From contig CAZQQL010000003.1 of NCBI GenBank assembly GCA_964595455.1, forward strand, positions 211 through 64,210: a stretch of DNA of 64,000 bases, given 5' to 3'. Source of the DNA: an uncultured Dehalococcoidaceae bacterium (GTDB lineage: Bacteria; Chloroflexota; Dehalococcoidia; Dehalococcoidales; RBG-16-60-22). Positions within the stretch are counted from its first letter, which is position 1, and each line of letters begins with the position of its first letter. Shown one piece after another: positions 1 through 64,000 of the stretch. Under the pieces are notes generated by a model, which saw only the letters and a list, made by a program, of their open reading frames with translations, did no database searches and was not told the origin of the DNA. The translations under genes and the position numbers were made by a program.

Positions 1-1412
1 TGGCAGTACTGCCTCAGTTCGTGGTCGGTGACGACCTGCCCCGGTACCGGCCGGACCAGCGCCCGGAGGGTTTCACCGCGGATGAGATCGAGTACGCCCA
101 TGACCTTTGCTTCGATAACGGAAGGGTGGCTTTCCAGGACTTTCTCGATGTCCGCCGGGATGATGTTTTGCCCCTTCAGGATGACCAGGCGGCGCTTGCG
201 GGCCGTGATGAACAGGAACCCGTTTTCATCTACATATCCCATGTCCCCGGTGTGGAGCCATCCGTTTCTTAAGGCCCGGGCGGTGGCTTCCGGCTTCTGC
301 CAGAAACAGGTCATGACGGGGCCGCGCAGGACGATTTCACCGGACTTACCCGCCGGCATCTCGTTATCGTCGTCATCGAATATCTTCAATTCCCAGCAGG
401 ACATCGGTTTACCGGACGAGCCGATAGGGCCGGAGCCATCCAGCGGCATGACCGTGGCCTGGCAGATTGACTCTGTCTGCCCGTACATGTCCAGGATGGT
501 CCGCCTGAAATACCGCTGGTACAGCCGGATGACGGCGGGCTCCAGCGGCGCGCCGGCGCTGGCGATGAACCGCAGCGATCTGAGGTCGTACTTGATGCCT
601 TCCCGCCGGGCGACGTTCACCATCAGCGAATAGATGTAAGGCACGCCCATGTAGATGGTGCCTTTGTATTCCTCCACAGCCTTCATGAAGGTGTCCACGG
701 AACGGCCGGTGCCAGGCACCGAGACGAGTGTGTTGCCGGTAGCGATAGACGCCAGCAGGACGGCGGTCAGCCCGAACTGGTGATAGGTGGGCAGGGCATA
801 CTGGATGAAGACATCGTCCTCGGTCTGGCCGATGGTCTCGGCGGAACACCTGGCTTCCTCGCAGACGGGGCCGTGGGAAAGGCAGACGCCGTGCGGGTGG
901 ATGGTGGGGCCGCCGGTGTACGAGATGATGCAGATATCGGCGGGGTCGATGGCGGTGTCCGGATTGGTTGACGGATTATCGGCGAGGATGTCCTGGTAGG
1001 TAATCGAGCGGACGGTCTCATCCGGCTCGAAGGTGATGATGTGCTCGACGGACGGGAACCTTTCCAAACAGGGGAGGATGGCTTCGGACTGGGGTTTCTC
1101 GATGGCCAGGACGCGCGGCATACAGTCCGCGAACAGATTGGCGAGTTCGTCCGGCACGTAGCGGGAATCGAGCGGCACCGCGATGCACCCGGCTTTGAGG
1201 ATGCCGAAGAACATGGCCGCGAACTCCGGATTGGACCCCTGCATGGTGGCCACGCGGTCGCCCTTTTTCAGTCCCAGCTTGAGGAGAGCGTGGGCTATTC
1301 GATTGGCGTCTTCGTTGAGCTGGCGGAAAGAGACGCTCTGTTCACCCATGAGGATGGCGGTCTTGTCTCCGAAGCGTCTCGCGGACTCTTCAAGTACTGA
1401 TTTGAGGTCCAT
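1..1412 (-). CDS. AMP-dependent acyl-CoA synthetase/ligase (C-terminal end runs off the left window edge)
   Basis: Absent from the ORF track because the frame stays open to position 1. My translation from ATG 1412-1410: MDLKSVLEESARRFGDKTAILMGEQSVSFRQLNEDANRIAHALLKLGLKKGDRVATMQGSNPEF..., later ...MPAGKSGEIVLRGPVMTCFWQKPEATARALRNGWLHTGDM... These are typical adenylate-forming enzyme blocks. Confidence 0.85.
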   Translation of the reverse strand, partial: MDLKSVLEESARRFGDKTAILMGEQSVSFRQLNEDANRIAHALLKLGLKKGDRVATMQGSNPEFAAMFFGILKAGCIAVPLDSRYVPDELANLFADCMPRVLAIEKPQSEAILPCLERFPSVEHIITFEPDETVRSITYQDILADNPSTNPDTAIDPADICIISYTGGPTIHPHGVCLSHGPVCEEARCSAETIGQTEDDVFIQYALPTYHQFGLTAVLLASIATGNTLVSVPGTGRSVDTFMKAVEEYKGTIYMGVPYIYSLMVNVARREGIKYDLRSLRFIASAGAPLEPAVIRLYQRYFRRTILDMYGQTESICQATVMPLDGSGPIGSSGKPMSCWELKIFDDDDNEMPAGKSGEIVLRGPVMTCFWQKPEATARALRNGWLHTGDMGYVDENGFLFITARKRRLVILKGQNIIPADIEKVLESHPSVIEAKVMGVLDLIRGETLRALVRPVPGQVVTDHELRQYC

Positions 1413-1511
1413 GCTAACTCCTGCCGTGGTGGGTTCGTCCGCGATGACGGGCGCGCCAGTATATAGTCTTATATCTTTCAGCGTAAAAAGGAAAATGATA
1501 TGTCCAGTATA

Positions 1512-2543
1512 TCAGACGCGCTTGCGTTTTGAAAAGTTCGGCGGGCGCTCGGCGGGACGGGAGGAATGCCTGCTTTGAGGCTTATGGTCTGTCGTTCTGG
1601 CAGGGCTAACGCCGGGTTTGACGTTTCTTCTCGGTCCTGGTCGTGGATTCGGTGTCGCCAGAGAATAAGGCGGGCGGTTTGCGGGTTTTCCCGGTGTGCG
1701 TGCCGCCGGTTTGCGGGCGGGTTTGCCGAACGGGTGGTATGGGACTTTCGAAGCCGGGGTCACGGCGGGCCTGGCCGCCGGTTTGGCCTGAGCTTTTCCT
1801 GTCTTCTTATCGGACGGGGCCCGGGCGGACCGCGTCAGTTCCTTGAGTTCGCGCCCGGTCAGGGGCCGGACCTCACCCTCTTCCAGTTCCCCGATGCGCA
1901 GCGTGCCGATCCGCGCCCGCTTGAGCGCCTTGACCGGATGGGTGATGTGCTCGAACATCCGGCGGACCTGCCGCTTCTTGCCTTCATGGATGATGATGCG
2001 GTAGTTGTAGTCGCCGCTGATGAGCCGTTTCACCACCGCCGGGGCGGTCATACCGTCTTCCAGCAGTATCCCGCGTTCCAGTCGCTGTAATTCGTCGTGG
2101 TTCAGCTTCTCATCCACCTGGACGAGGTATTCCTTCTCCTGCTCGAACTTCGGGTGCGTCAGCCGGTAGGTGAGATCGCCGTCATTGGTCAGCAGCAGGA
2201 GGCCGGTGGTATCGATGTCCAGCCGTCCCACCGGGAACAGGCGGTATTTCCTGTATTTGGCAGGCAGGAGGTCCAGCACCGTGGGACGGCCTTTTTCATC
2301 CGCGGCGGTGGAAACGACCCCCTCCGGCTTGTTGATCATGAGGCAGACGATCTGCTCCGCCTTGAGGTTGAGCCGCTGGCCGTTCAGGTAGACCTTGTCC
2401 CGCGCCGGGTCCACCGGCTGGTTGAAGGACTCCGCCATGACGCCGTTCACTTCGACTTTTCCCTGCTTTATGGCGTCCGCCATCCGCCGCCGCGAGCCGA
2501 TCCCGGCATCGGTAAGCGCTTTGATGAGTGGTATGGTAGGCAT
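1512..2543 (-). CDS. rluB: Pseudouridine synthase, RsuA/RluB family (S4 domain plus basic Pro/Lys/Arg-rich C-terminal tail)
   Basis: 343-aa ORF with an S4-like N-terminus (RRRMADAIKQGKVEVNG), catalytic-loop block FPVGRLDIDTTGLLLLTNDG, and IIIHEGKKRQVRRMF. Confidence 0.9.
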   Translation of the reverse strand: MPTIPLIKALTDAGIGSRRRMADAIKQGKVEVNGVMAESFNQPVDPARDKVYLNGQRLNLKAEQIVCLMINKPEGVVSTAADEKGRPTVLDLLPAKYRKYRLFPVGRLDIDTTGLLLLTNDGDLTYRLTHPKFEQEKEYLVQVDEKLNHDELQRLERGILLEDGMTAPAVVKRLISGDYNYRIIIHEGKKRQVRRMFEHITHPVKALKRARIGTLRIGELEEGEVRPLTGRELKELTRSARAPSDKKTGKAQAKPAARPAVTPASKVPYHPFGKPARKPAARTPGKPANRPPYSLATPNPRPGPRRNVKPGVSPARTTDHKPQSRHSSRPAERPPNFSKRKRV

Positions 2544-2684
2544 ACATCAAGTATACAGGGTACAGCGTAAAAGTAAAAAGCCGGAGACTATATCAAATAC
2601 ACGGATGGAAAACTGAAACCAACTCGGGCGTAGTTTTCACGTACAAGGCGGTATCTATGGCCCTCTGCAAATACGCCGCGTCTA

Positions 2685-2708
2685 CATCCCGTTAAAAAAC
2701 GGGATCCA
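2685..2708. repeat. Palindromic hairpin repeat CATCCCGTTRAAAAACGGGATCCA (copy 1 of 2)
   Basis: 23 of 24 nt identical to 10271-10294. The stem is ATCCCGTT / AACGGGAT. Intergenic. Confidence 0.8.
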
Positions 2709-2966
2709 GGTACAACCGGCGAAAAGTATTCTGGGTTCACCGATCACCAAAATGTAGGGTGGTTAAATCCCGTTTTCCCCATTTTACCCACCAATTATCC
2801 AGTCATGAGCCTACGTCCTGTAAGGGACCGTCTGCAAAAACCCCCGAAATAATCTCAGAACCTTCACGGCCATAGTTCGTAAGGCGGACTAAGAGTCCGC
2901 CGAAAATAGTAAACCCAAAAAGAAAATCCGCCAACCAGCCATTTTCAACCGTGCACCCGCTTTTTC

Positions 2967-3009
2967 TTTTTGACTTGTACTTTTGACCTTTGACTTCTGA
3001 ATTTTGACT
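2967..3009. repeat. Tandem heptamer array YTTTGAC (about 6 units)
   Basis: TTTTGAC TTGTAC TTTTGAC CTTTGAC TTCTGAA TTTTGAC. A second array is at 36172-36200 and a related inverted fragment at about 19718-19738. Confidence 0.6.
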
Positions 3010-3034
3010 TCCCCAAAAAAGTGACAAAACACCC

Positions 3035-3064
3035 TTGACAATATAAGAACATGTGTACTATTAT
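3035..3064 (+). promoter_or_regulatory. Near-consensus sigma70-type promoter
   Basis: TTGACA at 3035-3040, 18-nt spacer, TATTAT at 3059-3064 (alternatively TACTAT at 3056-3061 with a 15-nt spacer). No plus-strand CDS lies downstream. Confidence 0.5.
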
Positions 3065-3067
3065 TCA

Positions 3068-3530
3068 ATCACTGAAGGATATCCCGACCTCCTTCCGCCA
3101 CCGTCTGAAGCTGGATTTCGGGTCCGTGATACGGGGTTCCGCTCCGGCAGAGACCGAGTACAACGGGTGGAAAGCGCCTGTCCCGTTATCCCGGCTGACC
3201 GTAGGGAACGGGATCGCGTTTATCCGGGACCTCCGCCATGTAAGACGGAACGCCGGATAACGGAATGTACGGTGAGGACCGCTTTATGCGTGGGTCTTCT
3301 CCGGTGGCGATAAGGAACGGCGATGGTCCTTGGGACCTTAACAACTGAATAGAGAAACACCGCAGCTTCGGGGAAGACCTTAAGAAGAACAGAAGGAGAC
3401 TTTGTGCCAAAAACAGACCCTCCTGGCACGAAGACCTGTTCCGGCCATGAAAAATGTGCAGTTGTCATCCTGATGTCCCGACGTGTCGGTACGAAGGATT
3501 ATAGGGCAGAGCGGACCCTATGTTTGTGAG
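3068..3530 (+). ncRNA. Candidate large structured ncRNA, family unassigned
   Basis: ORF-free region downstream of the promoter with nested long-range complementarity. CGCCACCG 3096-3103 pairs with CGGTGGCG 3302-3309. CCGTTATCC(C)GGC 3183-3195 pairs with GCCGGATAACGG 3252-3263. GTGCCA 3404-3409 pairs with TGGCAC 3424-3429, enclosed by GAACAG 3387-3392 / CTGTTC 3436-3441. The ends are approximate. Confidence 0.4.
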
Positions 3531-3537
3531 TTATTCC

Positions 3538-4518
3538 TCAACCCTCGATCCCCCACAATGCCCGCCTTAAAGCCCGGTGGAAGTCCCCGGTGAAACGCTT
3601 GGAAATGTCTGCCTGCGGCGCCATCATATCGAAGGCGTGCGGCCCGCCGGGATACACATGCAGCTCCGTGGAAACACCCGCGTGGATGAGGCGCCTCGCG
3701 TACTCAACGTTCTCTTCCGAAAAGAGGTCCAGGTCGCCCACGGCGATGTACGCCGGCGGCAGCCCCGCCAGCGATTCCGCCCTTGAGGCCGCCGCGTAGC
3801 AGGAAACGCCCTCGCCGGCGGGGTCGCAACCAAGATAGCAGCGCCAGCCAACCAGGTTGCTGTTCCTTGTCCAGAACAGGGTGTCCGGTACGGTCTCACT
3901 GGCCGGTTCCGTGGTGCGGTCGTCGATCATCGGGTAGATGAGGAACTGGTGCAGAACATCCACCTCGCCGCGATCGCGGGCCAGCAGGGCCAGGCCAGCG
4001 GCCAGGCCGCCCCCCGCACTCCCCCCGCCGATGGCTATCCGCGCGCCGTCAGCGCCCAACTCGCGGGCGTTCTTCGCCAGCCACTTGAGGGCGGCATAGC
4101 AGTCCTCCACCGGGGCCGGGAACGGGTTCTCAGGAGCCAGACGGTAATCGACGGCCACGGTCAGGCAGTTCACAGTAAGCGTTAACTGGCGGGTCGGGTT
4201 ATCGTCCTGCTCCAGGTCGCCCATGATGTACCCGCCGCCGTGTATCCAGAGCAGCGCCGGCAGGACTCCGGTACTCTTCTCCGGGCGATAGATCCTCACC
4301 GGTACCTGAGGAGCGCCTTCCGGGCCCGGTACGCTGCGGTCTTCCACCTTCACGCCGGGAATGATCGGTATCATCCCCTTCGTCGCGGCGGCCATTCGCT
4401 TGGCGCCTTCTCTCGACTTCGGAATATCGTCGAAGTTGATGCCCATCGGCATGTTCAGCATGTTCGTGATCGGGCCTTTGAGTTCCGGGTCGAGCCGTGC
4501 CAGCAAACTCTCGTTCAT
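3538..4518 (-). CDS. Alpha/beta hydrolase, hormone-sensitive-lipase-type esterase
   Basis: 326 aa with oxyanion motif WIHGGGY, nucleophile elbow GGSAGG, and a C-terminal HAF block. Confidence 0.85.
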   Translation of the reverse strand: MNESLLARLDPELKGPITNMLNMPMGINFDDIPKSREGAKRMAAATKGMIPIIPGVKVEDRSVPGPEGAPQVPVRIYRPEKSTGVLPALLWIHGGGYIMGDLEQDDNPTRQLTLTVNCLTVAVDYRLAPENPFPAPVEDCYAALKWLAKNARELGADGARIAIGGGSAGGGLAAGLALLARDRGEVDVLHQFLIYPMIDDRTTEPASETVPDTLFWTRNSNLVGWRCYLGCDPAGEGVSCYAAASRAESLAGLPPAYIAVGDLDLFSEENVEYARRLIHAGVSTELHVYPGGPHAFDMMAPQADISKRFTGDFHRALRRALWGIEG

Positions 4519-4892
4519 GAATCTGTCTCTCCTGATTTCTTTGTGTTCGATACTTCGTCAATTCTGAATTGGGTTATCTTCTCGATAAGCTCGTATGGAA
4601 TGGGCTTGTCCAGGGGGAACTGGACGGCCCCCTTGGACGTCTGAAAAGAAGACAGTTCCGCTTGAAAAGCCGTTATGCCGGACGGGTCCGGGTAAAACCC
4701 TATATGGTGCGGAAAAGCTGCGAAATGTACCAGGTTCTTGCCCTTAGCCTTGAAGGTCGGCATGCCGTAGCTGATGGTCTCGGCAGCTCCGGGCGCCGTC
4801 TGCTTGATGACCGCGCGCACTTTCTCGAGGATGCCTCTCACATCCTCCGGCTGCTGTGCGATGTATTCATCGATGGTTGTAAAATCTATCAT
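4515..4892 (-). CDS. DUF1801 (YdhG-like) domain protein
   Basis: 125 aa. The blocks ISYGMPTFKAKGKNLVHFAAFPHHIGFYP are typical of the family. ATGA overlap with the esterase gene. Confidence 0.7.
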   Translation of the reverse strand: MIDFTTIDEYIAQQPEDVRGILEKVRAVIKQTAPGAAETISYGMPTFKAKGKNLVHFAAFPHHIGFYPDPSGITAFQAELSSFQTSKGAVQFPLDKPIPYELIEKITQFRIDEVSNTKKSGETDS

Positions 4893-4907
4893 TAGACCAT
4901 TCGTAAC

Positions 4908-6419
4908 TTAAAAGAGGGTAAGAGCTAACTGCTCTTTATTTTTTAAACGCTCGGCCGCATAGTGCACATACTGTTCCGTAAGGTTTAATTCTTTGCTTAG
5001 TTCATGTAGACTAAGTCTCTTCAGTAAGTCTAAAGTAATTGGACGTTTGTCTGACCAAAATATCATCGATTCATAATACTCACGAGCAGGTTCTGAGTTA
5101 AGTAAGTCTGCGACAAATTCAGCCTCTTCAACGGAATTACAGGGGATAAAGTACACTGTATCGTCAACAAAAACTGGTTTATTCTCGAAGGGTTCAATTA
5201 CCTTAAAACCGAGCTTCTTATAAAACCCTGAAATCGCTACCTTCCAAGGAGCAAATGAGTATGGACCAACACCGAAAATCGAGTATTTCGGTTTATTTTT
5301 GTATATTGAACTTGAGCGTTTACTAAAGGCTTCTTTATGAGCTTCAAGATAGTTCCAAGTTGCCTGAGCATTATTCTTGATTCTTTCAGTATCTTGTCCA
5401 ATATATTCCTGGGTCACTATCACGAATTTACTACCGTACCGAGGTTTACCGTTGCTAATATCCGAGCTTTTTAATAGAGGATAAAGATAGGTTTCTTCAA
5501 GGGAAACCACTTCATTCAGAGTGTTTTTGTATTCGTTTCCCATACGCTCGAGTTCCATTATTTTCGAGCAGTCATGCTTAATGCCAGATCGCCATTGATA
5601 GACGTTATTCGGGTTAAATAAGTGTTGCCATTTGGTGTATTTAGTGTTGTCTGAGATCAGTAAGCCGTTCTTGCAGGTAATGATACTAATTGGGTTTATG
5701 GAATCCAAACTAGTATATACGTTACATTCATATGACGTGATATTTGGCTGAAAGTGAGTAATAAAGAAGCAAGCTTCTACTGACACGTCGAAATACCGTT
5801 TTGCGTCAAATAGGTAGATGTTGGATCCACTCAATGAGATTCCGTTTTTATGGGCATATAACAATACCTTTTTTGCGACTGAAAACTTGCAGAGTATTGC
5901 TATGGCTCCACGTTTATTTTTCATCCAATCCAGATATTTGATTAGCATCCACTCTGAAATGTCAAAATTACTTTTACCAGTAATGGCGTCATAACCTTTT
6001 TGTTTTTGAAAATTGCTTTTCTGCGGTAGATTATTGCTTTGTATCGTTCCTAGATTAGAACTCGTCACCCACGGTGGGTTTCCCGTGATCAATACGGGTT
6101 CTTCGATGTCGTTTATGATCCCCGCCCAGTCTAGTTCAAAAAAGTTCCCTTGCATTAGTTCAGTTCTTTGCTCTAAACTCATTTGATTGATTGAAGATTG
6201 TAATGCAACTAGATACTGGGTAGAAATATCCATTCCAAGTAAATGAGCTTCCGGGAACAAAGCGGCTGCTGCGAGTAGAAATGAGCCTTTACCACAAGTG
6301 GGTTCAATTATACAAGCAGGTCTGAAATTGGTTGCCTCTAAGACACTCAAAGCGGTGGTCGCTAACTTATAAGGGGTTTGAAAATCCCCATACTCTTTGT
6401 GTTTGTATTTGTTTTTCAC
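4908..6419 (-). CDS. N6-adenine DNA methyltransferase, gamma-class (TaqI/Eco57I-like) with C-terminal target-recognition region
   Basis: 503 aa. Motif order is GDFQTP (motif X), EPTCGKGSF (motif I, SAM binding), NPPW (motif IV). Strongly AT-rich codon usage compared with the neighbours. Confidence 0.85.
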   Translation of the reverse strand: MKNKYKHKEYGDFQTPYKLATTALSVLEATNFRPACIIEPTCGKGSFLLAAAALFPEAHLLGMDISTQYLVALQSSINQMSLEQRTELMQGNFFELDWAGIINDIEEPVLITGNPPWVTSSNLGTIQSNNLPQKSNFQKQKGYDAITGKSNFDISEWMLIKYLDWMKNKRGAIAILCKFSVAKKVLLYAHKNGISLSGSNIYLFDAKRYFDVSVEACFFITHFQPNITSYECNVYTSLDSINPISIITCKNGLLISDNTKYTKWQHLFNPNNVYQWRSGIKHDCSKIMELERMGNEYKNTLNEVVSLEETYLYPLLKSSDISNGKPRYGSKFVIVTQEYIGQDTERIKNNAQATWNYLEAHKEAFSKRSSSIYKNKPKYSIFGVGPYSFAPWKVAISGFYKKLGFKVIEPFENKPVFVDDTVYFIPCNSVEEAEFVADLLNSEPAREYYESMIFWSDKRPITLDLLKRLSLHELSKELNLTEQYVHYAAERLKNKEQLALTLF

Positions 6420-6423
6420 AGGA

Positions 6424-7122
6424 CTAATTCACTCTGACAATACCTTTGGTAGTATCAGCAAGTTTTATGACCCTACTATATTGTAGCCTCCATTGGAGTG
6501 CATTGGAGATGGTCAGGTAACCTAATTCAGGCGGCTCTATAATAAGTTCTTCTGCAATAGCTTGTCGCTCTATCTCATCACAGGGCAATAGTCTGTCTTC
6601 CATAAATGCCATCAGATCTTCAGAAGTTCCTTCATTCTGTAGAATTTGTAAGATGCCTGTTGTCGTCTGAAAATCAGCCGTTTTTTCCTTTTCAACGAAG
6701 ATCGTGTGCAGAATATTCAAGCAACCGGTTTGTTGAGTATGGTCATCGGATTTTTCATAAACAAATAATAAGAGCGAATAGCCTAAGCCGAATATCTTTT
6801 GTCTTGCGGATTTGAATGGGCAAGATGATTGAGGTTGTTTCATACTGGTGACCTTGATATCCACTTCAATATGAGGGATGTCAATTCCAAGCGCTGAATT
6901 CCCCGGTGGAAAATTGTATTTCTCCAATAGGTGAGCGGTGAATTTGTGCTCAAGGTATGTCCCAACAGCTTTACCATCTGTAACTCCATACAAAGCAGGT
7001 TCATTGTGGGTACTTTCTTTGATAGAGAATGCTTTGGCCTCTTTAAATAGGTTGGCTAAATCTAGAGTTTTCTTTTTCACTATAACACACACCGTCTTCA
7101 AATGATGCCTGCATTCTAACAC
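6424..7122 (-). CDS. Putative PD-(D/E)xK restriction endonuclease partner of the methyltransferase
   Basis: 232 aa, ending 4 nt upstream of the methyltransferase start, with the same AT-rich composition. Candidate catalytic block GIDIPHIEVDIKV (D...E/DxK). The start codon is uncertain. Function is inferred from context plus this motif. Confidence 0.55.
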   Translation of the reverse strand: MLECRHHLKTVCVIVKKKTLDLANLFKEAKAFSIKESTHNEPALYGVTDGKAVGTYLEHKFTAHLLEKYNFPPGNSALGIDIPHIEVDIKVTSMKQPQSSCPFKSARQKIFGLGYSLLLFVYEKSDDHTQQTGCLNILHTIFVEKEKTADFQTTTGILQILQNEGTSEDLMAFMEDRLLPCDEIERQAIAEELIIEPPELGYLTISNALQWRLQYSRVIKLADTTKGIVRVN

Positions 7123-7168
7123 TTCCCAACGCTACAATCCAAGTCTTCTGACGAGGGTCATACGGCTA

Positions 7169-7186
7169 TGGTATACTGTTTGTATG
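7169..7186 (+). promoter_or_regulatory. Extended -10 promoter giving an apparently leaderless rsfS mRNA
   Basis: TGGTATACT, with TATACT at 7172-7177. Only 6 nt separate it from ATG 7184, and there is no SD. Confidence 0.4.
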
Positions 7187-7552
7187 ACTGCGACGCAAGG
7201 AAAAACCCTGGAATCGTTCGATATCGCCAGAAAAGCCGTGGACGCCGCGTCTGATAAGCAGGCCTCCAACATCGTCCTCCTGGACGTTCGCGAAATCTGC
7301 AGTTTCACGGATTACTTCGTCATCGTGACCGGGGACAGTGAGCGACAGCTCCGCACCATCCTGGAAGAAACGAGAAAGGTCCTTAAGGAGGCCGGAATCA
7401 GGCCTCACCATGAAGAAGGCGAACCCGACTCTGGCTGGCTCCTGCTCGATTACGGCGATGTGGTCATTCATATCTTCGGCCGGGAAGAACGGGATTACTA
7501 CAACCTGGACGGACTCTGGAACGACGGCGTCCCGGTCATCCGGATGCAGTAA
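7184..7552 (+). CDS. rsfS: Ribosome silencing factor RsfS (iojap family)
   Basis: 122 aa with blocks NIVLLDVREICSFTDYFVIVTGDSERQ and WLLLDYGDVVIHIF. Confidence 0.9.
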   Translation: MTATQGKTLESFDIARKAVDAASDKQASNIVLLDVREICSFTDYFVIVTGDSERQLRTILEETRKVLKEAGIRPHHEEGEPDSGWLLLDYGDVVIHIFGREERDYYNLDGLWNDGVPVIRMQ

Positions 7553-7969
7553 TTACCCGAAGATCTCGTTTTTCTTGAAGTAGATCGCTATCTCGATCTC
7601 CGCATTCTCCGGCGAATCGGACGCGTGCGTCGAATTGCGTTGTACGTCCAGGCCGTAGTCCTTCCGTATCGTGCCGGGGTCCGCTTTTTCCGGGTTGGTC
7701 GCGCCCATGACCTTGCGGATGCGGGCGATGGCGTTCTCGCCCTGGAACACGGCCGCCACGATGGGCGTGGACGTGATATATTCGACCAGGTCCTTGAAGA
7801 ACGGCTTGTCCTTGTGAACGGCGTAGTGGCGCTCCGCCAGGGCTTTGTCCATGTGCAGCATGCGGAGGGCGGTGAGTTTGAGACCTTCCGCCTGGAGCCG
7901 TGCGAGGATGGCGCCTGCCAGGTCGCGCTCCATAGCATCCGGTTTGACGAGAACGAGTGACCTTTCCAT
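7553..7969 (-). CDS. ndk: Nucleoside diphosphate kinase
   Basis: 138 aa with blocks ERSLVLVKPDA, GTIRKDYG and NSTHASDS (active-site His). Confidence 0.95.
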   Translation of the reverse strand: MERSLVLVKPDAMERDLAGAILARLQAEGLKLTALRMLHMDKALAERHYAVHKDKPFFKDLVEYITSTPIVAAVFQGENAIARIRKVMGATNPEKADPGTIRKDYGLDVQRNSTHASDSPENAEIEIAIYFKKNEIFG

Positions 7970-7988
7970 TTATATCTCCTGTATCGTT

Positions 7989-8648
7989 TTAGCCGAACAG
8001 CCCCTGCAGGCGTTCGATGCTTATTTCCGTTAATGAATCCACGATGATGTCCGCGTCGCCGAGCGATGCTGCCGGGTGGCTGTTGGTCACCGCGACGCAT
8101 TTCATCCCGGCCTTTTTCGCGCCCGCCACCCCGGCGACAGCATCTTCCATGACGACGCAGTTCTCCGGCCTGGCTCCCAGCCGTTCCGCTGCCAGCAGAA
8201 AGATAGCAGGGTCCGGCTTGCTTTCCGGCACTTCCAGCCCGGAGACGATGGCCTGAAAGCAGTCGGTGATGCCGAGGGGGTCGGTGATGACGGTGATATT
8301 GTCCATCGGCGCGGAAGACGCGATGGCAATCTTGATATGGTGTTTGTTGAGAGATCGGATAAGTTCGATGGCCCCGGGCAGCGCGACGACGTTTTCACTC
8401 ACGATTTTGCGGTAAAGGCGCTGCTTGCGCTCCGTGATTGCCTCGAACTGTTCCGGGGAGACCTCTCCCAGCCCGAACCGGATGATGGTATCGTGCCGCC
8501 GCCCGAAGAACTGCATGAAGTCTTCCCTGGTAAACTGTACGCCATGCTCTGCGAAGATGTCTCTCCAGGCGGTGTAATGGTAGTCCGCGGTATCGGCGAT
8601 GACGCCGTCCATGTCCCAGATGACGGCTTCCAGGCAGAAGCTAGACAT
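7989..8648 (-). CDS. HAD-superfamily hydrolase, beta-phosphoglucomutase-like
   Basis: Motif I is WDMDGVIADT. The start is taken at MSSFCLE (8648), which abuts the stop of the upstream gene. The ORF track start at 8672 is a likely over-extension. Confidence 0.8.
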   Translation of the reverse strand: MSSFCLEAVIWDMDGVIADTADYHYTAWRDIFAEHGVQFTREDFMQFFGRRHDTIIRFGLGEVSPEQFEAITERKQRLYRKIVSENVVALPGAIELIRSLNKHHIKIAIASSAPMDNITVITDPLGITDCFQAIVSGLEVPESKPDPAIFLLAAERLGARPENCVVMEDAVAGVAGAKKAGMKCVAVTNSHPAASLGDADIIVDSLTEISIERLQGLFG

Positions 8649-9108
8649 GGTCTTTCTTTTCCCGGACCACATCGCCCTGCGCGGCGCGGTTCTCCACGAT
8701 GAACTGCTTGGCGGTAGCTTCCGCGACCACCGTGCCGTCCTTGAGGCAGACCTTGCCGTCCGTCTCGATGAGGCGGCTGCGCTGCCGCGTAACCCGCGCG
8801 TAGACCACGAGGGATGCGTCCACGGGGATGGGCTGGCGGATGCGGATGGTGGAGACGGCCGTCAGGCAGGTGTTGCCGGTCCGGTAGGCGACGGTGCTCA
8901 TGGCTTCATCGAGGAGCGTGGCGGTAATGCCGCCGTGAAGGAGTCCGGGCCAGCCCTGGAAGTTTTTGTCCGGCGTGTAGTCGGCGCTGATGCCCTCGGC
9001 TTCCTCACGGAACTTGAGCTTCAGCCCGATGGGGTTGTTGACGCCGCACCCGAAGCAACAGCCTTCCTTCAAGTCGGTATCGAGGGTGACTTTGGGCAGT
9101 TCAACCAT
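8641..9108 (-). CDS. PaaI-family hotdog-fold thioesterase with N-terminal Cys pair
   Basis: Blocks CFGCGVNNPIGLKL and LLHGGITATLLDEAM. The start is taken at MVELPK (9108), preceded by GGAG. The longer track ORF overlaps thiL. Confidence 0.8.
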   Translation of the reverse strand: MVELPKVTLDTDLKEGCCFGCGVNNPIGLKLKFREEAEGISADYTPDKNFQGWPGLLHGGITATLLDEAMSTVAYRTGNTCLTAVSTIRIRQPIPVDASLVVYARVTRQRSRLIETDGKVCLKDGTVVAEATAKQFIVENRAAQGDVVREKKDHV

Positions 9109-9127
9109 GAGAGGACTCCATTGAGTA

Positions 9128-10123
9128 TTAGAAATGTCGCCAGCCGCGGGTCTTGAGTTCCACCGGATTTCCGCTGCTGTCAACGAGTTTGACTTCGTCG
9201 GGATTGTCCTCTGTTATCTCTCCGATGATCGTGACGGGCAGGGTGATGTCCCCGGCTGCCTTCTGAATGCTTTTTAAAGAGCCGGTGAACAGGAGTTCAT
9301 AGGCCTCGCCGCCGGAGATTGCCAGTTCCCGGGCATGCTCGCCGAAGGCTCCGCTGGCCTCTGGACTGACTGGCAGGGAATCCACGTTAATACGGGCGCC
9401 CACGCGGCTGGCCTTGCAGATGTGTTCGAGGTCTGATACAAGTCCGTCGCTGATGTCGATGGCGGCCTTGATGCCGTTCTTGACAAGGGCCTGGGCTTCT
9501 ACGACACGCGGGAAAGGGGTCAGGAAAGCCCGGTGGAGTCGTGCGGTGACCTCTTGAGAGAAGGACAGCTTTTTCATGAGTATTTCCAGGCCGGCGGCGC
9601 CGTCGCCGGGGAAACCGGTCACGGCAATGGCGTCGCCCGGCCGGGCGGCTGAGCGCTTGAGCAGGATATCTTCACGCGCAGAACCGAGAACGGTAACGGA
9701 GACGGAAAAGAGCGGGGCGCGACTGATGTTGCCTCCCGCTATGGTCATGCCGAACGTGCCGCAGAGGTCCAGCATGCCCTGGTAAAAATCCTTGACCTCG
9801 TCCACCTCGATGCTGTCCGGCAGCGTCAGGGCGATAAGGGCATAGTCCGGCACACCGGCCATGGCGGCGATATCGCTGATGTTCATGGCCAGGGCTTTCC
9901 AGCCGAGTTGGCGGAAGGATATCGTATCGAGGGTAAAGTGGACGTTCTCCACCATCGTATCGACGGTGGCAAGCTGGATCTTGTCCGGAACGCGCCAGGC
10001 GGCGGCGTCATCACCGAGGCCGATGAGGAGCCGGGGGTCCGGCGGCTGCTTTTTAGCGAACCCGGCGATCATGTGCTGGACCAGGTCGATCAGTCCGAAT
10101 TCCCCGAGTTCAGTTACCTTCAT
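9128..10123 (-). CDS. thiL: Thiamine-monophosphate kinase
   Basis: 331 aa with blocks EFGLIDL, GLGDDAAAW and TVDTMVENVHF (AIR-synthase-like fold). Confidence 0.9.
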   Translation of the reverse strand: MKVTELGEFGLIDLVQHMIAGFAKKQPPDPRLLIGLGDDAAAWRVPDKIQLATVDTMVENVHFTLDTISFRQLGWKALAMNISDIAAMAGVPDYALIALTLPDSIEVDEVKDFYQGMLDLCGTFGMTIAGGNISRAPLFSVSVTVLGSAREDILLKRSAARPGDAIAVTGFPGDGAAGLEILMKKLSFSQEVTARLHRAFLTPFPRVVEAQALVKNGIKAAIDISDGLVSDLEHICKASRVGARINVDSLPVSPEASGAFGEHARELAISGGEAYELLFTGSLKSIQKAAGDITLPVTIIGEITEDNPDEVKLVDSSGNPVELKTRGWRHF

Positions 10124-10270
10124 GGGTTCATTATAGCATCATTCGTACGTGAGGTCACTACGAACACTGAGGACGCGAAAATCCGGTTAGCTTTCCGGTA
10201 CGGAACGCGGAAGTAAATAGACCAAGCCTGTCATGCTGTTGCAGAGGTCGATCTGTTGTCACCAAGGATG

Positions 10271-10294
10271 CATCCCGTTGAAAAACGGGATCCA
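10271..10294. repeat. Palindromic hairpin repeat CATCCCGTTRAAAAACGGGATCCA (copy 2 of 2)
   Basis: 23 of 24 nt identical to 2685-2708. A second hairpin, GATCCCGGCTGCTGCCGGGATG, follows at about 10321-10342. Confidence 0.8.
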
Positions 10295-10420
10295 CGCATG
10301 TCCTATGACAACCTTCTCTAGATCCCGGCTGCTGCCGGGATGGACTTGGACCCGCCTTCTTTACAGGGCAGTTCGGGCAGCTTGCCCGCGGAGGAAACCC
10401 GGGAATGGTACTTGCAGGCA

Positions 10421-10449
10421 TTCTCAGGCAGGGCAGGAGGTGCTATGAT
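10421..10449 (+). promoter_or_regulatory. Putative efp promoter
   Basis: TTCTCA at 10421-10426, 17-nt spacer, TATGAT at 10444-10449, preceded by TGC (extended -10-like). Confidence 0.35.
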
Positions 10450-10515
10450 ATATAGAAGATATTTCGTAGTTACTTTACGGCCGGCATGCCTTTACTGCTG
10501 TTATAAGGAGTGTCC

Positions 10516-11082
10516 ATGGAAATTTCCGATGTCCACAAGAACACGAAACTGATCATAGATGGCGCCCTCTACGTGGTCGAAGACGCCGAATTCATGAAGC
10601 CGGGCAAGGGCAGGTCCGTCTACCGGCTGAAGATGAGAAACCTTAAGGACGGCAAGGTCATCGAACGTACCTACCGCTCCGGGGACAGCGTCGAAGCGGC
10701 TACCATGTCCAGCCAGGACAAACAGTACCTCTACCACGACGGTGATCATTACGTGTTCATGGACGGAAAAACCTTCGAGCAGGTCTACGTGCCGGAAGAC
10801 CTGGTCGGGGACAGGAAGAATTTCCTCCTGGAAGGCATGACCGTCACCATGCAGATGCGTGACGAAGAAGTCATCGACATGACGCTGCCGAATACCGTGG
10901 AACTTAAAGTCGTCGAGGCCGAAGTTTCCAGCAAGGGCGCCACGATATCTCCCCAGAGCAAGTCATCCGTCCTGGAGACCGGGTATACCATCGAGACGCC
11001 GCAGTTCATCAAGGAAGGCGATACCATCCGCGTGGATACCCGTACCGGCACCTACGTCGAGCGGGTCTCTACGAAGAAGTAG
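10516..11082 (+). CDS. efp: Elongation factor P
   Basis: AAGGAG lies 5 nt upstream of ATG 10516. The loop EFMKPGKGRSV carries the conserved Lys of lysine-modified EF-P. Confidence 0.95.
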   Translation: MEISDVHKNTKLIIDGALYVVEDAEFMKPGKGRSVYRLKMRNLKDGKVIERTYRSGDSVEAATMSSQDKQYLYHDGDHYVFMDGKTFEQVYVPEDLVGDRKNFLLEGMTVTMQMRDEEVIDMTLPNTVELKVVEAEVSSKGATISPQSKSSVLETGYTIETPQFIKEGDTIRVDTRTGTYVERVSTKK

Positions 11083-12006
11083 ATGGGAGTTGATCGGGAC
11101 CGGCTCGTCCGTCTGAAAGACAACCTGCGGAAACGCGCCCTGATCATGGACGGCATACGCACGTTTTTCCGGGAACGGGACTTCCTGGAAGTGGAAACGC
11201 CGGTCCGCCTGCCCGCCATCGCGCCGGAAGTTTACATCGAGCCCGTTGAGAGCGGTGACTGGTTCCTGGCGACGTCTCCTGAACTCCACATGAAACGCCT
11301 CCTGGCCGCTGGGTACGAGCGCATTTTCCAGCTCAGCCGGTGCTTCCGCCGCGGAGAGCGCGGCCGCCTTCATAATCCGGAATTCACCATGCTGGAATGG
11401 TACCGCGCCAACGCCGATTACGAGGACATTATCAAGGACACGGAAGACCTCGTCTTGGAATTGGCAAATCGGATAAACCGCAGTAAAAAATTGCGTTATC
11501 AGGGTACGGACATCGATCTGGCGCAGCCCTGGCCGCGGACGACCGTACGGGAAATGTATCTCTGCAAGGCCGGGTGGGACCCGGTGAACGAGTACGACGA
11601 CCTGCGGTTCGATACCGATTTTCTTGAAAAAATCCAGCCCTCGTTCCCTGCGGACCGCCCCACCGTGATTATCGACTATCCGGCCGCCGCGGCCGCGCTG
11701 GCCCGCCTCAAACCGGGGGACGAACGGGTGGCGGAACGGGCCGAGGTGTTCATCGGCGGGCTGGAACTGGCCAATATCTACAGCGAACTGGTGGATCGCG
11801 CCGAGCAGGAGAAACGCTTCAGAGAATCCATCGACGAGATACGCAAGGTCCGTAAAGCGCCGCCGATATCCACCGATTTCATGGAAGCGCTGGACTACCT
11901 CCCTGAGTGCGGCGGCGTGGCGCTGGGTGTGGACCGGCTGGTGATGCTCCTCTGCAATGCCGCCTCCATCGATGAGGTCATGGCGTTTACCTCTGATACG
12001 GCCTGA
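11083..12006 (+). CDS. epmA: EF-P lysine aminoacylase EpmA (GenX/PoxA), LysRS class II paralog
   Basis: 307 aa with blocks FLEVETP, ATSPELHMKRLLAAGYERIFQLSRCFR.GE and HNPEFTMLEWY. Its ATG directly follows the efp stop. Confidence 0.85.
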   Translation: MGVDRDRLVRLKDNLRKRALIMDGIRTFFRERDFLEVETPVRLPAIAPEVYIEPVESGDWFLATSPELHMKRLLAAGYERIFQLSRCFRRGERGRLHNPEFTMLEWYRANADYEDIIKDTEDLVLELANRINRSKKLRYQGTDIDLAQPWPRTTVREMYLCKAGWDPVNEYDDLRFDTDFLEKIQPSFPADRPTVIIDYPAAAAALARLKPGDERVAERAEVFIGGLELANIYSELVDRAEQEKRFRESIDEIRKVRKAPPISTDFMEALDYLPECGGVALGVDRLVMLLCNAASIDEVMAFTSDTA

Positions 12007-12120
12007 ACAGGGGCAGTCCTGTCTTTGCGAGTTCGCTTTTAGCGAACGAAGCAATCCCTGTCTTTACCATAGTGAGCGATTGCCACGTCCGCCTCAGGCC
12101 GGACTCGTAATGACACCGTG

Positions 12121-13416
12121 CTACGGTTGCATCACCCGCCCGAGGAACAGTATCGTTCCCGTGGGGATGTCCCGGATGAGGAAGATGAACGGGCGGTCGA
12201 CGGTCATGACGGGAGGGTCCATGGCGGCGCTCATCTCCATGATGGCAGCGGTTGCCGCGGCAGCCTCGGTGCCTTTTTCATCCACCGTTACGAACGATTT
12301 GTGCACGACGGCTGATAACCAGAGCTTATCGGCTTCGGTGATGCCGGAGAAGTCCGCCTGCCCGGTGAAAGCGAGCGGCATGCCGAGGTCAGCCAGGGCA
12401 TCATTCAGGTTGAACTCGGACTCGAACTCGTATTTCGGAAATGAGAGTTCCACCTTTTGACGCTCCAGGCCGGCGATGATATCGTTCAGCATGGCCGTAT
12501 CCAGACTGTCCTCGATGTCCTTGAAAGTTCCTTCCGAGGGAAGAAGAACGACCATCGAGGTCTGGCTGCCCCGGTAGAGCATCTCGATCGCCTGGTAGCC
12601 GTCGCCTTCTTTGTAACCGAAGCTGTTGGTCTGATGCATCATGTCGACGGTGACAGTAGACCCATCGATGAGCGTGAAATCAGCCGGGGCGGTATTGCCT
12701 TCCCAGAAGTCCCAGTACCACGCGGCGTTGAAGTAGATGGCGTTAGTCAGGACCAGCCGGGTCATGGGATCGATAGCGCCGGCCGGGATAAGGTCGTTGA
12801 TGCGGTCTTCCGTCTGTGCCGAAATGTAGTCATTGATGGTCAGGCGGGCTTTCTCCGGCTCGTTGATGTAGTCCAGTTCCCGCAGACCGGCGCCGTAATT
12901 TTGCTCCAGGGTATCCAGATAGTCACGGACGTACTTGTAGTCTTCCTGTCCCCAGACATCGTTGACGACATGCAGCTTGAACATTTCATCTGGTTCCAGG
13001 TGTCCGCTCGGTTCCGACCGTGACGCCAGTTGTTCCTGGAGCCAGTGGAAAGACGGGTGGAGGTACAGTTCCGGCAGGTCGAAGCTCAGGGCGTTCCGTA
13101 TCTCCGATTCGGTGGCGCCGTTGGCTCCGGCGTAGACCATGGCCATGACGGCGGAAATACTGTACGGTGAATAGAAGAAGTTGCCGTCCTCATCCTTGAG
13201 AAGACGGTAAAGGTCGAAGGCGAAATCCGTGTTGCCTTCCGCCAGGAGGGCACGCTGTTCTTCGAGGGTGAGGTTGACCGGGGTGGTCGTGGGCGTCGTT
13301 GTCGCCGTTGTCGCCGTTGCCGACGGGCTCGCGGTCGTCGTCGCCTGCGGACCGCAGCCCGCGAACAGGACCGCGATGACCAATATACCCAGCAGCGCCG
13401 GTACCATCTTTTTCAT
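12121..13416 (-). CDS. Serpin (lipoprotein-anchored serine protease inhibitor), copy 1
   Basis: 431 aa. Lipobox LFAGC, Thr/Pro linker, FYSPYSISAVMAMVYAGA, hinge/RCL GTEAAAATAAIMEMSAAMDPPV, and VDRPFIFLIRD. Confidence 0.9.
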   Translation of the reverse strand: MKKMVPALLGILVIAVLFAGCGPQATTTASPSATATTATTTPTTTPVNLTLEEQRALLAEGNTDFAFDLYRLLKDEDGNFFYSPYSISAVMAMVYAGANGATESEIRNALSFDLPELYLHPSFHWLQEQLASRSEPSGHLEPDEMFKLHVVNDVWGQEDYKYVRDYLDTLEQNYGAGLRELDYINEPEKARLTINDYISAQTEDRINDLIPAGAIDPMTRLVLTNAIYFNAAWYWDFWEGNTAPADFTLIDGSTVTVDMMHQTNSFGYKEGDGYQAIEMLYRGSQTSMVVLLPSEGTFKDIEDSLDTAMLNDIIAGLERQKVELSFPKYEFESEFNLNDALADLGMPLAFTGQADFSGITEADKLWLSAVVHKSFVTVDEKGTEAAAATAAIMEMSAAMDPPVMTVDRPFIFLIRDIPTGTILFLGRVMQP

Positions 13417-13470
13417 TTTCTATTGCCCCTGTCTTCGATATCGTTGAGTTTTGTTATCGATACTGCATAC

Positions 13471-14745
13471 CTAGGGCGCCAGTACCCGCCCGAGGAAAAG
13501 GACCGTGCCCGTGGGAATGTCCCGGATAAGGAAAATGAACGGGCGGTCGACGGTCATTTCAGCCGGTTCGAGGGCGGCCCCCTTGGCCATGATCACCGCG
13601 GAAGCCGCGGCGGCTTCGGTGCCTTTCTCATCCACGGCGATGAACGTCTTGTGGAAAACGTCCGAGATGAACAGGCTGTCTCCGGTGGTAATGCCGGAGA
13701 AATCGGCATTGCCGAATGCGTCTGTCATGCCGAGGGCTTTCAGCGGTTCATTCATGCTGTAATTGGATTCAAAGGAAAAACGGGGGAACCTGAGGACGAC
13801 CTGCTCGGACCTCAGATTTTCCAGGGCATCGGCCAGCAGGGCGGTATCCAGGCTGCTTTCAAAATCCGTAAACCCGCCTTCATCCGGCAGCAGCACAATC
13901 ATCGATGTGTTCATGCCCCGGTAGACCATTTCCAGCGCCTGGTAGCCGTCTCCGTCATAGTAACCAAACGTGTTTGACTGCAGCATCATGTCCACGGTGC
14001 CGGTACCGCCGTCGAGCAGGTGGAAGTCAGCCGGAGCGGTGTTGTTCTCCGGGAAATCGAACAACCAATTGGCATTAAAGTAGATAGCGTTGGTCAGCAC
14101 GAGTGCGGTCATTGGTGTGATGGCGCCCTGCGGGATGAGGTCGTTGATGCGGTCTTCCGTCTGGTCGGAGATGTAGTCATTGATGGTAAGGCGGGACTCC
14201 TCGGGGTGCTGGACGAAGTCCAACTCCCGCAGGCCGGCGCCGTAGTACTGTTCCAGCGTTTCAAGGTATTGCGCCAGGTAGGGATAGTCTTCCTGCCCCC
14301 AGATATCGTTCACGATGTGAAGACGGAAAAGGGCTTCCGGCTCTTCGGCGTTGGGGTTTGCCGGGCGGGAAGCCAGTTCTTCCCGGAGCCATCCGAACGC
14401 TGAGTGCAGGTCTGTCTGCGCCAGGTTAAAGCTCAGCGCTTCCGCCATCTGGGATTCGGTTGTCCCCCGCGCCCCGGCGTATGCCATCGCCAGCGCCGAG
14501 GAAAGGCTGTACGGGGAGAGGAAGAGATTGCCTTCCTCATCCTTGAGCTGCCGGTAAAGGTCGAAGGCGAAATCCGTATTCCCTTCAACCAGTGCGGCAT
14601 GCATTTCAGACGGGTTGGTCGTGGTAGCGGCCGGGGTCGTCGGCGTGGTGGTTGCCGTCGTTGTGGTTGTTGGAGTTGTCTGCGGACCACAGCCTGCCAG
14701 TACGATCAAGCCGGTAAGAGTTAAAGCTGCAAGTATCTTCTTCAT
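13471..14745 (-). CDS. Serpin (lipoprotein-anchored), copy 2, tandem paralog
   Basis: 424 aa. Lipobox VLAGC, Thr/Pro linker, hinge/RCL GTEAAAASAVIMAKGAALEPAE, and VDRPFIFLIRD. Confidence 0.9.
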   Translation of the reverse strand: MKKILAALTLTGLIVLAGCGPQTTPTTTTTATTTPTTPAATTTNPSEMHAALVEGNTDFAFDLYRQLKDEEGNLFLSPYSLSSALAMAYAGARGTTESQMAEALSFNLAQTDLHSAFGWLREELASRPANPNAEEPEALFRLHIVNDIWGQEDYPYLAQYLETLEQYYGAGLRELDFVQHPEESRLTINDYISDQTEDRINDLIPQGAITPMTALVLTNAIYFNANWLFDFPENNTAPADFHLLDGGTGTVDMMLQSNTFGYYDGDGYQALEMVYRGMNTSMIVLLPDEGGFTDFESSLDTALLADALENLRSEQVVLRFPRFSFESNYSMNEPLKALGMTDAFGNADFSGITTGDSLFISDVFHKTFIAVDEKGTEAAAASAVIMAKGAALEPAEMTVDRPFIFLIRDIPTGTVLFLGRVLAP

Positions 14746-14757
14746 AATTCTAGTCCT

Positions 14758-15561
14758 TTACGGCGCCGTGGCGGTAGAGACGTGAGGTGAAGCGGTCGGA
14801 ACGGTCTGCTGGGTTTCCATGTCCCATTTACCGTCGATAACGCCGCCGGTAATCTCGCCTCCCGACACGTTGATCTCAGCCGTATGGTGCGTCATCACGG
14901 TGGCGACCATCTGATCGGAGCGGTCCCCGTAGCCGGCGTTACCGCAATCGAACTCGAAGACGAAGCCCCAGCTATAGAACCCGAACGTGTCCCGGGTTTC
15001 CACGTATCTAATACTCCCCTCGATGCCGTCGAAGGTGAATGTCGGGCTCTTCTCCAGGTACTCACGGGCCAGTTCCAGGCTTTCTTCCTCGGTGGCAATC
15101 ATCATCTGCGCCTGCATGTCCCAAGCCTCATCCAGCACCGCGCCGGTGAGTTCTCCGCGGCGGAAATCGATCACTGCCCGGTGATGCGTGATGGCCTGGG
15201 TGACCATTTGGCCGGTGCGGTCGCCGTAGCCGCCGTGGCGGCAATCGAACTCATATACGAAAGTATAACACCCCACGCATTTCAGGATAATTGTATCGAC
15301 AAGTTCCAGCGTCTCCGGCATGCCGTCGAAAGCGAACGTGGGCGAATTGGTGATGAAGTCATAAGCCTGCTGCCGGGCTTCCTCCTCGGTGAGATTAATG
15401 TTGTCTTCCGGAGGCGTCGCGGGCTCGGAGATTACCGGCGTCGTGGTGGTCGGCTGCGTTGTCTGGGTAGGCTCCGGATTATTGGCTTCGACGATCGGAG
15501 CAGCGCAGCCGGCGGTGGCGATGAGCCCGATGAGTGAGAGCGTTATCAGCAGTTTTTTCAT
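14758..15561 (-). CDS. Lipoprotein of unknown function made of two ~95-aa tandem repeats
   Basis: 267 aa. Lipobox ATAGC and a Thr/Pro linker. Repeat 1 (nt 15112-15393) and repeat 2 (nt 14812-15093) share SPTF.FDG, F.FEFDC..(G)GYGDR..QMV, THH and GE.TG.V.D..WDM. Confidence 0.7.
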   Translation of the reverse strand: MKKLLITLSLIGLIATAGCAAPIVEANNPEPTQTTQPTTTTPVISEPATPPEDNINLTEEEARQQAYDFITNSPTFAFDGMPETLELVDTIILKCVGCYTFVYEFDCRHGGYGDRTGQMVTQAITHHRAVIDFRRGELTGAVLDEAWDMQAQMMIATEEESLELAREYLEKSPTFTFDGIEGSIRYVETRDTFGFYSWGFVFEFDCGNAGYGDRSDQMVATVMTHHTAEINVSGGEITGGVIDGKWDMETQQTVPTASPHVSTATAP

Positions 15562-15593
15562 GATTGGTGCCTCGTCTTGAATTTGATTATGAA

Positions 15594-15821
15594 TTACTGG
15601 TTGTTTTCCCTGACTTCGACTGTTACCTGTTCTCTCCGGTGCATTTCATGCCGGAGCATGAACCAGCGGACAGCGGCAAAACCGATGCCGACGCCCCCGG
15701 CGATGCAGGCCGTGACACGGTCTTCATGCATGAAGGGCATGGTCCAGGCAGCGAGCAGCAGCGCCAGGCCGGACAGCCCGAATACGATGATGAGCGAGAT
15801 TGAAAGTGATTTGTCTACCAT
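15594..15821 (-). CDS. Small two-helix membrane protein
   Basis: 75 aa with two hydrophobic spans. GGGGGGA SD lies 4-5 nt upstream. It is the first gene of the serpin cluster. Confidence 0.5.
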   Translation of the reverse strand: MVDKSLSISLIIVFGLSGLALLLAAWTMPFMHEDRVTACIAGGVGIGFAAVRWFMLRHEMHRREQVTVEVRENNQ

Positions 15822-15931
15822 GTTGTCCCCCCGTGTTGATGTCTTCTTGCCTTGTATAACGGAGGGGGAAAAGAAAAGTTAGCCGGAAGTGCTGGTAATT
15901 ACCTAAAAATCTTGTTATATTAGTGAACAAT

Positions 15932-16663
15932 ATGAGAATTATCATCATCGCCGATATCCACGGCAACCTGGCCGCGCTGCAGGCGGTGCTGGAAGACGCC
16001 CGGGCGCACGGCGGCATCGATATGCTCTGGTGCCTCGGGGACATCGTGGGGTACGGGCCGGAGCCGGGCGGATGTATCGAGATCGTGAGGTCATTGAGCA
16101 ACGTCGTCATCGCCGGCAACCATGACCGCGGGGCCGTCGGCAAACTGGATACGGCCTACTTCAACCCGGCCGCAGCGGATGCCCTGCAATGGACGGCCGG
16201 GCAGTTGACGCCGGCCCAGAAGGACTACCTGGCGCGGCTGCCGCTGACGCTGGAGTACGAGCAGTTCCTCCTCGTCCACGGCAGTCCTGCCGACCCGCTG
16301 CTGGAGTACCTGATTTCCGCTGGCATCGCGGAAAAGAACTTCGATCTCTACGCCTTCAAATTCTGCCTGGTGGGCCACTCCCATATCCCAGTGGCGTTTC
16401 GCAACGACGATGGAGGTGTCAAGCCCATCGGTCTCCAGCCGGGCGTGGGACTGGTTTTAGCTGAGAAACGGATGATCATCAATCCGGGGTCGGTCGGTCA
16501 GCCGCGTGACGGCGACTTCCGGGCTGCCTACGGGGTCTATGATACCGACGCCGGCATGTTCCGCCTCCAAAGGGTGGAGTACGACATCAAGGCCACGCAG
16601 GACGGGATCATGGCGGCGGGACTGCCGGTCAGGCTGGCGACGCGGCTAAATTCCGGTTACTAG
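15932..16663 (+). CDS. Metallophosphoesterase (YfcE/MJ0936-like calcineurin-fold)
   Basis: Blocks MRIIIIADIHGN, CLGDIVGYGP, GNHD and GHSH. The start is taken at ATG 15932. Confidence 0.85.
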   Translation: MRIIIIADIHGNLAALQAVLEDARAHGGIDMLWCLGDIVGYGPEPGGCIEIVRSLSNVVIAGNHDRGAVGKLDTAYFNPAAADALQWTAGQLTPAQKDYLARLPLTLEYEQFLLVHGSPADPLLEYLISAGIAEKNFDLYAFKFCLVGHSHIPVAFRNDDGGVKPIGLQPGVGLVLAEKRMIINPGSVGQPRDGDFRAAYGVYDTDAGMFRLQRVEYDIKATQDGIMAAGLPVRLATRLNSGY

Positions 16664-16680
16664 ACTTTGTGCCCCCATCT

Positions 16681-17520
16681 TCAAGGTTTTTGGTCATCCT
16701 CTAGTAGGTCCAGCCCAATATCGGCATGCCCAGTTTTCGGTTCGACGATGACTGATTCTCTCTCTATGCGAGGTCTCGACATGAAACCAGTTACGGCAAC
16801 TATATTTTCTATGGGTCTGCGTAGCCTTCTTACAAGAGAACTAACGGTATCAAAGTCTTGCGTATCTATGGCTTCAACGAGTCTAGTGTAAGTTCGCCTA
16901 AGTTCTTGTACTGATAAAGGGCTAATCTCGTTTGTTATATGCTCATTCCGTCTGGTAGTACTAAGTCTCGTAAGGGATAGAATCTCTTCTATTAACTCTC
17001 TTTCAGTTCTTAAGGCACCATCTGGCCGCTCTCGTCCTTTTTTTAAGATAGTACCGATGGCATTTTCAAGTTTTGGCCACCACATTTCATATACTTCAGT
17101 CAGTACCGTATCATCAAGTTTTTGTTCCGCGCAAGCCGCATTGATCGTCTTTATCAGTTTATAAAAATCCTCTTTATTGAAGCAGGTTGCTTGGAATTGG
17201 ACTAAAGGACCAACTAGATCAGTGTTCTCTAACCCAAATAAAACCGGGCATATTCTGGCTTTTTCCAATTGTTTGGATAACGCTCCAGATTCGAACAATA
17301 TCCATGGACTAGACAAATTTTCTCTTGTTAAAATAATTATTCCAACTTGAGATTCCTGTAATTCTCTTGATATCTCACTTGCCCATCTTGTACCTTTTTC
17401 AACATCATCTGGAGTAAAGTATGGTTTTACGTTTTGAAGAACCCCCGGAATCCATTTTTTTACAACTTCACCAAGTTCTTTACTGAGAGTCCCGGACCAA
17501 CTAATAAAAATCTTGATCAT
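16681..17520 (-). CDS. TIR/TIR-like domain protein with an uncharacterised helical C-terminal region
   Basis: N-terminal region KIFISWSGTLSKELGEVVKKWIPGVLQNVKPYFTPDDVEKGTRWASEISRELQESQVGIIILTRENLSSPWILFESGAL. AT-rich islet. The start is taken at MIKIF (17520). The family call is from motif recognition only. Confidence 0.6.
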   Translation of the reverse strand: MIKIFISWSGTLSKELGEVVKKWIPGVLQNVKPYFTPDDVEKGTRWASEISRELQESQVGIIILTRENLSSPWILFESGALSKQLEKARICPVLFGLENTDLVGPLVQFQATCFNKEDFYKLIKTINAACAEQKLDDTVLTEVYEMWWPKLENAIGTILKKGRERPDGALRTERELIEEILSLTRLSTTRRNEHITNEISPLSVQELRRTYTRLVEAIDTQDFDTVSSLVRRLRRPIENIVAVTGFMSRPRIERESVIVEPKTGHADIGLDLLEDDQKP

Positions 17521-17692
17521 GATTACTTTTCCCCAATCGATTAACAAATTAGTCTAAAACAAATTCGGTATGTTTGTCAATAATTGTTAATAATTCACTT
17601 TAACCATAAACCTCGAATTTTACAGCCTTTAGTCCCATATCGAGAATGCTCTGTTCTTGACAAACCCCATACTACCCTATACGCTTAAGTAT

Positions 17693-17962
17693 GAGGTCGT
17701 GCTAGACGGGGAGTTAGCGGTGCCCTGTACCTGAAACCCGCTATAGCAGGGTCGAATTCCCGCTTGAGGCTCTCATCTGGTAGGACTGCTAACGGTAAGC
17801 AGCGTTGAAGGCTGGGTCCTGCGCGGCGGAACGCCGTGAACCCCGTCAGGTCTGAGAGGAAGCAGCGGTAAACGGATAATTCCGGGTGCCGCAGGGTTGC
17901 CTGGCTGGAGCCGGCTGCCGGAGGCAAGCTGGTTGGTGGTGTCGAGAGTGGGTGCACGGCCT
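17693..17962 (+). ncRNA. ffs: Signal recognition particle RNA, long (Bacillus-type, with Alu domain)
   Basis: Domain IV motif GTCAGGTCTGAGAGGAAGCAGC at 17845-17866. The 5' block GTGCTAGACGGGGAGTTAGCGGTGCCCTGTACCTGAAACCCGCTATAGCAGGGTCGAAT and the 3' block GTGCCGCAGGGTTGCCTGG closely parallel the B. subtilis scRNA as I recall it. The 5' end GAGGTCGTGC pairs with the 3' end GCACGGCCTC. Confidence 0.9.
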
Positions 17963-17972
17963 CTTTATTGAA

Positions 17973-18899
17973 ATGGATAACAGCCCGGAAGGCGTCCCTA
18001 CTTCCCTCCTCACACAAACGAAGAAGCTGCTCCGCCGGTTCGGCCTGCGACCCCGGAAAGGCCTGGGCCAGCATTTCCTCATCGATGCCGATGTCCTGAA
18101 CGGCATCGTCGCCGCGGCTGACCTGAAAAAGTCCGATACGGTCATCGAGGTCGGTCCCGGCCTCGGCATCATGACGGATGAACTGGCGGCCCGCGCCGGC
18201 TGGGTCATCGCCATCGAACTGGATACCAACCTGGCTACCATGCTCCAGACCTCCCTCACCCATGATAACGTCGTCATCCTCAACGGGGACATCCTGGGCA
18301 TGGAACCGGGCAGGCTTTTCGAATCGCACGCGGCGCAAATACCGCTGAACATGGCTTCCTACAAGGTCGTGGCCAACCTGCCGTACTACATCACCTCGCC
18401 GGTGCTGCGGCACTTCCTGGAAGCCTCGACACGTCCTGATGTCATGGTCGTTATGATCCAGAAGGAAGTTGCGGAAACGGTCTGCGCCGGGTCGGGCAAA
18501 CGGACGCTGCTCAGTATCGCCGTCCAGGTCTACGGGAAACCGGAGATCATCATGACGGTACCGCCGCAAGCGTTCTTCCCGGCGCCGGACGTAGCTTCGG
18601 CGGTGGTGAGGATAGAAGTGTATCGCGAACCGGCGGTGGATATCGGGGACGGCGAGGCGTTTTTCCGGCTCGTGAGGGCGGGCTTTTCCGCGCCGCGCAA
18701 ACAGCTTCTCAATTCGCTGTCCAGCGGCCTGTCCTTTACCCGGGAACAGACCGCAGCGCTGCTGAAGGCAGCAAACATCAACCCGACCCGCCGTGCCGGC
18801 GCCCTGGAACTGGAAGAATGGGCTCAACTGTTGAAAATACTGAACGATAAGGAAATGGACTGGCTCTATGCTGACGCTCAAAGCCCCCGCCAAGATTAA
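17973..18899 (+). CDS. rsmA: 16S rRNA (adenine1518/1519-N6) dimethyltransferase
   Basis: Block GQHFLID and the SAM motif VIEVGPGLG. The start is taken at MDNSPEG (17973), just after the SRP RNA. The track start at 17886 lies inside ffs. Confidence 0.92.
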   Translation: MDNSPEGVPTSLLTQTKKLLRRFGLRPRKGLGQHFLIDADVLNGIVAAADLKKSDTVIEVGPGLGIMTDELAARAGWVIAIELDTNLATMLQTSLTHDNVVILNGDILGMEPGRLFESHAAQIPLNMASYKVVANLPYYITSPVLRHFLEASTRPDVMVVMIQKEVAETVCAGSGKRTLLSIAVQVYGKPEIIMTVPPQAFFPAPDVASAVVRIEVYREPAVDIGDGEAFFRLVRAGFSAPRKQLLNSLSSGLSFTREQTAALLKAANINPTRRAGALELEEWAQLLKILNDKEMDWLYADAQSPRQD

Positions 18900-19713
18900 C
18901 CTGACACTGGAAGTCCTCGGTAAGCGCCCGGACGGTTACCACGAGATACGCACTGTCATGCAGACAGTGGGAATGTACGATACGCTCCATTTTGAAACAG
19001 CGAAAAAAGTGCTGATTACCAGCAACCAGGCCGACTGGAAACCGGAGAGCAGCCTGGTCTCCAGGGCCATCCAGTCCGTCAAGGAAGCAACGAAATACAA
19101 AAAGGGCGTCGCGCTCCACATCGAGAAGCGTATCCCGCTGCTGTCCGGCCTGGGCGGAGATTCCAGCGACGCCGCCACGGTCATCCGCGGCCTCATGCAG
19201 CTCTGGAGCCTCAACCTGGATAATGACACGGTCATCGATATCGCGGGGAAACTCGGCTCGGATGTTACCTTTTTCCTGGACGGCGGCACCGCGCTGGGCG
19301 AGGGGCGCGGCGACCAGATCACACCCCTGCCGCCGATGGCCCGCCAGTGGGCGGTCCTGATGCTGCCGGAAGTGCCCGTGGAACCGGGCAAGACGGCGCT
19401 CATGTACAACAGCCTCAAGCCGAAACACTTTACCGACGGCCAGACCACGCGCCGGCTCGTTGAAGCCCTTATCACCGGCCTCAGGTTCCGCCCGACGATG
19501 CTCGTCAATACCTTCGACAATATAGCTTTCAACCCCGATTCCATCCTCAGCATGTACCGGGAACGCATCCTCGATCTCGGGGCACAGCATGTCCACGTCT
19601 GCGGCTCGGGGCCGTCCCTGTACAGCCTTTACGAAGACAAGGCCGCCGCTGACGACCTCGCGGTCAAGTGCCAGAACCAGGGACTCAAGACCTACGTGGT
19701 AGCGACGGTATAA
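18868..19713 (+). CDS. ispE: 4-diphosphocytidyl-2-C-methyl-D-erythritol kinase
   Basis: Blocks KAPAKINLTLEV and the GHMP motif IPLLSGLGGDSSDAA. Overlaps the rsmA 3' end by 32 nt. Confidence 0.92.
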   Translation: MLTLKAPAKINLTLEVLGKRPDGYHEIRTVMQTVGMYDTLHFETAKKVLITSNQADWKPESSLVSRAIQSVKEATKYKKGVALHIEKRIPLLSGLGGDSSDAATVIRGLMQLWSLNLDNDTVIDIAGKLGSDVTFFLDGGTALGEGRGDQITPLPPMARQWAVLMLPEVPVEPGKTALMYNSLKPKHFTDGQTTRRLVEALITGLRFRPTMLVNTFDNIAFNPDSILSMYRERILDLGAQHVHVCGSGPSLYSLYEDKAAADDLAVKCQNQGLKTYVVATV

Positions 19714-19749
19714 GATTCAAGTCAAAAGTTAAAAACTTCCATGGCCTGG

Positions 19750-19856
19750 GAAAATCTCCCTTTATCCCTCCCCGTGTCAAGCACGGGGCAGGCTCTAAAG
19801 GAGGGACAATTGATCGTGCTCCACAACCAGTAACGGGTTCACTATCGTCTTCCTAA
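19750..19856. repeat. ~100-nt intergenic repeat element (copy 1 of 2)
   Basis: GGGACAATTGATCGTGCT (19803-19820) matches 47436-47453 at 16 of 18 nt. CACTATCGTCTTCCT (19840-19854) matches 47480-47494 at 15 of 15 nt. A C-rich/T-rich hairpin block precedes it. Confidence 0.7.
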
Positions 19857-19909
19857 TGGGTAGATTTCTGGCTACCCTTTTTCTTTTAAAATCCCTTACA
19901 ATGTGAACG

Positions 19910-20725
19910 ATGAATGACACCACTGTGGAGAATTGCAGGTCGTACGGGAATCCTCCTCATACGATTGCCCTGCTGCACGGCGGTCCCGGCGCGCCCGGCG
20001 AAATGGCCCCGGTAGCACGGGAACTCTCTGCAATGACCGGCGTGCTCGAGCCGCTTCAGACCAGAGACACTATCGATGGCCAGGTGGAGGAACTGCGGGA
20101 AGTCCTGGCATCCAGCGCCAGCCTGCCCGTCATAATCGCCGGGTATTCCTGGGGAGCCTGGCTCGGGCTGCTATTCACCGTCCGCCATCCGGACATGGTA
20201 CGGAAGCTGGTCCTGATTAGCTCCGGCCCGTTCGAGGCACGTTATGCGGAGGAAATGTTCGCTGTCCGCCTTTCGCGATTCCGTGAAAATGAGCGCACCG
20301 AAGTCCTGGAGCTTATCGAAAAGATCCGTGACCCCGCCCTCCGCGATAACGGCTCGCCGATAACCAGGCTTGGGGCATTGTTCGACAAGGCCGATACTTA
20401 CGAAGCCCTGTCCGTTCCCCACGAAGGCTCCGGCTTTGACCAGCGCATCTATGACGGCATCTGGCCGGAAGCGGAAAGACTGCGGGCGTCCGGACAACTG
20501 CTGGCGATGGCATCCGGTATAAGATGCCCGGTCGTCGCCATCCACGGCGATTATGATCCCCATCCCGCCGAGGGTGTGCGCGTACCGCTTTCCCGAGTCG
20601 TACCGGATTTCCGCTTCCTTCTTCTGCTGAAGTGCGGGCATACGCCCTGGCGCGAGCGGTATGCACATGATGAATTCTACCGGATACTGAAGGAGAACAT
20701 CACCAATGACGCTGATCACGATTGA
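19910..20725 (+). CDS. Alpha/beta-fold hydrolase
   Basis: 271 aa with blocks LLHGGPG, nucleophile elbow GYSWGA, and a distal GHTPW. Confidence 0.75.
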   Translation: MNDTTVENCRSYGNPPHTIALLHGGPGAPGEMAPVARELSAMTGVLEPLQTRDTIDGQVEELREVLASSASLPVIIAGYSWGAWLGLLFTVRHPDMVRKLVLISSGPFEARYAEEMFAVRLSRFRENERTEVLELIEKIRDPALRDNGSPITRLGALFDKADTYEALSVPHEGSGFDQRIYDGIWPEAERLRASGQLLAMASGIRCPVVAIHGDYDPHPAEGVRVPLSRVVPDFRFLLLLKCGHTPWRERYAHDEFYRILKENITNDADHD

Positions 20726-21515
20726 CAAGGAAACCTGCACCAGATGCGGCCTCTGCACCATTCCCTGCCGGATGATCTACATGAGGGAAGGAAGCTATCC
20801 GCGCCAGCTCCCCGGGACCGATGAGTTCTGTATGCGCTGCGGGCATTGCGTGGGAATCTGCCCGACCGGCGCCCTGACGCACAGGGAAATGCCGCTCGAA
20901 GAGACCCCTCTCATCGACAAGTCCCTGCGGATCAGCTTTGAACAATGCGCCCAGCTTATCAAGAGCCGCCGTTCCATCCGGGAATACCGGGACGAGGACG
21001 TGCCGGATGAAGTCTTCGAGAAAATCATCGATGTCGCACGATACGCTCCTACCGGCCACAATTTTCAGGAAGTACAGTGGCTGGTGGTCAATAATCGTGA
21101 GAAGGTTCGGCAGATAGCCGCCATCGGTGCCCAATTCCTGCGGGACATGATGAAGAGCAATCCGGAGATGGCCCAGATGTTCGCCGGCATCATCCAGCAA
21201 CTTGACCTGGGTCGTGACATGTTTCTCCAGGGCGCCCCGGCGGTGGTCCTCACCTATGCCGAGGCGGAGAACTTAATCGCCCGGACGGACTGCGTTATCG
21301 CCATGTCATATTTCGACCTGGCAGCTACCACCATAGGCCTCGGCTGCTGCTGGGCCGGCTTCATGATGATGGCGTCTGTGTCTTATCCGGACATGGTGAA
21401 AGTCCTGGGGCTTCCGGAAGGGTACTCGCCCTTTGCTGCGCTGATGGTGGGCTATCCGCAGTACCGGTATACAAGGATACCGGCGCGCAAGCCGGGGCAG
21501 ATAACCTGGCTTTAG
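20706..21515 (+). CDS. Nitroreductase-family protein with N-terminal 2x[4Fe-4S] ferredoxin domain
   Basis: Cys clusters CTRCGLCTIPC and CMRCGHCVGICP, then RRSIREY...ARYAPTGHNFQ. Confidence 0.8.
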   Translation: MTLITIDKETCTRCGLCTIPCRMIYMREGSYPRQLPGTDEFCMRCGHCVGICPTGALTHREMPLEETPLIDKSLRISFEQCAQLIKSRRSIREYRDEDVPDEVFEKIIDVARYAPTGHNFQEVQWLVVNNREKVRQIAAIGAQFLRDMMKSNPEMAQMFAGIIQQLDLGRDMFLQGAPAVVLTYAEAENLIARTDCVIAMSYFDLAATTIGLGCCWAGFMMMASVSYPDMVKVLGLPEGYSPFAALMVGYPQYRYTRIPARKPGQITWL

Positions 21516-21577
21516 CCGCGAGACAAACAACGTTCCAATGCCGTATACTAACAGGAAAACGGGTTCGGGAGACGGAT

Positions 21578-22087
21578 ATGGCAAGATACAACACGGAAGA
21601 TAACCTCAAGGATGCTTTCGCGGGTGAGAGTGAAGCTAACCGGCGGTATACCTTCTACGCGGAAAAAGCGGAGAAAGACGGCTATGCACAAGTCGCCAGT
21701 CTGTTCCGTGCCGTCGCCAATGCGGAAACGGTGCATGCCAAGAACCATTTCACGGTGCTGGACGCTATCGGGAGTACCCAGGACAATCTCCTCGCCGCGG
21801 TGATGGGTGAATATAGCGAGTTCACCGGCATGTACCCGGAATTCATCGAGGACGCCCAGAAAGACCGTAACGCCCGCGCCGAAAAGAGCTTCGATTGGGC
21901 CAACAAGGTGGAACGGCTCCATCACGAGCTGTTCGAGAAGGCCCTGGAATCCGTCAAGGCCGGCAAGGACCCGGAAAACGCAGTCTATTACGTTTGCCAG
22001 GTCTGCGGCAATACCGTCACCGGGGAACCGCCGGAGGTTTGCCCGATCTGCGGCGCCAAACGTATAGCCTTCCATCTCATTGACTGA
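21578..22087 (+). CDS. rbr: Rubrerythrin (ferritin-like domain plus C-terminal rubredoxin-like CxxC...CxxC)
   Basis: Blocks NLKDAFAGESEANRRY, E..H pairs, and CQVCGN...CPICGA. Confidence 0.9.
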   Translation: MARYNTEDNLKDAFAGESEANRRYTFYAEKAEKDGYAQVASLFRAVANAETVHAKNHFTVLDAIGSTQDNLLAAVMGEYSEFTGMYPEFIEDAQKDRNARAEKSFDWANKVERLHHELFEKALESVKAGKDPENAVYYVCQVCGNTVTGEPPEVCPICGAKRIAFHLID

Positions 22088-22704
22088 TGACCGGCCGTCC
22101 GTTTTGGGAATCGACCTACCTGGATGACACTGTCGCGTCTTTCGGGGAGGGGCCGACGCGGGACGTGGCCGCGTTGTGGCCGCAGTTCGACCTCTCCTGG
22201 TCCGTCCTCGACGTCGGGTGCGGTGAAGGCCGGAACGCGATTTTCCTGGCCGGCAAGGGGATGAAAGTTGACGCATTCGATATTTCCGATGCGGGCATTG
22301 CCAAGTTCAAGCGGCTGGCGGACAGGGCCGGCGTCACCGTCACCACCTGGGTCCAGGACCTGACGAAGTTCCGGTTTGAACGGAACTACGACCTCATCCT
22401 GTCTCACGGCGTCCTGCACCTGGTAACGAGGGAGCAGTGGCTGGACTTTATCGGCCGGATGAAAGCCGCCACGAACCCCGGCGGTATGAACCTGGTCGGG
22501 GTCTTCACCAACCGCCTGCCCGCCGCTCCGGACATGGCAGCCGTCACCAAGGGGCTCTTCGATGAGGGCGATCTCGATGCCCTCTACTCCGAATGGGATA
22601 TTCTGGTTTCCAACAACTATCAGTTCAGAGACGAGCACCCCGGCGGTATCAGGCACCATCACGCCGCGGCCCATATCGCGGCCAGGAAACCATTAAGCCG
22701 GTAG
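22087..22704 (+). CDS. Class I SAM-dependent methyltransferase (TehB-like)
   Basis: Blocks VLDVGCGEGRNAIFLA and DLILSHGVLH. TGATGA junction with rbr. Confidence 0.75.
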   Translation: MTGRPFWESTYLDDTVASFGEGPTRDVAALWPQFDLSWSVLDVGCGEGRNAIFLAGKGMKVDAFDISDAGIAKFKRLADRAGVTVTTWVQDLTKFRFERNYDLILSHGVLHLVTREQWLDFIGRMKAATNPGGMNLVGVFTNRLPAAPDMAAVTKGLFDEGDLDALYSEWDILVSNNYQFRDEHPGGIRHHHAAAHIAARKPLSR

Positions 22705-22852
22705 TAAAAAAGAACTTCACCCTCGTCTTGCCTCTCGCGCCGAGGGAGAGGAATGACATAATCACAGTGAATTAGTGGATTTTGTGCTTCCCGGCTTCTT
22801 CTCACCAGCGCGAGAGAGGATGAAGGTCAGGGGGCAGTATACCGAGGCTTAC

Positions 22853-24112
22853 CTACTTCATCTCCAGCAGGCTTTTAACCAGCGTTTCTTCGTCCGCACG
22901 GCCGGTAACGCCGCCGTCCAGCCGCGCTTCCCGTAATGAGGCGAGTATCTTCTTGATAGCCGGGCCTTCCGCGATGCCCATCTGCTTCAGGTCTTCCCCG
23001 CTGAGCGCCGGTTTGACATGCCGGAGCACGTTCAGGTAGAGCTCCACCTGTTCGGCCACGGCGGTATCTGCGCAGAGTGAAGCCGCCATCAGCGCCGCGG
23101 GCTGGTAGCCGTGGAGTATGTCATAGACACGGCTTGGAGACAGGCCGGGCGTGGCGAGTTCTTCCAGCCGGTCCTGCACCGCCGCCGTCTGGCGGATGGC
23201 ATCCTGCTCGGCGCCGGTAAGATGCAGGTAGTTCACCGTTGCTTCCAGGGCAGCCGCCGGAAGCTGACATAACAGCAGCGACAGGTACAGGCCGGAGGGC
23301 AGGCCATCCCCGTAACGCCGGCGGGCGGTGTCGTACCGTGCCGCCAGGTCCTCGTTGAACATGAGAGCGGGGTTGATCTTCTCCAGAAGCCCCAAAAGCC
23401 CGGCCCGGCGCAGGGCGCGTTCCGGCTCGGCTTCTTTCAATACCAGTTCCAGTTCATGGCGGATGCGATCGCCGCTGACGGTCGCCAGCATCGGCAGGTC
23501 GCGTTCCAGCAGCAGCAGTGTCATGGGTTCGATGGCAAAACCGAGCCGCTGCTCGTACCGTACCGCCCGCCACATGCGCGTGGCGTCATCCGTAAAGCTC
23601 TTCTCATGCAGCACCCGGATGGACTTCTGCTTGAGGTCCCGGAGGCCGCCGTGAGGATCGATCACCTCGCCATAATGCTCGGGATCGATGGCCGCGGCCA
23701 TGGCATTGACGCTGAAATCGCGGCGGGCCAGGTCGTCCATGAGCGAACCGGGACTGACGTCCGGGAGCGCCCCCGGCTTGCGGTAGGTTTCCGACCTCGC
23801 GGTGACGAAGTCGAGGCTCTTGCTGTCCCATTTGATGGTAGCCGTGCCGAAACGGCGATGAGCCGTAACCTTGCCGCCCATATCACCGGTGAGCAGTTCC
23901 GCCAGCGCGATGGCGTCACCTTCCACGACGATATCGATGTCCAGCGTTCCCCGGCCGAGCAGCAGGTCACGGACGGCCCCGCCCACCAGGTACAGCGGTT
24001 CGCCGCGCCCGGCGGCGATCATCCCTGCCTTGCGGATGAAAGCGACGATGTCCGGCGGCAGGCGCTGTTCGATGAGCCTGGCCAGGTTCATATTGTTCGG
24101 CTCTGAATTCAT
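22853..24112 (-). CDS. cca: tRNA nucleotidyltransferase / poly(A) polymerase family (CCA-adding-like)
   Basis: Head-domain motif LVGGAVRDLLLGR..LDIDIVV, plus RRDFSVNAMA. The start is either 24112 (TATACT lies 5 nt upstream, possibly leaderless) or 24091. Confidence 0.8.
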   Translation of the reverse strand: MNSEPNNMNLARLIEQRLPPDIVAFIRKAGMIAAGRGEPLYLVGGAVRDLLLGRGTLDIDIVVEGDAIALAELLTGDMGGKVTAHRRFGTATIKWDSKSLDFVTARSETYRKPGALPDVSPGSLMDDLARRDFSVNAMAAAIDPEHYGEVIDPHGGLRDLKQKSIRVLHEKSFTDDATRMWRAVRYEQRLGFAIEPMTLLLLERDLPMLATVSGDRIRHELELVLKEAEPERALRRAGLLGLLEKINPALMFNEDLAARYDTARRRYGDGLPSGLYLSLLLCQLPAAALEATVNYLHLTGAEQDAIRQTAAVQDRLEELATPGLSPSRVYDILHGYQPAALMAASLCADTAVAEQVELYLNVLRHVKPALSGEDLKQMGIAEGPAIKKILASLREARLDGGVTGRADEETLVKSLLEMK

Positions 24113-24216
24113 ACCCCAGTATACCATATGGTGCAAGCTCGCCGAGCTATGCGGAAGACCACCTATTTGACATGGAAAAACTCCGTGCATCTCACGTATA
24201 ATGACGGAAAGAGATT

Positions 24217-24762
24217 ATGAACTACGTCATCAGTATCGTGGGTATGACCGGCTCCGGGAAATCAGAGGTCGCCCGTATGTTCCGGGAGCGCGGGTTTGTC
24301 TCCGTGCGCTTCGGGGACGTCACCGACGACGAATTGAAGAAGCAAGGCCTGCCGCTGACGGAGGCCAACGAGCGCCGCGCCCGGGAGAGCCTGCGCCGGG
24401 AGCACGGCATGGACGCTTACGCGAAGCTCAGCCTGCCGCGCATCGAGGAAGGGCTGCAAACGGCGAACGTCGTCGTGGACGGCCTTTATTCCTGGGAGGA
24501 ATATCTTTTTCTCAAGGGACACTTCGGGGACAGGCTCAAGGTCGTGGCGGTGTGGTCGTCGCCAGCGGTCCGGTACGAACGATTGGGCCGGCGCGAAATA
24601 CGCCCGCTGACCCCGGCCGAAGCCGCCTCAAGGGACCGGGCGGAAATAGAAAACCTCAACAAGGGCGGGCCCATCTGCATGGCCGACCATACCATCCTCA
24701 ATGACGGCGGCCTGGAAGCTATGAAGTCAGTGATAGAGAAAATCGTCCGGGGGTTGGCATGA
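24217..24762 (+). CDS. P-loop nucleotide/nucleoside kinase, UPF0200-like
   Basis: 181 aa. Walker A motif IVGMTGSGKS. The overall pattern resembles the archaeal UPF0200 / dephospho-CoA-kinase-like family (from memory). Confidence 0.65.
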   Translation: MNYVISIVGMTGSGKSEVARMFRERGFVSVRFGDVTDDELKKQGLPLTEANERRARESLRREHGMDAYAKLSLPRIEEGLQTANVVVDGLYSWEEYLFLKGHFGDRLKVVAVWSSPAVRYERLGRREIRPLTPAEAASRDRAEIENLNKGGPICMADHTILNDGGLEAMKSVIEKIVRGLA

Positions 24763-25244
24763 ACGAACTGCCGCGGCGTCCCAAGCTCGATGAGTACTTT
24801 CTCAAGCTCGCCTCCGTAGTGGCGGAGCGGTCCACCTGCCGCCGGCACCACATGGGGGCCATCGCCGTGCGGGACAAACATATCCTCGCCACCGGCTACA
24901 ACGGGGCGGCAGCGGGACTCAAGGACTGCCTGGAGCTTGGCTGTCTGCGGGACGAGCTGGGCATCCCGTCCGGCACCCGCCACGAGATCTGCCGCGCTAT
25001 CCACGCCGAGCAGAACGCCATCATCCAGGCGGCCCTCCACGGTGTCAGCCTGGAAGGCGCGACGATGTACTGCACACATACGCCCTGCATCCTCTGCGCC
25101 AAGATGATGGTCAATGCACGGATCGCCCGGTCCGTGTCCTTCGGGAAGTACCAGGACGACCAGTTCATCAAGCTGTTCGAGGAGGCCGGCATAGAAGTTT
25201 CTATACTGCCGCGGCCACCGGAGATTATTACGTTCCTGGACTAG
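24759..25244 (+). CDS. comEB: Deoxycytidylate (dCMP) deaminase
   Basis: Zinc motifs HAEQNAI and PCILCAKMM. ATGA overlap with the upstream kinase gene. Confidence 0.9.
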   Translation: MNELPRRPKLDEYFLKLASVVAERSTCRRHHMGAIAVRDKHILATGYNGAAAGLKDCLELGCLRDELGIPSGTRHEICRAIHAEQNAIIQAALHGVSLEGATMYCTHTPCILCAKMMVNARIARSVSFGKYQDDQFIKLFEEAGIEVSILPRPPEIITFLD

Positions 25245-25288
25245 GGTATCGGAAAGTCTGGGTATCACCAAATGCTCGGAGGGTAGAT

Positions 25289-26731
25289 ATGGTAAAGAAC
25301 ATAACCCGTCCTCAAGCCGCAGCACTCACGGACCCGGTCAAGATAGATACTGGCAACGTGTCCGGAACCATACTCGGAGAACCCGGCAGTGAAGTACGCG
25401 TCTATCGGGGAATTCCCTATGCGGCGCCGCCCGTTGGGGACCTGCGCTGGAAGCCGCCTCAGCCCATTACCGTATGGCAGGGAATCCGTGAATGCACAGC
25501 TTTCAGCCTGGCGGCCCCCCAGCAGAGGCCGCCTTCAAGTCCCAAGCTGGATATTCCCCAGGGTGAAGACTGCTTATACGTTAACGTTCTGACACCGGCC
25601 CGGACAGTGGAGGAAAAGCTGCCGGTAATGGTCTGGATGCATGGCGGCGGTTACATGGCCGGCAGCGGCAACGAGTCCATGTTCAACAATATCAGCCTTC
25701 CCCGGCAGGGTATTGTGCTGGTAAACGTCGGAATGCGGCTCGGCGTCTTTGGCCTGTTGGCCCATCCTCTACTGTCCGCGGAGTCCCCGCGTAGCGTCTC
25801 GGGAAACTATCTTTTCCTTGACATGATTACCGCTCTGGAATGGGTACAAAGGAACATTGCCGCCTTCGGCGGCGATCCCGCCAACGTTACCATTTTCGGC
25901 GAATCAGGCGGGGGCGCGAAAGTAGCGACCCTGCTGGTTACTCCTTTAGCCAAAGGCCTTTTCCATCACGCCATCTGCGAGAGCGGTTCGGCATTCGCTC
26001 CGATCGCCCCTGGTAAAAATCCGGTGGAACTTGAAGCGGTCGGGAAAAAACTGTTTACCCAGCTTGGCATCGATGACGAAAAGGACCCGTTGGCGGCGGC
26101 GCGGGCCATTCCGTGGGAAAAAATCATGGCAGCCGAGACCGCCATGACTCCGGTATCCGATCAACCGTCGCATATGTGGGATGCCGTCGTTGACGGCTGG
26201 CTCCTGCCCGATACCGCGGCCAATATTTTTCGGGCAGGAAAACAGAATACGGCGTCCCTGATAACCTGCGCTAACCTCGGCGAACTAACGGGGCCGGGCT
26301 CGCTGGTCATGCCCTGGATAATCCCTGCCTATGCAGCCATGCTCTCCAGCGAACGTGGGGCCGGCGCCAGGGTTTTCGCGTGTATCTTCGACCAGGTCCC
26401 GGACGGCTGGAAACGGGAAGGCTGCGTTTCCTTTCATGCGGTTGAGCTGCCCTACGTTTTCGGGTGTGTCAACAGCGAGAAGGAGTGGACCGGCCTCCAT
26501 CATATCGCTGCACCGGCCGGCGCCGGATCCCACCTCCCGGAAATATCAGAAACGGACATCCATGTTTCGGAATTGATGATGAAGATGTGGGCGCAGTATG
26601 CCCGGACGGGAGACCCGAACGTTGAGGGCCTTACCCCCTGGCCGGCCTGGGAGCCTGGGTCGGACCGGTACCTGTACGTCAACGATACCTTGCAGGCAAA
26701 AACGGGATTTTCCAAAGTGCCCGGAGCATAG
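25289..26731 (+). CDS. Carboxylesterase type B (para-nitrobenzyl-esterase-like)
   Basis: Blocks YRGIPYAAPPVGDLRW, EDCLYVNV, WMHGGGY and FGESGGG. Confidence 0.9.
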   Translation: MVKNITRPQAAALTDPVKIDTGNVSGTILGEPGSEVRVYRGIPYAAPPVGDLRWKPPQPITVWQGIRECTAFSLAAPQQRPPSSPKLDIPQGEDCLYVNVLTPARTVEEKLPVMVWMHGGGYMAGSGNESMFNNISLPRQGIVLVNVGMRLGVFGLLAHPLLSAESPRSVSGNYLFLDMITALEWVQRNIAAFGGDPANVTIFGESGGGAKVATLLVTPLAKGLFHHAICESGSAFAPIAPGKNPVELEAVGKKLFTQLGIDDEKDPLAAARAIPWEKIMAAETAMTPVSDQPSHMWDAVVDGWLLPDTAANIFRAGKQNTASLITCANLGELTGPGSLVMPWIIPAYAAMLSSERGAGARVFACIFDQVPDGWKREGCVSFHAVELPYVFGCVNSEKEWTGLHHIAAPAGAGSHLPEISETDIHVSELMMKMWAQYARTGDPNVEGLTPWPAWEPGSDRYLYVNDTLQAKTGFSKVPGA

Positions 26732-26773
26732 AGGGTAACCGTTCACGTTTGAAATCGATCGGGTCCGAAGGAC

Positions 26774-27715
26774 TTACTTCTTCCGCCCGATGACCTTCTT
26801 GACCGCCGCCACGATATCTTTAGACGTCAGGTGGTAGTGCGCGAGGAGTTCTTCCGGAGAGCCTGACTGCCCGAAGACGTTCTGTACCGCCACGAATTCC
26901 ACGGGTGTGGGGATATTGCAGGCCAGGATGTCCGCCACGGTACTGCCCATGCCCCCGTGACGCTGGTGCTCTTCGGCGGTAACGATGGCCCCGGTCTCCC
27001 TGGCGGCTTTGATGACGGCGGCTTCGTCCATAGGTTTGACCGTCGCCATATTGAGCACCCGGCAGTGAATGCCGTCGAAGGCAAGCTGGTCCGCGGCTTC
27101 CAGCGCGGCACTGACCATAACGCCGATGGCAATGATGGTCACGTCCGTGCCGTCCCTTAATTCGCAGGCCTTGCCGATCTCAAACATGTAATCAGGACGA
27201 TTGATGACCGGCAGCTTGGCGCGCGGCAGCCGGACGTAGACCGGCCCCTTATGCTCCGCCACGGCCCGTATGGCGCGGTCCGTCTCGATGGAATCAGACG
27301 GCACGATGACCGTGAAGCCCGGCAGCGAACAGATGAGGGCGAGGTCTTCCAGTGCCTGGTGCGAGCCGCCATCCTCGCCGACGGTCACGCCGGCATGGGT
27401 GGCGACGATTTTTACATTAAGCTTCGATTGCGCCACGGAGACGCGGACCTGGTCGAAGCAGCGCCCGGTGGCGAACACGGCGAAACTGCTGGCGAACGGT
27501 ATCTTGCCGGAAGCGGCCAGGCCGGCGGCGATGCCGATCATGTTGGCCTCGGCGATGCCGACGTCGAAATAGCGGTCCGGGAACTCAGCGGCGAAGTACT
27601 TGACCATCGTTGAAGGCCCAAGATCAGCGTCCAGCACGACGATGTCCCGGTTGGTCTTCCCCAGTTCCAGCAGGGTCTTGCCGTAGGTCTCGCGCGGGGC
27701 TATCTTCTCGGACAC
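26774..27715 (-). CDS. Transketolase, C-terminal (pyrimidine-binding) subunit
   Basis: GTG start at 27715, 2 nt after the stop of the N-terminal subunit (VSEKIAPRETYGKTLLELG...). The track ORF extending to 28084 is an over-extension. Confidence 0.9.
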   Translation of the reverse strand: MSEKIAPRETYGKTLLELGKTNRDIVVLDADLGPSTMVKYFAAEFPDRYFDVGIAEANMIGIAAGLAASGKIPFASSFAVFATGRCFDQVRVSVAQSKLNVKIVATHAGVTVGEDGGSHQALEDLALICSLPGFTVIVPSDSIETDRAIRAVAEHKGPVYVRLPRAKLPVINRPDYMFEIGKACELRDGTDVTIIAIGVMVSAALEAADQLAFDGIHCRVLNMATVKPMDEAAVIKAARETGAIVTAEEHQRHGGMGSTVADILACNIPTPVEFVAVQNVFGQSGSPEELLAHYHLTSKDIVAAVKKVIGRKK

Positions 27716-27717
27716 GG

Positions 27718-28560
27718 TTATGCCAGCTCCTTCAGCGCCTGTTCCAGTTGCTCGGCGTTCGGCGCCTTGCCGTGGAAGTCCACGTTGTTCTCCATGAAAC
27801 TCACACCCTTGCCCTTGACGGTCCGGGCGATGATAGCGGTTGGTTTTCCTTTGGTGCTCTTCGCTTTCTGGATGGCGTCGTACACCTGCCGCAGGTCGTG
27901 GCCGTCTATCTCGAGGACGTTCCAATTGAACGCCTCGAACTTCTTGCCGAGCGGGTCCACGTTCATGATGTCCGCAACTTTCCCGCTGAGTTGAAGACCG
28001 TTCTTGTCCACGATGGCGGTCAGGTTGTCCAGCTTGAAATGGCCGGCGGCCATGGCGGCTTCCCAGACCTGGCCTTCCTCGCACTCACCATCGGAGAGCA
28101 GGGCATAGACGCGGTAGTCTTTCCTGTCGAGCCTTCCCGCCAGAGCGATGCCGTCGGCAAAGGAAAGTCCCTGCCCGAGGCTCCCGGAAGACATCTCCAC
28201 GCCCGGCGTGTGGGTGCGATCGGCGTGGCCCTGAAGGTGCGAACCGAACTGCCGCAGCGTGTCCAGTTCCTCTGCCGGGAAGTAGCCGCATTCCGCCAGC
28301 GCCACGTAGAGCACGGGGGCAGCGTGGCCCTTGCTGAGGATGAAACGGTCGCGGTCCGGCCAGGAAGGATCGCCCGGTCGGTGCCGCATGACCTTCCAGT
28401 AGAGTGTGGCAACGATTTCCACCGCGGAAAGGGAGCCGCCGGGGTGGCCGCTGCCGGCTTTAGCGAGCATGGTAAGGATGCGGCGCCGCATGCGTTTCGT
28501 CACGGCGGCGAGGTCTTCATTGGAGGTAAAGAGCGGCGCTGGTACGGTCGTCATATGCAA
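27718..28560 (-). CDS. Transketolase, N-terminal (TPP-binding) subunit
   Basis: Blocks GSGHPGGSLS, LSKGHAAP and SDGECEEGQVWEA. Confidence 0.9.
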   Translation of the reverse strand: MHMTTVPAPLFTSNEDLAAVTKRMRRRILTMLAKAGSGHPGGSLSAVEIVATLYWKVMRHRPGDPSWPDRDRFILSKGHAAPVLYVALAECGYFPAEELDTLRQFGSHLQGHADRTHTPGVEMSSGSLGQGLSFADGIALAGRLDRKDYRVYALLSDGECEEGQVWEAAMAAGHFKLDNLTAIVDKNGLQLSGKVADIMNVDPLGKKFEAFNWNVLEIDGHDLRQVYDAIQKAKSTKGKPTAIIARTVKGKGVSFMENNVDFHGKAPNAEQLEQALKELA

Positions 28561-28581
28561 CTATTATACGTTAATCATCGT

Positions 28582-29355
28582 TCAGCCGTCCACCGCGGAA
28601 GCCAGCAGCGCAATAAGCTCGGAACAACCGCCCTGTCGGAGGAAATCAGCGTGGTTTCGGACGTTCTCGAATTTCCGTCCCATTATCCTGGCGCAGGTGA
28701 AATCAGGACCGAAGTTTTCGGTGAAACGGTCGAGGATTTTCTTGATATTGGGATCGACGGCCAGTCCCAGGACAACATCATGCTTCATTGCGTGGGCCCA
28801 TATGGCGGCCCCGAGTGCGCCACAACCGCTCCCGCTCAGACCGATGCCTCCGGCCAGTCCCGCCGCCATGACGACATGCTGGTCGGAGAGACCTGCTTTC
28901 CGCGCCAGCAGGGCGGCGCAACTGACGGGAGGAGGAGGAACTTCATGTGGGGGAACTGCACAAACTATGTCGATTTCCGCCATGCTCGCGCGGGCGATGC
29001 CCGGGGTCATGGTGAAGCAGCCGAGCGCTCTTCCGGTAACAACATATTTTACCATCTGGCTAACTCGTACCTTTTCCCGGAGGTCCAGGCCGGAGATGGC
29101 GAGACAATCGATGGCTTTAGCCCGGTTGCGCCGGCGGAAAGTATCGACGATACGTTGTGAAGCCAGCACGGCGGCGGCTTCCGCGGCGGGACCGGGACCG
29201 AAAACCCGGTACGACTGCGCTCCGGCGGCGAGGGAAGCCCCCCACACCATGCCGCATTGATAACCGTTGTTGGCGATACCGCCCGCCAGGATGGCGCTGG
29301 CATGTTCCTCGGTTTCCAGAGGGTGACCCATAGCGTGGTCAAGCACGCATGACAT
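28582..29355 (-). CDS. C_GCAxxG_C_C family protein
   Basis: 257 aa with blocks GYQCGMVWGA and GSGCGALGAAIW. The family call is from motif recognition. Confidence 0.65.
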   Translation of the reverse strand: MSCVLDHAMGHPLETEEHASAILAGGIANNGYQCGMVWGASLAAGAQSYRVFGPGPAAEAAAVLASQRIVDTFRRRNRAKAIDCLAISGLDLREKVRVSQMVKYVVTGRALGCFTMTPGIARASMAEIDIVCAVPPHEVPPPPVSCAALLARKAGLSDQHVVMAAGLAGGIGLSGSGCGALGAAIWAHAMKHDVVLGLAVDPNIKKILDRFTENFGPDFTCARIMGRKFENVRNHADFLRQGGCSELIALLASAVDG

Positions 29356-29467
29356 TGCCTCCGATCACATGCCCTTTTTGATGAATGTCCGGATGGAGCC
29401 CCAGTATGGGATTTGCCGCTTTTCCTTTACCATTCTGCGCCTCACCTTTCTTGCTGGTATAAGCCAT

Positions 29468-29494
29468 GGACAGGTCCGGCGGTCCGGACTGTCC
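29468..29494 (-). other. Stable stem-loop immediately after the methyltransferase stop codon, with no U-tract
   Basis: GGACAG(G)TCCGG-CGGT-CCGGACTGTCC: 11 bp with one bulge. Confidence 0.35.
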
Positions 29495-30511
29495 TTATTT
29501 GGTTGCAGTAACAATGCTCCGGTTGAGGATGGTTGGCGAGTAATGGAAATCCGCGAACCCGGTTTCGGAGAGCAGCTTTCTGAGTTCTCCGGTAGAGTAG
29601 CATTTTCCCTCTGAGGAGAACATCAGCAGGACGGAGTATTCGGCGACGGAGACGGGGCCGTTCCTGGCTTCGTTCAGATGGGCGTCATGGATGATGAGCC
29701 GCCCGCCCGGCGCCAGGTTGCGGTACGAGTTCTGAAGGATCACGGTCACCTGCGGGACGTCCCAGTCGTGGAGGATGTGGGAGAGGAGATGGACGTCATA
29801 CCCGCCGGGGAGTTCATCGCGGAACATGTCCCCGGCGATGACCTTGAGCCTGTCCGTGAGTCCTGACTTTTCGGCTGACTGCCGCGCCAGCTGGTCGATG
29901 GGTGGTTTCTCGAAGACCCCGGCCGTCATATGAGGATTGTCTTCCAGCACGACCTGCGCGTAGATGCCGGTGGCCCCACCGATGTCCAGCAGGCGACGGC
30001 TGTCTGAAAAATCGAAAGCTCCGGCCAGTCCCGCCGCCAGGTAAGCCCCGCGGCTGTTCATCCCGGCGGTGAAAGATGCTGCGAATTCCTCGTCTTCCAT
30101 GGCTTTCGCCCATGCCTCACCGGATCTGGCGGCGGCCCAGTTGGCTGTTTCTCCGGTCCGGAGCACACGGAGCATGTCTGCGCAGATGGGGCGGGCTTTC
30201 AGTGAATCGACGTAGGAAGTGAGATCATACCGGCTTTCCTTCGTGAGATAGGTGCGAGCGGTATCCGTGAGGGAGAACCGGAAACCTGTTTCCTCCACGA
30301 ACCCGTAGGATTTGAACAGGGACAGCATAACGTCCGCCGGTCTCGGCCGGATGTCGAATAGCTTGCAGATACCGGAAAGGTCAAGGGACGTTTCAGCAAG
30401 CTGATTAAAGAAATCGAGGTGGGCGACGGCGGTGATGAACAGGTCGTCCGCAAAAGAGCCGTCACGCAGACGGAATATGGTTTCCGGGGACGTCTTTGGT
30501 GTCACGCTCAT
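29495..30511 (-). CDS. Class I SAM-dependent O-methyltransferase (dimerisation domain plus methyltransferase domain)
   Basis: 338 aa with the SAM motif LLDIGGATGIY and DVHLLSHILHDW. Confidence 0.8.
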   Translation of the reverse strand: MSVTPKTSPETIFRLRDGSFADDLFITAVAHLDFFNQLAETSLDLSGICKLFDIRPRPADVMLSLFKSYGFVEETGFRFSLTDTARTYLTKESRYDLTSYVDSLKARPICADMLRVLRTGETANWAAARSGEAWAKAMEDEEFAASFTAGMNSRGAYLAAGLAGAFDFSDSRRLLDIGGATGIYAQVVLEDNPHMTAGVFEKPPIDQLARQSAEKSGLTDRLKVIAGDMFRDELPGGYDVHLLSHILHDWDVPQVTVILQNSYRNLAPGGRLIIHDAHLNEARNGPVSVAEYSVLLMFSSEGKCYSTGELRKLLSETGFADFHYSPTILNRSIVTATK

Positions 30512-30634
30512 ATTGTTAACTCCGCTACAGCAAGTACTATCAGCAACTGTGTCACTAATTGTAGCACATTAGTCACCGGGAATTGATAATGGCAGCCGGA
30601 TATGATTAAATTAATAGGTTGGAAAGGGGAATAT

Positions 30635-31285
30635 ATGGAAGAACTTAAACTTAAAGCAACCAAGAGAGATGTCCTCGGCAAACGGAACCGCTTCCTGCGC
30701 AAACAGGGGATCACGCCGGCTCATCTCTTCGGTCATAACATCGAATCCATGGCCCTCCAGTGTGAAACCGCCGACCTTAAGAAGGTCATCGACCATGCCG
30801 GGACGTCCCGCCTCGTCACCCTGACGGTCGCCGGTGATAAAAGCGCCAAAAACGTCTTCGTGCGTGAGATACAACGTGATGCCTTCACCAAGCAACTTAT
30901 CCATGTTGATCTCTACCAGGTCCAGAAAGGCGAGAAGATCTCCATGAACGTGCCCATCGTTCTCGTTGGGGAAGCTCCCGCCCTTAAAGGAAAAGGCCGC
31001 CTGTTAACGCACGGCATCGAGGAACTACACATCGAGTGTCTGCCGGAAAACGTGCCGCCGCAGATCGAGGTCGATATCAGCGTACTTGCAGAAGTCGATG
31101 ACATGATTCATGTCAAGGACCTCCATTTGGGCAAAGATATCACCGTTCTTGCCGACCCCGATCAGCTCCTTGCCAGGGTATCCGAAGTATCCATGAAGGC
31201 CGCTGCTGAAGCCGAGGCCGAGGAAGAAGGCGCAGCCGCCGAAGCTGAAGCTGCTCCGGCCGCTGAAGAGGCCGCTTCGGAGTAA
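30635..31285 (+). CDS. rplY: Ribosomal protein L25 / general stress protein Ctc (long form, acidic Ala/Glu tail)
   Basis: N-terminus MEELKLKATKRDVLGKRNRFLRKQGITPAHLFG, plus HVDLYQV. The start is taken at 30635 after GGAAAGGGGA. Confidence 0.9.
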   Translation: MEELKLKATKRDVLGKRNRFLRKQGITPAHLFGHNIESMALQCETADLKKVIDHAGTSRLVTLTVAGDKSAKNVFVREIQRDAFTKQLIHVDLYQVQKGEKISMNVPIVLVGEAPALKGKGRLLTHGIEELHIECLPENVPPQIEVDISVLAEVDDMIHVKDLHLGKDITVLADPDQLLARVSEVSMKAAAEAEAEEEGAAAEAEAAPAAEEAASE

Positions 31286-31318
31286 CGCCCGGTCCGTCCG
31301 GGACGCTGTGGAACGAGC

Positions 31319-32158
31319 ATGATAATAGATTTCCACGCGCATGTGCTGCCGCCCGCTATACGGGACAACCGCAGCCGCTGTGTGGAGAAAGATGCCGCTT
31401 TCGCCTCCATTTACCGGGAGGCGAAAGCGGCCATCGTTTCTACGGAAGACCTCATCGATACCATGGACCGGCTGGGCATCGATGTCACAGTCATCGTCAA
31501 CTATTCCTGGAGCACGGCGGAATTATGCCGGGAAACCAACGACTACATCCTCGAATCCTGTGTCAGGTACCCGGACCGGCTGACCGGGTTTTGCGCCGTG
31601 TCAGATTTCACCTCCGAGGCCTCCCTGCAGGAAATGGGACGCTGCGCCGGAGCGGGCGCCCGCGGCATCGGGGAACTGAGACCGGATTTTCATCCGGACG
31701 TTTTCACCGACCAAAAGGCCATGATCCCGTTCGCAAGTATGTTGCGGGAGCATGACCTGCTGCTGCTGCTCCATACCTCGGAACCTGTCGGGCACCAATA
31801 CCCCGGCAAAGGCACTGCCGTCCCGAGACTTGTTTATCCATTCCTGTCCGGCTTCCCGGAAATCACCACCATCTGCGCCCACTGGGGCGGCGGCCTGCCA
31901 TTCTATGCGCTCATGCCGGAGGTGAAGAAAACGCTCGCCAACGTATACTTCGATTCGGCTGCGTCCCCGTTCCTGTACCGACCGGACATCTACCGGCAGG
32001 TCATCGGGTTGGTAGGCGCAGAGAAGGTGTTGTTCGGGAGCGATTACCCGGTTATGTCCCAGGCCCGCGTGTTGGCTGAAATGCGAACCGCGGACATCTC
32101 AGAGAAGGAGCGGGAACTGATACTGGGCGGCAATGCCCGCCGCCTCCTGGGCAGGTAA
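31319..32158 (+). CDS. Amidohydrolase-2 family metal-dependent hydrolase (TIM barrel)
   Basis: Blocks IDFHAHV, LLLLHTSEP, CAHWGGG and FGSDYP. Confidence 0.75.
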   Translation: MIIDFHAHVLPPAIRDNRSRCVEKDAAFASIYREAKAAIVSTEDLIDTMDRLGIDVTVIVNYSWSTAELCRETNDYILESCVRYPDRLTGFCAVSDFTSEASLQEMGRCAGAGARGIGELRPDFHPDVFTDQKAMIPFASMLREHDLLLLLHTSEPVGHQYPGKGTAVPRLVYPFLSGFPEITTICAHWGGGLPFYALMPEVKKTLANVYFDSAASPFLYRPDIYRQVIGLVGAEKVLFGSDYPVMSQARVLAEMRTADISEKERELILGGNARRLLGR

Positions 32159-32161
32159 GAC

Positions 32162-32737
32162 ATGAAAATCCGCTCCTTCATCGCCATATCTCTCCCCGCT
32201 GACATCAGGCGAGAACTTGCCCGCATCGAGACCGAACTCAGGAAAGGCGCCGGTGCGCCGGTCAAATGGGTTGAAACGGCTAATCTCCACCTGACCCTGA
32301 AATTCCTTGGGGACATCGAATTTGAGAACATACCCGCCATTTTGGATGCAATGTATAAAGCGGCGGGGACAACAGGTCCCTTAAACATGGAACTCAACGG
32401 CCTCGGGGTGTTCCCGAGCCCGCGTAGAGTACGTATAGTCTGGGTGGGCCTCGGCGGGGAGACGGAGAAACTGGCCGCTCTCCAGCAGCGCCTTGAAATC
32501 TCATTGGAGCCCCTCGGGTTTGCCCGGGAATCGCGGGAATTTCAGCCCCACCTCACCATCGGGCGTGTCCGGGAGCAGGCTGGGCCGGCGGAACGCGAAG
32601 CCATCGGTGACCGCGTCCGGTCGTTCACTTCACCGGGTCCCCTGCCGTTCATCGCGGATGCTGTATACCTCATGAAAAGCGTCCTGACACCTTCCGGTCC
32701 CATCTACAGCGAGCTTGGGAAAGTTTCTCTCGCCTAG
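32162..32737 (+). CDS. thpR: RNA 2',3'-cyclic phosphodiesterase (2H family, LigT/ThpR)
   Basis: Two HxT/S motifs: HLTLKFLG and HLTIGRV. Confidence 0.85.
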   Translation: MKIRSFIAISLPADIRRELARIETELRKGAGAPVKWVETANLHLTLKFLGDIEFENIPAILDAMYKAAGTTGPLNMELNGLGVFPSPRRVRIVWVGLGGETEKLAALQQRLEISLEPLGFARESREFQPHLTIGRVREQAGPAEREAIGDRVRSFTSPGPLPFIADAVYLMKSVLTPSGPIYSELGKVSLA

Positions 32738-32863
32738 CCTGTTCCGGGGTACCCAACATTTATGAATTGTTTATGTCCCGGAGAACCCTGTTCATGTGTT
32801 GTTTAGCCCCCGGCCCATACAATGGAGAGAGTTAACGCCCGTGATGCCGCCCGGAGGTGTAAA

Positions 32864-33901
32864 ATGACCATTCCCAAAGAACATATCCTGCTTGTCGATG
32901 ATGAAGAAGGGATTCGCTGCGTCCTGAACAAGGGACTCTCGATGCGGGGCTTCGAGTGCGATGAAGCCGAAAACGGCGATAGAGCCCTCGAGAAACTCGA
33001 GGAGAAACCGGCCGATCTCGTCATCATGGACATAAATATGCCGGGACGGTCAGGTTGTGAAGTCCTTCCGGACATCACGGCGCGGTTCCCGGAGACCGCC
33101 GTCATCATGTCGAGCGGCATCTCGGAAGCAACCGTCATCGCGGAATGCATAAAGAAGGGCGCCCAGGACTACATCAGCAAGCCGTTCCGCTTCGAGCAGG
33201 TGCTCCAGAGCGTTAACGGCACGCTGGACAAGCGCCGTGTCGCCCTCGATATCCAGCGGTATTTACAGGAAATGGGGCAGTATTCCGGGGAAAGCGGTGA
33301 AGAACCACGCAGGCTGTTCCTCGGCGCCATAGAAGGCCTGGTCAATACTCTGGAGTCCTGTGACGCTTACACCGCCGACCATTCCCATAAGGTCACCGAC
33401 CTGGCTCTAACCATCGGCAAGGAATTGGGACTGAAGCCGGCTGACCTCGAAGACCTGCGCTGGGCAGCCCTCCTCCATGATGTCGGCAAGATAGCTGTGG
33501 ACCCGAACATCCTTAACAAGCCCGGTGAACTCACTGCCAGTGAATACCGCCACATCATGACTCATGCCATCGTCGGGCCGAACCTGGTCAAACCGTTTGT
33601 TAATCAACACATTGTCGAGATAATTTCGCATCACCACGACCACTACGATGGCAGCGGCTACGAACAGACTATCAAGGGCAAGAACATCCCGATAGGGGCG
33701 CGCATCATCGCCGTGGCGGACGCTTACCAGGCCATGATATCGGACCGCCCGTACCGCCGCGCCATGTCCCACGTGGACGCCATCGAAGAACTGCTCTGGT
33801 TCTCCGGCACGCAATTCGATCCTATTATAGCCAATACCGCCATCAACCTCATCCAGAAACGCCAGATTTCCGTCAATCATCCCAGCCTGTCCTCCCGCTA
33901 G
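32864..33901 (+). CDS. Response regulator receiver fused to an HD-GYP phosphodiesterase domain
   Basis: Blocks LLVDDEEG and DLVIMDINMPG, then HSHKV, LLHDVGK and HHHDHYDGSGY. GGAGG SD precedes ATG 32864. Confidence 0.85.
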   Translation: MTIPKEHILLVDDEEGIRCVLNKGLSMRGFECDEAENGDRALEKLEEKPADLVIMDINMPGRSGCEVLPDITARFPETAVIMSSGISEATVIAECIKKGAQDYISKPFRFEQVLQSVNGTLDKRRVALDIQRYLQEMGQYSGESGEEPRRLFLGAIEGLVNTLESCDAYTADHSHKVTDLALTIGKELGLKPADLEDLRWAALLHDVGKIAVDPNILNKPGELTASEYRHIMTHAIVGPNLVKPFVNQHIVEIISHHHDHYDGSGYEQTIKGKNIPIGARIIAVADAYQAMISDRPYRRAMSHVDAIEELLWFSGTQFDPIIANTAINLIQKRQISVNHPSLSSR

Positions 33902-33980
33902 CACGCGAGGCTGGTTGTTCGATACGAGGAGGGCGGGCTTATGCCCGCTCTCTCGCGCGTTTAAGTATGTCCTTACACGC

Positions 33981-34010
33981 TTGTCAAGTCGTATACCGAT
34001 AGGTTATACT
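33981..34010 (+). promoter_or_regulatory. Putative promoter of the small zinc-ribbon ORF/comF/hpf unit
   Basis: TTGTCA at 33981-33986, 18-nt spacer, TATACT at 34005-34010. Confidence 0.4.
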
Positions 34011-34051
34011 TAGACGGTTTTACTTGAACTACTGGTTGGGAGGAGGACCCC

Positions 34052-34264
34052 ATGGAAAACATGACTTTCCCCAAGTGTCAGAAGTGCCATTCCGGTGATC
34101 TCGTGCCGTTGTCCGATTTCGGGAGCCAGGGCGCTTCGATATGTTACAAGGCCTGGGTATGCACCAATCCTGATTGCGGCTTCAACCTCAAGATCAGGAA
34201 CGGTGACGTCTACCTGAACGAGCCGATCATGAATGGGTCGCTCCACAGTTCCCGCGCCCGATAG
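34052..34264 (+). CDS. Small zinc-ribbon protein
   Basis: 70 aa with CQKC...CTNPDC. A strong SD, GGGAGGAGG (34038-34046), lies upstream. Confidence 0.45.
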   Translation: MENMTFPKCQKCHSGDLVPLSDFGSQGASICYKAWVCTNPDCGFNLKIRNGDVYLNEPIMNGSLHSSRAR

Positions 34265-34300
34265 CAGCGGGTAACGCAGAACAACCAGTGAGGTAGTCGG

Positions 34301-35014
34301 ATGGCAACCGTACTTCCTCGTATTCGCGGCCTGGCCGGGCACGCTTTGGATCTGCTTTTTCCCCGGTGGTGCATAGGTTGCGGCAGGGAAGGGGAAGTGG
34401 TGTGCAGCTCCTGCCGGGAAACCTTTCCTTCCATCAGACCCCCATTTTGCCTGCGGTGCGGCCGTCCGCTGGACGATGACGGAGCCTGCCGAAACTGCAC
34501 GGACATCGATTTCATCATTGACGGCATCCGGGCGCCGTTCCTTTTCCGCGGCCTCGTACGCCAGACCATCCACGAACTCAAGTACCGCAACCTGAGGGCA
34601 GCGGCGCCGTTCCTGGCGCGTGAACTGGCCGGATACCTGCAAGAATTACCCCTTACCGCCGATGTTATCGTGCCGGTTCCGCTTCACAAAAAACGATTGA
34701 AGGAACGCGGCTACAACCAGTCCGAACTCATCACCCGGCACCTGTCCGCGTTAACCGGCATTCCCCACTCCAACGATGGCCTCGTGCGGCTCAAGCACAC
34801 ACTGTCACTGGCGCGGTCCGCCAGTCGAGAGGCCCGGCGGGAGAGTGTTGCCGGGGCTTTCGCGATCGGAAACAGGGAAGCTATCGAAGGGAGAAACATA
34901 CTACTGGTGGATGATGTATCGACTACCGGCGCCACGCTCGATGCCTGCGCCGCCATGCTGAAGAAGGCCGGCGCACGTACGGTTTGGGGGCTTGCCACAG
35001 CCCTGGAACTCTGA
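34301..35014 (+). CDS. comF: ComF-family phosphoribosyltransferase-like protein
   Basis: N-terminal Cys pairs CIGCG..CSSC and CLRCG..C..C, plus the PRTase motif LLVDDVSTTGATL. Confidence 0.85.
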   Translation: MATVLPRIRGLAGHALDLLFPRWCIGCGREGEVVCSSCRETFPSIRPPFCLRCGRPLDDDGACRNCTDIDFIIDGIRAPFLFRGLVRQTIHELKYRNLRAAAPFLARELAGYLQELPLTADVIVPVPLHKKRLKERGYNQSELITRHLSALTGIPHSNDGLVRLKHTLSLARSASREARRESVAGAFAIGNREAIEGRNILLVDDVSTTGATLDACAAMLKKAGARTVWGLATALEL

Positions 35015-35039
35015 GACACTGGAAACAGGAGGAAAAGAA

Positions 35040-35594
35040 ATGGAAACGAAAATCACCGGAACCAATCTGGAACTCTCCGCGGATACCCAGAAGTACATCG
35101 AAAGGAAGATCGGCAAACTGAATAAGCACCTGCCGGATATCATCGATACGCGGGTGGAGGTCTCGGAGGAGGGTACCAGGTCTCCCCAGGAACGGATCGT
35201 CGTACGGGTCACTGTCAGCAGCGGCGTGAGTGAAACGGTATTTCACGGCGAGGAGCGGGGCAAGGAAGTAAAGATGGCAGTGGACAAGGTGGCGGACGTC
35301 ATGGTCCGGCAGCTTGAGAGTTATAAAGGCAAGCTGTATGACAAGGGCAGGGGCAATCCTATGGTGCGCGGCCAGTTCCCCACCGCGGAAGAGCTCCCGG
35401 AGCCTGCCGGCAAGCTGGTGAAGACGAAGTCCTTCGTCATCAAGGCGATCACCACGGATACCGCGATACGGGAAATGGAACGGCTGGGGCACAGTTTCTA
35501 TATCTTCCTCGATGCCGACAACGACGAGATCAGGCTGGTCTACCGCCGCAATGACGGTAACTACGGCCTCATCAAGCCGCAGATCCCGGACTAA
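35040..35594 (+). CDS. hpf: Ribosome hibernation-promoting factor, long form
   Basis: N-terminus METKITGTNLELSADTQKYIERKIGKL, and the C-terminal dimerisation block HSFYIFLDADNDEIRLVYRRNDGNYGLI. AGGAGG SD upstream. Confidence 0.9.
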   Translation: METKITGTNLELSADTQKYIERKIGKLNKHLPDIIDTRVEVSEEGTRSPQERIVVRVTVSSGVSETVFHGEERGKEVKMAVDKVADVMVRQLESYKGKLYDKGRGNPMVRGQFPTAEELPEPAGKLVKTKSFVIKAITTDTAIREMERLGHSFYIFLDADNDEIRLVYRRNDGNYGLIKPQIPD

Positions 35595-35618
35595 ACCGTT
35601 GAAGTGAGAAGACAAGGG

Positions 35619-36101
35619 ATGATATATGCAGTCTTTACCACGAGCGCCGGCTGGATGGGCGTAAGAGGCTCAGAAAAGGGGTTAACGTACGTTGCCCTTC
35701 CCCGGCCGGACAAGGACGGCGTTCTCAAAGAACTCGGCGTGACGGACGATGGCGATACAGCGGCATTTGCCGATTTCATCGGGCGCTGTCAGGCCTACTT
35801 CGAGGGCGAACCGGTGGAATTCCCAGACGACGTCGATATATCCTCCGGTACGCCGTTCCAGCAGCGCGCGTGGGAAGCCTGCCGCCGCATTCCCCGCGGC
35901 ACAACGATAAGTTACCGGGACCTTGCGGCTGAAGCCGGGAGTCCCGGAGGGGCACGGGCCGCTGGCGCCGCCATGGCGAGGAACCCGGTTCCCATCGTCG
36001 TGCCTTGCCACAGGGTCGTTGGCTCGGATGGTTCCCTGCACGGCTTCGGCGGGGGGCTGCCGTTGAAGCAGCTGATGCTGGAGATGGAGAAGGAGAGATA
36101 G
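35619..36101 (+). CDS. ogt: Methylated-DNA--protein-cysteine methyltransferase
   Basis: Active site IVVPCHRVV. The start is taken at MIYAVF. Confidence 0.9.
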   Translation: MIYAVFTTSAGWMGVRGSEKGLTYVALPRPDKDGVLKELGVTDDGDTAAFADFIGRCQAYFEGEPVEFPDDVDISSGTPFQQRAWEACRRIPRGTTISYRDLAAEAGSPGGARAAGAAMARNPVPIVVPCHRVVGSDGSLHGFGGGLPLKQLMLEMEKER

Positions 36102-36142
36102 GGTTTCAATATCTCAAAACTTCATCTCAAGGAGAAAATGAT

Positions 36143-36169
36143 GGCCGGGGCGGTTTTTCCGCCCCGGCC
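36143..36169. terminator. Bidirectional GC-rich hairpin between convergent ogt and the ABC ATPase gene
   Basis: GGCCGGGGCGG-TTTTT-CCGCCCCGGCC: 11-bp perfect stem. Confidence 0.7.
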
Positions 36170-36171
36170 GC

Positions 36172-36200
36172 CTTTGACTTTTGACCTTTAACCTTTGACT
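36172..36200. repeat. Tandem heptamer array YTTTRAC (4 units)
   Basis: CTTTGAC TTTTGAC CTTTAAC CTTTGAC. Same unit as the array at 2967-3009. Confidence 0.6.
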
Positions 36201-36202
36201 TT

Positions 36203-37102
36203 TTAATCCACCCCTTCGCCCATCAGCTTGACGTACATGTCCTCCAGGGCGGACTGGCGGACGGAGAGGTCTATCAGCGCCCAGTCCTTCTCGTTGATGT
36301 CCCGCAACAATGAGGCGATGCTGCCTACGTCGGACGTGGTGAAGACGTAATTCTCGCCCTGCTTCTCGTAGTCGAGTTCATCGTCTGTCTTGAAGACCAC
36401 CTCGTACTCACGCTTACCAAGCTTCTCCCGGATGGCTTCAATCGTATCGCAGATATAGATGTTGCCGTTCTTCATGATAGCCACGCGGTCGCAGATGTAT
36501 TCCACGTGGAAGAGGTTATGGGCGCTGAGGATGACGGTCTTGCCGGCCTGGTTAAGCTTCTTGAGGTAGTCGATGATGAAGAAGGAGGTGAGGGGATCGA
36601 GGCCGGAGTTCGGCTCGTCCAGGACGAGGATATCCGGGTCGTGCAGGAGCGTCCGGGCGATAGCTACCTTCCGTCTCATGCCCTTGGAGAGGTCGCCGGT
36701 GAACTTGTCCCGGTCTTCCAGCTTGAGCTGCCCGAGCAGGTCCTCGATTCGTTCCTTCACCGTCGCCTTGTCCAGCCGGTACAGTTCCCCGAAGAACTCC
36801 AGGTACTGCCGGATCGTCATGTTCTCGTAGAGGGGGCTTTCCTCCGGCAGGTAGCCGATGTGCCGCTTGACCTCGGTGCTGTTCCGCGTCATGTCTCTGC
36901 CCATCACGGTCAGTGTGCCGCCGGTGGGGGCCAGCAGCCCGACGATCATCTTGAGCGTGGTCGTCTTGCCGGCGCCGTTGTGGCCGATGATTCCGAGTAT
37001 TTCCCCCTGCCTGATATGCAGGTTAACACCATTGACCGCGGTGAAGTTCTTATATACCTTGGTAATAGCATCCAAAGTAATGATACCGGATTCATCGTTC
37101 AT
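36203..37102 (-). CDS. ABC transporter ATP-binding protein (ABC-2 subfamily type)
   Basis: The start is taken at MNDESGIITLDAITKVY (37102), preceded by GAAGGAA. Walker A GHNGAGKTT, signature LSKGMRRK, Walker B ILVLDEP. The track ORF extending to 37513 is an over-extension. Confidence 0.9.
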   Translation of the reverse strand: MNDESGIITLDAITKVYKNFTAVNGVNLHIRQGEILGIIGHNGAGKTTTLKMIVGLLAPTGGTLTVMGRDMTRNSTEVKRHIGYLPEESPLYENMTIRQYLEFFGELYRLDKATVKERIEDLLGQLKLEDRDKFTGDLSKGMRRKVAIARTLLHDPDILVLDEPNSGLDPLTSFFIIDYLKKLNQAGKTVILSAHNLFHVEYICDRVAIMKNGNIYICDTIEAIREKLGKREYEVVFKTDDELDYEKQGENYVFTTSDVGSIASLLRDINEKDWALIDLSVRQSALEDMYVKLMGEGVD

Positions 37103-37120
37103 CAGGGGTTCCTTCTTTCT

Positions 37121-39073
37121 GTGAGAATAATACTGACCGTTGCCAGACGTGAAATAACCCGCCTCAAGAGCAGGTTCAGCGGCAAGTCCCGGGCCATTGT
37201 GTTCGGCGTGCTGGCGCTGACCATCATCAGTTCCCTCGTACTCTACCATCAGGACCTCGCGGTGAGCAAGGGTATCTACACCATCGGAGCTTCGCCAAAC
37301 AGCCCAATTATCGAAGACAGCCGCTTCCGCGTGGCCGTCATGGAACCGGAAGCCGGGTACAAGGCGCTGGAGGATGGGTTCATCGACCTGTATCTGGATG
37401 GCAATGAGATTGCCGCTCAGGGCGAGCGCGGCCACCACGCCATGTCCGCCCTGACGAAGTACCTTCAGAAGCAGGAACTCCTCACTATTGCCGCGGAATA
37501 TGAGATTGAGCAAGCCTTCCCGCTGCGTATCCAGGTCACCACCGTCGATACCGCGTCCGGAGGCATCGTCGCGGCAGCGGAAGATGACAGGGATATCAAC
37601 ACCGCCGGATTTGAGCCGGGCATCATGCCTGACGGGCCGCCGGTATTCTTTCCCGAAGAAGAACCGGTCACTGTACCGGAACCGGACTCGACCGTAACGC
37701 CGGCCGGCGTACTGCCGGACATCGCCATCACGCCGGACGGACCCCAGGTGAAGGACGACATCATCGCCGCGATTACAGGAGACCTCGTTGATGAAACGGA
37801 TGATGTACAGAATGCCGCTTCTTTACCGGTGACTACTGCCGACGCAGCTGATACCAACGATGCCGTCCGCCAGCAGCTTGTCGAATTCGCCGAGAGGGGC
37901 ACGCTGCCGGAGTTCAAGGCGGAGTTCATCGCCGAGAACGATATCATCATTCCCTCCCTCATGAACCCGCCGATACCGCTGGCCCAGGTCATTATCACCT
38001 TCTTCTACGTGGTGCCGGTCTTCTTCATCAGCCTGTTCTTCACCAGCAGTTTTACGGAGGAAAAGATCAGCCGCAAGCTCCTCATCCTCCTTTCCGCCCC
38101 GGTCACGCGGCTCCAGGTCATCCTTGGCAAGATGGCCCCGTACCTGGTCTATTCAATCCTCGTCATCATCGGCGTGACGCTGGCGATGGGCGGTAACGTC
38201 CTGCTCGGGCTGGCTATCTTCACGCCGGTCATGCTCTTCATCTTTGCCATCTATCTCATGGTGGCGCTGACCTACCGCACGTTCAAGGACCAGACGTTCT
38301 TCTCCGTGCTGGCGTTGTCCGTCGTGACCGTCTACCTGGTCGGGCCGGCCATGTTCACCGGCGTTAACGACCTCAGCTACATCTCACCGCTGACCCTGGC
38401 GGTGGAGATGTACCGAGGCGAATCGTTTACCATCTCCCAGTACTTCCTGGCGACCTCCCCGCTGCTGCTCGTCTTCGGCGGCACGATGTACGTCGGCACC
38501 CGCGTCCTCAACGAGGAGTACCTCATGGGCTTCCGTCCGCTGCACCGCAAGGTCGCCGAGGCTATTTATGCTACCCTGGACCGGGCGCACATCAACATCT
38601 CCATCTTCATTATGGGCATGGCGTTCGTGCCGGTCGTCTTCATGGCGGAACTGGCGGCGGTGGCCCTCGTGACCAACCTGCCGGTGCCGTTCATGCTTGG
38701 CGGCATGATGATCGTCTCCGTCGTCATCGAAGAGATCGCCAAGTCCGCCAGCGTCGTCATTTTGGCGCAGAACCGGGCGCTGAAAGGCGTGAAGGAAGCC
38801 CTCCGGCTGGGGGTGCTCTCTGCCGTGGGTTTCATGCTCATGGAAAAGCTGGTGCTGTACGTGGTGCTGAGCGTCGTGGACGATTCCCTGTTCCTCAGGG
38901 CGCTCTCCGGCGGTGGCTTGCTGGTGCTGCCGCTCATCCTCCATGTTGTTTCGACGACCTTCGTCTGCTTCCTGACCTCTAAATTCGGGACGAGGTACTA
39001 TCCGCTCGGGCTGCTGGTGGGCAGTCTCGTCCATCTGGCGTACAATATGGCGATCGTGGGGGCGGCGTTATGA
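37121..39073 (+). CDS. ABC-2-type permease fused to a C-terminal PrsW-like intramembrane protease domain
   Basis: GTG 37121 gives MRIILTVARREITRLK plus TM1. This is followed by a ~260-aa acidic loop, a multi-TM ABC-2 core, then motifs EEIAK (38729 onward), GFMLMEK and HLAYN (39032 onward), which resemble PrsW/CPBP glutamic proteases. The track start at 36506 is antisense to the ATPase gene. Confidence 0.6.
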   Translation: MRIILTVARREITRLKSRFSGKSRAIVFGVLALTIISSLVLYHQDLAVSKGIYTIGASPNSPIIEDSRFRVAVMEPEAGYKALEDGFIDLYLDGNEIAAQGERGHHAMSALTKYLQKQELLTIAAEYEIEQAFPLRIQVTTVDTASGGIVAAAEDDRDINTAGFEPGIMPDGPPVFFPEEEPVTVPEPDSTVTPAGVLPDIAITPDGPQVKDDIIAAITGDLVDETDDVQNAASLPVTTADAADTNDAVRQQLVEFAERGTLPEFKAEFIAENDIIIPSLMNPPIPLAQVIITFFYVVPVFFISLFFTSSFTEEKISRKLLILLSAPVTRLQVILGKMAPYLVYSILVIIGVTLAMGGNVLLGLAIFTPVMLFIFAIYLMVALTYRTFKDQTFFSVLALSVVTVYLVGPAMFTGVNDLSYISPLTLAVEMYRGESFTISQYFLATSPLLLVFGGTMYVGTRVLNEEYLMGFRPLHRKVAEAIYATLDRAHINISIFIMGMAFVPVVFMAELAAVALVTNLPVPFMLGGMMIVSVVIEEIAKSASVVILAQNRALKGVKEALRLGVLSAVGFMLMEKLVLYVVLSVVDDSLFLRALSGGGLLVLPLILHVVSTTFVCFLTSKFGTRYYPLGLLVGSLVHLAYNMAIVGAAL

Positions 39074-40134
39074 GAGGTTTCCTGGCGCTTATCAAGCGTG
39101 AACTGAGGTCGATCCTGCGGGAAAAGACCATCATGTTCGCCATCATGGTGCAGTTCTGCATCGCGGCGTTCTCCTCGGTCATTCTTGTCGGCATCATGGC
39201 GTTCTACGATCCCTCCTCCATCGGCGACACCACGGATATCAAGGTTCGCGCCGGTATTGTGTACGATGCAGCCCGCGATAGCCATAACCCGGAAATGTCG
39301 GCGCTGATGAGGTACCTGAGCGAAGGCGGGGTGCGCTGGTTTGCCTACTATGAGCGCGAGGGCGCCGAAGACGCCTTCAAACGCGGCCGCATCGACACGA
39401 TCATCTCTATGAGCAGGAGCGCTGATGGCGTGGTGGACATGCAGCTCGTCATGCCGGAACTGGACACGAAGAAGACCATCGTCTTCATGGTGCTGGACGA
39501 ACCTTTGAAGAAGTTCGAGAACCACCTCCGGCTGGAGCAGGGAGTCGAACTGATGTACCCGAACCTCGGGGGGGAATCCAGCACCACCTACGAGTTCCTG
39601 TTCTCGCTCGTCGTGCCGATACTCATGCTGTTCCCGGCGCTCATCGCCGGCAGTATCGTCATCGATTCCATTTCCGAGGAGTTCGAGAACAAGACCTTCG
39701 ATACGCTGGCAGCGGCCCCGGTCTCGCTCTTCCAGGTAGTTTCCTCCAAGGTCGGCGCGGCCGTTCTGACTGCGGCGGTCCAGATAGGGATGTGGATAGG
39801 CCTGCTCCGTCTGAACGATATCCGGGTGGAGAACGCCGGCATGGTGGCTGGTCTTGGTATCGCGATTGCGCTGGGTATTTCAGCGGTGACGGCCTTCATC
39901 TCGATGTACTTCAAGGACCGGGAGCGTACCCAGTTCGTCTATTCCATCTCGCTGGTCGTGCTGATCGCCGGGAGCTACTTCCTGGACCCGTCGCCGTTCG
40001 GGTTGATTACCCGCCTCGCCTCCGGTTCTCCCGGCGCCGGTGTGCTGCAGGTCGTCCTGTATGCCGTACCGCTGGTGCTGGCCGGCTGGCTGCTGGTGGG
40101 TCTGTCCCGCAGACTGGTGCTGGTACGTAAGTAA
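39070..40134 (+). CDS. ABC-2-type permease
   Basis: 354 aa. N-terminus MRGFLALIKRELRSILREKT, then TM1, a large loop and 5 TM segments. ATGA overlap with the preceding gene. Confidence 0.7.
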   Translation: MRGFLALIKRELRSILREKTIMFAIMVQFCIAAFSSVILVGIMAFYDPSSIGDTTDIKVRAGIVYDAARDSHNPEMSALMRYLSEGGVRWFAYYEREGAEDAFKRGRIDTIISMSRSADGVVDMQLVMPELDTKKTIVFMVLDEPLKKFENHLRLEQGVELMYPNLGGESSTTYEFLFSLVVPILMLFPALIAGSIVIDSISEEFENKTFDTLAAAPVSLFQVVSSKVGAAVLTAAVQIGMWIGLLRLNDIRVENAGMVAGLGIAIALGISAVTAFISMYFKDRERTQFVYSISLVVLIAGSYFLDPSPFGLITRLASGSPGAGVLQVVLYAVPLVLAGWLLVGLSRRLVLVRK

Positions 40135-40175
40135 CTATTGGCCTTACGGGCCGGTCTGGTGTTATAATCACTCCA

Positions 40176-41180
40176 ATGGTAACCGCGATTACCGGCGCTA
40201 CCGGACACATCGGCATCAACCTGGTGCGGCTGCTCCTCGAAAAGGGACGGGAGGTCCGCTGCATCATCCACGTCCACAACCGGGGACTCGAAGACCTGGG
40301 CGTCGAGACGGTCTCCGGGGACGTCAGGGACGTGGATTCCCTCGTCAAGGCCTTCCAGGGGGCCGATGTCGTCTATCACCTCGCCAGCCGGATATCCATT
40401 TCTTTGGCTGACTGGAACGAGGTCAAGGCCATCAACATCAGCGGGACGCGGAACGTCCTCGAAGCCTGCCGCAGTGCCGGGGTCCGGCGGCTTGTCCATT
40501 TCAGTTCCATCCATGCCATACAGCAGGAACCTTTTTCCAGTCCGGTCGATGAGACCAGGCCGCTCGTGGACGGAATGGCCGCCCCGTATGACCGCTCCAA
40601 GGCCGCCAGCGAGCGGGACGTTCTGACGGCGGTCAAAGACGGGCTGGACGCGGTCATCGTTTCACCGACCGCCGTCATCGGGCCGTATGACTGCGAACCT
40701 TCCTTCTTCGGGGACGCATTGCTGCGCATAGCGCACAAGAAGCTGCCGGCGCTGGTCGGTGCGGGGTTCGACTGGGTGGACGCACGGGACGTCGCGGCCG
40801 GGGCGGTCGCCGCGGAAGAACGAGGCAAGACCGGCTCCAAGTACCTCCTGGCTGGCGAATGGGTCTCCATACCGGATATCGCCTTTATGATGGAAGAAAT
40901 CATCGGCAACGTTTGTACGAGGCGAACGGTGCCGTTATGGCTGGCCGCCGCCAGCGCGCCGCTGGTGGAAACCTGGTGCAAACTGACGAAAACACGGCCG
41001 CTATATACGAAGATGTCTCTCGGTGCCTTGCGGAGCAACCGGCGTATCAGCCATGAAAAAGCGGCGCGGGAACTGGGATATACCGCACGGTCTTTCCGCG
41101 AATCCCTGAGAGATACGCTGGCATGGTACGCGGAAGCTGGCATGCTGACCTGCCGCCTGCCCGCCGGAGGCCTGCAATGA
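40176..41180 (+). CDS. NAD(P)-dependent epimerase/dehydratase (extended SDR, dihydroflavonol-reductase-like)
   Basis: Rossmann motif ITGATGHIG and the catalytic block YDRSK. Confidence 0.85.
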   Translation: MVTAITGATGHIGINLVRLLLEKGREVRCIIHVHNRGLEDLGVETVSGDVRDVDSLVKAFQGADVVYHLASRISISLADWNEVKAINISGTRNVLEACRSAGVRRLVHFSSIHAIQQEPFSSPVDETRPLVDGMAAPYDRSKAASERDVLTAVKDGLDAVIVSPTAVIGPYDCEPSFFGDALLRIAHKKLPALVGAGFDWVDARDVAAGAVAAEERGKTGSKYLLAGEWVSIPDIAFMMEEIIGNVCTRRTVPLWLAAASAPLVETWCKLTKTRPLYTKMSLGALRSNRRISHEKAARELGYTARSFRESLRDTLAWYAEAGMLTCRLPAGGLQ

Positions 41181-41938
41181 GTGAGTCCACGTTCTTCAAC
41201 GCACTGCTGGTAAGTTCCTTTGCCGTGGCCGCCGTTATCTTCATCAGTCTCTTTTTCATCGCGGCCCCGTACGGGCGGCATACGCGGAGAGGGTGGGGTC
41301 CCTCCGTGGATAACCGGCTCGGCTGGATACTCATGGAAATGATGTCGCCCATATTATTCGGCTGGCTGTTCCTCACCGGGACCGTGACCGCAGGCGTCGT
41401 ACCGCTGGTCTTCGTGGTGATGTGGGAAAGCCACTACATCCACCGGGCTTTCATTTACCCGTTCAGCCTGCGCGGCAATGATAAACGGATGCCGGTGACC
41501 ATCATCTTCTTCGGGCTTATTTTCAATCTGATGAACGCCTACCTCAATGGCCGGTATCTGTTCCATTACTCGGACGGATACGGCAGCGAGTGGCTGAACG
41601 ATCCCCGGTTTATCGGCGGGGTAGCGCTGTTCGTGGCGGGCTATATCATCAACCGGCAATCGGACCTGGCGCTGCGGGCGTTACGTCAGTCCGGCGAATC
41701 CGGCTACAAGATCTGCAACAGCACGTTTTACAAACTAGTTTCCTGCCCGAACTACCTGGGCGAGATCGTTATCTGGAGCGGCTGGGCTCTGGCGACATGG
41801 TCGCTGCCGGGCCTGGCGTTCGCCGTCTGGACCATCGCCAACCTGGCCCCGAGAGCGCGCGCCCATCATGCCTGGTACAAGGAAACGTTCCCCGACTATC
41901 CTGAGGAGCGTAAAGCCCTGCTGCCGGGTATCTGGTAG
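41177..41938 (+). CDS. 3-oxo-5-alpha-steroid 4-dehydrogenase / DUF1295-type membrane reductase family
   Basis: The start is taken at MSESTFF (ATGA overlap). Multi-TM protein with CPNYLGEIVIWSGWAL. Confidence 0.7.
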   Translation: MSESTFFNALLVSSFAVAAVIFISLFFIAAPYGRHTRRGWGPSVDNRLGWILMEMMSPILFGWLFLTGTVTAGVVPLVFVVMWESHYIHRAFIYPFSLRGNDKRMPVTIIFFGLIFNLMNAYLNGRYLFHYSDGYGSEWLNDPRFIGGVALFVAGYIINRQSDLALRALRQSGESGYKICNSTFYKLVSCPNYLGEIVIWSGWALATWSLPGLAFAVWTIANLAPRARAHHAWYKETFPDYPEERKALLPGIW

Positions 41939-41980
41939 GGGAAAGTAAAGATTAGAAACTAAAATCTGAAAGATCCCGGC

Positions 41981-42649
41981 CTAACCTGACCTCTTGACCA
42001 TGATAAGTGAAGCGGGGTCTTTGCCGATGGCGCGGGTCGCGCCGTCGATCTCCACCGTCAGCGTCCCGTCCACGGCGGCTTTTTCCACTACTTTCACCTT
42101 GACGCCCGGCCCCAGGCCGATGCTGGTCAGGTAGCGCAGGAATTCGGCGTCCCGTTCGATGAGGACGTTGGTCATCGTGCCGGATTCTCCGGGTTCCAGT
42201 GCCGCGAGGATGGTACGGGGAACGGCGGCATACTTGAGGTCCTTGTCCGGGATGGGGCTGCCGTGGGGGCAGACCGCCGGGTTGCCGAGGTATTGGGAGA
42301 GCCGGTCCGCGACTGTTTCCGTGGTGCTGTGTTCAAGGGAGCATGCCTGCTCGTAGACCTCGTCCCATCCCAGTCCGAGGTGCTTGTTGAGAAAGACTTC
42401 CCAGAGCCGGTGGCGGCGGGTCAGGTGTAGGTACCTGTGACGGCCTTCTTCCGTCAGGCTGGCCCCGCCGTAAGGGGTGTGGGTCACGAGGCCTTTGTCC
42501 GCCAGCCGGCGCAGCATTTCACTGACCGACGCCAGGGAAACCCCCATGCTCCGCGCGATGGCGGTGGTGCTGACGGGGTTTTCACGCTCTTCCAGCGTCC
42601 CGATAGCTTCGAGGTACTCTTCAGTTGTCTGGGTCATCGGTTCCTGCAT
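41981..42649 (-). CDS. DtxR/IdeR/MntR-family metal-dependent repressor with C-terminal FeoA/SH3-like domain
   Basis: Blocks TEEYLEAI, the HTH ARSMGVSLASVSEMLRRL, and RRHRLWEVFL. Confidence 0.9.
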   Translation of the reverse strand: MQEPMTQTTEEYLEAIGTLEERENPVSTTAIARSMGVSLASVSEMLRRLADKGLVTHTPYGGASLTEEGRHRYLHLTRRHRLWEVFLNKHLGLGWDEVYEQACSLEHSTTETVADRLSQYLGNPAVCPHGSPIPDKDLKYAAVPRTILAALEPGESGTMTNVLIERDAEFLRYLTSIGLGPGVKVKVVEKAAVDGTLTVEIDGATRAIGKDPASLIMVKRSG

Positions 42650-42718
42650 ATCTATTAAGCATTCTAGGGGATAAGTTCGCCGCTGTCAACATATTAACAT
42701 GGTATAACGAATAAATAT

Positions 42719-42759
42719 ATTAGGGTACCCTTGAATTTGCCCGGTTATTCTGGTATAGT
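42719..42759 (+). promoter_or_regulatory. feoA promoter overlapped by a palindromic candidate DtxR-family operator
   Basis: Perfect palindrome AGGGTACCCT at 42722-42731, within ATTAGGGTACCCTTGAAT. TTGAAT at 42731-42736, 17-nt spacer, TATAGT at 42754-42759. Confidence 0.45.
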
Positions 42760-42779
42760 GAAGCTGGAGGATTACACTT

Positions 42780-43250
42780 ATGACAACCAGACCTCTCAGT
42801 GAAATGGGGCCGGATGAGCGCGGCGTCATTGTGCGTGTCGGAGGGACGGGTGAAATACGGCGGCGACTGCTGGACATGGGCGTCGTGGCCGGGGCGGAAG
42901 TTGAAGTAGAGCGGGTGGCCCCGCTGGGCGACCCGATACAGATAAAGGTCAAGGGCTATGACCTTGCCCTGCGCAAGGGTGAAGCCGAAAAGATTCTTGT
43001 CAATGAAACAATCGGCCCGCTGGTGTATGCGGAAATCGGAAAGGCGCTGACCGTCGTCAGCGTCCGGGCCGGATGGGGCCTGCAGAGGCGGTTACGGGGC
43101 ATGGGGATACAGCCGGGAACAACACTGACAATCCTCAGCGCCGGAAGACCAGGCCAGTTCATGGTGGAAGCCGGGGGGTCACGCCTGGCCCTGGGGCACG
43201 GTATGGCCGCTAAAATCCTGGTAAAGTCAGAGGTTTCCCATGGCTCCTAG
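42780..43250 (+). CDS. feoA: FeoA-family protein with two tandem FeoA domains
   Basis: 156 aa with two copies of the G......RL.(D/G)MG(V/I)..G motif. Confidence 0.85.
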   Translation: MTTRPLSEMGPDERGVIVRVGGTGEIRRRLLDMGVVAGAEVEVERVAPLGDPIQIKVKGYDLALRKGEAEKILVNETIGPLVYAEIGKALTVVSVRAGWGLQRRLRGMGIQPGTTLTILSAGRPGQFMVEAGGSRLALGHGMAAKILVKSEVSHGS

Positions 43251-43926
43251 AACTATAACCGTCGCACTGGCCGGCAACCCGAATTCCGGCAAAACAACGG
43301 TATTCAACGTCCTGACCGGCGCACGCCAGCATACCGGCAACTGGCCGGGCGTCACCGTGGAAAAAAAGGAAGGTTACTGTTCGATGGGAGGATGCCGGAT
43401 AACCGTCGTGGACCTGCCCGGCGTATACAGCCTGACCGCCTATTCCCTCGATGAAGTAGTCGCCCGGGACTATGTAGTGGATGCCCAGCCGGATGTGGTC
43501 GTGGACGTCGTGGACGCTTCCAACCTGGAACGGAACCTCTACCTGACCGTGCAGCTCCTGGAAATGCAGGTAAAGATGGTCATTGCCCTGAACATGATGG
43601 ACGTCGCCAAGGCGAGAGGCCATGAAATCGACATCCCGAGGCTGTCCGAACTTCTGGGCGTCCCGGTGGTACCGATGGTGGCCGCCCGCGGTGAAGGCGT
43701 TGAAGAATTACTGGACACCGTGATCAAGGTGGCTGAGGGCTCGCTGCCGTCCCATGGCGCCGGGATCCATTACGGGCAGGACGTGGAAAACGAAATCACA
43801 ACGCTGGAAACGGCCATCAACGGGTCAACATCCAACGGTAAATATTCCCCCCGCTGGCTGGCGGTCAAACTACTGGAAAATGATGCCGAAATCATAGAAA
43901 AGGTGAAACAGGCCGGTGGAAAGTAA
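43240..43926 (+). CDS. feoB: Ferrous iron transporter FeoB, N-terminal GTPase (G) domain piece
   Basis: G1 motif GNPNSGKTT, then DLPG and ALNMMD. The ORF ends with ...EKVKQAGGK*. Confidence 0.9.
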   Translation: MAPRTITVALAGNPNSGKTTVFNVLTGARQHTGNWPGVTVEKKEGYCSMGGCRITVVDLPGVYSLTAYSLDEVVARDYVVDAQPDVVVDVVDASNLERNLYLTVQLLEMQVKMVIALNMMDVAKARGHEIDIPRLSELLGVPVVPMVAARGEGVEELLDTVIKVAEGSLPSHGAGIHYGQDVENEITTLETAINGSTSNGKYSPRWLAVKLLENDAEIIEKVKQAGGK

Positions 43927-45232
43927 CGCTCTCCTCAAGCAACGTGAAACAAGCCTGGAGCACCTGAAGAAGGTACACGGGGAAGACGCTGAAACGCTCA
44001 TCGCGGATGCGCGGTACGGCTTTATCAGCGGCCTCGTCAAGGAAGTCCTGAAGAAACCGGACGTGGAAAAGGTCACGGTCACGGACCGTATCGACCGCAT
44101 CATCCTCAACCGGTGGCTCGGCATCCCGATATTCTTCGCCATACTGTTCGGTGTATTCGAACTGACGTTCACATTGTCCGTTCCGCTCATCGATCTCATC
44201 GACAGCGGCCTTTCCTGGCTCGGAGAACGGGCGGCGGTTATTACGCCGGCATGGCTCGGCAGCCTGGTCGCGGACGGTATTATCGGCGGCGTCGGGGCGG
44301 TGCTGGCCTTCGTGCCGGTTATTTTCCTGCTCTATATCTGTCTTTCCATCCTTGAAGATACGGGATACCTGGCACGGGCGGCCTTCGTCATGGACCGGCT
44401 GATGCACCGGATAGGCCTGCACGGGCGTTCGTTCGTTTCCCTCGTGCTGGGGTTCGGCTGCAGCGTTCCCGCTATCATGTCGACGCGTACCATCGAGAAC
44501 CCGAAGGACCGGCTGGTGACCATACTGGTGACGCCGCTGATGTCCTGCGGCGCCCGGTTGCCGGTCTACGTCCTGCTGGCGGCGGCGTTCTTCACCGCCA
44601 ACCAGGGACTGGTCGTCTTTTCCCTGTACGCCATCGGCGTGGTCATGGCCATACTGCTGGCCTGGCTCTTCCGCAGCCGGCTGGCCAAAGGGGAGTCCGG
44701 TCACTTCGTCATGGAATTACCGCCGTACCGGCTGCCCACGATCCCCAATGTCGCCTCGCACGTCTGGGACAAGGGCTGGGCGTTCATATCACGGGCGGGA
44801 ACGTTCATTTTCGTCGCTGTTTTTATCATCTGGATACTCGATTACTTCGCCGTGCTGGAGCAGGTCGGCCGGGCCATCGCCCCGGTATTCGCCCCCACGG
44901 GCTTCGGGCAATGGCAGTCCGCCGTGGCGCTCATCTTCGGGGTATTTGCCAAGGAAGCTATCGTCGGCGCGTTCGGGACGCTGTTCGCCGGGGCGGACGC
45001 GGCCGGCGGCATGGGTGCGGTCCTGACCGCACAACTCGGTTGGACGCCGCTGATAGCCTACAGCTTCATGCTGATGATACTGCTTTATGTACCGTGTATC
45101 GCCACGCTTTCCATCATCAAGAAGGAAACCGGCTCCTGGAAGTGGACGGTCTTTACAGCAGGTTATACCCTGGTCCTGGGATGGCTGGCGGCGACGCTGG
45201 TCTTCCAGATCGGCAGCCTGCTGGTATCATAA
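43916..45232 (+). CDS. feoB: Ferrous iron transporter FeoB, membrane (gate/permease) piece
   Basis: GTG 43916 overlaps the G-domain ORF by 11 nt. The sequence ADARYGFISGL...DRIILNRWLGIPIFF... plus the TM core continues FeoB colinearly. Confidence 0.9.
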   Translation: MESNALLKQRETSLEHLKKVHGEDAETLIADARYGFISGLVKEVLKKPDVEKVTVTDRIDRIILNRWLGIPIFFAILFGVFELTFTLSVPLIDLIDSGLSWLGERAAVITPAWLGSLVADGIIGGVGAVLAFVPVIFLLYICLSILEDTGYLARAAFVMDRLMHRIGLHGRSFVSLVLGFGCSVPAIMSTRTIENPKDRLVTILVTPLMSCGARLPVYVLLAAAFFTANQGLVVFSLYAIGVVMAILLAWLFRSRLAKGESGHFVMELPPYRLPTIPNVASHVWDKGWAFISRAGTFIFVAVFIIWILDYFAVLEQVGRAIAPVFAPTGFGQWQSAVALIFGVFAKEAIVGAFGTLFAGADAAGGMGAVLTAQLGWTPLIAYSFMLMILLYVPCIATLSIIKKETGSWKWTVFTAGYTLVLGWLAATLVFQIGSLLVS

Positions 45233-45248
45233 CGGGTAGAGGCAAACG

Positions 45249-45500
45249 ATGCTTACGGAGATAATGAAACGGTTCAGGGATGCAGACCATCCCCTGGACG
45301 TGGAGCAATTGGGCCGTGAACTGGGTGTGGACCGGACCGCCCTGGAAGGCATGCTGCTGACGCTGGTCCGGCAGGGAAAGCTGAAAGAGGTGCAGATCGG
45401 TTCCGAGACGTGCGGACGCTGCAGCAAGAGCGATTCCTGCCTGCACCTCAAATCCGGCCTCCTGGGTAAGGTTTACGAGGTCGCGGAGAAATCAGCCTGA
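45249..45500 (+). CDS. feoC: FeoC-like winged-helix protein with a Cys-rich tail
   Basis: 83 aa with blocks LGRELGVDRTALEGMLLTLVRQGKL and CGRCSKSDSC. Confidence 0.6.
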   Translation: MLTEIMKRFRDADHPLDVEQLGRELGVDRTALEGMLLTLVRQGKLKEVQIGSETCGRCSKSDSCLHLKSGLLGKVYEVAEKSA

Positions 45501-45509
45501 CGGGGGTGC

Positions 45510-45899
45510 ATGATGTCGAGGACCGAAGAAAATCTGAAAACGGCTTTCGCGGATGAGAGCCAGACGTATATCGAGTATCTTGCCTACACCCAGCAGGCAA
45601 TCGACGAAGGCAAGACGGAGATCGCCCAATTGTTCCGGGAAGCTGCCGGAGCGGAAGTGGTCCATGCATTGACCCATCTGAAAGCCATGGGCGTGGTAAA
45701 CTCTACCATAGAAAACCTGCAGGAAGCCGCCGAATCCGAGAACCTGGAAGTGGTTTCCATGTACCCCACGTTCATTCGGGAAGCTGAGGAGGAAGGGCGG
45801 GAAGACGCTGCGGCCTCGTTCCGCATCGCCTTCGAGCGAGAAAAGCACCACCGGGACATGTTCCGGTCGGCCCTCAAGAAACTGGGAGACAATGGATAG
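45510..45899 (+). CDS. Rubrerythrin-like ferritin-domain protein (no rubredoxin domain)
   Basis: 129 aa with NLKTAFADESQTYIEY and E..H pairs. Confidence 0.75.
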   Translation: MMSRTEENLKTAFADESQTYIEYLAYTQQAIDEGKTEIAQLFREAAGAEVVHALTHLKAMGVVNSTIENLQEAAESENLEVVSMYPTFIREAEEEGREDAAASFRIAFEREKHHRDMFRSALKKLGDNG

Positions 45900-46623
45900 C
45901 AACATAGAAAAACTGGCGCGATGGATGGCCGAGGCGCGGCACATCGTCGTCTTCACCGGGGCGGGCATCAGCACGGAGTCCGGCCTGCGCGATTTCCGGG
46001 GGCCAGACGGCGTCTGGACGAGGCGTGACAGGGGACTGGACACGCCGAAACAGGACTTTAGCAAAGCTCAGCCCAACGCGGGACATTACGCCATCAAGGA
46101 ACTGGAAGATATGGGGAAGCTCGACTTTCTCATCTCCCAGAACGTGGACAATCTCCACCTCAAGTCCGGCATCGACCCCGACAACATAGCGGAACTGCAC
46201 GGCAACCTGACCAGGGTGCGCTGTTCTATCTGCGGGTTCGTCATGGACCGGATGGAAGGCGAGTGGGAGTGCCCCATCTGCAAGGGCAAGCTCGTTTCCA
46301 CGGTGGTGGACTTCGGGATGGAGTTGCCGAAAAAAGACCTCGATGCAGCCTACGAACACGCCGGGGATGCGGACCTGTTCATCGTGGCGGGTTCGAGCCT
46401 GGTCGTCCACCCGGCGGCGGATATTCCGAGGGCCGCTCTCCAGAATGGAGCGAAGCTGGTCATCATCAACCAGGGCGAAACGCCGTACGATCGGGAGGCG
46501 CATCTACGGTTCGACAGCTCCACCGGCGAGGTCCTCAGAGAAGCGGTCAAGCGGTTGAAGGAAATATCGCCTTCAAGCCGTGGCATCAAGAGCATGGGTA
46601 ACCCGCCAGGGGATGAGTTCTAG
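45892..46623 (+). CDS. cobB: NAD-dependent protein deacylase, Sir2 family
   Basis: Blocks FTGAGISTESGLRDFRG and QNVDNLH, plus the Zn ribbon CSIC...CPIC. Confidence 0.9.
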   Translation: MDSNIEKLARWMAEARHIVVFTGAGISTESGLRDFRGPDGVWTRRDRGLDTPKQDFSKAQPNAGHYAIKELEDMGKLDFLISQNVDNLHLKSGIDPDNIAELHGNLTRVRCSICGFVMDRMEGEWECPICKGKLVSTVVDFGMELPKKDLDAAYEHAGDADLFIVAGSSLVVHPAADIPRAALQNGAKLVIINQGETPYDREAHLRFDSSTGEVLREAVKRLKEISPSSRGIKSMGNPPGDEF

Positions 46624-47384
46624 GCGGGTTCTTCGCCGGAAGTCCACTCGTAGACCGTGCTCGACCAGATGCGGGTCACGGCTTTTTCCAGCACCGGCAG
46701 GCGCGGGTCCGGGATGTCCAGCAGCGGGGGCAGTTCCGGCGTTTTAATGCGGGAGATGAACTCGCACTGCTTTTTGAAAATTTCCACCGTGGTCCAGGCG
46801 CCGCCGTAGACCATGTAATCCATCTCTTTCAGGTGTGGTTCCAGGTGTTCCCTCGCGTGGCCGCAGAGACGGGTCATGAAGTATTCGGTCTGTTTTTCGC
46901 GGTGCCGACGGAAACGGTTGGCGGAAGAGCCGCCTTTATGGTGGCGCGCGTGGATGTTGCCGGTACCGACCTTGCTGGACATCAGCTTTTCACCCTTCGC
47001 TACGCCGACGGCGTAAGCTCCCAGCCGTACCAGCACCACGCCTATCAGATAGTCATAGCTGAGCAGTTCGTGCAGGACGCTGACGTCGATGCCGGGGGTA
47101 ATGCAGGTGGTGGCAATGGGGAACGGCGGATGGACGAGGTACTTGTGCTTCTCGCTCCAGATGATGACCGTGCCGGCAGTGGCCTTTCCCGCGTGGTAGG
47201 TGCACTGCTCGACGATTTCCGGACGGGCGGGTACCTGCCTGACATGGCGCTGGATGTCCTCCGGCGAAACGTCATGCTTGAGGGAGATGGTGACGCCTGC
47301 GGCATCCGGTTCCGCGCCGAGTTCTTTCAGCCAGGCCAGCATCCTGATGCGATTGAGTATTCTTTTTTGCGCGGTATTGGTCAT
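46620..47384 (-). CDS. eRF1-fold / VLRF1 (Vms1-like release factor)-like protein, tentative
   Basis: 254 aa from MTNTAQK (47384). The block VVLVRLGAYAVGVAKGEKLMSSKVGTGNIHARHHKGGSSANRFRRHREKQ resembles, as I remember it, the bacterial VLRF1 pattern (LVR.GG.AVGV...SK......GR..GG.SQ.RF.RRR..Q). The expected Gln is not obvious. Confidence 0.45.
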   Translation of the reverse strand: MTNTAQKRILNRIRMLAWLKELGAEPDAAGVTISLKHDVSPEDIQRHVRQVPARPEIVEQCTYHAGKATAGTVIIWSEKHKYLVHPPFPIATTCITPGIDVSVLHELLSYDYLIGVVLVRLGAYAVGVAKGEKLMSSKVGTGNIHARHHKGGSSANRFRRHREKQTEYFMTRLCGHAREHLEPHLKEMDYMVYGGAWTTVEIFKKQCEFISRIKTPELPPLLDIPDPRLPVLEKAVTRIWSSTVYEWTSGEEPA

Positions 47385-47405
47385 ATATACCTGTGGGCCA
47401 TAGTT

Positions 47406-47496
47406 AAATCCCCCTTTGTCCCCCTTTACGAAAGTGGGACAATCAATCGTGCTGGGCGACACATGCATGGCTAATCCTGCACTATCGTCTTCCTTG
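47406..47496. repeat. ~100-nt intergenic repeat element (copy 2 of 2)
   Basis: Shares GGGACAATCAATCGTGCT (47436-47453) and CACTATCGTCTTCCT (47480-47494) with 19750-19856. It lies between mutS2 and the VLRF1-like gene. Confidence 0.7.
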
Positions 47497-47538
47497 AAAA
47501 GGAAGATGGGGAAGGATTTGCCCTCGACATAACTTGAT

Positions 47539-49893
47539 TCACATCTTCACAACCGTCGCCCCATCGCCGCCTTCATCACGATCGCCGGCTCGGAAGGACC
47601 TGGCTAGCGGGTGATGGAGCAGGAAGTCCCGCACGATGCTCCGCACCGTGCCGGTGCCGATGCCGTGGATGATGCGGACCTCCGGCAGATTGGCCTGCGC
47701 GGCCTCGTTCAGGTAGGAATCCAGCAGCGGCTCGATCTCGTCGGCGCGCTTGCCCCGCAGGTCGAGTTCTCTCGGCGCATACCGGTTAGGCGGCATGATC
47801 TCTCTTGGCGGCGTCGCTTTGATCGGTCCGGTTACTTTAGCCACGCTGTCCAGGCTGATCCGCAGCTTGGTGCGTCCGGACTGTACTTCCACTTCTCCGG
47901 AATCCCCGGAAACGGAAAGGACGGTGGCCGTCATGCCCACTTCCTTGAGACGTACTGTATCGCCGGGATGTATCTCTTCCGATTCTTCGGCGGCAGCTTC
48001 CCCGGTGCGAGGCTGCCACTGCGGGGTTTCGAGCTGTTCACGCACCCTGGATAAGGTCTGCTTCGCCTGTTCGACCCTTTCAGAGGATTTTTCCTTGCGG
48101 ATATCGGCGGCGGCCTGGCGCAGTTCCCGGTGCAGTTCCGCGGCTTCCCGGACGACGGCGTCTCGGGCGTCCCGGATGGCCTTCTGCTCCTCGTTCTTGA
48201 GCCGTTCGATCTCTTTGGCCATTTCGGCGTTGCGTTTGCTGAGTTCCCGGCGTTCTTTTTCCGCGTCCCGGTTCAGTTCCGCCAGTCTCTGTTTTTCCGC
48301 CTGGAGGTTGTTCAGGAGTTCTTCCAGCTCCTGCCCGCCGCTGGTGGTGCGGGTGCGGGCGTCATCGATAATCGACTGCGGGATGCCGAGACGGGCGGCG
48401 GTGGCGATGGCGTTGCTGCCGCCGGGAATGCCGATGGTAAGCTTGTACGTCGGGGCCATGCGCACGGGATCGAAGTCGAGAGACGCGTTCTCCATGCGCT
48501 CCGTGGCGTGGGCGAAGGCCTTGAGGTCGCTGAAATGCGTCGTCGAGACAGTCACCGTCCCATGGTCTTTGAAGTATTTGAGGATGGCCTGGGCGAGGGC
48601 GGAGCCTTCCGCGGGGTCGGTGCTCGTGCCGAGTTCGTCCAGCAGCACCAGGCTTTTAGCGGTGGCCTGCTTGATGATGCGGTTGATGTTGCCCATGTGC
48701 CAGGAGAAGGTGGACAGGGTCTGCTCGATGCTCTGCTCGTCCCCGATGTCCGCGAAAACACTGTCGAAAATGGGCAGGTGGCTTTCCGGCGCCGCTGGAA
48801 TGGGGATACCGGACTGGGCCATGAGGCTCAGCAGGCCGATGGTCTTGAGCGTCACGGTTTTACCGCCGGTGTTGGGGCCGGTGATGATGAGGACGTCGTA
48901 GTCGCGGCCCAGTTCCACGGAAAACGGCACAGCTTTATCACCCAGCAGGGGATGCCGGGCATTCACCAGCTTTACATAACCGGTACGTTTCGGTGCGCCG
49001 GCCTCCGGCTCGATGATCTCGGGCTCGGTAGCCCTGATGCGGGCGGCGAACCGGGCCTTGGCCATGATGAGGTCCAGTTCCGCGGCTATTTCTATGTTGC
49101 GGGAGATGTCCTCGGCGTTCGCCCCGACTTCAGCGGTAAGTAGCCTGAGGACGCGCTCGACCTCCCGGCGTTCTTCGATAATGAGTTCCCGCATGGCGTT
49201 GCCCAGACCGACGGTGATGGTGGGTTCGATGAAGACGGTCGCCCCGGTGTTGGAGATGTCATGGACGATGCCTTTGACGTCATGCCGGTTCTCCATCTTG
49301 ACCAGGATGACGTAGCGTCCTTCCCGTTCGGTAATGATGTCTTCCTGGAGGATTTTCGAGCCGCGCGGGGAACGGATGATGTGTTCGAGTTTTTCCAGGA
49401 TCTGCCCGCGGGTTTCCCGGAGCTGGCGGCGAATATCGGCCAGGGCGGGGGAGGCGGTATCGAGCACCTCGCCGCCGGGGTCGATGCAGGACTGGATGTC
49501 TTTCTCGATCTGGCGGAGTTCGGTGATGCCCTCGGCGATGCCCCAGAGCAGAGGGAAATCCAGGCTGATGCTTTTCAGATAGCGGCGCAGTTCGTGCAAT
49601 ACGAACAGGGCGTGTTGGATCTCCAGCAGACTCAAAGTATCGAGGATGCCTTCCAACGCGGCCAGCCGGGCTTTAGGCCGGATATCGGTGATATCGCCGA
49701 TGGAAAAACCGCGGTCCGTCTGGAGCAAGCGGCGGGCTTCCGCGGTAAAGGTGAAAGCGCGCTGGATGTCCGCGGCGTTACGCGTGGGCGCGAGTTGTTC
49801 CGCCAGTTCCCTGCCGCCGGAAAACGCGGCGTACCCGGATATCATCTCCCGGATGCGGGGGAATTCGAGCATTTCAAGGCTTTTATTGTCCAT
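47539..49893 (-). CDS. mutS2: Endonuclease MutS2 (MutS ATPase paralog with C-terminal Smr domain)
   Basis: 784 aa. Walker A ITGPNTGGKT, then LLDELGTSTDP, and the Smr block LDLRGKRADE...VRIIHGIGTG. Confidence 0.95.
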   Translation of the reverse strand: MDNKSLEMLEFPRIREMISGYAAFSGGRELAEQLAPTRNAADIQRAFTFTAEARRLLQTDRGFSIGDITDIRPKARLAALEGILDTLSLLEIQHALFVLHELRRYLKSISLDFPLLWGIAEGITELRQIEKDIQSCIDPGGEVLDTASPALADIRRQLRETRGQILEKLEHIIRSPRGSKILQEDIITEREGRYVILVKMENRHDVKGIVHDISNTGATVFIEPTITVGLGNAMRELIIEERREVERVLRLLTAEVGANAEDISRNIEIAAELDLIMAKARFAARIRATEPEIIEPEAGAPKRTGYVKLVNARHPLLGDKAVPFSVELGRDYDVLIITGPNTGGKTVTLKTIGLLSLMAQSGIPIPAAPESHLPIFDSVFADIGDEQSIEQTLSTFSWHMGNINRIIKQATAKSLVLLDELGTSTDPAEGSALAQAILKYFKDHGTVTVSTTHFSDLKAFAHATERMENASLDFDPVRMAPTYKLTIGIPGGSNAIATAARLGIPQSIIDDARTRTTSGGQELEELLNNLQAEKQRLAELNRDAEKERRELSKRNAEMAKEIERLKNEEQKAIRDARDAVVREAAELHRELRQAAADIRKEKSSERVEQAKQTLSRVREQLETPQWQPRTGEAAAEESEEIHPGDTVRLKEVGMTATVLSVSGDSGEVEVQSGRTKLRISLDSVAKVTGPIKATPPREIMPPNRYAPRELDLRGKRADEIEPLLDSYLNEAAQANLPEVRIIHGIGTGTVRSIVRDFLLHHPLARSFRAGDRDEGGDGATVVKM

Positions 49894-50089
49894 GTTTGTC
49901 CGGAGAAATCCTTCCCGTCTCCCTTTTGAAAGGCAGGCGATAGCGGTGCTTGTTACTGTCTATTCCTGCAACTCCCTGTACGATCGCCGGGAGTCAAAGT
50001 TATGAACTATCCACTTACATCATAAGACCCGCACCGATGCACACAGCTTTTCATTATATCACGAACGACTTGAAAATGGAGGGAATCAG

Positions 50090-50124
50090 ACCAAAAAAGA
50101 ACGGAGGGGCGGTGAGACCCCTCC
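50090..50124 (-). terminator. Rho-independent terminator after the chagasin-like gene
   Basis: On the minus strand: GGAGGGG-TCTCACCG-CCCCTCC followed by GTTCTTTTTTGG. Confidence 0.75.
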
Positions 50125-50151
50125 GCAAGGAAGGAAGTATGGCAACGAACG

Positions 50152-50631
50152 TTACTGCACGGTTACATTGATGGTCAGGGTGTATTCACCCTTCTCGCCG
50201 CCTTCCCAGGGGCGACTGTAGTCGAAGGTGATGGTTGCGGTTCCGGCTTCCATGGAGTCGAATACCCACACATCCTTGCCGGGCGCGCCGACGACGCCTT
50301 CATCAGACGGTTCTACAAACTGGTGCGAGACCTGCTTCATCGCGCTGCCGGTCAAATCCGCGTTTTCTTCCCAGGTGTAGCCGGTGGTCGGGTTGGCGCC
50401 AAGGGTCACGATAAGGGAACCGGGTTTCACAATGGTGATGTCTTTGGTGATGTGCTTTTCGGCAGCGAAGTCATCGAGCGTGATTTCTACCGTCTTGGCT
50501 TCTTCTCCGCCGTTCAGGGGCGGAACGGACTGATTATTGTCCGTCTTGCCGGTCGCTCCCGCCGTACATCCTACGGCGATTAGGGGGAGCAGGAGTAAGG
50601 AAATGAGACCCAGGAACACTATGCGTTTCAT
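50152..50631 (-). CDS. Chagasin-family (I42) cysteine peptidase inhibitor, lipoprotein
   Basis: 159 aa. Lipobox IAVGC and the family loops NPTTGYTW, GAPG and RPW. Confidence 0.75.
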   Translation of the reverse strand: MKRIVFLGLISLLLLPLIAVGCTAGATGKTDNNQSVPPLNGGEEAKTVEITLDDFAAEKHITKDITIVKPGSLIVTLGANPTTGYTWEENADLTGSAMKQVSHQFVEPSDEGVVGAPGKDVWVFDSMEAGTATITFDYSRPWEGGEKGEYTLTINVTVQ

Positions 50632-50679
50632 TTGTTAGCCTCCTTGGCTGTAAATTTCTCTTTTCACCAGATACAACGC

Positions 50680-50711
50680 AAAAAAATCCCGGCGGGATAG
50701 GCCCCGCCGGG
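50680..50711 (-). terminator. Rho-independent terminator after the efflux operon
   Basis: On the minus strand: CCCGGCGGG-GCCTAT-CCCGCCGGG followed by ATTTTTTTG. Confidence 0.8.
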
Positions 50712-50746
50712 ACATAATTTTTCACTCTCTGGAGAAAGGATGCCTG

Positions 50747-52036
50747 CTAATCAGACCTGAGGGCTTCTATAGGATCGAGGCGTGCCGCGTTCCAGGCCGG
50801 GTAGAACCCGAAGAACAAGCCGATGGCCACGGACACACCGACGGCCATGAAGACGACGTCTGCCGTAACCAGTGTCGGCATGACATCCATGGCATTGATA
50901 AGATAGGATACCCCCCACCCGGCGGCGACGCCGATAATGCCGCCCGCCAGGGTCAGCAATGACGCTTCGATAAGAAACTGCACCCAGATGTCTGGTTCCT
51001 TGGCCCCGAGGGCTTTGCGGATGCCTATCTCACGGGTACGTTCCAGGACGGATACGAGCATGATGTTCATGACGCCGATGCCGCCGACGAGGAGGGATAT
51101 GCCGGCGATGGCCCCGAGCAGCAGGTTCATGGTAGCGGATGTTTCCTCGAAGGCCTCGATGATATCGTTCATGGAGGTGATACTGAAGTCGTCATCATCG
51201 GTGTCCATAAGGCCGTGGCGGTCACGGAGCAGGGTGGTGACATCATCGACGACCTGGTCAGAGTACTTTTCGTCCGTGGTTTTCAGGCTGATACTACTGA
51301 CAATAAGTTCGCCCTGCGCCGTCTTCGTCTTGGAAAAGGTCTGCTGGAGAGTTTTCAATGGAATATAGACGAAAGAATCCATGAAGCTGACCTCTTCACC
51401 CGTGGGCTCGAGGACGCCGATCACGGTGAAGACTATTGTACCTATCCTGATGTTCTGACCGACGGCCTGTTCTCCGACGAACAGCGTCTCAGCGACGTAG
51501 GCGCCGATGACCGCCACCCGGGCGCTCCTTTCGTTCTCGTCATCATTGAAGAATGAACCGATGGACATCTCGATGTCCTGTACTTCCGCATAGGAAGGGG
51601 TCGCGCCGGTGATAGAAGCGTACATGTCCGTGCCGCTGAAAATCACCTGCTGGCTGGTGGAAGAGGAACAGGCGACCGCGGCGATATTATCCACTTCCTC
51701 CTCGATGGCGTCCGCGTCTTCCTGGGTGAGGCCGGTGGAGATATTGGAGAAACTTGTCCTGGTCATTGACGTGTACGTGCCGCCGGGGCCGAACGCGGTC
51801 ACCGACCGGCCCATCCCGCCGCTGCTGCTGATCGTTACCAGGTTCGATCCCATGCTTTGGATATTGTCCAGGATCTGCTGGGTGGTCCCTTTGCCCACGG
51901 ACATCAGGGCGATCACCGCTCCGACACCGATGACGATGCCGAGAATGGTCAGGAAACTGCGCAGCTTGTGGGTGATAACGCCGGTCAGCGCCGAAGAAAC
52001 GGGGTCCCAGAGTTTACCGAAAAAGCTTCTTTTCAT
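50747..52036 (-). CDS. ABC transporter permease, MacB/FtsX type
   Basis: 429 aa. TM1, a large extracytoplasmic domain, then the C-terminal FtsX block REIGIRKALGA. Confidence 0.85.
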   Translation of the reverse strand: MKRSFFGKLWDPVSSALTGVITHKLRSFLTILGIVIGVGAVIALMSVGKGTTQQILDNIQSMGSNLVTISSSGGMGRSVTAFGPGGTYTSMTRTSFSNISTGLTQEDADAIEEEVDNIAAVACSSSTSQQVIFSGTDMYASITGATPSYAEVQDIEMSIGSFFNDDENERSARVAVIGAYVAETLFVGEQAVGQNIRIGTIVFTVIGVLEPTGEEVSFMDSFVYIPLKTLQQTFSKTKTAQGELIVSSISLKTTDEKYSDQVVDDVTTLLRDRHGLMDTDDDDFSITSMNDIIEAFEETSATMNLLLGAIAGISLLVGGIGVMNIMLVSVLERTREIGIRKALGAKEPDIWVQFLIEASLLTLAGGIIGVAAGWGVSYLINAMDVMPTLVTADVVFMAVGVSVAIGLFFGFYPAWNAARLDPIEALRSD

Positions 52037-52701
52037 GCTGCGTCCCCGGTGGAGACCTGGCCGTCTCTGATAAAGATGGTGCGCTGACAGTAAGCGGCAA
52101 CGTCCGGGTCATGGGTGATCATGACCATCGTGATGTCCTGTTCGGCGTGTAGTTCCCGCAGGATGCGGATGACCTCAGCCCCGGACTTGCTGTCGAGGTT
52201 GCCGGTGGGTTCGTCGGCGAGGACGAGGGGCGGTTTCTTGACCAGCGCCCGCGCGATGGCGACGCGCTGCTGTTCGCCGCCGGACATCTCGGATGGCCGG
52301 TGATGGATACGGTCGGCCAGCCCGACCCGGGCGAGGGCTTCCGCCGCCCGGGTGTGGTCGATACCGCCGGAATAACGCATGCCCATCTCCACATTGGCGA
52401 TGGCGGAGAGACGGGAAAGCAGGTTGAAGTTCTGGAAGATGAACCCTATCTTGTTGGCACGGATGGCAGCGAGTTCCTTCTTGCTGAGGCGGCTGACTTC
52501 CGCCCCGTCCAGGACATAGCTGCCGGTGGTGGGCCGGTCCAAACATCCCAGCAGGTTGAGCATGGTGGATTTCCCGGACCCGGAGGGTCCCATGATGGCC
52601 ACCAGTTCTCCCTTCTTTATTTCCAGGGTGATGCCGCGCAGGACGGGAAGTTCGCGTTTACCCATGGGGTACACTTTCGTGATGTCGTGCAACTGGATCA
52701 T
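52033..52701 (-). CDS. ABC transporter ATP-binding protein, MacB/LolD type
   Basis: The start is taken at MIQLHDITKVY (52701), preceded by GGGAGGA. Motifs GPSGSGKST, LSGGEQQR and LLADEPTGNLD. Confidence 0.9.
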   Translation of the reverse strand: MIQLHDITKVYPMGKRELPVLRGITLEIKKGELVAIMGPSGSGKSTMLNLLGCLDRPTTGSYVLDGAEVSRLSKKELAAIRANKIGFIFQNFNLLSRLSAIANVEMGMRYSGGIDHTRAAEALARVGLADRIHHRPSEMSGGEQQRVAIARALVKKPPLVLADEPTGNLDSKSGAEVIRILRELHAEQDITMVMITHDPDVAAYCQRTIFIRDGQVSTGDAA

Positions 52702-52705
52702 ACGG

Positions 52706-54448
52706 TTATCGTCCTCCCATGAAGAACCCTCCGCCCATGGGGAACTGCATGCCGCCGGAACTGGTGATAGTGCCTTCAGGAACGACCACCGTTTCACCTT
52801 CGTTCAAGCCGCTCGTAACGGCAATCATGGCATAGTTGGTGGAGCCGGTGGTAACTTCACGCTGTTCGGTCTCCCCGGATGAGAGCTCGACGGTGACGTA
52901 ACTCTTACCGCCGGTCTTGGTTACGGCCGTATAGGGGACGAGAAGGACGTTGGTTTCGCTGGAAGTTATCAGGTTGACCGTTACGGACATGCCTTCGCGC
53001 AGGTCGTACTCGGTATCCGTCGCAGCGCCGAACATCCCGCCGAAACCTCCGGACGGGAACTCGAAGCCTTCCGGCATCTCAAAGCTCATATTGCCGCTGA
53101 ACGGGAACCCTCCGGTCATGTTGCCGCTGGCCGGTCCCCCGAAGTTGAAATTCCCACCGGTGCGGTTCTCGCTGAAGGCGGGGAACTGGGAAGACATGTC
53201 ATCGAGGGAGGAAAGCTCGACCCGGACCGTGTAGTTCACCACACCGGATGAAATGGTGGCGGTGGGTGAGATATGGGTCACGGTGGCGGGGTACGGGACG
53301 CCGGTGATGGCGTCCGCCATGACAGTAGCTCTCGTACCGACTTTAACACTGAGGATGTCGGTCTCGCTGACGAGGATGTCCGCCTCGAACTTGTCAGGAT
53401 CGGCTACCTGGACGGCAACGGTACCCTTGAGTACTTCATCACCGCCGGCAACATTGACGACGGTAACGAAGCCATCGAACGGCGCCGTGAGGACCGGGCT
53501 GAGACCGTTGGCCCTGTCCAGGTTGGCCTCGACTTCCTCTACCGCCTGTTGAGCGTCTTCAACGTTCAACTGAGCGTCCTTGACGGACTGTTCAGCCTGT
53601 ACTACGTTGTACTCGGCGTCTTCGACGGCCGATTCAGCTTCTTGTACGGCCAGTTGTGCGTCTTCCAGGGCCATCAGCTTCTGCTCTATCAGCAACTGTT
53701 TTTGGGCGATATTCAGTGCAAGCTCTTCATCACCGGCATAACCGGTCAGGTTGATATCGGTCAGCAGATCATTCAAGTCTTCCAGACAATCGTCGTACTC
53801 TTGCTGGGCGGCAGCAATCATCATTTCATATTTACCGATATCGTCAACCTGTATACCGGAGTATTTTTTGTTCAATACTTCTCGTGCGAACTGCAGGGTA
53901 AACTCAGCGTTTTTTAACTGCTGGTGGACCTTATTGATTTCCGCGATCTTGTAGAGAGTAAGATTGGCGGATTGTACATCGAGTTCAGCCTGGCGTACCG
54001 CAAACTCCCGGGACGTGACGAGGCGCTGCGCTTCTACAACAGCGCTTTCTCTGGTTGTAACCAGGCGCTCGGCTTCATACAGGGAGGTTTCCCGCGCCGT
54101 CAGGTTCCGGTTGGCGGTTATCAGCGCCTTTTGCAGAGTGGCCAGCTCTTCGTTCCATTCGTCAGCGTCCAGCCTGACCAGTTCCTGCCCTTCCGTGACC
54201 GAATCTCCTTCTTCAACAAGAACTTCCGCGACGGTAGCTTCCTGGTAGAAAAGGTCCACGGCGACATCCTCCGTCCTGGCGAGCGCCAGGTTTCCGGCTG
54301 CCGAGATGGAGAGCGTCAGATCACCACGCTGCACGTCGGTAGTATAGGTGGATGCTTCCTCCGTATTTTCATCACCGGAACAGCCGATGAGCCCGGCTAA
54401 CAGGGTACCGAGAATAAATAGCACCAGAAAAATCCTGAAAGTCCGCAT
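52706..54448 (-). CDS. Efflux periplasmic-adaptor (HlyD/MacA-type) lipoprotein with Met/Gly/Phe-rich insertions
   Basis: 580 aa. Lipobox LIGC, a long coiled-coil hairpin, beta-barrel blocks, a low-complexity insert at nt 53021-53194 and a tail at nt 52709-52762. Confidence 0.8.
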   Translation of the reverse strand: MRTFRIFLVLFILGTLLAGLIGCSGDENTEEASTYTTDVQRGDLTLSISAAGNLALARTEDVAVDLFYQEATVAEVLVEEGDSVTEGQELVRLDADEWNEELATLQKALITANRNLTARETSLYEAERLVTTRESAVVEAQRLVTSREFAVRQAELDVQSANLTLYKIAEINKVHQQLKNAEFTLQFAREVLNKKYSGIQVDDIGKYEMMIAAAQQEYDDCLEDLNDLLTDINLTGYAGDEELALNIAQKQLLIEQKLMALEDAQLAVQEAESAVEDAEYNVVQAEQSVKDAQLNVEDAQQAVEEVEANLDRANGLSPVLTAPFDGFVTVVNVAGGDEVLKGTVAVQVADPDKFEADILVSETDILSVKVGTRATVMADAITGVPYPATVTHISPTATISSGVVNYTVRVELSSLDDMSSQFPAFSENRTGGNFNFGGPASGNMTGGFPFSGNMSFEMPEGFEFPSGGFGGMFGAATDTEYDLREGMSVTVNLITSSETNVLLVPYTAVTKTGGKSYVTVELSSGETEQREVTTGSTNYAMIAVTSGLNEGETVVVPEGTITSSGGMQFPMGGGFFMGGR

Positions 54449-54550
54449 ACAAACTCCTCATGAACAACAGTGTGCTTGCCGAACCGGAAAACCGGCTGAT
54501 TTCCTAGGTATTCTACTAGAGGATTGTTGTGTAAATATTAACAGGCTCTG

Positions 54551-55915
54551 TTACATGGTACTTAACGGGACGGTAAAAGTAAAGGTTGTGCCCTGACCGG
54601 CAACGGATACAACGGAAATCTTGCCGCCGTGGGCTTCCACGAGGCGTTTGGTGATGGTCAGGCCGAGACCGCTGCCGCCGGTAGACCTGGTACGTGATTT
54701 ATCTACCCGGTAGAACCGGTCGAAGATATGCGGCAGGTCTTCGGCCGGGATCCCTTCCCCGGTATCCGCTACCTGCAGTTCCATAGATTCATGCTTTACG
54801 TCCGCCGTGACGGTGATCCGTCCGCCGGCGGGGGTATGTTCTACGGCGTTGTTGATAAGGTTGTTTAAAATCTGCCTCAGGCGGTACGGATCGGCGTTCA
54901 CACCGGGAAGCTCGTCGGGAAACTCCATCACGAGTGAGATACCGCGGTCGTTGGCTTTGGGCTGGATGCCCTGGATGGAATCAGAAACGACTTCTTTCGC
55001 ATCCACGGCGTCTACTACCAGTTTTAATGCTCCGGCGTCGGCCAGGCTCAATTCCTGAAGGTCGGCAACCAGGCGGGACAGCGTGTCGGTTTCCTCGGTG
55101 AGTGAGTGGATGGCGGCTTCATCCGGCTCCACGAGACCGTCGGCGATGGCTTCGAGATAGCCGCGCAGGTTGGTCAGCGGTGTCCTCAATTCATGGGCGA
55201 TATCGGCAACCATGAGGCGGCGCTGCTTTTCGGTGTTCTCGAGGTTCTCTGCCATGGCGTTGAAGGAAGCGGCGAGTTCACCCATCTCGGTCTGGTTATC
55301 ACATTCCACACGGTGGGAAAGGTCTCCTTTCCCGAATTTACGGGCGGCAGTGGTCAGCGCCCGGACGGGAGCCAGGATCACACGTGAAAGAATACCGGTG
55401 ACGAGTAAGGCGGCCACGACCGCCAGCAGACCTCCCCAGAAGAAGAAACGGAAGATGCCGTTGTAAGCGATCTGGAGAGCGGCCTGGTTGATGTCGCTTT
55501 GCTCACCGATGATGTAAAGCGTCCCGACCGTCTGGCTTACCGGCCAGCCGGCAGCGGAGGTCTGGGCAACGGAAAGCGTTGTTGCGCTGCTTTCACCGCT
55601 ATACGCGCTGCCGATTAGCTGGTTGTCCGAGTCAACGACGACGGTACCCTCGTTGTCAGTGATGATGATACGCCGTCCGTAGAGGTTGCCCATCTGCTCG
55701 ACGAATGGTTGGACCGTATCCCAGGAACGGGCTATCTGGAAGACCCGGTTGAGTTCGATCTCGACACGGCGGTCCTGTACCGCCTGGAGCTGCTCTTCCA
55801 CCCGGCTGAGTTCGCGGTGCGTGGTCCGATAAGCAAAAACGAAGGCGGTCCCAACGATGATGAGAATGATGATGGTAAAGGCCGCCAGCAGCCTGAAATA
55901 CAGACTATGGAACAT
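54551..55915 (-). CDS. Sensor histidine kinase (2 TM, HAMP, HisKA, HATPase_c)
   Basis: H-box HELRTPLT, N-box NNLINNAVEHT, G-boxes DTGEGI and GSGLGL. The start is MFHSLYF (55915) or 55948. Confidence 0.9.
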   Translation of the reverse strand: MFHSLYFRLLAAFTIIILIIVGTAFVFAYRTTHRELSRVEEQLQAVQDRRVEIELNRVFQIARSWDTVQPFVEQMGNLYGRRIIITDNEGTVVVDSDNQLIGSAYSGESSATTLSVAQTSAAGWPVSQTVGTLYIIGEQSDINQAALQIAYNGIFRFFFWGGLLAVVAALLVTGILSRVILAPVRALTTAARKFGKGDLSHRVECDNQTEMGELAASFNAMAENLENTEKQRRLMVADIAHELRTPLTNLRGYLEAIADGLVEPDEAAIHSLTEETDTLSRLVADLQELSLADAGALKLVVDAVDAKEVVSDSIQGIQPKANDRGISLVMEFPDELPGVNADPYRLRQILNNLINNAVEHTPAGGRITVTADVKHESMELQVADTGEGIPAEDLPHIFDRFYRVDKSRTRSTGGSGLGLTITKRLVEAHGGKISVVSVAGQGTTFTFTVPLSTM

Positions 55916-56597
55916 TACTGCTTTCCAGGAGCTTGTAACCGGCTCCATAAATGGTCTTGATAAAACGCGGATGGCGCGGGTCCGGCTCCAGTTTCCGCCG
56001 TAGTTTCAGTATATGAACGTCGATCGTCCGGTCGAACCCGTCGAAGTCGAAACCCATGGCGTTTTCAATGATCTGGGCGCGGCTGAATACCCGGCCGGGT
56101 TCCCTGACCAGGACGCCGAGTATCTTGAATTCGACCGGTGTAAGGTTGAGGGGCTTTCCTTCAAGGTAAGCTTCGTGTTTGAGAAAATCCACGATGAGAT
56201 CGCCGAATTCTACCCTGTCCGGGCCGCGTTCTCCCGGCATGCGGCGGAGGACGGCGCGGACGCGGGCGGCGAGTTCCCTCGGGCTGAACGGTTTGGTGAC
56301 GTAATCATCGGCGCCGAGGTCCAGTCCCGTCAAACGGTCGTCGTCAGTGGAGAGAGCAGTGAGCATGATGATGGGGACGTCTGATTCATTCCGGAGCGTG
56401 CGGCAGATTTCGAGGCCGCTTATCCCCGGCAGCATGAGGTCCAGGACGATGAGGTCAGGGCGGATTTCCCGCGCTGTCTCAAGAGCTGAAGTGCCATCAT
56501 AAGCGGTAGCAACCTTATATCCGTCCCTGGCGAGGTACATCTTGACCAGTTCGACTGTTTTGGCGTCATCATCGACGACGAGTATCTTCTTACTCAT
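55905..56597 (-). CDS. OmpR/PhoB-family response regulator
   Basis: Blocks KILVVDDD, DLIVLDLMLPG and the winged-helix C-terminus. The start is taken at MSKKIL (56597). Confidence 0.92.
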   Translation of the reverse strand: MSKKILVVDDDAKTVELVKMYLARDGYKVATAYDGTSALETAREIRPDLIVLDLMLPGISGLEICRTLRNESDVPIIMLTALSTDDDRLTGLDLGADDYVTKPFSPRELAARVRAVLRRMPGERGPDRVEFGDLIVDFLKHEAYLEGKPLNLTPVEFKILGVLVREPGRVFSRAQIIENAMGFDFDGFDRTIDVHILKLRRKLEPDPRHPRFIKTIYGAGYKLLESSNVP

Positions 56598-56677
56598 TAA
56601 GGATTTACTCCCGGTTTCAGTGTACCAATAATACGGCATAAATGTTAAACAAATATTTACATGACCATATATGCGGA

Positions 56678-56714
56678 AACGGGAGAGACGGCAAGTATCG
56701 ATGTCTCTCCCGTT
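56678..56714 (-). terminator. Stem-loop downstream of the 154-aa secreted-protein gene (weak U-tract)
   Basis: AACGGGAGAGAC-13 nt-GTCTCTCCCGTT: 12-bp perfect stem. Confidence 0.4.
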
Positions 56715-56740
56715 CCATCCGGGGGGTCACCTGTTCCAGG

Positions 56741-57205
56741 TTATTGGACTGAGGCTACTTCATCATCCTGAAAGCACCAGCCCCGGTCCTGCATGCCGCC
56801 GAAGCCGTGGAACCTCTGACCAAATGGTCCTTTACCGGGATTGAACTGACCGGGTCCGAGATTAATGTCCGGCCGTGCTTCAAGCCATGCCTGGTACTCG
56901 TCCGCCTCCTCCTGGGTAATGACGCCGTTCTCGACAAGCTTGTCCAGTATCGCTGCGTGGCGTTCCGCCAGCATTTCCTTGCCGGCTTCCTGGTAGGCCG
57001 ACTTCAGGGCTTCGGTGTCGAGCGCGGTACCGGTCTTTTCCTCGTAAATCGCTGCTGCTCTGTCGAGGATAGTGTCCGCCTGCGCCTGTTCTTCCGGCGG
57101 CGTTTCTTCATCCTGGGCGGCGACAATTGCCGTTCCGCCGAGTATGCCGCCGATCACCAGCACCAGGGCCAGGGCTGTCAGTGCCAGTTTTTTCCTTTTC
57201 GTCAT
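56741..57205 (-). CDS. Secreted/membrane-anchored helical protein of unknown function
   Basis: 154 aa. N-terminal signal/anchor sequence, an acidic helical body, and a Gly/Phe-rich C-terminus (GKGPFGQRFHGFGGMQDRGWC). Confidence 0.5.
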   Translation of the reverse strand: MTKRKKLALTALALVLVIGGILGGTAIVAAQDEETPPEEQAQADTILDRAAAIYEEKTGTALDTEALKSAYQEAGKEMLAERHAAILDKLVENGVITQEEADEYQAWLEARPDINLGPGQFNPGKGPFGQRFHGFGGMQDRGWCFQDDEVASVQ

Positions 57206-57302
57206 CTTTTCACCTCCTTCCGGTGAGACATTTGTTTACAGAATATCAGTGAACTATTAATTTCCGGTTAATGCCGATGCCAATAATTGAGAGATACGTC
57301 AC

Positions 57303-57331
57303 TTATTCATAGAAAATATGCGTAGTATAAT
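57303..57331 (+). promoter_or_regulatory. Putative copA promoter
   Basis: TTATTC at 57303-57308, 17-nt spacer, consensus TATAAT at 57326-57331. This places the start of the track ORF (57318) upstream of the transcript. Confidence 0.45.
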
Positions 57332-57359
57332 TACGATTGAATACGCGTGGAAAGCAGAA

Positions 57360-60017
57360 ATGGCACAAACGACCGGAAGAATGAAAAAGACCAGCATCCA
57401 GGTCACGGGCATGACCTGCGCGTCCTGTGCAACGACCGTGGAAAAGGTTCTGCTGGGGACGTCCGGGGTAGAACGGGCCACTGTTAACCTGGCATCGGAG
57501 AAAGCCACCCTCGAATACGACCCTGACCTGGTGGACACCGGAAAATTGCGGGACATCATCATCGGTTCCGGTTACGGCGTTGCTACGCGTAAATCAATTT
57601 TCCCCATTGCCGGCATGACCTGCGCATCTTGCGCCAACCGGGTAGAAGCAGCCTTGAAGACCGTTCCCGGAGTTGTCTATGCCAGCGTGAACCTGGCGTC
57701 AGAGAAGGCCACCATCGAATATGTGGACGGCACCACGGCGGAAGACCTGCGCCGGGCCGTGGAAGATGCGGGCTACCGGCTCGGGGAAGAGAGTGAGACC
57801 ATTGAAGACGTGACGGCCGCTTCCGAGCGTGAAACACGCAAGCTGCGGGACCGGTTCATCTTCTCATTGGTTCTGGCCGCCGCTATCATGATACTGATGT
57901 TCACGGCAGACTTTGCCGGCAAGCCGTGGGTGCTGCTGGCGCTTGCCACGCCGGTACAGTTCTGGGCTGGAGCGCGGTTTTATCGAGGGGCCTGGAGCGC
58001 GTTGCTCCACAAGACGGCGGACATGAATACGCTCATCGCCGTGGGCACCTCTGCGGCATACTTTTACAGCCTGACAGCGGTCGTCGCGCCCGGTCTGTTT
58101 ACCTCCAGCGGACTGGATATCCACCTCTACTTCGATACCTCCGCTATGATCATTGCGCTTATTCTCCTGGGGCGCTACCTGGAAGCTAAAGCCAAGGGCC
58201 GGGCATCCAACGCTATCAAAAAGCTCATCGGCCTCCAACCCAGGACGGCGCTCGTGGAACGGGAAGGCGAAGACCAGCTTGTCCCGGTAGAGGATGTGCA
58301 AATTGGGGACCTGGTCCTCGTGCGCCCAGGGGAGAGGGTGCCGGTCGACGGTATTATCCGGGAAGGAAACCCGAGCCTGGATGAATCCATGGTCACAGGA
58401 GAAAGCCTGCCGGTGGAAAAAGAGGCCGGGGACGAGGTCATCGGGGCGACGATTAATACAACCGGCAGTTTCCGGTTCGAAGCGACGAGGGTAGGCAGGA
58501 ACACCACCCTGGCGCGGATCGTACGGCTGGTGGAAGAAGCACAGGGCAGCAAAGCGCCTATCCAGCGTCTGGCCGATGTCATCGCCGGATACTTCGTGCC
58601 TATCGTCATCGGGATATCTTTGATAACCTTCGTCATCTGGTATTTCCTGGGACCTTTTCCTTCGGTAACTTATGCCTTTCTTAATTTCATTGCAGTGCTG
58701 GTCATCGCCTGCCCGTGCGCCCTCGGCCTCGCAACACCCACGGCCATCATGGTCGGTACGGGAAAAGGTGCGGAGATGGGCATACTTATCCGAAGCGCCG
58801 CCGCCCTGGAGCGTCTCTATCGTATCGATACCCTGATGCTGGACAAAACGGGCACGCTGACGGCGGGACGTCCGGAGGTGACGGACATCGTCCCGGCGGA
58901 CTCGATGGGCCTGCTGGATCTGCTGGCGGTCGCGGCAGCGGTGGAACACGATTCAGAGCACCCGCTGGGGCAGGCCGTGGTAAGGTCAGCCGAAGAGCGC
59001 GGCGTCGATATATCGGATGCCGCCAACTTTACCTCATATCCCGGCCACGGCGCAGCAGCCACCGTCAACGGGAAGATTGTCTTCATGGGTAATCTTGCCC
59101 TGATGAACGATCGGGGTATCTCCATGGATGGCATGGTACAGCAGGCGGACATGTACCGTGAAAACGGCAAGACGGTGATGTTTGTAGCTTCAGAAGGTAA
59201 ACTGCTGGGGATGCTGGCCCTGGCGGATACCATCAAGCCCGAAGCTCAAGAAGTAATCGGATTACTCAAGGAGCAGGGTATCAGCGTTGTGATGGTGACG
59301 GGCGATAACCGGCAGACCGCCGAGGCGATAGCGCGGCTGGCCGGGGTCGACAGGGTCCTGGCGGACGTCCTGCCGGAGAATAAATCGGCCGAAGTCAGGA
59401 AGCTCATGGACGAGGGGCACATCGTAGCTATGGTCGGAGACGGCATCAATGACGCTCCGGCGTTGGCGCAGGCGGACGTGGGCATCGCCATCGGCACCGG
59501 AACGGACGTTGCCATGGAAACCGGCGATATAACACTCATCAGCGGGGAACTCACGGGCATCGCCAACGCCATCGCGCTCAGCCGGCGGACCATCCGGACC
59601 ATTAAGCAGAACCTGTTCTGGGCGTTCGGCTACAACACCATACTGATACCGATCGCCGCCGGGATACTTTACCTGGCGTTCCGTGAAGGCAATGTACCCT
59701 CCGGTTTAAATTTTATCCTGGGAGATTACGGATTTCTCAACCCCATCCTGGCCGCCGCCGCCATGGCGGCCAGTTCCGTGACTGTGGTCACGAATTCGCT
59801 GCGACTCAAGAGGTTCATACCACCCGTCACAGCCGCTGCTCAACAGAGCGCGCAAGAAGGAGGTTCTGCAATGGCTATAGATCCCGTCTGCAAAATGACC
59901 GTCGAAGAAAAGACCGCCGCCGCGGTTTCCGAATATAAAGGGAAGAAATACTATTTCTGCGCGGTAGGCTGCAAGAAAGCCTTCGACCAGGATCCGGAAA
60001 AATATCTGAAGAACTAG
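57360..60017 (+). CDS. copA: Copper-translocating P1B-type ATPase with two N-terminal HMA domains and a C-terminal TRASH/YHS-like domain
   Basis: Two GMTCASC motifs, CPC ([11 protein letters not shown]), DKTGTLT and GDGINDAP. The C-terminal block is DPVCKM...[12 protein letters not shown]. Confidence 0.95.
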
Positions 60018-62725
60018 CTCTCTTCCTGCGGTGGCTCAGGTTCTTTAGCTTCCGCCTCAGCCGGACCGGCTCCCTGTGCCGCCAGCCTCCGCCGGAGGAA
60101 GAGCAGCACACCGATAGCTGCTACGCCGAGAACCGAGACGCCGATCAGGAACCAGAGGCTGGTGAATATCTTCCACCAGGGTTCGGATGGCGGTTCATTC
60201 AGTTCCGGTAATTCTTCCGCTTCATCTTCAGGCTGTTCGAAGAGTTCCACGGGAAGGGTTTCCGCCTGCGGTTCGGTATCCGGCAGGATAAGAGACGGCA
60301 CGCCGCCGAGCAGCCCCCCGGTCCCGTTGGCTGAAGAAATTCCCGTGGTGTTATCACTGGCGGGAGGCAGGGGCTCGATCACGGGGAAGAGCAAAGACGC
60401 TGTGTTGTTCGATTCGTTCGATTCGACCAGGTAGTCAGTCTCATCTGCGGTCACCGTGAATTTGTAGTATCCAGGGTCTCCCCGCCAGGTGAAGGTGATT
60501 TCCTGGCTTCCACCGGGGAGGAGTACGTTATTTGCCTCCGGCGGTAGGGGAGTACCATTCACTGAAGCTGAAATACGTGTTATCCCGGCTTTGCCGTCAG
60601 CCTTGTTCGCCAGGGTAACGGTCAATGAAACCGTGGATCCTGCTTCCGCGGGGACCGGAGACATCTCGATGTCCTGGATACCGATATCCGGCGCAGGAAG
60701 GGGAGCCAGCTTGTTGTTATTAAGTTCGTTGCTCTCCAGGACGATATCAGCTTTGTCCACGAAAGCCCCGAACGAGTCGGGAATGACCTGCGCCTGCCAG
60801 GTAAAGGTCCGAATGACGGTCTCACCCGGTTCCAGTGGATTGACATAATGCTGACCGCGCGCGAGGCCGTTCACGTAGTATTCGACCTCGGTTTCTCCGG
60901 AAGCATCATTGCCCCGGTTCTCGATGACGGCGATCAGCGTCACGGTATCTCCCAGTTGGGGCGTCTCCGGCGACCATATCAGGTTCTTCACAACAAGGTC
61001 CGGGGCGAGTGTAGTGAATTCGATGGATGTTTCGTTGTTGGTCTCATCCGTCTCTCTGATGTCTTCGTAGAAGTCTGCCCGCACGGCCAGTGTGTGCTTG
61101 CCGGCGGTTGCTTCCCATGGAAGAGTAACGGTGTAAGTGCCACCGGCATTCAGGCTGTTAACGATGCGGACATCGATTTTCTTTCCATCCAGATAGAAGG
61201 CGGCGTGGGAACCGATGGTCGTCCCTTTTCCGGCATTTTTAATAATGGCGTATATTATTGTCTCCTGGCCGATGCGCGCTTGGGGCTGCAGAGATATAGA
61301 TTCAACCACCATGTCTGCTTCAGGTGCGGGATGCCGCGGGACAAGGGTAATGGATTTGCGATTGTTGGTCTCATTACTCTCCCGTACGATACCGGCTTCA
61401 TCGATAACGCCGCTGACGTTCAGCGTACGGTCCAAGGCGGTGACCTTGAATGTGTGAGTGGCGGTCCCACCTGCTGAAATGGAGGGAAAATAGTGTACCA
61501 GGTTGAAATTGTAGCTGGTATAAAGCTTCAGATCGACATTGCTGACAGTACGATTGCCGTCGTTCTTGACAGTGACGGTGATCGCCGCCGGATGACCGAT
61601 GAGCGGCACGGCCGGCGAGCAGGTTAGGCTGGACAGGATGAGGTCTGTAATGCCGACAGCAGGTATCTGGACGTAAAGGGAGTTATTGGTTTCATCCGTT
61701 TCCCAGACTTCCTCAGCAAGGTCTATCACGGCTCCGAAGGTACAGTTTTCCGAGCCGGGATTCCAGCTATAGGTATAGGTCCGGGATGTGTTGGCCGAGA
61801 GAGGGGCGACCATGACGCGGCCGGCAGCCGAATCGTCGGTGAAATAGGTCAACCACGCGGCGCGTGAAGTCCCGGTCCCCTGGTTCTTGACTACCATGGA
61901 CAGGGTTATGTTCTCCGAATCCGTCCTCTCCAAAGGGGTCCAGGTGATGCCGCTGATGATTAAGTCAGGACCGGCGGTGGTGAATTCCATGCAGTAGCTG
62001 TTATTGGTTTCAGAAACCTCTTTCGTGCTGTTCCAGACATCGAGGTCGGCCCGGATGATGAAGCTGCCCGGCTGTGCGATCCAGGATACGGTACGCTCAA
62101 TGGATGCGGTGGGCGCCAGCACCGGGACGCTGAACCGGCCGCGGGAAACATCATTGATGAAGAACTCGTACTCGCCGTAGCGGGAGGACTGGTTTCCCTG
62201 GTTGGAAATAGAGACGGTAAATGTAACCATGTCTCCGGCGGAGATGGTTTGCGGCTCCCAGGTGATCCCCCTGATGACGAGGTCCGCAGCCAGGACGGAG
62301 AAGGCGAGGGTCATGGTATTATTGGTCTCGTTGCTTTCTACCACTACATGAGTGGAGTCTGCCGTTGCGGTCAGGACATGATTACCGGCCTCCGCTTTCC
62401 AGGTAAGGATGCAGGTTATGGATTCTCCGGCTGGGATACCGTCCACGTAGAGGGAATCCAGTATTATTTCACCGATGCTGAAATCCAGCCGGCAGGGTGC
62501 CGAGGCTGCATTTCCCCGGTTGCCGATAGTTGCGGAAAAAGTGGTCGTGGTACCGATGACCGGTGCGGTGGGCGGGCCGGAGAGCGTTTCTATGACAAGG
62601 TCCGGCAGCGGCGTATCGTCGGCGTCAACGCTCGCAGTCCAGGGGAACCCTGCTGCGCCGGTGATAACGCACAGCAACAGGAATACCATGACACCGGCCA
62701 GAAGCCGGCGTATGCCATCGATCAT
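60014..62725 (-). CDS. Large surface protein with 7 tandem CARDB-like repeats and a C-terminal TM anchor
   Basis: 903 aa. Signal peptide, then seven ~100-aa repeats each starting with PDL(V/I)(I/V) and ending with E(S/T)(N/D)E(T/L/S)NN. The tail has an acidic linker, a TM helix and RRR. Confidence 0.75.
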
Positions 62726-62836
62726 TCGAGAATAACCTTCACGTGCCGGTTATTCTCAGGATACGCCTGTCTGGTATCAGCCGAACAGGGTTTTACCTTT
62801 ACTTCCCGATGGTGATATCACCCATATTCGGCAAGG

Positions 62837-64000
62837 CTAGATAATACCTTCAGCGGCCAGGCCATCCAACTGCCCGTCGTTGTAACCGAGCATATCGGTG
62901 AGGACATCCCGCGTGTTCTCTCCCAGGAACGGCGCGGGATAATCGATTTTGCCTGGCGTCCTGGACATCTTGAAGATAGAACCGGGGACCTTCACCTTGC
63001 CTGATATGACCTGCTCGACTTCAATGATGGCATTGCGGGCTTTAAGCTGCGGGTCGTTGCAGACCTCGGAAAACTTGGGTACCCGGGAGCAGGGGACATC
63101 AGCGTCCCGGAGTTTCTGCATGATCTCTTCTGTCGTCAGATCGATGGTCCAGGCGGAGATGATGTCGTTGATCTCATCACGATGCTTCACGCGGATGTTC
63201 TGGTTGGCGCCGAGGGGGCTGTTGATGAGGTCTTCCCGGCCCATGACCTTGTAGAGGCGCTGAAGCTGCGCGAGGACGCCGGCGGCAATGAAGAGATTAC
63301 CGTCTTTTGTCTTGTAGACATTGCAGGGTACCATGGCGGAATGGCCGTTGCCGAAGCGGGGCGGTTCCATGTCCGCGAGGAAACAATATGGGGAAAATTC
63401 GATGGAAGTCAACTGCCAGATGCACTCCTGCATGGAAATATCGATGACCTGGCCCTCTCCGGTGCGAAGCTTGTGAATAATGGCGCTGAGGATCGCCGTG
63501 GCGGCAAAGTGGCCGGAACTGAAATCCGCGGTGGATACGCCGGTCCGGACAGGTTGTTCCGGAAAACCGGTGACGGCGGTCATGCCGCCCATGGCCTGCG
63601 CGACGGGATCGAAGCCGGGGTAATCACGATAAGGGCCGGTCTGGCCGTAGGCTGAAATGGAGGCGTAAATGAGCGTGGGGTTGAGGGCGCATAACTCCTT
63701 GCTGCCGAGACCCAGTTTATCCATGGTTCCGGGGCTGAAATTTTCCACCAGGACGTCTACTTTCTTGACGAGTTCCTTGATGATGCCTTGGCCTTTTGGT
63801 GATTTCAGGTCGATGGTAACGCTTTTCTTTCCTCGGTTGAGGATAATGTAGGCGCCGCCTTCGAGTCCTTCGGTGTGGGGGAAATCGCTCCGGGTGAGAT
63901 CGCCGGAGCCGGGGCGTTCTACTTTAATGATATCCGCCCCGAAGTTTTTCAGCAGCATGGTGCAGAACGGTCCGGAATAGACCTGGGTGAAATCGAGAAC
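62837..64000 (-). CDS. CoA-transferase family III (CaiB/BaiF-type); the N-terminus runs off the right window edge
   Basis: The frame stays open upstream of the track start: ...FTQVYSGPFCTMLLKNFGADIIKVERPGSGD.... The conserved Asp region GFDPVAQAMGG is present. Confidence 0.85.
   Translation of the reverse strand, partial: VLDFTQVYSGPFCTMLLKNFGADIIKVERPGSGDLTRSDFPHTEGLEGGAYIILNRGKKSVTIDLKSPKGQGIIKELVKKVDVLVENFSPGTMDKLGLGSKELCALNPTLIYASISAYGQTGPYRDYPGFDPVAQAMGGMTAVTGFPEQPVRTGVSTADFSSGHFAATAILSAIIHKLRTGEGQVIDISMQECIWQLTSIEFSPYCFLADMEPPRFGNGHSAMVPCNVYKTKDGNLFIAAGVLAQLQRLYKVMGREDLINSPLGANQNIRVKHRDEINDIISAWTIDLTTEEIMQKLRDADVPCSRVPKFSEVCNDPQLKARNAIIEVEQVISGKVKVPGSIFKMSRTPGKIDYPAPFLGENTRDVLTDMLGYNDGQLDGLAAEGII

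Follow-up and report, generated by a model that had tools for sequence, protein, structure and literature searches.

The plus strand between positions 3035 and 3537 probably carries a stand-alone gene, the product of which would be a structured non-coding RNA of a family not contained in Rfam. The initial annotation of the window, by which the whole 64-kb stretch of DNA analysed here is meant, had proposed at this place a stand-alone, promoter-driven RNA of ~450 nt outside the known families. The core of this proposal is supported by the lack of an Rfam match, by two homologs in which promoter and sequence, but no reading frame, are preserved, and by the sparing of plus-strand stems from substitutions; several of its structural details did not survive. 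The element is conserved in two further contigs, it is non-coding, and the pattern of its substitutions assigns it to the plus strand.

The candidate lies in a gap of 994 nt between rluB and an esterase gene. Both flanking genes are encoded on the minus strand, and the candidate RNA is read on the plus strand, facing the esterase. rluB has retained its own -10 box (TATACT), situated 6 nt upstream of the ATG. Uncultured Dehalococcoidales and Dehalococcoidaceae MAGs encode the nearest counterparts of the RluB and esterase proteins of the window, and the gene index contains no protein identical to either of these two. The genome represented by the window has a GC content of ~60%; that of the candidate region is lower (49-54%). 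A restriction-modification island nearby is another strain-specific insertion.

Promoter, homologous copies and coding capacity

The TTGACA and TATTAT hexamers with their 18-nt spacing, which the initial annotation had placed exactly, agree with the sigma-70 consensus at 11 of 12 positions. A match of this quality arises in 0.9% of dinucleotide shuffles of the intergenic spacer and is thus beyond chance. In the 64 kb only one other 11/12 match was found, directly upstream of an ORF. Both hexamers and the distance between them are identical in all three copies of the element described below, so that the candidate has its own conserved promoter; the substitutions of the promoter region all fall between the boxes. 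From this near-consensus promoter, transcription would start near position 3071. Conservation extends upstream of the -35 box (Table 1), and the contig of the third copy, which begins at window position 3012, retains AAAAAAGTGACAAAAC of this upstream region. A degenerate version of the region (26/36) occurs in the rluB/esterase spacer of a relative, L094, which is devoid of the RNA.

Non-coding DNA often yields spurious ORFs from gene callers, and translations of the region were therefore used as queries to find homologs. An exhaustive phmmer search with the translated frame 3039-3257 against 1.84 billion representatives returned two matches, P0121 (69 aa, 87% identical) and P0122 (114 aa). 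P0121 is encoded on a contig of 651 nt (L098; NCBI GCA_030153545.1) and P0122 on a contig of 570 nt (L099; ENA ERZ27284373), and both contigs carry the element. The comparisons reported here hence comprise three copies, of which those of the window and L098 are 94% alike. Both contigs are shorter than 700 nt, and L099 ends 120 nt past the element. Subtracting 3064 from a window coordinate gives the column of the alignment (A3).

The similarity between the copies is sharply bounded. Between the window and L098 it is below 50% or the sequences are unalignable upstream of ~2880, it amounts to 70-80% over 2887-2957, and it rises to 90-100% from 2957 to the end of the contig at 3413. Between the window and L099, 84% identity over 3065-3364 is followed by 57% with large deletions, until a short conserved stem reappears at 3467-3499. 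The sequences that flank the element differ in L098 and L099. In L099, no esterase gene is found past the 3' hairpin, where open frames occur on the plus strand. The element has a length of ~465 nt in the window and of ~395 nt in L099.

A different picture is obtained from the nearest relatives. In the closest genome (L001) the esterase is ~92% identical and lies ~150 nt from rluB; in the second close relative (L094) the esterase is 92% identical and the spacer measures 328 nt. The element is absent from this spacer in both, and their spacers are short and unrelated to that of the window. Only two pieces are shared, 18 nt at the rluB ATG, which contain the TATACT box mentioned above, and ~12 nt past the esterase stop. 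Therefore, ~960 nt (2562 to ~3524) are specific to the lineage of the window. The comparison with related genomes that the initial annotation had called for thus turned out in two ways: the nearest relatives have nothing comparable at this site, and L098 and L099 contain homologous, conserved sequence.

The element was likewise absent from 93 rluB loci (14 from genomes and 79 from metagenomes) examined by blastn, nhmmer, profile nhmmer and a covariance model (R1) of positions 3155-3275, from which it follows that it is dispensable and rare. Among the 547 kb of fetched DNA, the covariance model recovered only the three known copies, with 138-150 bits. No second copy was found in the 64-kb window or in the 547 kb of loci. 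Phage and plasmid records gave no blastn match to the spacer, and exact-pattern scans of viral contigs were without any match. The spacer was also considered as the remnant of a pseudogene; tblastn of all ORFs of 97 related loci against it yielded noise only.

According to the initial annotation there is no protein-like ORF between the rluB start at 2543 and the esterase stop at 3538. Pfam searches, which gave nothing, and codon usage, which is non-coding-like, agree with this statement. The sole ORF of the gap with borderline codon usage (score 0.138, GC3 0.67) is a 69-aa ORF, which is intact in the window and L098; the other ORFs are non-coding-like. In the core of L099 the frame is shifted by three 1-nt indels, as a result of which P0122 reads through three different ones. 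Substitutions show no preference for the third codon position: in the coding-like frame A they are distributed over positions 1, 2 and 3 as 4/6/6 in L098 and 6/8/9 in L099, and frame B is unbiased too. Because of the 1-nt indels in L099 and the missing third-position bias, the element is regarded as non-coding. A 41-aa ORF near the 3' end is preceded by a well-spaced GAAGGAG ribosome-binding site that is kept in L098; in L099 the site, the GTG start and most of the ORF are deleted or replaced. The product would have no hydrophobic membrane-spanning stretch. A conserved small reading frame, named in the initial annotation as an observation that would speak against an RNA, was thus looked for and not found.

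Predicted fold and pattern of substitutions

In the proposed arrangement (Table 1), a closed domain of several helices would be formed by the first ~265 nt of the transcript, with the 5' end paired to positions 3326-3334. Enclosed in this domain would be a long helix, an arm with a variable tip, a junction of three hairpins and a further hairpin. Next would come a linker with little conservation; the transcript would then terminate at a 3' stem-loop and its U-rich tail, immediately ahead of the convergent esterase gene.

Table 1. Features of the candidate RNA gene and its surroundings in window coordinates; helices and hairpins are predicted
Feature	Position	Strand	Remarks
rluB	1512-2543	minus	PseudoU_synth_2 and S4 domains (Pfam)
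Upstream conserved region: TTTGAC direct repeats (2971-3010), A-tract, GTGACA	2957-3034	plus	90-94% identity to L098
Sigma-70-type promoter: TTGACA (3035-3040), 18-nt spacer, TATTAT (3059-3064)	3035-3064	plus	11/12 to consensus
69-aa ORF	3051-3260	plus	Intact in window and L098; ATG between -35 and -10 boxes
Conserved 5' domain, ~265 nt	3072-3334	plus	RNAalifold; 94% identity to L098, 84% to L099; two U-G pairs to C-G
Closing helix	3072-3080/3326-3334	plus	Pair 3072-3334 changes compensatorily, C-G to U-A, in L099
Long helix, includes CGCCACCG/CGGTGGCG and CCTT/AAGG	3090-3102/3303-3316	plus	Pairing probability ~1
Hairpin arm, variable tip 3119-3141	3103-3154	plus	Core varies most at the tip
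Multi-branch junction	3158-3270	plus	Closed by 3158-3162/3266-3270; 96% identity across three sequences
Junction hairpins	3163-3181 (GAAAG loop), 3182-3212, 3214-3264	plus	Pair changes all to G-U or in loops
Hairpin GAGGACC.../...GGUCUUC	3271-3302	plus	Invariant in 3/3 copies; pairing probability 0.7-1.0
Hairpin CUGAA/UUCGG	3345-3371	plus	Stem invariant; 17-nt loop almost wholly different in L099
Variable linker	3372-3466	plus	Mostly deleted or replaced in L099; holds helices 3387-3441 of the initial annotation and the 41-aa ORF start
41-aa ORF with GAAGGAG ribosome-binding site	3404-3529 (3392-3529 with site)	plus	Codon usage non-coding-like
3' hairpin AUCCU.../...AGGAU	3467-3499	plus	Outer stem conserved in L099
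Terminator-like hairpin (3500-3522) with U-rich tail GUUUGUGAGUUAUU	3500-3537	plus	Predicted fold; ends at esterase stop codon
Abhydrolase_3 esterase	3538-4518	minus	Pfam; convergent to candidate RNA

An indication that the plus strand is folded comes from the distribution of substitutions. For this analysis the minimum free energy (MFE) structure of the plus strand of the window alone was used, so that the fold was blind to the homologs. In L099, substitutions affect 10% of the paired and 29% of the unpaired positions (Fisher p = 7e-5). The sparing of the stems persists when G/C columns and A/T columns are considered separately, and only one of 290 rotations of the structure equals the observed value. 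The stems predicted for the minus strand, in contrast, are not spared (p = 0.5 and 0.07). Strand specificity is also evident from individual pairs. Several conserved pairs are G-U on the plus strand, whose counterparts on the opposite strand would read C-A, and changes from U-G to U-A and from U-A to U-G are compatible with the plus strand only. An example is the 3' hairpin 3467-3499, whose inner UGU/ACG is UGU/ACA in L099. In several hairpins, diverged loops are borne by invariant stems.

Covariation points in the same direction at a lower level of certainty. RNAalifold predicts 97 pairs with three compensatory changes, six G-U/Watson-Crick exchanges and seven broken cells across the three sequences. 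The compensatory count is not significant, as it was attained in 34 of 500 shuffles, and with three sequences it is suggestive only. In the arm 3103-3154, the window and L098 differ by two double-sided changes (C-G to U-A, G-C to C-G) and one U-G to C-G; the stem 3119-3141 is kept through compensatory changes in L098 and is partly broken in L099. The long helix 3090-3102/3303-3316 is intact in L098. L099 has lost 3 of its 12 pairs; UUCC/GGAA could pair there in a shifted register. Of all changing pairs in L099, seven are broken versus six to seven kept; since about as many are broken as kept, the detailed fold is uncertain.

Folding of the single sequence provides a weak signal. The MFE z-scores are -1.70 for the plus strand and -2.56 for the minus strand, relative to a mean of -0.24 (sd 0.92) for background segments of 471 nt from the window; at 3150-3299 the local z-score of the minus strand is -2.7 to -3.1. 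Stems of 6 nt number 48, versus 29+-7 in shuffled sequences, of which 3 of 300 reach 48. The structure of the single sequence thus exceeds chance only modestly. With so modest an excess of stems and an unremarkable z-score of -1.7, the term "highly structured" used in the initial annotation was too strong for the single sequence.

The individual pairings listed in the initial annotation fared unequally. All complementary segments are present at the positions given there. CGCCACCG/CGGTGGCG, CCTT/AAGG, GGTCC/GGACC, GTGCCA/TGGCAC and GAACAG/CTGTTC are exact reverse complements, as is GGTCTTC to both copies of GAAGACC; its pairing with GAGGACC requires one G-U pair, and the pairing CCGTTATCC(C)GGC/GCCGGATAACGG contains one bulge, as stated there. 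The helices 3096-3102/3303-3309, 3091-3094/3312-3315 and 3293-3299/3274-3280 are predicted with probabilities of 0.72-1.0, mostly at least 0.97, and persist in L098, whereas L099 retains the first two only in part. No support was obtained for the 12-bp helix 3183-3195/3252-3263: its probability is 0.02, the change T3187C creates a C-A mismatch in both homologs, and each of its strands is predicted to form a local hairpin instead. The same applies to the hairpin 3325-3337, which loses two of five pairs in L099 and whose 5' strand belongs to the predicted closing helix 3072-3080/3326-3334. Of the three alternative partners proposed for GGTCTTC, GAGGACC at 3274-3280 is retained; both GAAGACC copies have a pairing probability of 0 and are lost or deleted in L099, which leaves the conformational switch or pseudoknot deduced from them unsupported. 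For the helices within 3387-3441 the complementarity is exact; the segment is absent from L099.

The 3' end of the transcript may be formed at 3500-3537, as suggested by the predicted hairpin and its U-rich tail. A scan for consensus terminators called none at 3500-3537. In L099 the equivalent place is taken by another long hairpin, after which UAUUUU follows.

Alternative explanations

The most serious rival assumes young, neutrally evolving intergenic DNA, in which the similarity of the copies results from recent divergence, neither the promoter-like site nor the stems serve a function, and whatever is transcribed is noise. We consider this unlikely, despite several observations with which it is in keeping: three copies alone exist, with 84-94% identity; the spacer varies extremely from one relative to the next (150, 328 and 994 nt); the MFE z-score is only -1.7 and the covariation not significant; and the GC content of the region deviates from that of the genome. 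Arguing against it is the uneven divergence within the same pairs of sequences, which changes from 94% to 70% to unalignable in one pair and from 84% to 57% in the other. Neutrality is also at odds with substitutions that avoid the stems of the plus strand and not those of the minus strand, and with hexamers that are invariant though the spacer between them varies and that form a promoter match rarely obtained by chance.

Less probable still is that the element is a fragment of something larger, either a cis-regulatory leader whose downstream gene has been lost or rearranged, or the outward-reading end of a mobile element. No riboswitch, T-box or other leader model matches at E<=10, save two chance-level hits on the opposite strand, and the copy of the window, 94% identical to that of L098 and with an intact promoter, nevertheless lacks a co-oriented gene. 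In favour of a leader are the order of the elements (a promoter, a domain of several stems and a 3' hairpin of terminator type), which resembles that of an attenuator leader, and the downstream region of L099, which contains plus-strand open frames in place of the esterase. The initial annotation had already excluded a 5' leader or riboswitch on the ground that the downstream esterase gene is convergent, and the model searches agree. A mobile element would suit the sporadic distribution, the different flanks of L098 and L099 and the presence of another strain-specific insertion, the restriction-modification island, in the vicinity. An origin as a MITE or an IS end found no support: there are no terminal inverted repeats at the boundaries of the conserved block, the 64 kb of this genome that were covered contain no second copy, no transposase or integrase was found among the Pfam-scanned ORFs within ~12 kb, and the phage, plasmid and viral collections gave no match. 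The inverted repeat of 25 nt at 2560-2584/2956-2980 is imperfect and rich in A/T and does not make convincing ends for a mobile element.

It is very improbable that the minus strand is the functional one, either as an extended, structured 3' UTR belonging to the DUF1801-esterase operon or as an RNA read towards rluB. Both flanking genes are indeed on the minus strand, and the z-scores given above, overall and at 3150-3299, are better for this strand. The strand-specific substitution pattern contradicts this explanation, since L099 does not spare the minus-strand stems, conserved plus-strand G-U pairs would be C-A, and the exchanges between U-G and U-A fit the plus strand only. Moreover, the conserved promoter faces the plus direction, rluB retains its own -10 box, and the esterase genes of L001 and L094 do without this sequence.

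Hardly credible is a small protein as the product: the 69-aa ORF (intact in the window and L098, with borderline codon usage) and the 41-aa ORF (with its ribosome-binding site conserved in L098) are contradicted by the frame shifts and the losses in L099, by the missing third-position bias of the former and the non-coding-like codon usage of the latter, by the lack of any Pfam match, and by the ATG of the 69-aa ORF, which is situated outside the predicted transcript.

Relation to known RNAs and possible role

Rfam 15 (4227 models) identified at gathering thresholds the SRP RNA as the only family in the window and none at the candidate. The initial annotation had located the SRP RNA at 17693; its presence was correct, and Rfam places it at 17697-17959. 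In E-value mode, positions 2500-3600 gave ylbH (E = 0.71) and the L31 leader (E = 5.6), both on the minus strand and far below threshold; L098 and L099 gave RAGATH-32 (E = 0.29) and the L31 leader (E = 6.2), also on the minus strand. The Rfam search recommended in the initial annotation thus reveals no known family for the candidate or its homologs, with nothing meaningful even at E<=10. The initial annotation had looked for tmRNA and 6S features and found none; ARAGORN likewise detected no tRNA or tmRNA, and no 6S model matched. The literature on non-coding RNAs of Dehalococcoidia or Chloroflexi yielded an unrelated rdhA motif only. A sponge of the CsrA type was considered and discarded, since GGA motifs, judged by reading the sequence by eye, are not clearly enriched.

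Parallels are found among the large "ornate" bacterial RNAs, namely OLE (RF01071), ROOL (RF03087), GOLLD (RF01998) and raiA (RF03072). Like these, the candidate is stand-alone, has its own promoter, is predicted to comprise several hundred nt and many helices, is distributed narrowly and patchily, and has no known biochemical role. Unlike these, it is smaller (conserved core of ~265 nt), has no Rfam score and no conserved partner genes that were seen, does not occur in the phage and viral collections and is known from three copies alone. The 6S/Ms1-type RNAs resemble it in being stand-alone, in the strong promoter and in the long, irregularly paired body; however, no 6S model matches, and the candidate is absent from close relatives, as a housekeeping RNA would not be.

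With 5' leaders controlled by terminators, such as T-boxes and riboswitches, it shares the promoter, a domain of several stems and a 3' hairpin that leads into a U-rich tail, and its stretch GGGUGGAAAGCGCC is loosely reminiscent of the T-box sequence. It differs from them in lacking a co-oriented downstream gene in the window and a match to their models. It further resembles the mRNAs of hok-like type I toxins in being long, structured, lineage-specific and intergenic, with paired 5' and 3' ends and a small ORF with ribosome-binding site near the 3' end. In contrast to the toxin ORFs of such systems, which are small, hydrophobic and conserved, the 41-aa ORF is non-hydrophobic and not membrane-spanning, L099 has not preserved it, and its codon usage resembles that of non-coding DNA.

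As no co-oriented gene follows, the RNA would not act as a leader in this genome, and as near relatives lack the element at the same site, it would be accessory. Taken together, these two features suggest an accessory RNA that would act in trans, for example as a protein-binding scaffold or a regulator. More tentatively, and with considerable reserve, it may represent a new class of large structured RNA of an uncultured Dehalococcoidales lineage, in which the ~265-nt domain has a task of its own (in an RNP, in ligand binding or in catalysis) and whose accessory gene moves between genomes.

Dehalococcoidia are abundant and mostly uncultured. To our knowledge, almost no non-coding RNAs have been described in them beyond the universal ones. 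If the proposed reading is true, the candidate adds a new RNA family, an orphan, lineage-restricted structured non-coding RNA of a familiar kind. Because it occurs in one lineage and is missing from the same spacer of near relatives, it could take part in strain-specific regulation or be connected with mobile DNA.

Repeats and folds in the rluB-esterase spacer

A palindrome of 24 nt, with the sequence CATCCCGTT(G/A)AAAAACGGGATCCA, forms a hairpin whose 8-bp stem is capped by a loop of GAAA or AAAA. Two copies lie in the window and a third in the distant Dehalococcoidia-like contig L052. For the word ATCCCGTT, the window has nine occurrences where 2.9 are expected, and four of the nine are located within the 1-kb spacer between rluB and the esterase gene. 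The same stem words as those of the palindrome flank the hairpin at 3182-3212 of the RNA, the candidate structured transcript encoded in the spacer. The palindrome might belong to the REP-like elements or serve as a protein-binding site.

Coordinates of the features in the window and in related loci
Feature	Position	Strand	Remarks
Palindromic hairpin, 24 nt	2685-2708, 10271-10294; L052 1599-1622		near-identical copies
TTTGAC(C/T) direct repeats	2971-3040; L094 ~2090-2125, L001 ~1085-1105		5' of the RNA's promoter
Local fold of highest significance in the spacer	2850-2999	-	z -3.5 to -3.7
ylbH-leader-like Rfam match	2755-2912	-	upstream of rluB; 16.9 bits, E=0.71, threshold 50
rluB start region	2544-2577	-	TATACT box ends 6 nt before ATG
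RluB C-terminal tail, Pro/Lys/Arg-rich	1512-1830; L001 1145-2293	- (window)	
Low-GC island	4908-7122		GC 37-42% vs ~60% genome

The direct repeats of the window are retained in L098, a short metagenome contig carrying a homologous copy of the RNA. A degenerate copy (26/36) is found in the L094 spacer, which lacks the RNA, and a 12-mer, TTTGACCTTTGA, is found inverted in L001 (L001 and L094 are the loci of the closest relatives). The repeats might serve as regulator sites or represent an ancestral element of the spacer. L098 and L099 were reached through the proteins P0121 and P0122, both of which were missed by the word-indexed protein search even though they are in the collection and the queries contained their close homolog; the null results of that search for short spurious ORFs are therefore unreliable.

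The spacer's most significant local fold, on the minus strand, contains an 11-bp stem of an A-tract and a U-tract (2916-2926/2962-2972) as well as the hairpin GGCGGACU-CUU-AGUCCGCC. L094 and L098 each have a comparable hairpin with AAAATA after it. The fold could be the end point of transcripts of the esterase operon. The match to the ylbH leader scores far below the threshold and was taken as chance.

The start and the tail of rluB

No ribosome-binding site was found in the rluB start region. Apart from approximately 12 nt after the esterase stop, the spacer shares nothing with L001 and L094 but 18 nt at the rluB start, which include the TATACT box. This conservation, together with the proximity of the TATACT box to the ATG and the missing ribosome-binding site, suggests that the rluB mRNA is leaderless. 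At the other end of the gene, the RluB tail varies in length among close relatives, such that the protein comprises 343 aa vs 382 aa in L001.

The low-GC island

One island gene specifies a 503-aa methyltransferase of the MmeI/N6_Mtase-like type; a 232-aa ORF, also in the island, has no Pfam match. Because in L094 and L095, the latter likewise from a relative, DUF1801 or the esterase directly adjoins RsfS and NDK with no island between them, the island looks like a strain-specific restriction-modification insertion.

Follow-up and report, generated by a model that had tools for sequence, protein, structure and literature searches.

The stretch of DNA that we analysed (hereafter the window) comes from a Dehalococcoidales bacterium, is 64,000 nucleotides long and turns AT-rich at positions 16664-17690. 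Across this islet the GC content is 0.390, against 0.579 +/- 0.042 in 1-kb windows over the rest of the sequence (z = -4.5). Between 16650 and 17700 the GC drops to 0.35-0.44 from a level of about 0.60. The islet holds one credible ORF, at 16681-17520 on the minus strand. We regarded plus-strand ORFs of 57 and 41 aa within that gene, and one of 74 aa at 16667-16891, as antisense shadows. The original prediction, made from the sequence letters, had placed here an AT-rich islet with a single 279-aa TIR-like gene between a metallophosphoesterase (Metallophos) gene and the SRP RNA gene, and our examination of composition and ORFs bore out that description. The features of the locus are listed below, with the basis of each call in parentheses.

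15923..16663, plus strand: Metallophos gene, left flank of the cargo hotspot described below (Pfam Metallophos_2, E 1.7e-19)
16681..17520, minus strand: CDS of the solitary TIR protein, 279 aa, ATG start, stop codon at 16681-16683 (ORF list; Pfam TIR_2, E 5.2e-9)
16684..16770, minus strand: variable acidic tail, predicted to be disordered, residues 251-279 (pLDDT <50 at residues 252-275)
16771..17115, minus strand: predicted helical C-terminal domain, family-specific, residues 136-250 (AF2; alignment invariants)
17116..17520, minus strand: TIR domain, residues 1 to about 135 (AF2 pLDDT mostly >88 here; Foldseek)
17290..17292, minus strand: codon (GAA) of Glu77, the putative catalytic glutamate, in the motif W73-x-x-F76-E77-x-G79 (read from sequence; alignment)
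17551..17580, minus strand: sigma70-like promoter belonging to the TIR gene itself (TTGACA, 18 nt, TAGACT), with an RBS after it (consensus scan, 10/12 matches)
17657..17685, plus strand: ffs promoter (TTGACA, 17 nt, TACGCT), the right border of the islet (read from sequence)
17697..17959, plus strand: ffs, the gene for a large-type bacterial SRP RNA, on the right flank of the hotspot (Rfam RF01854, 191.7 bits, E 4.7e-32)

The Metallophos and TIR genes are convergent, with their stop codons 17 bp apart, and an alternative TTG start nine codons upstream of the TIR-gene ATG would give a protein of 288 aa. Downstream of the SRP RNA gene lie ksgA (RrnaAD), whose true start is probably the ATG at 17973, and then ispE. 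The flanks are housekeeping genes, in agreement with the statement in the original prediction that no ThsA, STING, Argonaute or cyclase gene is adjacent to the TIR gene. RNA runs matched conserved pieces of SRP RNA only, and these were from other organisms. Independent sequence is available from a wastewater metagenome, in which a Logan contig of 2,272 nt covers the Metallophos gene, the TIR gene and ffs at a depth of about 10x, the same in the islet as in its flanks; because this contig crosses both junctions at uniform depth, the junctions are real and are not an assembly chimera. We found no integrase gene at the islet, no tRNA or tmRNA gene in the window, and no pair of repeats around the islet, where the only repeats present are short matches at chance level. 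Just one other stretch in the 64 kb is equally AT-rich, at about 4700-7000. This second islet (4908-7122) is a type II restriction-modification (R-M) pair (MTase_II, E 1.2e-167; REase_II, E 4e-96), which suggests that AT-rich islets in this genome carry defence genes.

The N-terminal half of the protein, which includes the motifs KIFISWSG, GTRWASEI and GIIILTRENLSSPWILFESGAL, had been read as a TIR or TIR-like domain, and profile matches together with the predicted structure confirm it as a TIR domain. Over residues 4-108 the Pfam families TIR_2 (37.1 bits, cutoff 28) and TIR (27.6 bits, cutoff 21.3) both match above their thresholds. For the AF2 model, which draws on an alignment of 56 homologues, the mean pLDDT is 83.5, and its N-terminal half is flavodoxin-like, with five strands alternating with helices (E2-7, H11-27, E31-35, H45-56, E59-64, H72-82, E89-94 and H116-129 in the TIR domain). 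Searched against the PDB with Foldseek, the model gave 22 matches at E <= 1e-3, nearly all of them TIR domains. The PDB matches, confined to about the first 160 residues, include SPARTA TIR-APAZ (E 2.1e-5), plant NLR TIRs, SpbK (9phb) and AbTir (8g83). Against viral structures, Foldseek returned only weak, long-RMSD matches to giant-virus TIR and deoxyribosyltransferase proteins.

Glu77, the glutamate of the FESG motif, had been proposed to lie at the catalytic position of an NADase, and the alignments agree. It is invariant in 56/56 family members and is aligned with the glutamate of the plant TIR NADase motif "WCLDEL" in 3jrn, 5h3c and 7xoz, at the start of the helix that follows the third strand. 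It is one of 38 invariant positions in the 56-sequence alignment, among which are also W73, F76 and G79. A conserved glutamate of this kind does not distinguish TIR domains that deplete NAD+ from those that produce a signal.

The C-terminal half had been described as helical and devoid of any recognised motif, and this too was upheld. In the AF2 model a long helix (137-164, carrying the invariant W147 and W148) is followed by helices at 173-196, 201-219 and 223-244, and a conserved motif (R171, R174, E178, E179, L181, R185) marks the region of helix 173-196 after the TIR domain. Past about residue 195 the family is strongly variable, and tail residues 251-279 do not align across it. Searches of five C-terminal halves against Pfam at E <= 10 returned noise only, as did an NCBIfam search. 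Of 1.84 billion representative proteins searched by phmmer with the C-terminal half, the only matches were TIR proteins of the same architecture or their fragments, with no other architecture represented. A single-sequence AF2 model of residues 137-279 was poor (pLDDT 54.6).

The original prediction had described the gene as a type lacking the usual partners. That it is solitary proved correct; that it stands apart from known systems did not, as the protein is homologous over its full length to the TIR protein in the defence system of the P2-like phage AC1. The PADLOC profile PDLC03016 ("TIR-TM") matches residues 2-189 (E 7.5e-75) and no longer matches beyond about residue 190, and PHROG 13899 matches at E 1.3e-72. 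Clustered at 90% identity, the homologues at E <= 1e-3 form at least 1,566 groups; they come from very diverse sources, which include bacteria, archaea and phages, and family members are nearly all 265-300 aa long. A hydrophobic segment was found in 0 of the 120 best matches. When we queried phage genomes by tblastn, homologues appeared in AC1 and in the lambdoid phage mEp390, and it was this phage-genome match, together with the PADLOC models, by which the AC1 system was recognised. In AC1 the gene order is gp04 (PADLOC 2TM-TIR) and gp03 (PADLOC 1TM-TIR), then the TIR homologue gp02 (PADLOC TIR-TM, E 2.7e-118), which is 45% identical to the window protein over residues 1-158. We take this system to be the one that DefenseFinder calls Rst_2TM_1TM_TIR. 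When cloned, the three-gene locus (2TM, 1TM and TIR) protects E. coli C against lambda, LF82_P8 and P2 (Rousset et al. 2022, PMC9122126).

The two transmembrane (TM) partners are missing from the window. A phmmer --max search of all six-frame ORFs found no homologue of gp03 or of gp04 below E 1, and the islet is too short to hold another gene. By homology, then, the window protein is a relative of one component of a validated system, and the complete three-gene system is absent. The same search of 89 other loci (syntenic relatives, mEp390 and 80 metagenomic loci) also yielded no homologue of gp03 or gp04. The solitary form is the norm in the family and much its commonest form, accounting for 89/89 loci examined outside P2-AC1. 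Because the 267 neighbouring ORFs of the 80 metagenomic loci are spread over 236 clusters, no conserved partner gene is evident. The neighbours that do recur are subunits of type I R-M systems, and integrases and transposases recur as well. In one locus (L105) the order is hsdM, TIR homologue, hsdS, CAP12-type TIR, hsdR; in another (L134) it is hsdM, YhcG nuclease, TIR homologue, hsdS. The mEp390 homologue, gp47, occupies a moron position by itself; the Q antiterminator gene lies on one side of it and the holin genes on the other, and it carries terminators of its own. Such a moron slot and the slots between hsdM and hsdS are typical positions of stand-alone defence or exclusion genes. Across hosts the GC content of family genes regresses to about 0.40, below that of the flanks in GC-rich hosts and above it in AT-rich hosts, as expected for a gene that circulates horizontally.

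These contexts bear on two alternative explanations. The first is that the protein is a signal-generating TIR like ThsB, which senses infection and makes a messenger derived from ADPR; the effector that responds would be encoded by an unlinked gene. Just this was proposed by Rousset et al. for the AC1 homologue, whose messenger would act on the TM proteins as effectors (PMC9122126). Thoeris TIRs carry the same catalytic glutamate, a second TIR-like or Nuc_deoxyrib_tr-like gene is a neighbour in 4/80 loci, and the CAP12-type TIR of L105 is only two genes away from the family member. We nevertheless regard a signalling role as unlikely: no partner is conserved across 89 loci in very different hosts, and a gene that spreads horizontally as a single unit, with a GC regressing to about 0.40 in any host, and that stands alone in the mEp390 moron slot could not count on an unlinked effector in each new host. 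The second alternative takes the gene to be a defunct leftover of a 2TM-1TM-TIR system from which the TM genes have disappeared, a reading suggested by the fact that the only characterised relative belongs to a three-gene system. This we judge to be extremely improbable, given an intact ORF, 38 invariant residues that include the catalytic glutamate, the solitary form at 89/89 loci outside P2-AC1, and a selection analysis (dN/dS 0.125, below) that contradicts decay.

To compare the locus among relatives, we used the Metallophos protein as a synteny anchor and fetched 80 related genomes (GTDB representatives). The TIR gene was present in 0/80 of these. What they carry between the Metallophos gene and ffs varies, as the following examples show.

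L018, L023, L024, L028, L035: empty gap of 54-138 bp that contains the ffs promoter only
L014: gap with an AT-rich type II R-M pair (35% vs 48% GC)
L012: gap with an AT-rich Nudix gene that resembles PADLOC candidate PDC-S07
L011: gap with a Nudix-gene remnant and a J-domain ORF
L031, L020: gap with AT-rich TM proteins
L022, L025, L029: gap with a host-GC MmgE/PrpD gene

The TTGACA-N17-TAGCAT promoter of the five empty-site genomes aligns with the ffs promoter of the window. In the closest relative (L010, Metallophos 90% identical) synteny ends just past the Metallophos gene, and an encapsulin-like operon follows there. In these comparisons the Metallophos-ffs junction behaves as a long-lived cargo hotspot in the Dehalococcoidaceae.

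Additional lineages were found by way of the TIR protein itself. Its closest homologues (P0003, P0001, P0004 and P0006, 58-63% identical) lie in the same place, converging on the Metallophos gene, and in one locus (L001) the SRP RNA and ksgA genes are present on the far side of the TIR gene. A TTGACA-N17-TAGAAT element and an AAGGAG RBS stand at the equivalent position in four loci (L001, L170, L171 and L174). In the comparison of the locus among relatives that the original prediction had called for, the 80 genomes lack the TIR gene, with an empty site or other cargo in those listed above, and the TIR gene is in place, still AT-rich, in at least five lineages. For each pair of lineages compared, the identity of the TIR proteins tracks that of the Metallophos proteins (6/6 pairs), as listed here.

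L001 and L170: TIR identity 75.8%, Metallophos identity 73.3%
L170 and L171: TIR identity 66.4%, Metallophos identity 62.1%
L001 and L171: TIR identity 66.3%, Metallophos identity 61.7%
window and L001: TIR identity 62.7%, Metallophos identity 56.6%
window and L170: TIR identity 59.8%, Metallophos identity 59.3%
window and L171: TIR identity 58.1%, Metallophos identity 53.7%

For the pair that has diverged least, the TIR gene shows a dS of 1.24 and a dN/dS of 0.125, and the Metallophos gene a dS of 1.15 and a dN/dS of 0.169. The TIR gene is under purifying selection as strong as that on its neighbour. Within the protein the constraint is uneven, with dN/dS of 0.29 from residue 196 onward versus 0.07 in the TIR domain, a difference of about 4x.

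Because the gene, its promoter and its position are common to at least five Dehalococcoidaceae lineages, and because the gene has diverged together with the neighbouring core gene, the evidence speaks against a recent insertion. The word "inserted" in the original prediction needs correcting in so far as it suggests a recent arrival. A recent horizontal insertion, with the shared position explained by independent captures at a hotspot, does draw on several observations: the AT-rich composition, the differing cargo among relatives, and two homologues (P0012 and P0016) that are equally similar to the window protein (likewise 58-63% identical) yet lie in unrelated contexts. On a neighbour-joining tree of Metallophos, a single protein that resolves the clade weakly, TIR-bearing lineages are scattered through the Dehalococcoidaceae and interspersed with R-M, Nudix, TM-protein and empty-site lineages, which would also suit repeated capture. 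We find this account very unlikely in view of the tracking of identities in all six pairs, the equal dS of the two genes in the closest pair, the conserved positions of promoter and RBS, and the missing integrase, tRNA gene or bracketing repeats. On the TIR tree, moreover, the four syntenic homologues group together and the two non-syntenic ones fall elsewhere; that tree is poorly resolved, and the window copy branches apart, near its base. Ancestral presence followed by repeated loss or replacement is the simplest reading.

Despite this long residence, the composition of the gene has stayed foreign. Its GC3 is 0.24-0.32 in every lineage, versus 0.55-0.82 in neighbouring genes (host 0.7-0.8), and comparison of the window copy with the others shows saturation at four-fold sites (8/40 and 11/38 identical). 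Amelioration of the TIR gene is absent. The low GC3 may reflect either selection for AT-richness, perhaps limiting the expression of a toxic enzyme, or repeated replacement by copies drawn from a pool of AT-rich genes, producing a pattern that only looks like co-divergence.

Defence genes less typically stay at a single chromosomal position through long vertical descent, and a domesticated host function would fit this history too. Under that explanation selection would keep the protein for the physiology of the host, in a role other than defence, such as stress-induced NAD+ or nucleotide turnover or dormancy control; the shared locus in at least five lineages, the co-divergence with a core gene (6/6 pairs; dS 1.24 vs 1.15), purifying selection as strong as the neighbour's and the conserved promoter are what one would then expect. 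A host gene of this kind would hardly be absent from 80/80 GTDB representative relatives, including sister lineages in which the site is empty or holds other cargo, nor would its family be scattered over phyla, phages and R-M operons or its composition stay foreign (GC3 0.24-0.32). We consider domestication quite improbable.

Taking these results together, we propose that the window gene encodes a stand-alone TIR immune protein, a solitary form of the P2-AC1 TIR family whose output would be the depletion of NAD+. We give this reading a probability of roughly 55%. The original prediction of a solitary TIR defence candidate was right in substance, and a role in defence is plausible from homology and genomic context. 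TIR NADases such as SARM1, AbTir, SPARTA and SpbK are switched on by oligomerisation, forming composite active sites around a conserved glutamate. By analogy, the TIR protein would be weakly expressed, its gene having a promoter of its own, and would be inactive at rest. On phage infection the fast-evolving C-terminal helical domain might recognise a phage product or relieve autoinhibition; the TIR domains would then self-associate into composite active sites in which Glu77 would cleave NAD+. The output would be NAD+ depletion itself, leading to growth arrest or abortive infection, and we favour this output because there is no linked effector gene. The C-terminal helical domain may be a sensor, an autoinhibitor or an oligomerisation element, and since it has no structural or sequence analogue, a sensor role in particular is a guess. 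An autonomous NADase triggered by infection appears to be the most likely mechanism, because the glutamate is invariant, no effector is linked and the C-terminal tail evolves fast. The same logic has been shown experimentally for SpbK, in which a single TIR protein senses a phage protein and kills by NAD+ depletion (PMC11984713). Set against autonomy is the fact that the AC1 TIR protein was cloned with two TM proteins, to which it was proposed to signal, and gp02 was assayed only as part of this three-gene unit (PMC9122126); its role as an autonomous effector may be doubted on that account.

A more ambitious reading, which we offer tentatively and consider somewhat doubtful, would join these strands. 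The protein would unite sensor, switch and NADase effector in one chain, making it a minimal immune module that is complete in itself, and would represent the autonomous core from which the AC1 system arose by the addition of TM proteins; its AT-rich codons would be kept by selection to restrain a toxic enzyme. If true, such selection would account for the lack of amelioration over a dS greater than 1.

The locus bears on three wider points. Current detection rules are built around the three-gene set. Should the solitary protein prove sufficient by itself, rules of the DefenseFinder and PADLOC type are probably missing a widespread single-gene TIR defence, and the part given to the TM partners has to be reconsidered. 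The Metallophos-ffs junction provides a defence hotspot flanked by core genes in the Dehalococcoidaceae, a group whose phage defences have been little studied. Finally, a gene with a GC3 of about 0.3 that co-diverges with its neighbours in a host with a GC3 of 0.7-0.8 makes a clean case in which to weigh selection against recent arrival as the source of AT-rich defence genes.

We compared the window protein with known TIR systems. The best structural matches to its TIR domain are SPARTA TIR-APAZ proteins (8qlp, 8spo and 8i87; E 2e-5 to 1e-4 over about 158 columns). The SPARTA TIR is an NADase activated by oligomerisation. Identity to these proteins is 15-19%, and the window protein has a C-terminal helical bundle in place of APAZ, with no Argonaute gene in the flanks. 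With Thoeris ThsB, CAP12 and PycTIR it shares the TIR fold with a catalytic glutamate and an anti-phage context. In Thoeris, however, a ThsA effector gene (SIR2/SLOG or Macro-TM) adjoins the TIR gene, whereas the flanks here (Metallophos, ffs, ksgA and ispE) include no ThsA; compared with CBASS and Pycsar TIR effectors, the window locus has no SAVED or STING module and no cyclase in its flanks, and the Pfam family CAP12-PCTIR_TIR (PF10137) scores 12.8 bits against the protein, below its cutoff of 24.7.

Single-gene organisation is shared with SpbK of ICEBs1 (Bacillus subtilis), whose TIR filament structure (9phb) was matched by Foldseek at E 1.3e-3. In SpbK the non-TIR region binds the phage portal protein YonE, and NAD+ degradation is thereby switched on (PMC11984713). 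Homology between the two proteins is not detectable beyond the generic TIR fold, their sensor domains are unrelated, and their domain order is reversed, the TIR domain being C-terminal in SpbK and N-terminal in the window protein. SpbK-like single-gene systems form a functional class and not a sequence family, and what the window gene shows in common with them is its solitary arrangement. Closer by sequence is mEp390 gp47, likewise solitary and homologous over its whole length of 272 aa (40% identity over residues 1-163; PADLOC TIR-TM, E 1.6e-57), which differs in being phage-borne, enterobacterial and uncharacterised. In P2-AC1 two small TM proteins (gp04 and gp03) precede gp02, whereas the window gene has neither; the two TIR proteins themselves share the N-terminal TIR domain, the WW helix, the RxxR..EE..L..R motif and the helical C-terminus.

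The Metallophos-ffs hotspot, where cargo varies among Dehalococcoidaceae relatives, is also a breakpoint of rearrangement, because in L010, the closest relative (Metallophos 90% identical), synteny stops exactly at the Metallophos stop codon. Beyond that codon two genes, annotated by eye as encapsulin-like and ferritin/rubrerythrin-like, replace the TIR gene and ffs. These genes are given here with the cargo found at the hotspot in other related genomes.

Genes following Metallophos in related genomes
L010, in 5741-7062: putative encapsulin-like gene, 263 aa
L010, in 5741-7062: putative ferritin/rubrerythrin-like gene, 121 aa
L012, 5779-6147: AT-rich Nudix gene, 122 aa (Pfam NUDIX, E = 2.3e-15; PADLOC candidate PDC-S07, E = 5.5e-9)
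L011, 5736-6340: Nudix remnant adjoining a 112-aa J-domain-like ORF
L031, 5747-6934: AT-rich membrane-protein gene, 395 aa
L020, 4527-5162: AT-rich membrane-protein gene, 211 aa

L011 and L012 are sister genomes, and both carry Nudix sequence at the hotspot, intact in the latter and as a remnant in the former; it may represent an uncharacterised small defence cargo. The membrane proteins of L031 and L020 yielded no match to Pfam or PADLOC profiles.

On the ffs side of the hotspot, the mechanically called ksgA ORF (window 17886-18899) begins at a GTG within the SRP RNA gene. The true start is likely the in-frame ATG at 17973, 14 nt past the SRP RNA end, and ffs, ksgA and ispE are therefore closely packed on one strand. 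An antisense ORF of 402 aa (17685-18893, minus strand) is a GC-rich shadow ORF.

Elsewhere in the window, two serpin paralogues lie in tandem. Pfam Serpin matches them at E = 2e-110 and 6e-114, and both have a signal peptide like that of a lipoprotein as well as a Thr/Pro-rich linker:

12121-13416, minus strand, serpin
13471-14745, minus strand, serpin

The pair is followed by the gene for a 267-aa lipoprotein that contains an internal duplication and has no Pfam match; L010 keeps this gene upstream of Metallophos.

Another AT-rich islet (GC about 0.38-0.41, versus 0.58) adjoins the RsfS gene and contains a type II R-M pair, as called by PADLOC profiles:

In 4908-7122, minus strand, methyltransferase, 503 aa, NPPW motif (MTase_II, E = 1.2e-167)
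In 4908-7122, minus strand, restriction enzyme, 232 aa (REase_II, E = 4e-96)

Across the 80 metagenome loci examined around TIR homologues, the sole recurrent neighbour of the TIR gene, R-M and mobile-element genes aside, is a protein of approximately 290-300 aa, encoded within three genes of it in four loci (L109, L143, L157 and L119, where it occupies 5049-5954). This protein bears a weak resemblance to Nuc_deoxyrib_tr/TIR proteins (in L143, Pfam E = 4.7e-5). Two further loci, L105 (4456-11791) and L134 (3331-7983), hold type I R-M operons with defence-type genes added between hsdM and hsdS. The operon of L134 encodes a YhcG/DUF1016 nuclease and a member of the window TIR family, and that of L105 two mutually unrelated TIR proteins, one belonging to that family and the other of the CAP12/Pycsar type.
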